Positions 1 through 51,740 of a stretch of DNA of 51,740 bases are shown here, in pieces. The notes beneath the pieces are model-generated. The model ran no database searches and was not told the origin of the DNA. It saw only the letters and a list, made by a program, of their open reading frames with translations. The stretch's first letter is position 1; each line of letters begins with the position of its first letter. Source of the stretch: Octopus bimaculoides (lineage: Eukaryota); the NCBI RefSeq assembly GCF_001194135.2, contig NC_068984.1, positions 83,258,868 through 83,310,607 of the forward strand, read 5' to 3'. The position numbers and the translations under genes are program-made.

Positions 1-256
1 TACAAAAGAATTTTAATAGAAGATGAAATGAAAAGGCTTTATTCCAAATCACTGCAATTGTTTCTGTGCATGAGCATCAGCTGGTCTTTGCTGAATGTTA
101 CACATATTATACACATTATTGCATTAATATGATCCAATAGCTGTGTATCTGTTCGTCTTCAAGTGATTAAGATTGAAAGCACTGCACGTTTCCAAGTAAA
201 AGATACTCATGTATAGAGTTCTGTTTCTCCAGTTTATTCTCGTGTGTGTGTGTGTG

Positions 257-295
<39 letters not shown>

Positions 296-984
296 GTGTG
301 TGTGCATGTGTGTGTATAGGGCGAGAGAGAAATAGAGAAGCAAAGTAAATAGTTGGTAACAGACACACACACATGTGTGTGTGTATGTATGTATGTATCT
401 ATATATGCATGTTTGCATGTGTGTACGAGTGTGTGAGTGCGTTTATGCCTGTTATTGCAAGACAAAGGTACATACAGTTTTCAGCATAGGTAAAAATAAG
501 TACCTATATAAACACAACCTATACATCATACAACGTAGACATACACGCGCGCACACACATGCGCACTCATACATTAATTTATACATACATACATACATGA
601 TCCTATTAACAGAAGAGATGCACTTAAACTAGAAACCAGAAATGTATACAGTAGAAAGAAATTCAACTGATACAAATTTGATCTAGTGAAGTCAGATGCT
701 GGTGTTACTTTGCTTTAAATGTTTAAATGTAGTGGAAATGCTACACTAGAACTGCAAAGCCTAACCAATACACGTGTACACTCACGGAGATATTTTTACT
801 CGTATATATATATATAAAACAATAATAAATGAGTATATGCATATATACGTACAGGTATGTGCATACCTACGTCTACCTGTATATATAGGTGCATATCTGG
901 GTACAGGACATTGCAAACAAAACGTAGACAAGAAAATAATAATAATAATAATAATAACCAGAGTACAGAAAACACACAAGCCAC

Positions 985-1920
985 ATAGAGAACATTTTCC
1001 TTCATCAGCTACCTCCGTTTTAACACCGGCGTTTCGAAGAGTTGGGCAGGACGCATCGTTAAAACGGCTCTTCCCATGGACCACAAAATAAATTTGTATA
1101 CACAAATTAAACCTGTGCCATGGAGAAATGTAGTGGCGGACAAAAAACAAGACAGGAAAACAAACGGAGAANNNNNNNNNNNNNNNNNNNNNNNNNNNNN
1201 NNNNNNNNNNNNNNNNNNNNNNNNNNNNNNNNNNNNNNNNNNNNNNNNNNNNNNNNNNNNNNNNNNNNNNNNNNNNNNNNNNNNNNNNNNNNNNNNNNNN
1301 NNNNNNNNNNNNNNNNNNNNNNNNNNNNNNNNNNNNNNNNNNNNNNNNNNNNNNNNNNNNNNNNNNNNNNNNNNNNNNNNNNNNNNNNNNNNNNNNNNNN
1401 NNNNNNNNNNNNNNNNNNNNNNNNNNNNNNNNNNNNNNNNNNNNNNNNNNNNNNNNNNNNNNNNNNNNNNNNNNNNNNNNNNNNNNNNNNNNNNNNNNNN
1501 NNNNNNNNNNNNNNNNNNNNNNNNNNNNNNNNNNNNNNNNNNNNNNNNNNNNNNNNNNNNNNNNNNNNNNNNNNNNNNNNNNNNNNNGGAAAAATACAGC
1601 AAACTCATCAGAGAGGAGATGATAAACAACAGTGCTCATCAATGAGTCATTTTTCCAATGTAACCACCTGAAAACACGTTCTTCATAGGTGTTGACCAGT
1701 GTGTGGTTGTAAAAAAAGATAAATAGTTGTTCGTCCGTGCACAAGAAATATATTAGTTTTACGCTCGGTGGTGAGAGGAGAGAGTTGTTAACGTTTCGAG
1801 CCTACCCACTTCGACAGAAAGAGATGAGAAGAAGCAATAGTGAGAGAGAGGAAAAACGAAACGGAGAGAAAAAACGTGCTGGTATTATTTGTTCCACATA
1901 ATCGCTTAAGACTCAGTCTA
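985..1920 (-). mobile_element. Possible Penelope-like element remnant (spans a gap)
   Basis: Minus strand 1820-1789 reads ttt-CTGTCGA-A-gtgggtaggctc-GAAACGTT, a decayed minimal hammerhead of the kind typical of Penelope pseudo-LTRs. No RT or GIY-YIG coding sequence recognised; boundaries are approximate. Confidence 0.35.
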
Positions 1921-1989
1921 CGAGAAAATAGCTATACTTGCTGTTTATTGTATTTATTGTATCATATCTTGGCTTTGTCTGAAATTATG

Positions 1990-2540
1990 TTCCCGTTGCT
2001 GATATTAGATCAAGTATTAAACATTTCAGTATGCAAATTAGTAGCTTCAGAAATTTTCAAAGATGTTATTACTAGATTAGATCATAATGAAGGCGACCAC
2101 AGACGCAGCTGACGGATTAAGTATGCTACTACCCAGTATGTAGTTCCGCGCTCGAACCAACAGCTAGACATCTTGGGCAAGTGATTTTGAACAACGTTTC
2201 GTGAGACAAACTGTATAAAAGCAGATGACTTGTACATGAGATTCAAAAGTTCAGCTTTATCCCATACTTTATCCCATTCAAGGAGCGATTGCATTATCAC
2301 TGATAAAATAAAGTATCGCAGAGGTGTTATCCAAGTGATGCATTTCATACTTTCAGTCATACATGTTAAGGAAATCGGAAGAGTGTGCACAGGAGGACAG
2401 AAGCACCATGATGATATACTGCTTTTTTGTAAATGACTTGAAGCTGTATGCTAGGAATACACATATGGAAAAGTGTCTTGACCTGGTTACGACTTTCTCA
2501 GTGGATAAAGGGCTGGAGTTTTGTCACTCTCAAACGGGTT
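1990..2540 (+). mobile_element. R4/Dong-clade non-LTR retrotransposon RT fragment (frameshifted)
   Basis: Across frames: KYRRGVIQ..FILSV (RRGIFQGD-like), LLFVNDLKLYARN (LFVDDLKLYA, RT motif 5) and LDLVTTFSVDKGLEF. Confidence 0.75.
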
Positions 2541-2797
2541 AGGAATTACGTTGAGGGTGCACGGCTCTGTAAAATATTCAGCCACTTATACGCTCGGTTG
2601 ATCGAATTACTGAATGATTATCAACGAATTAGATATGCATACACATGTACACAAACACAGATGCATATACACACCCCCACAAGCACGTATGCGTGTGTGT
2701 GCGCGTAAGTCGTCTAAGGGTTCATAAGTTAAGACATGATGCACTCGAATAACTGTCAATAGTTCTCCAACAATAGACAGCAGTCGCCATATTTCAT

Positions 2798-2917
2798 TCC
2801 ATAACGGCTACCTCTGATGAGCGCAGTGCTACATAATCGGATTGTTACCTAACATTCCGTTGAATCCGAAGCGCGAAACCGATTGGTAAGATCGGCAGTA
2901 ATGGATATATAGCACTG
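2798..2917 (+). ncRNA. Type I hammerhead ribozyme, extended stem II with pseudoknot
   Basis: CTGATGA 2814-2820; stem II GCGC 2821-2824 / GCGC 2871-2874; GAAA 2875-2878; stem III ACC-gatt-GGT 2878-2887; cleavage triplet GTA 2886-2888; stem I 2798-2813 pairs with 2889-2905 with internal mismatches. Folded by hand only. Confidence 0.8.
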
Positions 2918-4024
2918 TACACTTCGNNNNNNNNNNNNNNNNNNNNNNNNNNNNNNNNNNNNNNNNNNNNNNNNNNNNNNNNNNNNNNNNNNNNNNNNNN
3001 NNNNNNNNNNNNNNNNNNNNNNNNNNNNNNNNNNNNNNNNNNNNNNNNNNNNNNNNNNNNNNNNNNNNNNNNNNNNNNNNNNNNNNNNNNNNNNNNNNNN
3101 NNNNNNNNNNNNNNNNNNNNNNNNNNNNNNNNNNNNNNNNNNNNNNNNNNNNNNNNNNNNNNNNNNNNNNNNNNNNNNNNNNNNNNNNNNNNNNNNNNNN
3201 NNNNNNNNNNNNNNNNNNNNNNNNNNNNNNNNNNNNNNNNNNNNNNNNNNNNNNNNNNNNNNNNNNNNNNNNNNNNNNNNNNNNNNNNNNNNNNNNNNNN
3301 NNNNNNNNNNNNNNNNNNNNNNNNNNNNNNNNNNNNNNNNNNNNNNNNNNNNNNNNNNNNNNNNNNNNNNNNNNNNNNNNNNNNNNNNNNNNNNNNNNNN
3401 NNNNNNNNNNNNNNNNNNNNNNNNNNNNNNNNNNNNNNNNNNNNNNNNNNNNNNNNNNNNNNNNNNNNNNNNNNNNNNNNNNNNNNNNNNNNNNNNNNNN
3501 NNNNNNNNNNNNNNNNNNNNNNNNNNNNNNNNTATATATACACAAACATGTACACACACACACACACACACATCTGTATTTCTGCATATACCTCTGGGTA
3601 AGCGTCTAACAGCGCGTGTGTGGTATTTGTATATAATTTTATCCGTATATTTCTATCGTCATAAAGAGTTATCTATAACGTAAATATGAAGTCTTTTTGC
3701 AAGTTTTGTTTGATGTAGTCTTTAAATGGGGAGAGAATTACTTGACATTGATACCTTTCTTTTTGCGTATACATACGTAAATGGTAATTTATGTATGTAT
3801 GTATGCATGTATGTATGTATGTATGTATGTATGTATGTATGAATGCATGCATGCATTATGTATGTATGGGCGTATGAGTGTAAATATATTTACACGTAAA
3901 CAAACATATCAGTGTCGGTGGATAGATAAGTATATTTATATTTAAATATGAGTACACACAGTCACACACGCACGCACGCACACACACGCGCACACGCATA
4001 TATACATATACTTTTTAGCTTTAA

Positions 4025-4408
4025 GTTGTTTCAGTCATTAGATTGCGTCCAGGTTGGAGTACCTCGTTGAATTTTAATAGAACGAATCAAGCCGTGTACT
4101 TGTTGTTTAACCTGGTACTTAATCAATCCGTTCCTTTTGCGATACCACTAATTTACGGAGACATAAACACACCAACACCGGTTGTCAAGCGGTGGTGGGT
4201 GGCAAACACAGAGATAAAGGCATAAACATACACACATGCATGCATACATACATACATACACATACGTATGTATACCAAGGGCTTCTATCAGTTACCGTCT
4301 ACCAAATATACTCCCAAGGCTTTGGTCAGCCCAAGGCTATGGGCTATAGTAAAGGACACTTGCCCAAGGAGCCATGAATTGGAACTGAATCCAGAACCAC
4401 ATGGTTCA
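4025..4408 (-). mobile_element. SINE family C (long, central CA/TA microsatellite), diverged copy
   Basis: Collinear with copies at 44966-45570 and 47815-47979 (gacacttgcccaagg, gtctaccaaat, caccggttgtcaagcg blocks). Confidence 0.8.
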
Positions 4409-4478
4409 GAATGAAATGTAATCGACTAGCCCACTTTTCGAAAATACTTCAGGCTTTGTACCTATAGTAGAAAAAACT

Positions 4479-5700
4479 ATTATTATTATTTTTATTTATT
4501 GTCTTTGCACAGCTTCTGTCGCTGGAGATGTACTACGGTGCCAGCTGTTCACTGCCAGTGAACTAAGGTAACACCCCTTATTTTTCGAGCACCTTCCGGA
4601 GTATTCGAACGGTTCCAATCAGTGCTGTTTTCTGCAAGTGCTCCACCCTTATTGCAGCCCCTATTTGTTCCATGTACTTCTCAAGATTTTTACTCACTGT
4701 TCCCAGAGCTCCAACAATTATAGGTACTACTACCACCTTTTTCATCGTCCACAACTGCTTAATCTCTCAAGCTAACCTGTCATATCTATCGACTTTTCTT
4801 TCTTCCTTATCGCATACCTTGTTGTCGGTTGGGCATGCTATATCTATGATCCAGCATCGTTTGCTTTCTTTCTCAATTAACACTATGTCTGATTTCCTAT
4901 TCTCTATCTCATGGTTGCTCTGAATCATAAAATTCCATAGGATCTTTGCATTATCATTTTCGATGATGCCTTCGGGTTTTTGTTCGTACCACTTCTTTGC
5001 TCTGTCAGGTCTATACTTGCTGCTAAGTGTCCAATGGACAATCCTTGCTATATTGTCATGATGTCTCATATTCTTTCTGGGCTAGTGGCGTACATTGACT
5101 GGTAATATCCCATACAGTTTCTCCATTTTGTCCACAAATTCTGCACTTACCACTTTCTGATGTGTTGTCTATTCTGTATTTGATGTAATTCGTTCTTAGT
5201 GCTTGCTCTTGGGAAACACAGATTAGAGCCTCCGTTTCTGGCTTTAAATCACTTTTAGTCATCCACAGCTATCTTTTTTCTTTGTCTGTCTTATCTTCAA
5301 CATCTCTATGAAATTGTCCATGCAATTGTAAATTATCCATGTAGATTGTCTTTACCAACCTATTTTCAGTTTCATTCATTCTCAGGTGCTTTTACAGTGC
5401 TTTATCTTTGCAATCTTCCATCCTACACAAGCCTGACCTTCTTAGTTTCAATAACAGTAGTTCCGAGGCATTTTTTACATACCATACTAATTTGGTTTCT
5501 TCTGCTCTAACGCTGTGTTCGCATCCAATCAGTCTTCTTCCCCTCTTTTTCTTGGTACATACAGTCTGTCTGTGTCACTTTTGGATGGAGTATCCCATAT
5601 CTAGTCAGCAACTTCCTTGTCTTTCTGTCTAAGCTGTTTAGTTCGTCTACTATCCATGCGATTACCCCTTCTCCATATCTAAGGAGTGAAACCGCCCAGG
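4479..5700 (-). mobile_element. 5'-truncated R4/Dong-clade non-LTR retrotransposon (post-RT region, CCHC knuckle, REL endonuclease, 3' UTR, (TAA)n tail)
   Basis: Minus strand: NTWAVSLLRYG..LDRKTRKLLTRYG.LHPKSDTDRLY; DLKPETEALIC..QEQALRTNYIK; CRICGQNGETVWDITSQC; HDNIARIVHW; KSDIVLIEKESKRCWIIDIACP (PD..D nuclease); LRKVLEK-stop at 4578-4580; then a 3' UTR and TAA tail. Frameshifted. Confidence 0.92.
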
Positions 5701-5705
5701 TGTTG

Positions 5706-5764
<59 letters not shown>

Positions 5765-5765
5765 T

Positions 5766-5982
5766 AGCGGTGAGCTGACAGAATCGTTAGCGAAATGTGT
5801 GGCGGCTTTTCCTCCGGGTCTTTACAATCTGAATTCAAATACTACCGAGGTCAACATCTCTCTCATCTTGTCGGTGGGGTGGGGGATTAATAAAATAAGT
5901 ACCATTTGAACACCGAGGCCGATGGAATTGAATGTCGTCGCCGTCTTCCTATAAACTCTGGCCTTGTAGCAATGTTTGAAAC
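5766..5982 (+). mobile_element. tRNA-derived SINE family A
   Basis: A-box-like gctgacagaatcg and B-box-like aattcaaatac; central and 3' blocks shared with about 12 other copies; flanked by (ATT)n. Confidence 0.8.
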
Positions 5983-6084
5983 AATTATTGATTATTGATT
6001 TAGTTTATTTTATTGAATCCTCTACTATAAGTATAAATACGCAAGTATTCTTTTTATATCTATGCAATATTTATGTTTATTGCT

Positions 6085-6095
6085 ATAATGCATAT

Positions 6096-6180
<85 letters not shown>

Positions 6181-6197
6181 CAGACAGGCAGGCAGGC

Positions 6198-6264
<67 letters not shown>

Positions 6265-6290
6265 TAGACAGACAGATAGATAGATAGATA
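6085..6290. repeat. Compound (GATA)n/(GACA)n microsatellite
   Basis: Read directly from the sequence. Confidence 0.98.
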
Positions 6291-7089
6291 TACATAATAC
6301 ATACATCCAAGTACACATGTATATACACAGCTATATAGATACATAGACATCCACACATAATCATCTTAGCAGACATTCTATTAATATAAATTTTATAATA
6401 TAGCTATTCCGCTAAAAATAACAACTTCAATCAGAAACATTAGTAGAAATATTCCAAGCAGTCATACTATTACGATTTGATTTCCGCTGGGTTTAGATCT
6501 TCAATCTACCTTGCTTTTGTGTCATTGAAATTTGGCAAAACAGATCGAATGAAGTGTATCTTCTATGACTATGTTTTAATAATTCTATTTGCTTCATAAA
6601 TAATGTGTGTGTGTGCGCGCATATATAGATATATGTATGAAAGTATATATATACATATATATGCACACACATTATATATATATAATAGCTTTATATGATG
6701 GAAAAATTATTTCCCTTAGATAGGCAACTACATCACAGTCTATCTGATCATATAGAAGTGATAAGGCAGGGATTATTACATATACAGTTATACAGTTAAT
6801 ATCTTTTGTAGTATGTTGTAGTTTTTTCTTATAATGAACACTAAACAACCTATATGTAGAGATGGAGGAGAAGGGTATTACAGTGATATTAGCTGTTTAC
6901 TGTGATGAATTCATTTCAAGTTAAACTAGAAATCATTTCGTATATTCCACATGTGGGAGAGATAACTGCTTAATACGCAAACATTGATACTGTCTGCTTT
7001 ATACTGAACGCAAATTTTATTTATTTTTTGTATTGGACTATTGTAATTATCTAGTTTATTAATGTTACTACTACCTATATATATATCAT

Positions 7090-8270
7090 CAATATCTGTA
7101 ACAATCAATTCTTGGAGTACAAACAATAGTTCAACCGACTATTCTTCTCCATTCATCTCTTATCTTCCACTGTTCTTATTAATTTTTGCATTTTTAATAA
7201 TGTTATCTTCTTATGCCATCGATTCAATTGTGTCTAAGTTTCTCTTTTGGTCCTTTTCTAGAGGCTTTTCCAGCAGCCAACCACATACAAAAATATATAC
7301 GGTTTCGTTTAATCTAACACATACTGATTTTTGTCGTTTTCACATTTGTTTAATCCTTTGTATTCTTCTATAACACTGAGTAAATCTCTATCGTTTTTTT
7401 TTTCTTTATATCAGCTCTTTTACATCAGAGTCCAACATTTAGATCTATATGTTATTGAAAATATCATGTGCAGTATCTTCAGGTTTATTGATAGATTTAC
7501 TTATTGATAGATATTTTCCCCTAAATCCGGTTTAAAAGGATAAGAGTATATTTTACTTTTTCAATTCTTATCTCCTTTCTGTCATCATATCGATTTGTAA
7601 TAATACTTCCAAGATAACAAAACTCATAAACCAATTTGACAGTTTCATTATCAATTATTATAGGAATATCTTCATCATCTCTTCCTCAGATAATCATTGA
7701 TTCAGTTTTGTTAAAATTAAGGAATAAACCATATTCTTCATTTTTTTTTTTGTCCCTTTCTACATCAGTACTCTTGATTCTTCAAGCTACCAGTAATAAG
7801 GACAGTATCATTGACAAATCTGAGAGTGGTGACCATTCATCCCCTGATTTTTAACTGTACCTTCAAAACATTCTAAAGCTTTCCTCATTATATGATGTGT
7901 TAAACAGAGAGAAGAACGAACGCTTCCTTGTCGTACCTTACCACCCTCTTAATCTTAAACCATTCACTAAAGCACGCATTAGTTTTGACAGTTGCAGTTT
8001 ATTAAGAATAACGTGATTTTAATAATTCTATAAAATGCCGTGGAAATCTCATTTATGCCATCACTAACCAAAATATCTCATGAATAACTTTGTCAAAAGC
8101 TTTTTGATAGCCATTGAAAGCAATAAATAATTTTCCAGCACGCTCTCTAGTTTTCTGAACAACCATCTTTGGATTAAGAGTAGCATCTCTTGTTCCTCTT
8201 CCAGATCTAGAACTAACTTGTCCCCCTGTGATCCCCATTACATATTTCACTTTAATTCTATAGCCAATAA
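7090..8270 (-). mobile_element. RTE-clade LINE 3' fragment (decayed RT and C-terminus)
   Basis: Minus strand: SGRGTRDATLN..FIAFNGYQKAFDKVIHEIFW; TLRFVNDTVLI (YADD position); EFCYLGSIIT; CWTL..; EWRRIV. Many stops and frameshifts. Confidence 0.85.
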
Positions 8271-8560
8271 ATATGAGTGTGTGTGTGTGTATGTGTGTAT
8301 GCATGCATGCATATATGCATGTATGTATGTGTATATATAAACAGATAGAGAAAGTAGAAAACAAGAGAGTTCTGTACTTCTGTGATTGAATGGGCAGATG
8401 AGATTGTATGTGTGAGTGTAAGTTTATATATGAGTAAGGGTTTCTATAAGAATATAAATTTCATGAAGCTTTCGGATATTATTCAACTTGTGAAGTTCCT
8501 GCGACACTTGTGAAAAATGCTTATTCCCCATAGACTTTATAATGTTAATACTAATAAACT

Positions 8561-8922
8561 TTTCTAATATAGGCACAAGGAGAAGAGGCTTGTTTTCATC
8601 TGGTACTTATTGCATCGATCCCAAAATGATGAAAAACGAAGTCGACCTCGGTGGAATTTGAACTCAGTAGGTAAAGATCCAGAAGATCTGAGGTTTTAAC
8701 GATTCTTTTGACTCGCTGCCTAATAATCCTTTCAGCTATAGGCACAAGGCCTAAAATGTTTTTGTGGAGGCGATGGATATAGTCGATTAAATCGATCCCA
8801 GTGTTCAACCGGTACTTATCGATCCTATAAGGATGAAAAGCAGAGCTGACCTCCGCAGGATTTGAACTCAGAACATGAAGATGGACAATATGCCACAAAA
8901 CATTTTGGCCAGCATGCTAACG

Positions 8923-8980
<58 letters not shown>

Positions 8981-9168
8981 TAACAATAATAACAATAATA
9001 ATAATAATAGTTTCAAATTTTTTCACAAGGGCAGCAATTTTGGGGCGGGGGATGAGTCGATTACATCGACCCACTGGTACTTACTTTACCGACCTCGAAA
9101 GGATGAATGGCAAAGTCGACCTCGGCGGAATTAGAACTCAGAACGTAGTGACAGGCGAAATACCGTAA
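8561..9168 (-). mobile_element. Three co-oriented SINE family A copies (8561-8677, 8730-8924, 9010-9168) interleaved with (AAT)n
   Basis: Each carries gtcgacctc-gg-gaatttgaactcag and ggtactta blocks, reverse-complementary to the family A core. Confidence 0.85.
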
Positions 9169-10968
9169 AATAATAACAATAATAATAACAACAATAATAA
9201 TAATAATAATAATAATGGTGGTGGTGGTGATTATTGTTTCTAGCAAAGATAGGAGGCCCAATAATTGATAAAAAGAAGAAAAACACCGCCTGAGCGGGGA
9301 TAAGCATACGTATTAATTAGATTTAGAGGCAATTAAAGGACAAAAACATCAATTAGGTATCATATGCTCAAAGTGAAACAAGCACATACTTAGCACCTAC
9401 GCACATACAGACAGCATACACACACACACGCGCACACACATAGACACACGTATGCACACTGAAACACATACATACGCGCGCGAGGATATATATATATGCG
9501 TATGTATAGAAAAATACATAGATACGCCGCACACATCCGGTATTCAGATTAATGTTTTGAGTTTCTGTGATAAAGTTCTTAATAGAGACTTAGGTGTAGG
9601 AGATGTCGTATGTGACGTGGGTGGATGGTTAGATGAGACACGAGTAGATATAATGAAGTGAGAAAGTNNNNNNNNNNNNNNNNNNNNNNNNNNNNNNNNN
9701 NNNNNNNNNNNNNNNNNNNNNNNNNNNNNNNNNNNNNNNNNNNNNNNNNNNNNNNNNNNNNNNNNNNNNNNNNNNNNNNNNNNNNNNNNNNNNNNNNNNN
9801 NNNNNNNNNNNNNNNNNNNNNNNNNNNNNNNNNNNNNNNNNNNNNNNNNNNNNNNNNNNNNNNNNNNNNNNNNNNNNNNNNNNNNNNNNNNNNNNNNNNN
9901 NNNNNNNNNNNNNNNNNNNNNNNNNNNNNNNNNNNNNNNNNNNNNNNNNNNNNNNNNNNNNNNNNNNNNNNNNNNNNNNNNNNNNNNNNNNNNNNNNNNN
10001 NNNNNNNNNNNNNNNNNNNNNNNNNNNNNNNNNNNNNNNNNNNNNNNNNNNNNNNNNNNNNNNNNNNNNNNNNNNNNNNNNNNNNNNNNNNNNNNNNNNN
10101 NNNNNNNNNNNNNNNNNNNNNNNNNNNNNNNNNNNNNNNNNNNNNNNNNNNNNNNNNNNNNNNNNNNNNNNNNNNNNNNNNNNNNNNNNNNNNNNNNNNN
10201 NNNNNNNNNNNNNNNNNNNNNNNNNNNNNNNNNNNNNNNNNNNNNNNNNNNNNNNNNNNNNNNNNNNNNNNNNNNNNNNNNNNNNNNNNNNNNNNNNNNN
10301 NNNNNNNNNNNNNNNNNNNNNNNNNNNNNNNNNNNNNNNNNNNNNNNNNNNNNNNNNNNNNNNNNNNNNNNNNNNNNNNNNNNNNNNNNNNNNNNNNNNN
10401 NNNNNNNNNNNNNNNNNNNNNNNNNNNNNNNNNNNNNNNNNNNNNNNNNNNNNNNNNNNNNNNNNNNNNNNNNNNNNNNNNNNNNNNNNNNNNNNNNNNN
10501 NNNNNNNNNNNNNNNNNNNNNNNNNNNNNNNNNNNNNNNNNNNNNNNNNNNNNNNNNNNNNNNNNNNNNNNNNNNNNNNNNNNNNNNNNNNNNNNNNNNN
10601 NNNNNNNNNNNNNNNNNNNNNNNNNNNNNNNNNNNNNNNNNNNNNNNNNNNNNNNAGGGGAGGGAGAGAGAGGGGAGGGAGAGAGAGGGGAGGGAGAGAG
10701 GGAGAGATCTAGTGAGTACAATATGGACGAGTAGAAAGAAATAAAAAGTAAAGTGGAAGGAATACAAAGAATCGAAATATCAACAAAAGAAACAAAGCGA
10801 TAAAAGATGGAGAATGTAGGAAAGTGGATAGAAGATGGAGAATGAAGAATATCGTAAAGATATGCTGAGGCAGACATGAAGTGAATAACCGACAGTATAT
10901 TGGAGCTTCAATAACACATGCACACACACACATGCACTCACTCATACACACATACGCACACATGTATA

Positions 10969-11420
10969 TACGAGGAGGTACCCGAAAGTAACTGCAAACG
11001 TTCTCTGTGGGGCAAGCCCGTTGTAAGTTCAGGCTTCCACCGCTAGAAGCCACTTGGTGCGACCCTCAGGCATCAGCCTGCCGACCGGTGTCGTCGCGTC
11101 AAATCGTACTGTCACCTGGTGCATCTTTGTTTTGCAGGGCTTTCCCCCTATTCGTCGATTTTTGCGATGGCTGAAAATGAAGGAATAGCGTGGTTTCTTG
11201 AAATTGTTTTCTGCTGGGAAAACAGCGGCCAAAACAGTCATACACACATTTACAAGTGGTCTCGCGCCTTTAGAAATGGTCACTTGTCACTTGAAGATCA
11301 ACCTCGTTCAGGGTGACACTCGACCTCCCGAACGGATGAAAACATTACAAAAATTCATGAACTGATTTTCGAGGACCATCGCGGGACAATTGATGAACTT
11401 GTTGATATGACCGTTGTGTC

Positions 11421-24524: not shown

Positions 24525-25886
24525 NNNNNNNNNNNNNNNNNNNNNNNNNNNNNNNNNNNNNNNNNNNNNNNNNNNNNNNNNNNNNNNNNNNNNNNNNNNN
24601 NNNNNNNNNNNNNNNNNNNNNNNNNNNNNNNNNNNNNNNNNNNNNNNNNNNNNNNNNNNNNNNNNNNNNNNNNNNNNNNNNNNNNNNNNNNNNNNNNNNN
24701 NNNNNNNNNNNNNNNNNNNNNNNNNNNNNNNNNNNNNNNNNNNNNNNNNNNNNNNNNNNNNNNNNNNNNNNNNNNNNNNNNNNNNNNNNNNNNNNNNNNN
24801 NNNNNNNNNNNNNNNNNNNNNNNNNNNNNNNNNNNNNNNNNNNNNNNNNNNNNNNNNNNNNNNNNNNNNNNNNNNNNNNNNNNNNNNNNNNNNNNNNNNN
24901 NNNNNNNNNNNNNNNNNNNNNNNNNNNNNNNNNNNNNNNNNNNNNNNNNNNNNNNNNNNNNNNNNNNNNNNNNNNNNNNNNNNNNNNNNNNNNNNNNNNN
25001 NNNNNNNNNNNNNNNNNNNNNNNNNNNNNNNNNNNNNNNNNNNNNNNNNNNNNNNNNNNNNNNNNNNNNNTATATATATGTATACACACGCATATATACA
25101 TACATGCACACACACACATACACGCACAGAAAGACAGGCAGAGAAGCAGAGACAGTAAGAAAGATTTGAGCAGACTAATTAATCTACACATGTTTCCTTG
25201 ATATGCCAGAAATATCAGCCAAATTCTTCAAATTACACACTCCTCTCTTACGCAAAGAAAAAGAAACAAAAAAAAATGGAATTGACACATAGCTACGTTT
25301 TCAAAAAGCTTCTGAGTGACAATGAAATATAGATAGAGTTCTCTATCTTGAATCATCAATCTTCATGTTAACTCTTCAAAATGGTGTACCTTAACAATCC
25401 AGGAGCAGGAAACTAACAATCAAATATCGGATTAACAAAAGGGATTAATTAGTTGCCACATCTCGGTGTTTTAGTGGTATTGACTAAATACCATAGGCAG
25501 CTGTCCGAAAATGATATCAGTCTTGTATATCTATGAAACATAATGTTGATACCAATACAGTATAAGATATAACCTGTAAAAAAGATGTGCATATCAGACG
25601 CTACGCTGACATAGAGTGTATTCTCAACCATAACATGGAAGAATGGTGGAACGAAAGAATGGTGGAATGTTCCTGCTAAAAACAATGACTGTAAGATGTA
25701 GTTATAATAGACCAGACATATTTATCTGGGGCATAAACAAGAAATTGTGAAGAGTTGAATAAATCGTTTATCCATTAGATGTTAAATTAATGTTAAAGAC
25801 AAAAGAAAAAGAAAAGCATCTGAATGAGCAAATAAGAATTTTGATGATGCAACATAACTACTATAATTTGGGATATATAACTTTAA

Positions 25887-26254
25887 ATGCAATGTTATTA
25901 CCAGTTCAAATATGCTTGTGGCGCGTTCGAACCCGTAAGAAAGCCATTCACTCTGTTTTGTCATGTAAAAAGTTTCGGTGTAGACAAATTGTGTAAATAT
26001 ACCTAAATCAGTTCGCAGCGCCACCTACCTAGCATTTCGGAATAGTTATCGCTTCTTCAGTCACAGAAACTTATGCTATGCCAGTCATCGTAGCGCCAAT
26101 CGGCGGCTCACTATAAATAAATTTCGGTGTGAGAGCGCTGGGCAGTTATGTGTATAAATAGAATGTGGTCACCAGTTCAAATATGCTTGTGACACGATCG
26201 AACCCGTAAGCAAGCCATTCACTGTGTTTTGTCATGGAGTGAATAACATTGCAT
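25887..26254. repeat. Cassette of a 13-bp inverted repeat pair enclosing two 66-bp direct repeats
   Basis: Direct repeats 25900-25965 and 26171-26236 (5 mismatches); inverted repeats atgcaatgttatt 25887-25899 and aataacattgcat 26242-26254. Confidence 0.85.
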
Positions 26255-26546
26255 CTATACACATTACTGCTTAGCGTTCCCACTTCGTAATATAACTTTG
26301 CATTATTTGGGCATTTGGTTATGGAACTAACCACCTTTCTATCAATCTTCAGAAACTGGATTTTACAATACACGAAAGGGGAAAATAATTAATACGAGCC
26401 ATTAATAGAACTGTAAAATATGTAAAACATTACAAAAGGTTAGCCTGTGAAATATCTACATGCACACATATAGACATACAGAACACATACAAACAATACA
26501 CACGCACACACACATATATATATATATATTCATGTACACATATATG

Positions 26547-26589
<43 letters not shown>

Positions 26590-28174
26590 TCTGCACACTA
26601 TTATATGCACATAAATGGCAAATACACATATATACACACATACATACCTGAATGCATGCATATACATATATAAGAATAGCTAGTTGATTTTTACATTCCA
26701 TTGACAGAACTTCGCTTCTGTGTTTGAAATGGCGTTATTGTCAATAGATTTGAAAAATAAAACCGGACAAACATACATACACACAAATACATATGTTCAT
26801 ACATGCATACATACACACGTACATACATTACTTTCCGCGTAACTTTTTCAATCACTTACATAAATACATACAAATCTAAAATCTCTCATACATAAGAGTA
26901 TGCAGATTTGTATGTAAGCTGTATATACATTCACTTACTTCCATTCATAAATTCAGGCATACATACTCACACAAACGCACATATGTGTACATACATACAC
27001 ACATATATAACCAGTATTTTAACCCAGTGGAACATGAAGGTAAGTTACTGATTGCTGTGGGCGATATGTCAATAGATTTTATCAGTGGTGTAAGTAAAGA
27101 TAAGTTGAGAAGATAGAGCTGGAAGTGAGAGGAAGCGATAAGAGTGAGATAGAGAGGTAGAAAAAATACACGGTGTAAAGGAAAGGTTTAGATGGGTGAA
27201 AGGAGTGTCAGTAATTATTACACACGGGGAGAAACAGAGGGGTTAGAAAGGTATATGAGAGATAGAAAGAGAGAGAGGGAGAAAGTGAGAGAGAGAGAGC
27301 GACAGACATAGAGACAAACACAGAGAAAGAGAGAGAATGTGTGTGAGAGCGAAATGATAGCATAAACGTGCTTCAATGTAACTATATAGTCGCCGTGCTT
27401 TGGTTGACGGCAATGCCTTCGGCACAGGAAAGGCCGTGCACATCATGACTCGACCCTCAAATGTTATTTGGCATAACTTTACAGTGAAATGCCTAATTTA
27501 GAAATGATGATCATGATGATGATGATGTGGATGATTATGGTGATGACGATAATGACGACGACGAAGATGACAACGACAACAACATCTTTGATGCGTGTCA
27601 AAGATAATAACAGTGGGTGTTATACGTAAGTTCTTAGCGAACCGTTGTAGACTTCGACTTATTTATTTATCTATTTATTCTGTACAGGTTTAAAGCAAAG
27701 AATGAGACATGCTAACTTTCTTTCATTCTCCAGAAAAGTTACTGTCCTGCCAAACCGAAACAGTTAATCTAATTCCTCTCTTCCGTAATATCCTAAAAAT
27801 AAACTACAATAAAAAATCAATTTTTAAAACCACTCTAGATGCAACATGTGCAATAAAACTGAAATGTCCTATTATTTAAATCCATATTTTCTTCTCTCAA
27901 TCGCCACCTCTCCCACCGTTTATTCATTATTACTCCCCCCTCTTTCCCGCTATCTATCTCGCTCTTATCACCTTCTCTCTCTCCCTTTCTGTACTTTCCT
28001 CTAATTTTCACTTATTCCAATGATAAGATTATTAAAATGTCGCCCAAAACAATTAATGACTTACTTTCATTGTCTATCGGAATAAAGTGTTGCTTTTTAA
28101 GTGTGTCATTATATGTATGTAAGCATGCATGTATGCACGATGTATAAATATTCATACACAAATGTGTGTGTATG

Positions 28175-28278
<104 letters not shown>

Positions 28279-29225
28279 TGAGTGTATGCATATATATATA
28301 CAGACACACATACATACAGTTTATAAAGTATTCATTTTCATATAAATTTTAGACATTAATATATGTATTCACATGCCCACGCACATACGTACACACACAC
28401 ACACATCCATACATGCATGATCGTTTTACAGTATGTTTCGTCTCTGTCATCTCCGAGTTCAAATACCGCCTCGGTATATATAAAAAAATTACGGTTCGAT
28501 CAATAAAGCACCATTCGAATGGATTGCTTGAATTATTGTCACTTGAACTCAGAATGTAAAGAGCTTTCACAGAGGTCTGAAGGTATCTCTACCAACGAAC
28601 GCTGTTACACAGTAATTAAACGAGTCCCTCGAGACCCGGCTAACCCTGATAAGACTCCAGTGTTAGAATGAGCTATGTGTTGATTAGGGTATCACATCGG
28701 TCGTATTAATAAACAAGTGGACTCCGCAGAAAGCGGAATAAACTTTAGGACAGAAAAAACTTGTCTTTTATTGAAACAAATCATCACCACTATTTGTCTC
28801 GACCTTCCTTGTTTTTAGTTTTGTAATATGTATGTACGTACTCTACAGAAATGAACAAAACTACATTATTAACGTGTAGAATATAGTCGACCTCAACATA
28901 TCGGTACATTTTCATTGACATTGCACAAGATATGAAACTAACATTTGCTAGAAATAACATCCGAATCAACCTTAAATCATATTCTACCATTTAAAGAAAA
29001 GAACATATTGGATAATGTATTTTAGAATAAAATTTTCAAAACAGATGGGTCAATAACTGCCAGCCTCCTCTGCAGATTAAAATATAAAGAAGAACAAAAG
29101 ACATTTTGTTCCTCACTACCAACAGTGCACTCTGTTTTATATTACTTCTGTAGTCCAGTACTGCCGATCAGACAATTCGCTGACAGTTCCAGTGGCAGTT
29201 AAGCTTTAATATAAGAAGAGTTTAA

Positions 29226-29778
29226 GGCAGCGAGCTAGCAGAAACGTTAGCACGCCGAGAGAAATGCTTAGCGGTATTTCGTCTGCCGTTACGTTCTGAG
29301 TTCAAATTCCGCCGAGGTCGACTTTGCCTTTCATCCTTTCAGGGTCGATAAATCAAGTACCAGTTACGCACTGGGGTCGATGTAATCGACTTAATCCGTT
29401 CGTCTGTTCTTGTTTGTTCCCTCTATGTTTAGCCCCTTGTGGGCAATAACGAAATAAGTATTTCGTCTGCCGCTACGTTCTGAGTTCAAATTCTGCCGAG
29501 GTCAACTTTGCCTTTCGTCCCTTCGGAGTCGATTAAATAAGTAAGTACCAGTTATGCACTGGGGTCGATATAATCGACTTAATCCGTTTGTCTGACCTTG
29601 TTTGTCCCCTCTGTGTGTAGTCCCTTGTGGGCAGTAAAGAAATAAGAAACGTTAGCGCGCCGGGCGAATGCTTAACGGTATTTCGTCTATTTTTACGTTT
29701 TGAGTTCAAATTCCACCGAGGTCGACTTTGCCTTTCATTCTTTCGGGGTCGATAAATTAAGTACTGGTTGCGTACTGG
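29226..29778 (+). mobile_element. Head-to-tail trimer of SINE family A (long-tail subfamily)
   Basis: Copies 29226-29458, 29459-29646 (5'-truncated) and 29647-29778 (5'- and 3'-truncated). Each has gagttcaaatt and gtc(g/a)actttgcctttc. Confidence 0.92.
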
Positions 29779-29823
29779 ATTGTGCTACTCCACGACGTTT
29801 CTCACAGCGCAAAACAGCTGATT

Positions 29824-29901
<78 letters not shown>

Positions 29902-30162
29902 TAGACAGACAGACAGACAGACAGACAAAGACAGACAGAGACAGACAGACAGATAGACAGAGACATAGAGAGAAGCAGAGAGAGAGGGAAAGAGAGAAGT
30001 ACTAGAATTTACCCCAGTTAAAAAGAACTGGTATTTGGTTTATAGTTCCTTAAAACATGATAGGAGATTTGAACTCGGACTAACTACGACACTAATTAGT
30101 CTCATAACTGACGCCAACGTTGTGCCCAAGTATATTTCTAAAGAAACATTTCAATAATAATT

Positions 30163-30375
30163 GCTTCTGATTTAGGTGCAAAAACCAGCCATTTTGATGG
30201 GAGGAATTTGTCAATTACATCGCCGCCAGTTCTGGACTGGTACTTTATTCTATCGACCTTAAAAGGATGCAAGGCAAATTTGACCTCGATGGGATTTGAA
30301 CCCAAAATGTAAAGAATAAAGAGCAGGAACAAATGTCGCAAGCATTTTTTTTTCAAATGATTCTACCAGTTCATC
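30163..30375 (-). mobile_element. SINE family A
   Basis: tggtactttattctatcgacc..aggatgcaaggcaaatttgacctc..ggatttgaaccc is the reverse complement of the family core. Confidence 0.8.
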
Positions 30376-30522
30376 GATTACTATTAACTATAAATAGCCA
30401 ATGACAAAAATAAAGGAAAGTTGGTTCTCATTTAGACGTATTGAACCGTAATACATGTGCGTTTTCTGTATAACCAGAGTTGTGTGTGAATATCTGTGCA
30501 CATCTATGTATGCAGTGTTTAA

Positions 30523-30558
<36 letters not shown>

Positions 30559-31059
30559 CGCGCGCGCGAGTGTGTGTGTGAGCGCCTATGTACGTGTATA
30601 TGTATATATATATATATTAATGGCTGGGTGATTCGATGGATGTATGGATGTATGCTTGCATGTGCGTATGTGTGAACGTAATCTGCCCTTCTTTCTGTTC
30701 CATTTCGTTTTTTATCTGTGACCGCTGTACTCGCTTTCTCTTTGCCCTCGCCTTCTTCCTCGACCTCTCTCTCTTCACAGAGTCACGCACGCGCGCACCC
30801 TCATTCTCTCTTTCCCTCTCTCTCTCTCTCTCTCTCTAAATCTCTATCTGTCNNNNNNNNNNTCTGTCACAGTGCTTCTCCAGGAAATCTGCTATTCCTT
30901 GCTATCTTGATTACCATTAACCAAAATAATGCCATTTCGGAGACTGATTTTCGTCCGGACGAGTTTCCATTAATTTTGGAATTAAACCTTCATTTGGTTT
31001 GAAAACAAAAGGTTAATTATACTTCAATATTTAACGGGCCCGTCACTTTCACAATATGC

Positions 31060-31115
31060 CATGATTATTATTATCATTATCATTATTATTATTATTATCA
31101 TTATTATTTTTATTA

Positions 31116-31162
<47 letters not shown>

Positions 31163-31167
31163 TATTA

Positions 31168-31241
<74 letters not shown>

Positions 31242-32037
31242 ATCACCACCATTGTCATCATCATCACCATTGTTGTTGTTGTTCTTGATAGTGGTGGCGG
31301 CGATGGTTCCACTGCTATTGTTATTATTAATGATGTTATCGTCGTCGTCGCCGTTGTTCTAATAGTATAAATAATGCTATTATATTGAATTGATTGTATT
31401 ATAAGGTTGCTTTTGTTGTTGTTTTTGTTGAACATCATTATTTTTAGATGAAATAAATTTCCTTCTCTATATTTGCTGTCGCTGCTGAGTGTGCTGCTGG
31501 TATGCTGCTGTTGTTGCTGCCGTTGAGTGTTTTTGTTGTTTACCGTCAGCGAAATTATGAATATGTCCAGTGCCCTCATGATGACGCATTCGTACAAATA
31601 CCAACATGTCATCATCATCGTCGTCGTCGTCGTCATAATTCATCATCAATATCATCATCGTCATCATCATTGTCATCATCATCATCATCATCATCATCGA
31701 CATTGTCGTTGTCATCATCCTCGTCGTCGTCATAACTCATCATCAACATCATTATCATCGTCGTCGTCGTCATCGANNNNNNNNNNTAACCCATCATCAA
31801 CATCATTATCATCGTCGTCGTCGTCATCGTCATCATCATCATCGTCATCATCATCATCGTCATCATTATTGTCATCATCATCATCATCATCGACATTGTC
31901 GTTGTCATCATACTCGTCGTCGTCATAACTCATCATCAACATCATTATCATCGTCGTCGTCGTCATCGACATCATCATCATCGTCATCATCATCATCGAC
32001 ATTGTCGTTGTCATCATCGTCGTCATCATCATCGTCG

Positions 32038-32091
<54 letters not shown>

Positions 32092-32200
32092 CCATCGTCA
32101 TCATCGCCGTCTATTTCATTGTTCATGTTTTGTTGTCGCTTTGCTTTTGCTGTTATTATTATTATTATTATTAATATTATTATTATTATTATTATTATTC
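31060..32200. repeat. Compound (ATT)n/(ATC)n/(GTC)n trinucleotide array with higher-order units
   Basis: Read directly; gacattgtcgttgtcatcat recurs three times. Confidence 0.95.
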
Positions 32201-33435
32201 TAGTCATCGCTGTTGACTTTAAAAGTGTTGGTAATTTTATTGTTAGTTCAATTAGATCAAATACATATATCATGTACGCGTCTGTACACCGTCTATACAC
32301 TCTATACATAGTACGTGCATGCATGCATGCATACATACATACACACATGTTTTTACTCATGTGTGCACGTATGTATGTGCGAGCGTGTGTGAGGGGGTTG
32401 ATGGCTTAGAGAGCAAGACAACACGCACACACACACATATATACGTACCAGACATGTACATCTACAACCAGGCATATCACCAAAGAGCAGCAGGCTAATG
32501 GAATAGTTTAAAAGACAATGTAATATTCGTGTACTTAATTAGATCAACGAGCAAGATGTTCTACAATAAAATACACAACAATGTTAGGGAGGTAGAAGGG
32601 CGAAGTGGGAGATATGAAGATGACGTGGGAGATAGGAAGGTGAAGTAGGAGGTAAGACGATAAAATGAGAGGTAGGAGGTTGAGGTGGGAGAATTAGAAA
32701 GAAAGGAAAGTGGAGGGGTGTGTTTGAAAGGATAAGGTAGATCTCTAGATAACAGTATGGGAATGTCGTATATGTGTTATGTCAGGTTGTGGTGCGGCGG
32801 CTGCAACGGAGACGACAACAGTAATAACGAAAACAACTTTTAACATTGACAACAACGACAACAATAACGATGAGAACATCGGTAATAATAACAACTGACC
32901 TGGAGCTAAACGATGATAGTTACGACGGCGACAACTTTAACAACAGTGACAGCTATAACAGCAACACCAGAAACAACAACAACAACAACAACAACAACAA
33001 TAACAACAATAACAACAATAACAATCAACTTGGAACTGAAAATAACAGCATCAGTATTAAGAATTTACAACAGCAGCAGCAGTGGCAACGATAAGGAGAA
33101 GGATAACAGCAACATCAACAGTAATAGCAGAAACAGCAGTAATAAAAGTTGCAGTGATAACATCAATAACACAAAAAACAAAATTACATCAAGACTAATT
33201 ATAATGACTCCTACTCCTGGATTGTATCTTACTGTTCATGGGCTACCTCCACTGAAACACTCCCACCTCATTTACTTTGTCTTCTTACTCATATTGTATC
33301 ATTTCTGGCCCTATACTAACTGATACACTTAGACCCTCTTCCTCTGAACATCGGTCCCCGAGATTCGGCAACCGTTGGTTTTTCTTCTTTTTTTTTTTCC
33401 TTTTCTGCAGTTGTAGTTTTCCACCAGTTGAGGAG

Positions 33436-33662
33436 GTATCCTTTTGATATTAACCCGCCCAAGACAGCCTCTGTTTCTATGATGCAAACTCCTATATAAA
33501 GTGACATGAATCAAAATTTCTCATTAAAATTTCACTCTGATTTATGTTCCAATCCCCAGTTTAATAATGACCAAGATATTTCATTAAATTCTTCATTGTT
33601 TACAACATTAATTGAAGTAAAGAGGGTGTATTTCAGGAGAAATTCGGTAACCAAAGGGTTAA
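33436..33662. mobile_element. piggyBac-type MITE
   Basis: Right end ggtaaccaaaggg-TTAA; left end is a decayed inverted copy (gtatccttttgata). Non-coding, ~230 bp. Confidence 0.6.
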
Positions 33663-33854
33663 CAATGACAAACTAAACAATCTAGGAGGGCCTGTGACGG
33701 TCTTCCGAACTTTCTACTTACAAGACGGTGGGTACACTGCCCTGAATCAAAATGAAGCGTAAACAAATCCTTGTTAATAATCGGCAATAATCGACAATTT
33801 CAGTGATTTTGAAGACTTGCAAAGGACATAGAGATATCCTCTGCACCTAGACTA

Positions 33855-35159
33855 AAATAATACGCTACTCTTCAAGTTGGAGGAGTGTTGTGAATGCGTG
33901 GATGTATGAAGGAATATATATGTACATTTTTCTAGACGTTTGTATTGACAAACGACCGGAAAAGCACTGAATGTATAAAGTGGTATGTTTATATTCCATT
34001 AGAAGCTGCAGTTTCATGACCAAATCATTGAATACAAATACAAATACCTAATCAGAATCATGGAACTCAAAGTTTTAAGCACATCAGTGGTCAGAAACTC
34101 TCAACAGAGCTGACAGCAGAAGGTCTTCAGAGAAGAAAGGCCCACCAACCAAATGTCTCGACCCTTTACTTATTACACTATAAATATGTTTAATTTTCAA
34201 GGAAAGATCCAGGGAAATAATTACTAAGGTATCCAAATGTCACATAAGCATTTTAAGACATTAGTAACCACACGTACATGAGTAATAATTCCAAGGAGAA
34301 ATGAGACGTGTTTTGGAGGATATAAGAGAAATGGAAAATGGAGACAAACGCACAAGGTGTTATTTAATCGACCCTGATGAGATTCATACATTATTCCACC
34401 TTATTTTTCCTCNNNNNNNNNNNNNNNNNNNNNNNNNNNNNNNNNNNNNNNNNNNNNNNNNNNNNNNNNNNNNNNNNNNNNNNNNNNNNNNNNNNNNNNN
34501 NNNNNNNNNNNNNNNNNNNNNNNNNNNNNNNNNNNNNNNNNNNNNNNNNNNNNNNNNNNNNNNNNNNNNNNNNNNNNNNNNNNNNNNNNNNNNNAGTATA
34601 TATATATACATTTATATACGTATATATGTATATATATAGTATATATATATACATACACACATACATACATATGTGTATGTGTATATAACGTACATAGTGT
34701 TTGCAACCCACTACCATTAATAAAACCGTTTGATAATATTACATATGTTTATAAGTAGCTAGCTTCCAATGAATATGAAATACAGAAGAGATCAGATCAA
34801 TAATATTTAAGTTTTCTATGACAATAACTCATCACTGAAACGTTAAGAATAAATAGAGAAATTTCTTGGTGTATTTATCTGTCTGCGATTAAGGTTTCTG
34901 TATCATAGGTGGTTTCAGTAAGGAACAAAATAGTATGCTACTATTCGAGTTGGAGAAGAGTTGTGAATGTGTTGATGTCTGAAGGAATGTACATATGTGT
35001 TTTACAAGAGGTTGCTATCGACAAACGACCGGAAAAGCAGTGAATATATAAAGTGGTATGTATATATTCCATTAGAAGCTGCAGTGTCCTAATTGGAAAT
35101 TTTGTATGCATGTTTCAAATCATTGAATACTAATAATGAAGATCATGGAACTCAGAGTT
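33855..35159 (+). repeat. Local direct duplication (33855-34074 and 34928-35159)
   Basis: Near-identical core gacaaacgaccggaaaagca.tgaat.tataaagtggtatgt.tatattccattagaagctgcagt with more diverged flanks. Confidence 0.9.
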
Positions 35160-35208
35160 ACGATTCAAGAAGTTTTGGCTTCCAATAATGTATACATACA
35201 CACGCACG

Positions 35209-35251
<43 letters not shown>

Positions 35252-35574
35252 AAGTATGTACGTACATGTGTATGAATGTATTATATATGTATGCATGTAT
35301 GTATGTATATATGTATGTATCTATGTATGTATGTATGTATGTATGTATGTATGTATGTATGTACATGAAATTATAAAAACCACATCTTGTGGAAAATCAG
35401 CTGCCCATGTTTTCCTGGCCGAAAAATGAATTTATTTCGCTATTTATTAAGATGGTCTTTACCAGCTTCATAAATGGTGAAATAAATTAATATTTGAGCC
35501 AAGAAACCTTCGGTACCTGTACTTCACAAAGCTTTTGGGGTTTTATTATAATATCACATGCATACACACATACA

Positions 35575-35611
<37 letters not shown>

Positions 35612-36480
35612 ATAAANNNNNNNNNNNNNNNNNNNNNNNNNNNNNNNNNNNNNNNNNNNNNNNNNNNNNNNNNNNNNNNNNNNNNNNNNNNNNNNNNNNN
35701 NNNNNNNNNNNNNNNNNNNNNNNNNNNNNNNNNNNNNNNNNNNNNNNNNNNNNNNNNNNNNNNNNNNNNNNNNNNNNNNNNNNNNNNNNNNNNNNNNNNN
35801 NNNNNNNNNNNNNNNNNNNNNNNNNNNNNNNNNNNNNNNNNNNNNNNNNNNNNNNNNNNNNNNNNNNNNNNNNNNNNNNNNNNNNNNNNNNNNNNNNNNN
35901 NNNNNNNNNNNNNNNNNNNNNNNNNNNNNNNNNNNNNNNNNNNNNNNNNNNNNNNNNNNNNNNNNNNNNNNNNNNNNNNNNNNNNNNNNNNNNNNNNNNN
36001 NNNNNNNNNNNNNNNNNNNNNNNNNNNNNNNNNNNNNNNNNNNNNNNNNNNNNNNNNNNNNNNNNNNNNNNNNNNNNNNNNNNNNNNNNNNNNNNNNNNN
36101 NNNNNNNNNNNNNNNNNNNNNNNNNNNNNNNNNNNNNNNNNNNNNNNNNNNNNNNNNNNNNNNNNNNNNNNNNNNNNNNNNNNNNNNNNNNNNNNNNNNN
36201 NNNNNNNNNNNNNNNNNNNNNNNNNNNNNNNNNNNNNNNNNNNNNNNNNNNNNNNNNNNNNNNNNNNNNNNNNNNNNNNNNNNNNNNNNNNNNNNNNNNN
36301 NNNNNNNNNNNNNNNNNNNNNNNNNNNNNNNNNNNNNNNNNNNNNNNNNNNNNNNNNNNNNNNNNNNNNNNNNNNNNNNNNNNNNNNNNNNNNNNNNNNN
36401 NNNNNNNNNNNNNNNNNNNNNNNNNNNNNNNNNNNNNNNNNNNNNNNNNNNNNNNNNNNNNNNNNNNNNNNNNNNNNNNN

Positions 36481-36537
<57 letters not shown>

Positions 36538-37308
36538 TTGCTATTCGCATCAAGCAAATTCAACTGAAAAAGTACTCTAACCAGTGCGAGACAAATATCA
36601 TTTAATGTACATAATGTAAAGATATGAGTTACTAATAGTTTCATGCTTTGGAAACACGGGTCGAGGCAGGTTTTTAAAATACACTTTGCATCTCCAAGCA
36701 ATTTTTGGGTTCTGAGTACATATTCTACACAATTTTTGAATCAGGACGGTGGTACAGATTGCAATACGTAATGTGACAGAATATATAATCTTTTTTAATC
36801 ATAGATTACTGCAATTGTACCTCGGGCATACACGTGCGCGCGTACAGACACACAGACACCCCTTACACACACACGCACACAAACAAGCAAAAAGCATACA
36901 CAGGTACACACATTTAAACAGTTTGGAAGATATACTTTCGCGCGGTAGGATGTGATAGAGCAAATAAGGTAAGTTTTTTAAAGAAAGCATACTTTTCCTA
37001 TTTTACTCGCATCGTTTTCTGAATCACTCAAAATTCAATCATGCGACGAAGTATACTTTTTAACAAACTGGCTGAAACTACACACCCTACGAAACGTACT
37101 TGGACGTTCTGAAGCTGTTTTACAAGTTGGTTTCAGTTGACCGTGTGAAATTATCTGTACTCTAGCATCAGCTTTGAGTACTTTTTCTCCGAATCCGTTA
37201 CGTCTAACGAAAGTAAATATATACATCCATCCATCCATACACACACACGGATACATGTATACATACGAACATGTATATATACGAACATGTATATATACGT
37301 GTGTGTGT

Positions 37309-37362
<54 letters not shown>

Positions 37363-37978
37363 AAGATTGATATAATACATATTATGTGAGAGTATAATAT
37401 GCATTATATTAGTACTTACAATAGCGAGAACACAAGTATACACAGTGAAATACACATGTCTTAAGGAATGAACACATGTCTATTATACAGGCATAATGTA
37501 ACATCCCAACACACTTACCATTCCATCCAAAATTCTGCTACAAACCACTATAGTTTGACAATCCATCATCGATGTTTGCCCCATTTCTTTACTGCCGTTC
37601 CAACAGCTGAATGTATATCAACACGGACTGAAACAATGAATCGCTAGGCAATTGATGGCTTGGTTTTGTCTAAATTTACTATAAAGTCAGTAATAAATCT
37701 GTCTGAATGTATATCCGCCTGTCTTCCTGCGTCTTTGTATATTTTATGGCTATATCTAGCTAGCTAATGAGATATATATGATATAATATAATATAATATA
37801 ATATAATATAATATATGTGGAAGCACATATATACATATTTACATACATGCATACACACACACACACACACACACACAGAGTAAAATCTATTGGCCAACAC
37901 AACGTGGCAAATCGACTTTACTGTTCGGTATTGTTATTACATATTTCTCGTTCAGAAATTTTAAACTTGTTGTTTCTC

Positions 37979-38026
<48 letters not shown>

Positions 38027-38133
38027 NNNNNNNNNNNNNNNNNNNNNNNNNNNNNNNNNNNNNNNACCGTACACACAAAATAGCACATACCTGCATATAT
38101 ACACACAAACAGTCACACACATGCACGCGCGCG

Positions 38134-38193
<60 letters not shown>

Positions 38194-38269
38194 GCATCAG
38201 GCATTTATAATGGAGTCTCTCGATTTCGAAATATGAGTGTACGGTAGTTCGATGAAGTGGCGACCTACT

Positions 38270-38400
38270 TCTTAAATTAACGTTTGAAGTGGCCAAGTAT
38301 TCTACAGCCACGTGTGCCCCTTAACGTAATTCTGACACGAAGAATCAGTGTGACATAATGTGAACAGACTTGATCTTTTCAGTTCCAGGTACGAGTTTCT
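38270..38400 (-). mobile_element. SINE family B, 3'-region fragment
   Basis: gtgccccttaacgtaattct..gaatcagtgtgaca is the reverse complement of the 39610-39690 body. Confidence 0.65.
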
Positions 38401-38896
38401 AATCGATTTCTGTCAGGGCGAGTTTAACTCACAAAACATGAGACGACCAGAATTAATGCTAAAACCATTTGCCCAAGTTACCATGCTTGGCGATTAAGCA
38501 TAAGGACTCCAGGTGGAAAGCGATCTTCTTAGTTATTCAATCATGTATATATGCTTATGTCCTTATATACGGACACACCTACCCATCCACACACACACAC
38601 ACACACACACAAATTTGCGTATGTGTTCCATACATATCTGTGATTATATGCCTATGTTCACCGAAGAACATCAGATGAAGAATCCTAGAATTGTTTTATA
38701 AATTTTCAGTGTTATCTGATCGACTGTACCTGGAGAAAGCGAATCAGTTTGCTCTTTTCGTTTTTTGGTGAAGCCAAATTTTCTAGGTTTCTATGTAAAT
38801 TTCTTGCTACATAACTCAGTAAATCTATGATAACAGGAACAAATGAAAATTTGTAGCCTCAATATAAGAAACATAGGTTTCTTATTATTGGTTTAA

Positions 38897-39112
38897 GGCA
38901 ACGAAATGGCAGAATCGTTAGGACGCCGGGCAAAATGTTTAGCGGCATTTCGCCCGTCTTTACGCTGAGTTCAAATTTCGCTTAGGTTGACTTTGTCTTT
39001 CATCTTTTGGGGGTCGATAAAATAAGTACCAGTTGAGCACTGAGGTCGATAATTGATTTAGAACCACCCACCCACCTCCGAACTTGCTGGCTTTGTGCCA
39101 AAATTTTAAACC
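38897..39112 (+). mobile_element. SINE family A
   Basis: ggcagaatcgttagg..gagttcaaatttcg..gggtcgataaaataagtaccagttg..aaattttaaaccatt. Confidence 0.85.
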
Positions 39113-39386
39113 ATTATTTCTTTGTAGATGTACTCCTTTTTCCTAATTTTTGAAGATACATACATTGTTTTTAACGATAGCTCTGTAAACAACGTTGTTA
39201 TCAGCCACTTGACGGCATTAACTATAGCAATTGGAATTTTAGCAAAGCGTGGTGACAATATAATTCATGAGTGAAGAACAAACCCGAACGCCTTCATTTA
39301 GTCTAGNNNNNNNNNNNNNNNNNNNNNNNNNNNNNNNNNNNNNNNNNNNNNNNNNNNNNNNNNNNNNNNNNNNNNNNNNNNNNNNN

Positions 39387-39417
<31 letters not shown>

Positions 39418-39436
39418 TATATATTATATATAATTT

Positions 39437-39752
39437 GAAGGCGCGTGGCTTAGTGGTTAGGGTAATCGGCTCACGATCGTAAGGTCGTGAGTTCGATTCC
39501 CGGTGGCGCGCTGTGTCCTTGAGCAACTCCCTTTATTTTACGTTGCCCCAGTTCACTCAGCTGGCAGAAATGAGTTGTACCTGTAAATCAAAGTTGCACC
39601 TGTAATTCTGTGTCACGCTGAATTTCCCTGAGAATTGCATTAAGGGTACACGTATCTGTGGAGTGCTCAGCGACTTGCACGTTAATTTCACAAGCAGGCT
39701 GTTCCGATGATCGGAGCAATTGAAATCCTTGTCGTAACCGACGAAGCGCAAC
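39437..39752 (+). mobile_element. tRNA-derived SINE family B, full length
   Basis: A box tggcttagtgg 39446-39456 and B box gagttcgattcc 39489-39500, followed by a ~250-bp non-tRNA body; other copies lie in the window. Confidence 0.88.
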
Positions 39753-40669
39753 TTTATATAATTTATACATCTCATTGAAACATATTATGGGCCAGTATTT
39801 CTAGGTCACGTGTGGCTCTTGGTTTTTAGCTACTAGCGTGGTACGTACAACTACCAGCTAGCCTAGCATATCAATGTCAGCATTCATTGTTCTTTGAACA
39901 GGTTAACAAGGACTGTCCTGCAGAGTATAAGTTTTTTATTCATAACAATAACAAACACCTAGTTCCTACCAGGAAATTTCCCGTTGGGCAGATTTGCAAC
40001 AGCATGCAGGAGAGTTTCACTGTTGATATTACAATTATGCATGCGTGTGTGTATGTCATTATTCCGTTTATTTCAAGATTTCTTGCCAATAGAGAAAGAA
40101 CCGGTTTCTAACCTAGATCCCAGATTCCTTCATTGGAATTTCAACATCAACAACAGGGTATTTTTGATTGTTTATTTGTTTGTTTGTATGTATGTATGTA
40201 TGCATGCATGTATGTATGTATGTATGTGCAGATTTGTATGTTTTATGTATGTATTCTCNNNNNNNNNNNNNNNNNNNNNNNNNNNNNNNNNNNNNNNNNN
40301 NNNNNNNNNNNNNNNNNNNNNNNNNNNNNNNNNNNNNNNNNNNNNNNNNNNNNNNNNNNNNNNNNNNNNNNNNNNNNNNNNNNNNNNNNNNNNNNNNNNN
40401 NNNNNNNNNNNNNNNNNNNNNNNNNNNNNNNNNNNNNNNNNNNNNNNNNNNNNNNNNNNNNNNNNNNNNNNNNNNNNNNNNNNNNNNNNNNNNNNNNNNN
40501 NNNNNNNNNNNNNNNNNNNNNNNNNNNNNNNNNNNNNNNNNNNNNNNNNNNNNNNNNNNNNNNNNNNNNNNNNNNNNNNNNNNNNNNNNNNNNNNNNNNN
40601 NNNNNNNNNNNNNNNNNNNNNNNNNNNNNNNNNNNNNNNNNNNNNNNNNNNNNNNNNNNNNNNNNNNNN

Positions 40670-40920
40670 GATGATATTTTCGGACAACTGCTTATGATGT
40701 GGGTGATATCTTCAGTGTGAACTCCATAATGTCTGCATCGGTTGTCACATTTTATTTCTTTTCCCGCATCTCTATCTTTTTTCTGCATCAGGTTGATATT
40801 TCCCGTTCCTGGATTGCAAACGCATACCCTTCAAAGTGGGAGGTAATAATCCGGCTATTCGTCCGTGATAAACTGCTTTGATGATCGATGTTATTATCAT
40901 CACGGAGCTTTCTACTAACA
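40670..40920 (-). mobile_element. R4/Dong-clade fragment (pre-knuckle region and CCHC knuckle), runs into a gap
   Basis: Minus strand: SLSRTNSRIITSHFEGYAFAIQEREIST, then CDNRCRHYGVHTEDITHIISSCPKIS. Confidence 0.8.
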
Positions 40921-41093
40921 TATCTGTATGTATGTATGTATGTATGTATGTATGTATGTATGTATGTATGTATGTATGTACGTATGTATGTATGTATTAT
41001 GTATGTATTATGTATGTATGTATGCATGCACATATATGTCCGTCTGTGTGTACATGAATGTATGTGTATATAAATTTATATATTTGCATGCAC

Positions 41094-41136
<43 letters not shown>

Positions 41137-41740
41137 ACACACACACATATCACATGAGCAAGCTAGCTAGGCTAGCTAGATATAGCCATAAAATAGAGAA
41201 AGATGCAGCAAGACTGGCGGATATACATTCAGACAGATTTATTACTGGCTTTATAGTAAATTCAGACAAAACCAACCCATCAATTGCTTAGCAATTCATT
41301 GTTTCAGTCCGTGTTGATATACATTCAGCTATCGGAACGGCAGTAAAGAAACGGGGCAAACATCGATGATGGATTGTCAAACTATAGTGGTTTGGAGCGG
41401 AGTCTGAGATGGAATGGTGTGTTGGGATGTTACATTATGTCTAGATAATAGACATTTGTTCATTCCTTGAGACATGTGCAAGCCACTGTGAGTATACTTG
41501 TGTACTTGTTATCATGTGTATTAGTATAATACATATTATTCTCACACATAATATGTATTATACACACACACAGACACACAAATATAGACACACACGTATA
41601 CATATATATAGACACACACATATACATATATATAGACACACACATATTCATACATATATACATACATATATATATGTATGTGTGTATACATTTATATACA
41701 CATACACACACACAAACACACACACACACACACACACACA

Positions 41741-41914
41741 CAGGGTTGGACAAAAAAAATGGAAACACCTCGCATCATAGCATCATACTTTTCAAATATC
41801 TATAAAATCCTCAAAAGCTTGTTTATTTTTATGTTTTGATTTATTATTAGTGTTGCTTAATATGTTTTGCTAAAATTGCTGTTTCTTTTCAGATATCATC
41901 AGAAAAAGGTAATT
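41741..41914 (+). mobile_element. Tc1-like element left end
   Basis: CAGGGTTGGACAAAAAAAATGGAAACACC resembles Tc1-family TIRs; the sequence then runs into a ~950-nt gap and no transposase is visible. Confidence 0.5.
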
Positions 41915-42862
41915 NNNNNNNNNNNNNNNNNNNNNNNNNNNNNNNNNNNNNNNNNNNNNNNNNNNNNNNNNNNNNNNNNNNNNNNNNNNNNNNNNNNNNN
42001 NNNNNNNNNNNNNNNNNNNNNNNNNNNNNNNNNNNNNNNNNNNNNNNNNNNNNNNNNNNNNNNNNNNNNNNNNNNNNNNNNNNNNNNNNNNNNNNNNNNN
42101 NNNNNNNNNNNNNNNNNNNNNNNNNNNNNNNNNNNNNNNNNNNNNNNNNNNNNNNNNNNNNNNNNNNNNNNNNNNNNNNNNNNNNNNNNNNNNNNNNNNN
42201 NNNNNNNNNNNNNNNNNNNNNNNNNNNNNNNNNNNNNNNNNNNNNNNNNNNNNNNNNNNNNNNNNNNNNNNNNNNNNNNNNNNNNNNNNNNNNNNNNNNN
42301 NNNNNNNNNNNNNNNNNNNNNNNNNNNNNNNNNNNNNNNNNNNNNNNNNNNNNNNNNNNNNNNNNNNNNNNNNNNNNNNNNNNNNNNNNNNNNNNNNNNN
42401 NNNNNNNNNNNNNNNNNNNNNNNNNNNNNNNNNNNNNNNNNNNNNNNNNNNNNNNNNNNNNNNNNNNNNNNNNNNNNNNNNNNNNNNNNNNNNNNNNNNN
42501 NNNNNNNNNNNNNNNNNNNNNNNNNNNNNNNNNNNNNNNNNNNNNNNNNNNNNNNNNNNNNNNNNNNNNNNNNNNNNNNNNNNNNNNNNNNNNNNNNNNN
42601 NNNNNNNNNNNNNNNNNNNNNNNNNNNNNNNNNNNNNNNNNNNNNNNNNNNNNNNNNNNNNNNNNNNNNNNNNNNNNNNNNNNNNNNNNNNNNNNNNNNN
42701 NNNNNNNNNNNNNNNNNNNNNNNNNNNNNNNNNNNNNNNNNNNNNNNNNNNNNNNNNNNNNNNNNNNNNNNNNNNNNNNNNNNNNNNNNNNNNNNNNNNN
42801 NNNNNNNNNNNNNNNNNNNNNNNNNNNNNNNNNNNNNNNNNNNNNNNNNNNNNNNNNNNNNN

Positions 42863-42899
<37 letters not shown>

Positions 42900-43884
42900 T
42901 GACAAAATAAGGAACATACACGAAGGTGTGAATAAATGAGCTAATGTGTTTTCGAGTCATATAAATATAGATGCATATCTTATGGTTTATCTCTGTCCAT
43001 ATGCACACACACAAACAGACATACAGGTATGCAGATATTGCAGATACACGCACACTCGCACAAACGCACACACATCGGTTGTTAGGGTTATCAGTATCAA
43101 TAATTATAGTGTCTCTTTCTCTCTCTCCGTCTTACTTCTTACATATGTGCGAGTATGTGTGTGTAAGCATATATAATCTTACATACATATGTATGTATAT
43201 GTATGTATGTACGTATGTATGTATGTATATACCCACACACACACACATATATATATTATGCATATGTATATGTATAGAATTGACAGACACCATATACACG
43301 TGGTGCGTTGTATATTTGTGCACGTGTCAAACGATGATGCTCGGCTTAATGGTGAATTGATGTCGATGGTATGGTTCTTGGTGGCGGTGGCGGTGCAGTT
43401 GATGATGATGGTGTTGCTGACGGTGGTGTTGGTGACGGTGGTCACAGTGGACATAGTCGTAATGTTGCTGATCGCTGTGGTGGTAGCTGTTGTGGCGATT
43501 ATAGTGGTAGAGGTGGTTGAGGCAGTAGTATTATTATCTATGACTCATACATCAAGTTGCCGGCAGTATCCTACGAACGGCAGCAGTATAATATGCGATT
43601 GACGTCTTTATTGAAAGAAACACACACACACACTCATACATACACTCACACACACACACACTCACGTGCGCGCGCGCATACACACAGCTATTTCACCATC
43701 ACAATCACTGCAACTTGCACCACAGTATCATCACTATCACAACTGCAGCCGGCACCAACACGCCACCACTATCACAGCTGTAGCCTGCACCACGTCATTA
43801 TCGAACAGCTATCATCCCTCTCCATCGCAACACAGTTTGATGATGCAACGAAGGAGTCTCTACATGGTCTCTCGACAAGCTGCA

Positions 43885-44020
43885 AATAGCAGCTGAATTC
43901 CTTCAGATATACTCTACAGCCTTGCGAATACAAGATACACAAATCAGGACGATCGTGGATGGAATGCCTTCAATCAATCACTGGTTTGTTCAGTCAGGTC
44001 AGACCGGGCTTAAACAACAA
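43885..44020 (+). repeat. Interspersed repeat family D with (AAC)n tail
   Basis: ggatggaatgccttcaatca..gaccgggcttaaacaacaa. Confidence 0.6.
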
Positions 44021-44132
44021 TGGCAGCAGCAGTAGCACCAGCACCAACAGCAGCAGCACCAACAGCACCAGCACCAGCAGCGGCGGCAGTGGCGGTAACA
44101 AACTTACTGTCTTAGAAAAGAAAGATACAAAC

Positions 44133-44302
44133 GCAGCGAGCTGGCAGAAACGTTAGCACACCGGGCGAAATGCTTAGCGGTATTTCGTCTGCCGTTACGC
44201 TCTGAGTTCAAATTCCGCTGAGGTCGACTTTGCCTTTCATCCTTTCGGGGTCGAAAAATTAAGTACCAGTTACGCACTGGGGTCGTTATAATCGACTTAA
44301 TC
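44133..44302 (+). mobile_element. SINE family A, young copy (runs into a gap)
   Basis: Nearly identical to 29226-29400 and 45906-46070. Confidence 0.92.
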
Positions 44303-44809
44303 NNNNNNNNNNNNNNNNNNNNNNNNNNNNNNNNNNNNNNNNNNNNNNNNNNNNNNNNNNNNNNNNNNNNNNNNNNNNNNNNNNNNNNNNNNNNNNNNNN
44401 NNNNNNNNNNNNNNNNNNNNNNNNNNNNNNNNNNNNNNNNNNNNNNNNNNNNNNNNNNNNNNNNNNNNNNNNNNNNNNNNNNNNNNNNNNNNNNNNNNNN
44501 NNNNNNNNNNNNNNNNNNNNNNNNNNNNNNNNNNNNNNNNNNNNNNNNNNNNNNNNNNNNNNNNNNNNNNNNNNNNNNNNNNNNNNNNNNNNNNNNNNNN
44601 NNNNNNNNNNNNNNNNNNNNNNNNNNNNNNNNNNNNNNNNNNNNNNNNNNNNNNNNNNNNNNNNNNNNNNNNNNNNNNNNNNNNNNNNNNNNNNNNNNNN
44701 NNNNNNNNNNNNNNNNNNNNNNNNNNNNNNNNNNNNNNNNNNNNNNNNNNNACTACCTCCACCATCTCCACCATCAGTACCCCCACCATAGATATATGTA
44801 TGAGAAAAA

Positions 44810-44900
44810 AAAAAAACTACGGAACTATCATATCTGGAATGACTTTGATCATAGGCCTACTCACTTAAAGTAGTCCTTGGGTTAAATGTCAACAACAAAT
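44810..44900 (+). repeat. Family D 3' fragment
   Basis: tggaatgactttgatcataggcctact..tgggttaaatgtcaacaac. Confidence 0.55.
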
Positions 44901-44965
44901 CACATGTTAGAAGCACATCGAATAATGTGGTTCTACATATTTATTCTATCGTTTACGCTTTTTAT

Positions 44966-45570
44966 TTTTTCATCCGACTGCGCCCATGCTGAGGCACCGG
45001 CTCGAAGGATCTTAGACAAACAACTCGACACCAGTACATTTTTGTTGCCGAACCACTTGGTTAGGAGGACGCTGAGCAGTGGTTTTCAACTGAGGTCCAT
45101 ATGGCCCTTGGTGGCCCCATATAAGATTTTGTTGTTAAAATTTATATGCAATAAATTGGTCATACTTCTTCATTACATCTAATATTTTCTTATACAATTT
45201 CTAATAATATCTCATTATAAAAATGTAATAGGACATTTAAAACTTCGAATGGCTATGGAGGCCCAGTAGAGTAAAATAGAAATTAAAGGAAATGGTTGAG
45301 GAGCACTGATGTAAATGAACCAACACCGGCTGTCAAGCGATGGTGTGTGTGGGAGGGTCAAACACAAGCACAGGCACACACACACACTCACATGCATGCA
45401 CACACACACATACACTGTGTATACGACAGACTTCCACAGTTTCCATTCACCAAATCCACTCACAAGGTCTTGGTCGGCCCGAGGCTATAGAAGAAGACAC
45501 TTTCTCAAGATGCCGCGCAGTGGGACTGAACCCAAAAGCAAATGATTAAGAAGCTCGCTTCATAACCACT
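44966..45570 (-). mobile_element. SINE family C interrupted by a hAT-type MITE
   Basis: Family C blocks are collinear on both sides of 45077-45308. Confidence 0.8.
45077..45308. mobile_element. hAT (Charlie/MER20-like) MITE
   Basis: TIRs CAGTGGTTTTCAAC and GTTGAGGAGCACTG; the 8-bp flanks (acgctgag / atgtaaat) match only poorly. Confidence 0.7.
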
Positions 45571-45682
45571 TGTTCCCCTATCAAGTACCTATAAACACAT
45601 ACACACACACACTCTATCTCTTTCTTTCTTTCTCTCTCTTTCTTTATCTCTCTTTCTCTCTCTCTCTTTCAGACACACACAC

Positions 45683-45726
<44 letters not shown>

Positions 45727-45905
45727 NNNNNNNNNNNNNNNNNNNNNNNNNNNNNNNNNNNNNNNNNNNNNNNNNNNNNNNNNNNNNNNNNNNNNNNNNN
45801 NNNNNNNNNNNNNNNNNNNNNNNNNNNNNNNNNNNNNNNNNNNNNNNNNNNNNNNNNNNNNNNNNNNNNNNNNNNNNNNNNNNNNNNNNNNNNNNNNNNN
45901 NNNNN

Positions 45906-46128
45906 CTGGCAGAAACGTTAGCACGCTGGGCGAAATGCTTAGCGGTATTTCGTCTGCCGCTACGTTCTGAGTTCAAATTCCGCCGAGGTCGACTTTGCCT
46001 TTCATCCTTTCGGGGTCGATTAAATAAGTACCAGTTACGAACTGGGGTCGATATAATCGACTTAATCCGTTTGTCTGTCCTTGTTTGTCCCCTCTCTGTG
46101 TAGCCCCTTGTGGGTAGTAAAGAAATAA
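45906..46128 (+). mobile_element. SINE family A, long-tail subfamily, young copy
   Basis: ctggcagaaacgttagc..gagttcaaattccgccgaggtcgactttgcc..gtagtaaagaaataa. Confidence 0.92.
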
Positions 46129-47099
46129 CACACACACACAGACACACACACACACTGGATGATCATATCTGAAACATTCGAAGAGTTGACTTGGAAGCAA
46201 GTAGTAAGCAGAACAATAATAAGCAGCAACAACTACCACTGCCTGCCTCTATTACACAATAACAGCTTCGCCTCCGCATACGTCACTCCCTACACAACCA
46301 TCGCAACTACTTTAGACACTTTCTATAGCCCATACTTTCAGCACACCAACAACATCGCCAACATGAATGCCACCAACACAAGAACAACCAGCACCACAAC
46401 TGCCACTACCACAACTACCACCATCAAAACAACCACCTCCATCACCACCTCCGCAACCACTACCTCAGCAGCCACTACAACCATTACTTCACATGCCTTA
46501 CCATCTTTTTTCCCTCCAATTTTCTATCTATCAACTCCCTTTTCTTTCTTCCTTTCTCTTACTTTGTNNNNNNNNNNTGCCTTACCATCTTTTTTCCCTC
46601 CAATTTTCTATCTATCAACTCCCTTTTCTTTCTTCCTTTCTCTTACTTTGTGTTTGCGTGTGTGTCTCTCCCGCCCTCCCTTGAATTTCTCTCTCTCTCT
46701 CTCTCTCTCTCTTCTTTACTCTTTCTTTTTCTCCCTTCTCTTTCCGTTTACTCATTCTTCCACTAAACCGATCCGTTTCCGCTCAGAAATATCGTCCCAG
46801 GTCACTCCGTACCACACAACTATTAGAAAAATCACCACCACTACCTCCACCATCTCCACCATCAGTACCCCCACCATAACCATCACAACCACTATCACCA
46901 TCACCATCACCACCACCATCACAACCACCGCTCCCATCACCGCCATCACCACCATACATCTCCATCAATATTATCAACACTGCCACCACTGCCACCATCA
47001 CCACCGTGCCATTATTACCCTCACCATAAATACCACCGTCACTACTATAACACTGTCAACATTACATCACCACTAACAACAACAACAACCATACATGCC

Positions 47100-47295
47100 A
47101 TCTCCGTGGTTTCCCAAACTTCTAGAAATAGCAGCTAAATCTTATTAAATCTCACTCAAATCAAAACGTACCCTCTTAAACAAGAGGAGACAGACACGTT
47201 GGTTAAGATCGTCCTAGATACTCTTAGGTCATGGATGTGATGCGCTTTCTCATAGTTCTGCTGCATCAGGGTCTGAGCGGAACTAAGCAACACTA
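47100..47295 (+). repeat. Interspersed repeat family D
   Basis: ctagaaatagcagctaaatc..gtcctagatac..gcatcagggtctgag..ctaagcaac. Confidence 0.65.
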
Positions 47296-47814
47296 TCAAC
47301 GCCCTCGGCGCTAAAATCCAACAAATTTGTCGGCCATTATCCACTCAATCAAATCTGTCCTATTGTGTAATGTATATGCGTGTACGTAGTTATGCATGTG
47401 TGCGTATGTGTAAGTAGATGAGTGAAGCAGAAGGATAAATGATGTTTGAGAATATGTGCATGTCTGAAGATGCCTGTGTGAGTGTGCTTGTCTCTGTACC
47501 TGTAGACATATGTATATGACTGTCTGTGCATAATGACATATTTGTGTATGGAGCGTGTGTGTGAATGTATGCGCATGAATGTCTGTGTCAGTATGGTCTT
47601 TGTGTGGATGCATGCGAGTGTGTGCGTTTGTGCGTGTGCGCGCTCGAGACTTGGGTGAGTCAATGCATTTTTTTATATTCTTGGTAAGCAGAGAACTTAC
47701 ATGTAATAATCTCTCGTGATTTATGCGCCAACCTATCTGTAAGGCTGGCTAAGTCTCTAACTATCTATCTATCTATCTAACTATCTATCTCTCATATGTG
47801 TGTGTGCGCGCGCG

Positions 47815-47979
47815 ACGGACTTCTTTCAGTTTCCGTCGACCAAATCCATCCACTCACAAGGCTTTGGTTGGCGCGAGGCTATAGTAAAAGACACTTGCCC
47901 AAGGTGCCATGCCACGGGACTGAACCTGGATACATGCGGTTGAGAAGCAAACTTCTTACCACATAGCCATGCCTGCGCC
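47815..47979 (-). mobile_element. SINE family C, 5' half with tRNA-like head
   Basis: Minus strand: ggcgcaggcatggctatgtggtaagaag..ggttcagtccc..ggcaccttgggcaagtgtc. Confidence 0.88.
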
Positions 47980-48989
47980 ATATAATATATATATATATAT
48001 ATANNNNNNNNNNNNNNNNNNNNNNNNNNNNNNNNNNNNNNNNNNNNNNNNNNNNNNNNNNNNNNNNNNNNNNNNNNNNNNNNNNNNNNNNNNNNNNNNN
48101 NNNNNNNNNNNNNNNNNNNNNNNNNNNNNNNNNNNNNNNNNNNNNNNNNNNNNNNNNNNNNNNNATATATATATCATTGCTTATTTAATCTATCGTTGTC
48201 CATTTTAGTGACATTTTACATGCATAAAAACGGAATCCAATGTTGACATCATATATGTTGACTTCATCAAAGTCTTTATTCTACTTGACCAGCTGACACG
48301 ATGTATTCAGTACTAATGGACATGACAAAGTTATAAAACATTTAAAGCTTTATCTGGTCAACAACAGATTGTAAAACGTTAATATAAAGTCCACTCAACT
48401 TCAACAAAACGTCATCAAGTGGTATAGCATCCCTTCTACCACTCCGTTACCACCAACACCACTAACACCATTATCGGTAACAGTCAGAAGATGTAACTAT
48501 TTCCTTCACCACCACGAACAACAACAACAGTAACAACAAAAGCAGCAACAGCAGCAATCGTGATTCTTCTTCGTCACATATATATATGACCGAGAAAAGA
48601 TGTTACAATATACTTAGAGCACTTATGTGCACCACTCTAAGCAATTATGGCATATTGTCGTTATTTATTGATGCTAATGGTGTTGCTGTTGTTGGTTATA
48701 CTTCAATTGGCCCTGAATGTGAAGACTTTTGAACAAAGGCGCTCCATCTTTGCTCATTCTTTCCTTTAAAAAACAAACAAAAAAAAACTGGGTATAAATT
48801 GCAGCTCCTTTGTTAGCTAGAACGATTGTGTAGTTCAGTGGTTTTGAAACGGAACCGATTTCTGAAGGTGCATCAAGGATGTTAGCATGAAAAATTCAAT
48901 TCTAATAACTGGGCGTCTTGAGAAATGTGTTATTCATAATTTTGCTATACAAAAATATGATTAAGAAAACAAGAAATGCAATGAACAGA

Positions 48990-49200
48990 AAGAATCATAA
49001 TAGCGTCAGAAAATAATAAATGCTTTGCAGAGTTTGTTCTGGCTTTTTACATTCGGAGTTCAAATCTCGCTGAAATCGGCTTTGCCGTTCATCCATTCGC
49101 GGTTTATAAAATGAAGAAACAGTCAAGCACTGGATCAATGGAATCGACTATCCCTACTCGTCATTAAAATTGCCTGTATTCTGCCTAAATCAAAAAACAT
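48990..49200 (+). mobile_element. SINE family A, old copy
   Basis: ggagttcaaatctcgc..ggctttgccgttcatccattcgcgg..aatcgacta. Confidence 0.65.
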
Positions 49201-49334
49201 TTCTTTCTCTAAATTTTCCACACAACTTTTTTTTTAAACGTTCTGAGATGCCTCTGTTATATTTCATTTAACCCCCAGAACTACTAGCATAAAGGCTCCC
49301 ACGTTTAATCTAATTTGTTGAGTTGGAAAAGAGT

Positions 49335-49445
49335 ATAATCGATTAAATTTGATCTCATTACACGTTTGGTACAGTGTTTTATTGATCAGAGCCTGATGAA
49401 AGTCTAGGTCTAATTCTCTATTGAATTTGAACTTAGAATGTCAAC
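49335..49445 (-). mobile_element. SINE family A, old copy
   Basis: taatcgattaaattt..ggtac..gatgaaag..gaatttgaacttagaatgt. Confidence 0.55.
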
Positions 49446-49879
49446 AGGTCCAGCTAGAAAAAGCAAGGGATTTCCCCCTCAGACAAAATGTGACTCTAAT
49501 ATACTTCTGATACTGCGTTTTATTGATCTCACACTGACGAAATGAAAAATCTTAGAACTTAGAACACCAACAAGACCGATTAGCTAAGGCAACAGATTTA
49601 ATCATCAGACTTTAGGGTTTCTGTCTTCAGAAATCGATAACACTAACCATAAAACATCCTAGAAAGGGCTTTGACATGCAATCATTCTCTTACTCACTGC
49701 CCCACCCTTCAATACACGCACACACACGCACACACAAACAAACAAACCTCCATATTTATTAATATGGATGTTGTCACGTACAAGTAAAACGTTGTCATAG
49801 CAACACAGCGATTTCTAATATCGGAATCTCTCTTTCATTACATCACGGGATTCCTTAGCATTGCTGTTGGTGCTGTTGT

Positions 49880-50070
49880 TGCTGTTTTTGTTCTTGTCGT
49901 TGTCGTCGCTGCTGTTGTAGGTCAGACATGTGATCGAATCTATTCCAGCTGACATTCCAGCTTTTTACTACATGGAAGGAAACGAGGACAGCATTGTTCA
50001 ATGCGGCCCTTTCTAAGACTCTAGGGTGTGATTTAGTAGCTATTTCTAACAAGTCTAGTAACCACATAGA
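49880..50070 (-). repeat. Family D with (AAC)n tail
   Basis: Reverse complement of the family D body (gctatttctaacaagtctagtaaccacatagaggc), next to a (GTT)n tract. Confidence 0.65.
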
Positions 50071-51134
50071 GGCATCCTCTGTAGCTGGTCATGTATTTGT
50101 TAATTGTTGTTAGTGCTGTCATTGGCTCTGGATTCGTATAGTGTGACGGTCGTATTGTTGTTCTTGTTTTTGCAGTAACTGCTATCGTTGCCGGCTTCCG
50201 ACATTGTTTTCCTTTTTATTGTTGTTGGTGTTGTTATTGCTGTTGCTACTGCTGTATGTTGATGTAATTGTTATTGTTGTAATTGCTACCGCTATTCATA
50301 TTAGGAAGGGAACGTCTTCTGACGTTTTTATTGGTGTTATTATTGTTATTGTTGTCGTGTGATGGTTGTTGCTATTTTCGTTGTTATTGCTGTTGTTTCA
50401 AATATTTAGTGTTATTTTATAAATGTTACTCATGTTGTTGTGGTGATTTGTGGATTTTTGTGAAACGTTTATTGTTGCTGGTAGTGGTAATGATCTTGTT
50501 GTTTTGTTTTATTGCTGCTGTTGTTGCCGCTGGTGGCCGTCATGGTGGTATTATAAGATCTTCGGATGAGTTCATTCCCTGGTCCAGTCAATCAGGTCAC
50601 TTCTCATCTGTACTCAATTTGCCAATTTTCACAAATTACATCCATGTTTCATGGGTATTTCACGGATACGCTGCAAGTTTTATGCACAAAGCATTTCCCA
50701 AAGCCACTGAATTTTGGAAAAGACGTCCCCCTCTTCTTTTCCAGTAGAATATGATCTTCATCTTTTTTTTTAATGCAGGGTTAACAAGTACTTTGCCTCA
50801 CTTTGGCAATTGCTTTCATATTAACATTTTTATCGTATCTGTTATTAACGTCTCATATTATTTCACTTTTTTTTAGTTTCCTTATTATTATCTCATGCAC
50901 AGTATTTTATGGCAATTAGATTTTTCATTACTTCTTTTAGAATTTTATCTTTGTATTCAGTTTTATCAAATACATCATTGACAGCTTATGCATATAAGTA
51001 GAGAGAGTTTTTATGGCATTAATTCTCTTCCCTCTAATCAATTGCCTAGAAGTAGCCTAGAGATGATTCGAGTAAAGAAAAAATGTAGCAGTTGTTATCA
51101 TTTGCTGCTGTTTTGTCGTTCGCGTTATATAGCC

Positions 51135-51208
<74 letters not shown>

Positions 51209-51210
51209 CA
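51135..51210. repeat. (AGT)n microsatellite
   Basis: Read directly from the sequence. Confidence 0.97.
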
Positions 51211-51314
51211 ACAGCAGCAGTAACTGAAGTAGTATTGATATTTTGATATCGTGCTTTAACAACAGCAATGATAGGAACAACAACAACAATAACGGGAACA
51301 CGAGTTAACTAGGA

Positions 51315-51420
51315 TTCTTAACCTTGGTCACTCGATCTCCTTTATATAGTAGCCAAAATTTCCTTCGAATCACTATCTTATTATTTTAACAATGGAAAGA
51401 CCTGTTGAATAAGGCTTCTT
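51315..51420 (+). repeat. Family D 5' fragment
   Basis: cttggtcactcgatctcc..agtagccaaaatttccttcgaatcac. Confidence 0.55.
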
Positions 51421-51740
51421 AGATGCACTACGTTAGAAAACTAAAAACCGGACCGGATGATTCGACGAAGTTATTTATGTTTTTGTTATTGTTCGTCTTG
51501 GCATTGGTGTTGTTGTACGGTCCTCATAGAACGAACCCGTTCCTGTTGAAAAGACTGTGGATGTTGCATTTACTCTTGATAGTACTGTTGTTGTTGTTAC
51601 TTTTGTTTCCCCCCCCCCCATGGTAACACTATTTGAACAGACTTACGGCGATAGAAATTACAGTTGTGATTATCGGGTCCAGCTTTTAGTTTTCTAACAA
51701 AGTGAAGTAGGACAGCCTTATTCAACAAATTTGAGGGAAG

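What the first reader, a model, noticed from the sequence alone, without database searches (positions are those of the whole stretch)
2798..2917. Apparently intact type I hammerhead ribozyme with a long branched stem II and a pseudoknot to the 3' flank
Seen: all core nucleotides are present in order (CUGAUGA 2814-2820, G10.1-C11.1 in a 4-bp GCGC/GCGC stem II, GAAA 2875-2878, stem III A-U/C-G/C-G around GAUU, GUA site cleaving after 2888). Stem I pairs 2798-2813 with 2889-2905, about 12 pairs with internal mismatches. Stem II holds a 46-nt insertion with its own helix, TCGGATT 2837-2843 / AATCCGA 2863-2869. Its internal loop AGTGCTAcATA 2825-2835 is complementary (10 of 11) to TATaTAGCACT 2906-2916, just beyond stem I. 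Established: natural hammerheads need stem I-stem II tertiary contacts, and in metazoans they occur in Penelope elements, satellites and retrozymes. Inference: a Watson-Crick pseudoknot provides the tertiary clamp here, and this expanded architecture may mark an undescribed mollusc ribozyme or retrozyme family. Caveat: only 2 Watson-Crick pairs sit next to the core in stem I.
Basis: partly seen in the sequence, partly recalled or inferred. Interest (0 to 1): 0.88.

Follow-up and report, generated by a model that had tools for sequence, protein, structure and literature searches.

The report
Lone hammerhead-like motif, ribozyme unproven
The sequence really does contain every conserved hammerhead-ribozyme nucleotide in the right order, but it is a single copy with a poor stem I, nothing in its proposed extra architecture rises above chance, and no related copy could be found, so it is a candidate for a cleavage assay, not a new ribozyme family.

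Summary
CUGAUGA, a 4-bp GCGC/GCGC stem II with G10.1-C11.1, GAAA, a 3-bp stem III with GAUU loop and a GUA site all sit at the stated coordinates.

In composition-matched random sequence, core plus stems II and III occur about 1.8e-8 times per base. That is about 1.6e-3 per window and about 100 per 2.7-Gb genome. Adding G10.1-C11.1 and two or more stem I pairs gives about 1e-5 per window and about 1 per genome.

Everything that made the finding exciting is unsupported:
- Stem I complementarity: p 0.06-0.11.
- The 7-bp "pseudoknot": p 0.12.
- The helix inside stem II: p 0.06.
- With the core fixed, insert and flanks support the hammerhead fold no better than shuffles (z -0.1 to -0.6).

A competing hairpin (2879-2884/2890-2895) that buries the cleavage site has 94-97% ensemble probability. 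No Rfam hammerhead model matches, even at E<=10. The window holds no paralogue, upstream tandem repeat, Penelope-like ORF or second hammerhead. Public collections gave no relative.

My reading: a crippled relic of a retroelement-type type I hammerhead (about 0.45), a chance match (about 0.37), or an active new architecture (about 0.13).

The parts
2798..2813 (+). Proposed stem I, 5' strand (UCCAUAACGGCUACCU)
   Evidence: Only U2813-A2889 and C2812-G2890 pair next to the core. The remaining pairs are interrupted by a 2x3 internal loop and two 1x1 mismatches. Duplex energy -10.7 kcal/mol, p 0.06-0.11.
2814..2820 (+). CUGAUGA box (C3-A9) of the hammerhead core
   Evidence: It is one of 9 CTGATGA heptamers in the window, and the only one followed by a full motif.
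2821..2874 (+). Stem II: GCGC 2821-2824 / GCGC 2871-2874 (G10.1-C11.1) closing a 46-nt insert (2825-2870)
   Evidence: Validated metazoan type I hammerheads have 4 bp plus a 5-6 nt loop here (PMC4209133). Ensemble probability of these 4 pairs is 0-4%.
2837..2869 (+). Helix inside the insert: UCGGAUU 2837-2843 / AAUCCGA 2863-2869. It competes with CGGA-UGUU/AACA-UCCG (2838-2846/2851-2859).
   Evidence: A 7-bp perfect hairpin occurs in 6% of 46-nt control segments. The MFE and the constrained fold both choose the competing hairpin.
2875..2878 (+). GAAA box (G12, A13, A14, A15.1)
2878..2887 (+). Stem III hairpin ACC-GAUU-GGU (A15.1-U16.1, C-G, C-G). It is self-complementary as a dimer only through two G.U pairs.
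   Evidence: self-duplex -14.4 kcal/mol. Ensemble probability about 3%. It is also about 0 in real hammerheads, so this does not discriminate.
2888..2888 (+). A17; predicted scissile bond 3' of this base (GUA site)
   Evidence: GUA is used by the validated axolotl Ax353 hammerhead.
2889..2905 (+). Proposed stem I, 3' strand (AGAUCGGCAGUAAUGGA)
2906..2916 (+). Proposed pseudoknot strand UAUaUAGCACU, complementary to 2825-2835
   Evidence: The contiguous 7-bp core has -8.7 kcal/mol. A match this long is seen in 12% of genomic control geometries.
2879..2895 (+). Competing hairpin CCGAUU-GGUAA-GAUCGG. It puts A2888 in its loop and uses strands of stems III and I.
   Evidence: Ensemble pair probabilities are 0.89-0.97 in three different sequence contexts. 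It is retained in the dimer MFE.
2823..2918 (+). Long-range nested helix GCAGUGCUA 2823-2831 / UAGCACUGU 2910-2918. It unzips the outer two pairs of stem II.
   Evidence: probability 0.86-1.0, -12.7 kcal/mol.
2927..3532 (.). Assembly gap (606 N) 38 nt after the predicted cleavage site. It hides any downstream repeat unit.

Best explanation
It is a solitary DNA copy derived from the type I hammerhead ribozymes that metazoan retroelements carry (the Penelope-like element / non-LTR retrozyme lineage), and it is no longer, or only marginally, a working ribozyme.

If transcribed on the + strand, the RNA keeps the 13 core nucleotides, a canonical 4-bp helix II closed by G10.1-C11.1, and a canonical short helix III with a GUA site. 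So the chemistry would be the usual one: in-line attack of the 2'-OH of A2888 on the adjacent phosphate.

Three things would keep almost all molecules out of the active fold:
- Helix I is mispaired. Four of the six canonical positions pair, and only two are contiguous with the core.
- Loop 2 is replaced by a 46-nt segment.
- The 3' strand of helix I prefers to pair with the 5' strand of helix III.

Shown: the motif, its rarity by chance within one window, and the lack of support for the accessory helices. Inferred: descent from a retroelement hammerhead, and inactivity.
For: - The full core, helix II and helix III are present. It is the only hit in the window and has a chance rate of 1.8e-8 per base.
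- It also has hallmarks the descriptor did not demand and chance hits lack. G10.1-C11.1 was seen in 1 of 28 random hits. It matches the GAAAY/RUH boxes listed in the PMC7229834 supplement, with C15.2-G16.2 as in all four constructs there. It has a 4-bp helix II and a 2-bp-plus-tetraloop helix III, as described for invertebrate hammerheads (PMC7229834, PMC4209133).
- With these hallmarks, I expect about 1 or fewer chance matches per 2.7-Gb genome (my arithmetic).
- Cephalopod genomes do carry such ribozymes: 235 Rfam Hammerhead_1 loci in the giant squid (PMC6962438).
- Most retroelement hammerheads occur as dispersed single motifs from truncated elements (PMC4209133).
- For inactivity: helix I has 2 contiguous pairs versus 6 in the coral, mussel and axolotl controls. 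The competing hairpin has 94-97% probability and stems I and II 4% or less. The hammerhead-compatible fold is 7 kcal/mol above the MFE. The dimer MFE does not form the extended helix III. There is no Rfam hit.
Against: - No homologous copy was found anywhere, so descent is not demonstrated.
- The window has no Penelope-like ORF, GIY-YIG or YxDD motif, no PLE-type minimal hammerhead and no tandem repeat upstream.
- A neutral relic with two helix I mismatches and a 41-nt gain in a 5-nt loop, yet no change in 27 core and stem positions, needs some luck.
- My odds of relic versus chance range from about 0.1:1 to about 100:1, depending on guessed frequencies of long loop 2 and weak helix I among true hammerheads.
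- That the window is from a cephalopod rests on my memory of a repeat element and was not verified.
- Thermodynamic prediction is a weak guide. The active mussel hammerhead also shows only 8% probability for helix II.
Confidence: 0.45

Rival explanations
1. It is a chance match. Ordinary non-functional intergenic DNA happens to contain CTGATGA, GAAA and short complementary tetramers and trimers at a permissive spacing, and no ribozyme was ever encoded here.
For: - The hammerhead consensus is so small that matches are expected by chance in large databases (PMC3088659).
- The basic descriptor hits 1.8e-8 per base, which is about 100 per 2.7-Gb genome on both strands.
- The long CUGAUGA-to-GAAA spacing is typical of random hits and not of real ones. 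13 of 28 random hits had loops of 30 nt or more, whereas all validated controls have 5-6 nt.
- The partial pattern CTGATGAGCGC-N35-60-GCGCGAAAC alone occurs more than 120 times in metagenomic contigs whose local sequence is G+C-rich (mean 63%), with no similarity to this locus and no Rfam hammerhead call in the 12 that also have a stem III.
- Stem I, the pseudoknot and the inner helix are all within chance. The constrained-fold z-scores are -0.13 to -0.58 and the MFE z-score is -0.78.
- There is no Rfam hit at E<=10. It is a singleton with no retroelement context.
Against: - For one 51.7-kb window the expectation is only about 1.6e-3. It falls to about 1e-5 once G10.1-C11.1 and two or more stem I pairs are required.
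- C15.2-G16.2, the tetraloop helix III and 4 of 6 pairs in canonical helix I lower it further.
- So this explanation needs the first-stage scan to have covered very many windows, which I cannot know.
Confidence: 0.37
2. It is an active type I hammerhead of a new architecture. A 4-bp helix II opens into a branched 46-nt domain, and its internal loop (2825-2835) pairs with the tail just 3' of helix I (2906-2916). This would hold helices I and II parallel in place of the usual loop-loop contacts. It might mark a new mollusc ribozyme or retrozyme family, with further units hidden in the adjacent gap.
For: - The core is complete.
- The 10-of-11 complementarity exists and its 7-bp core is worth -8.7 kcal/mol.
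- Pseudoknots do serve as the helix I-II contact in many natural hammerheads of all three types, including a human intronic one (PMC3088659).
- A Penelope hammerhead with only a 2-bp helix I exists in Drosophila virilis (PMC4209133).
- The levels of the two pseudoknot ends along helices I and II are roughly compatible (my geometric reasoning).
- Tandem retrozyme arrays are the kind of sequence that collapses into assembly gaps, and a gap starts 38 nt after the cleavage site.
Against: - None of the accessory pairings exceeds chance.
- In the nested ensemble the same 2825-2831/2910-2916 pairing extends into stem II and abolishes it.
- The competing hairpin sequesters the cleavage site.
- The strand must reverse direction between helix I and the pseudoknot helix with no linker nucleotide.
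- Perreault et al. found that small changes in pseudoknot spacing cost orders of magnitude in rate.
- There is no paralogue, covariation or upstream repeat unit, and no Rfam support.
Confidence: 0.13
3. It is part of another repeat, either a tRNA-derived SINE head (A-box-like GAGCGCAGTGC, B-box-like CGTTGAATCCG) or a decayed LINE ORF, and the hammerhead likeness is incidental.
For: - By eye and from memory, 2819-2829 and 2858-2868 look like Pol III A and B boxes.
- By eye and from memory, 2330-2530 looks like an RT motif.
- The window is rich in SINE-like and LINE fragments.
Against: - ARAGORN finds no tRNA, and Rfam finds no tRNA or SINE-related hit at E<=10.
- Local alignment to the window's SINE-like copy is at chance level, p 0.30.
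- There is no nucleotide or protein-level similarity to any other part of the window.
- Pfam finds nothing in the putative RT fragment or in the three + frames of the candidate region.
- Homologue searches with the flanking ORFs find nothing.
Confidence: 0.05

Closest known systems
Canonical metazoan type I hammerheads of non-LTR retrozymes and satellite repeats (Mytilus, Acropora, Schistosoma, newt/axolotl; Rfam Hammerhead_1, RF00163)
   Same: - Type I topology (helices II and III capped).
- CUGAUGA / GAAAC / GUA boxes, with G10.1-C11.1 and C15.2-G16.2.
- A 4-bp helix II.
- Helix III of A-U plus 2 bp capped by a tetraloop that can self-pair in a dimer.
- A low-G+C animal genome.
   Different: - Loop 2 is 46 nt instead of 5-6.
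- Helix I has 2 contiguous pairs instead of 6.
- No recognisable loop 1 / loop 2 tertiary nucleotides.
- Loop 3 is self-complementary only through G.U pairs.
- No 170-400 bp tandem repeat upstream.
- No Rfam match, even at E<=10.
[quoted passage not shown]
   Same: - Often found as dispersed single motifs from truncated elements.
- Weak helix I is tolerated (2 bp in D. virilis).
- Low activity as a monomer.
- PLEs insert preferentially in microsatellites, and this locus lies between CA/TG-rich tracts.
   Different: - PLE motifs have a long helix II (6-8 bp), a bulged base between A9 and G10.1, and little or no helix III.
- No PLE ORF (RT plus GIY-YIG) or pLTR could be recognised in the window.
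- Microsatellites are everywhere in this window, so their proximity means little.
Pseudoknot-stabilised hammerheads (Perreault et al. 2011: type II consensus, human C10orf118 intronic hammerhead)
   Same: The idea that Watson-Crick pairing between a helix I element and a strand adjoining helix II replaces the loop-loop contacts. Here the helix II side strand also starts directly after a short helix II.
   Different: - The known pseudoknots are 4-6 bp and link loop I (about 5-6 bp from the core) with the tail of helix II.
- Here the partner would be the tail beyond a 17-nt interrupted helix I, giving an 11-position helix running alongside helix I.
- No covariation or biochemical support exists, and the pairing is not above chance (p 0.12).

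Membership tests
Hammerhead ribozyme (any type) | Conserved core in order: C3 U4 G5 A6 N7 G8 A9 ... G12 A13 A14 ... H17 | tested here: met
   CTGATGA 2814-2820, GAA 2875-2877, A2888. It is the only descriptor hit in the window.
Hammerhead ribozyme (any type) | A15.1-U16.1 and G10.1-C11.1 pairs closing helices III and II | tested here: met
   A2878-T2887 and G2821-C2874. Only 1 of 28 random descriptor hits has G10.1-C11.1.
Hammerhead ribozyme (any type) | Three helices radiating from the core, including a helix I that begins at 1.1-2.1 | tested here: inconclusive
   Helices II (4 bp) and III (3 bp) are present. Helix I has 2 WC pairs and then mismatches, and its overall duplex energy has p 0.06-0.11. 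Ensemble probability of the proximal helix I pairs is about 0.
Hammerhead ribozyme (any type) | Match to a curated covariance model (Rfam Hammerhead_1, _3, _II, HH9, HH10) | tested here: not met
   No hit at gathering score on the whole window. No hammerhead hit at E<=10 in the 328-nt or the 131-nt searches.
Hammerhead ribozyme (any type) | Site-specific Mg2+-dependent self-cleavage 3' of H17 | not testable with these tools
   Needs in vitro transcription and a cleavage assay.
Hammerhead ribozyme (any type) | Homologues with a conserved core and compensatory changes in the helices | tested here: inconclusive
   No homologue was found in the window, in metagenome, viral or prokaryote collections or among 1.84 billion protein representatives via the overlapping ORF. 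No animal genome collection was searchable at the DNA level.
Canonical metazoan type I hammerhead / non-LTR retrozyme | Helix I of about 6 bp, helix II of 4 bp with a short loop 2, and loop 1-loop 2 tertiary contacts | tested here: not met
   The 4-bp helix II is met. Loop 2 is 46 nt versus 5-6, and helix I has 2 contiguous pairs versus 6 in the coral, mussel and axolotl constructs (PMC4209133).
Canonical metazoan type I hammerhead / non-LTR retrozyme | Short helix III (1-2 bp beyond 15.1-16.1) capped by a 2-4 nt palindromic loop | tested here: inconclusive
   There are 2 bp plus the tetraloop GAUU. The loop is self-complementary only with two G.U pairs, whereas the four validated constructs are perfect palindromes.
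Canonical metazoan type I hammerhead / non-LTR retrozyme | Located in head-to-tail repeats of about 170-400 bp | tested here: inconclusive
   There is no repeat of 2600-2926 upstream or anywhere else in the window. Downstream is an assembly gap, 2927-3532.
Penelope-like element hammerhead | Lies in a pLTR next to an ORF with RT and a GIY-YIG endonuclease; helix II of 6-8 bp with a bulged base after A9 | tested here: not met
   There are no GIY-YIG or YxDD motifs in any frame of the window. Pfam finds nothing in the flanking frames. No min-HHR motif is present. Helix II is 4 bp without a bulge. A truncated solo copy cannot be excluded.
Pseudoknot-stabilised hammerhead | 4 or more Watson-Crick pairs between the helix I and helix II peripheries that are conserved or covary and are needed for fast cleavage | tested here: inconclusive
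   The complementarity is present (7 contiguous pairs, 10 of 11) but is expected in 12% of control geometries. Covariation and mutational tests were not possible.

The most novel reading that the evidence does not exclude
The motif is the first seen member of a cephalopod or mollusc hammerhead family in which loop 2 has grown into a branched domain. A roughly 10-bp pseudoknot to the 3' flank of a long, loosely paired helix I would replace the canonical loop-loop clamp, and further units of a retrozyme-like repeat would be hidden in the adjacent assembly gap.
Probability: 0.12. Interest if true: 0.55.

Novelty: new member of a known kind. Interest (0 to 1): 0.3.

Why it matters
If it cleaves, it would add a structural variant to a very well-studied ribozyme class: an expanded helix II with a long pseudoknot clamp. 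It would also give a handle on hammerhead-bearing retroelements in cephalopods, which have barely been described. That would be a modest advance, because both metazoan type I hammerheads and pseudoknot clamps are already known.

If it does not cleave, it is a useful cautionary case. A perfect core with textbook helices II and III can sit in a sequence whose remaining "architecture" is indistinguishable from chance. Consensus matching alone therefore overcalls ribozymes in Gb-size genomes.

Tried and rejected
1. Rfam at gathering score and at E<=10 gave no hammerhead. The only hit in the candidate was a weak Transposase-2 RNA match (17 bits, E 0.14).
2. Paralogue search in the window with blastn word size 7 found only microsatellite hits. 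TRF found no tandem repeat.
3. Public collections:
   - Exact 23-mer in metagenomes: 0 hits.
   - Structural pattern in viral contigs: 0 hits.
   - Structural pattern in metagenomes: more than 120 hits, in locally G+C-rich sequence and unrelated to this locus.
   - Specific pattern in prokaryote genomes: 0 hits.
4. Reaching paralogues through spurious ORFs: the 31-aa ORF over the motif against 1.84 billion representatives gave 0 hits.
5. Finding the same locus in another assembly to fill the gap failed.
   - Exact look-ups of two nearby ORFs were not on record.
   - Homologue searches with the flanking antisense ORF and with a putative RT fragment found nothing.
   - The LINE ORF led only to an unrelated ENA contig, L121, with 75% LINE similarity.
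6. tRNA/SINE origin was rejected. LINE-ORF origin was not supported.
7. Target-site duplication GTAAG(T)CGTCTAA on either side of the candidate plus gap: p 0.11, rejected.
8. Dimeric hammerhead through an extended helix III is not favoured in cofold.
9. CpG content: 9 CpG in 120 nt, observed/expected 1.43 versus 0.81 for the window. This is partly forced by the GCGC stems and is not informative.
10. A custom covariance model from the four validated constructs was abandoned, because MAFFT misaligned helix III and loop 2.
11. Literature search for the sequence strings returned only unrelated primers.

Full report
**What is there.** On the + strand these elements are present:
- CTGATGA at 2814-2820.
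- GCGC 2821-2824 pairing with GCGC 2871-2874, giving G10.1-C11.1.
- GAAA at 2875-2878.
- A helix III of A2878-T2887, C2879-G2886 and C2880-G2885 around the loop GATT.
- A GTA site ending at A2888.

Between the two halves of helix II lie 46 nt, containing TCGGATT 2837-2843 / AATCCGA 2863-2869. AGTGCTAcATA 2825-2835 is complementary at 10 of 11 positions to TATaTAGCACT 2906-2916. Helix I can be drawn with 12 pairs, but only two of them (2812-13/2889-90) adjoin the core. A 606-base run of N begins at 2927.

The window is a draft eukaryotic scaffold: 22 gaps, about 37% G+C, dense microsatellites, SINE-like repeats and LINE remnants. One repeat looks to me like an abundant octopus element, but that is memory, not a test.

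**Is it more than chance?** I wrote a descriptor requiring CTGATGA, helix II of 4 or more Watson-Crick pairs with a loop of 3-60 nt, GAAA, helix III of 3 or more pairs with a loop of 3-10 nt, U16.1 and a non-G at position 17.
- The candidate is the only hit on either strand of the window, even with relaxed settings.
- In 1.56 Gb of random sequence with the window's base composition there were 28 hits, or 1.8e-8 per base.
- That is about 1.6e-3 per window, and about 100 per 2.7-Gb genome counting both strands.
- Only 1 of the 28 had G10.1-C11.1 and 3 of the 28 had two or more helix I pairs.
- Requiring both brings the expectation to roughly 1e-5 per window and about 1 per genome.

So the core motif is unlikely to be an accident of this particular window. 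It is still the kind of thing a genome-scale scan will turn up by accident now and then, as Perreault et al. warn (PMC3088659).

**The accessory architecture is not above chance.**
- Helix I: duplex energy -10.7 kcal/mol, equalled by 6% of equally spaced genomic control pairs and 11% of shuffles.
- Pseudoknot: 7 or more contiguous Watson-Crick pairs between a 46-nt segment and a 38-nt flank occur in 12% of controls.
- Inner helix: a 7-bp hairpin occurs in 6% of 46-nt controls.
- With core and helices II and III held fixed, the hammerhead-compatible fold (-23.6 kcal/mol) is no more stable than after shuffling the insert (z -0.49), the flanks (z -0.13) or both (z -0.58).
- The unconstrained MFE (-30.9 kcal/mol, z -0.78) is not a hammerhead.
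- In the ensemble, the hairpin CCGAUU 2879-2884 / GAUCGG 2890-2895 places A2888 in its loop and consumes strands of helices III and I. It has 89-97% probability in three sequence contexts.
- A nested helix 2823-2831/2910-2918 has 86-100% probability and opens helix II. Helix II has 4% or less, and the proximal helix I pairs about 0.
- A two-molecule fold does not form the extended helix III expected of dimeric hammerheads.

**Positive controls.** The supplement of Cervera and de la Pena 2020 (PMC7229834) gives four retrozyme constructs, from coral, mussel and axolotl, with their hammerhead cleavage sites marked. I analysed three of them (coral Amil224, mussel Mg353, axolotl Ax353).
- All three have six contiguous helix I pairs. 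Their helix II is 4 bp closed by a 5-nt loop.
- All four constructs have C15.2-G16.2 and a perfectly palindromic helix III.
- Helix I probability in the three analysed is 0.15-0.9.
- Helix III probability is about 0 in them too, and helix II is only 0.08 in the active mussel ribozyme.
- Thermodynamic prediction alone therefore cannot condemn the candidate.
- Ax353 cleaves at GUA, so the candidate's site is acceptable.
- The candidate shares the boxes, the 4-bp helix II and the short tetraloop helix III with these ribozymes. It differs in helix I (2 contiguous pairs, 4 of the 6 canonical positions) and in loop 2 (46 nt).

**Database tests.**
- No Rfam family reaches its gathering score anywhere in the window.
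- No hammerhead model appears at E<=10 when only 328 nt or 131 nt are searched with lax filters.
- The only weak hit inside the candidate is Transposase-2 RNA (17.1 bits, gathering score 42.7, E 0.14). It aligns the GAAGCGCGAA string and the competing hairpin, and is probably chance.

**Context and relatives.**
- Nothing in the window resembles 2600-2926 apart from microsatellite tracts, and there is no tandem repeat.
- There is no tRNA.
- No GIY-YIG or YxDD motif occurs in any frame, and there is no Penelope-type minimal hammerhead.
- Pfam finds nothing in the flanking frames.
- My ideas that the region derives from the window's SINE-like repeat, or lies in a decayed LINE ORF, failed.
- A short direct repeat on either side of the candidate plus gap is not significant.
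- Exact and structural patterns found no relative in metagenomic, viral or prokaryotic collections.
- The 31-aa ORF across the motif has no relative among 1.84 billion protein representatives.
- I could not reach another assembly of the locus.
- No animal genome collection can be searched by DNA with these tools, so the decisive paralogue test remains undone.

**Weighing.** Cephalopod genomes do contain type I hammerheads: 235 Rfam Hammerhead_1 loci in the giant squid (PMC6962438). Most retroelement hammerheads are dispersed single motifs (PMC4209133).

I combined that density with the hallmarks the candidate has (G10.1-C11.1, C15.2-G16.2, tetraloop helix III, 4 of 6 helix I positions). I set these against the oddities it has (46-nt loop 2, interrupted helix I, no Rfam score) and against the measured chance rate. 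My central estimate is about 3:1 for descent from a real hammerhead over pure chance. The range spans 0.1:1 to 100:1, because the frequencies of long loop 2 and weak helix I among true hammerheads are guesses.

Given descent, the lack of any statistical support for the insert, the pseudoknot or helix I, together with the strong competing folds, makes a crippled relic more likely than a working new architecture. I therefore put:
- About 0.45 on a relic or marginal hammerhead.
- About 0.37 on chance.
- About 0.13 on an active pseudoknot-clamped variant.
- About 0.05 on incidental membership of another repeat.

**Comparison with what is known.** It works, if at all, like any type I hammerhead. 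As for membership, it meets the core definition but fails the curated models and the canonical metazoan helix I and loop 2 features. It shows none of the Penelope-element context. A pseudoknot clamp would have precedent in all three hammerhead types (PMC3088659), so even the boldest reading is a variant of a known kind.

**Verdict.** This is a candidate worth one cleavage assay and one genome-wide search, not a discovery. Interest 0.3.

Noticed in passing
window 2868-2914 (+): Weak Rfam match to Transposase-2 RNA (RF03015): 17.1 bits against a gathering score of 42.7, E 0.14 in a 131-nt search. It aligns GAAGCGCGAA and the CCGAUU/GAUCGG hairpin, and was not listed in the 328-nt search. Probably chance.
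   Followed up: partly
window 8775-9165, 29220-29778, 38891-39060, 44130-44302, 45906-46128; also 4171-4411, 45319-45552, 47817-47924: Two interspersed repeat families at 70-94% identity, one with three tandem copies at 29.2-29.8 kb. From memory they resemble an abundant octopus SINE-like element with an internal microsatellite. The taxon was not verified.
   Followed up: partly
window 37243-37868 and 41685-41042: Inverted duplication of about 660 nt at 79% identity, about 3.2 kb apart.
   Followed up: no
window 4503-5223 (-) and about 7500-8300 (-): Decayed LINE-type ORF remnants. The first is 75% identical at the DNA level to two copies in an ENA long-read contig (ERZ25066843, locus L121) that carries RVT_1 ORFs. 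The best protein relative has 72% identity.
   Followed up: partly
whole window: 22 runs of N totalling 7543 bases, and very dense CA/TG, TATG, ATAG and ATT microsatellites. Reading frames through them give long spurious Cys/Val/Tyr/His-rich ORFs.
   Followed up: no
loci L016, L048, L071 (metagenome contigs): Three independent metagenomic contigs share the same 76-nt CTGATGAGCGC...GCGCGAAAC stretch followed by ACCTTCCGGTA, a complete hammerhead-like core with a long helix II spacer. L097 and L111 share another. Rfam calls none of them. They could be conserved coding sequence or unrecognised bacterial hammerheads.
   Followed up: no
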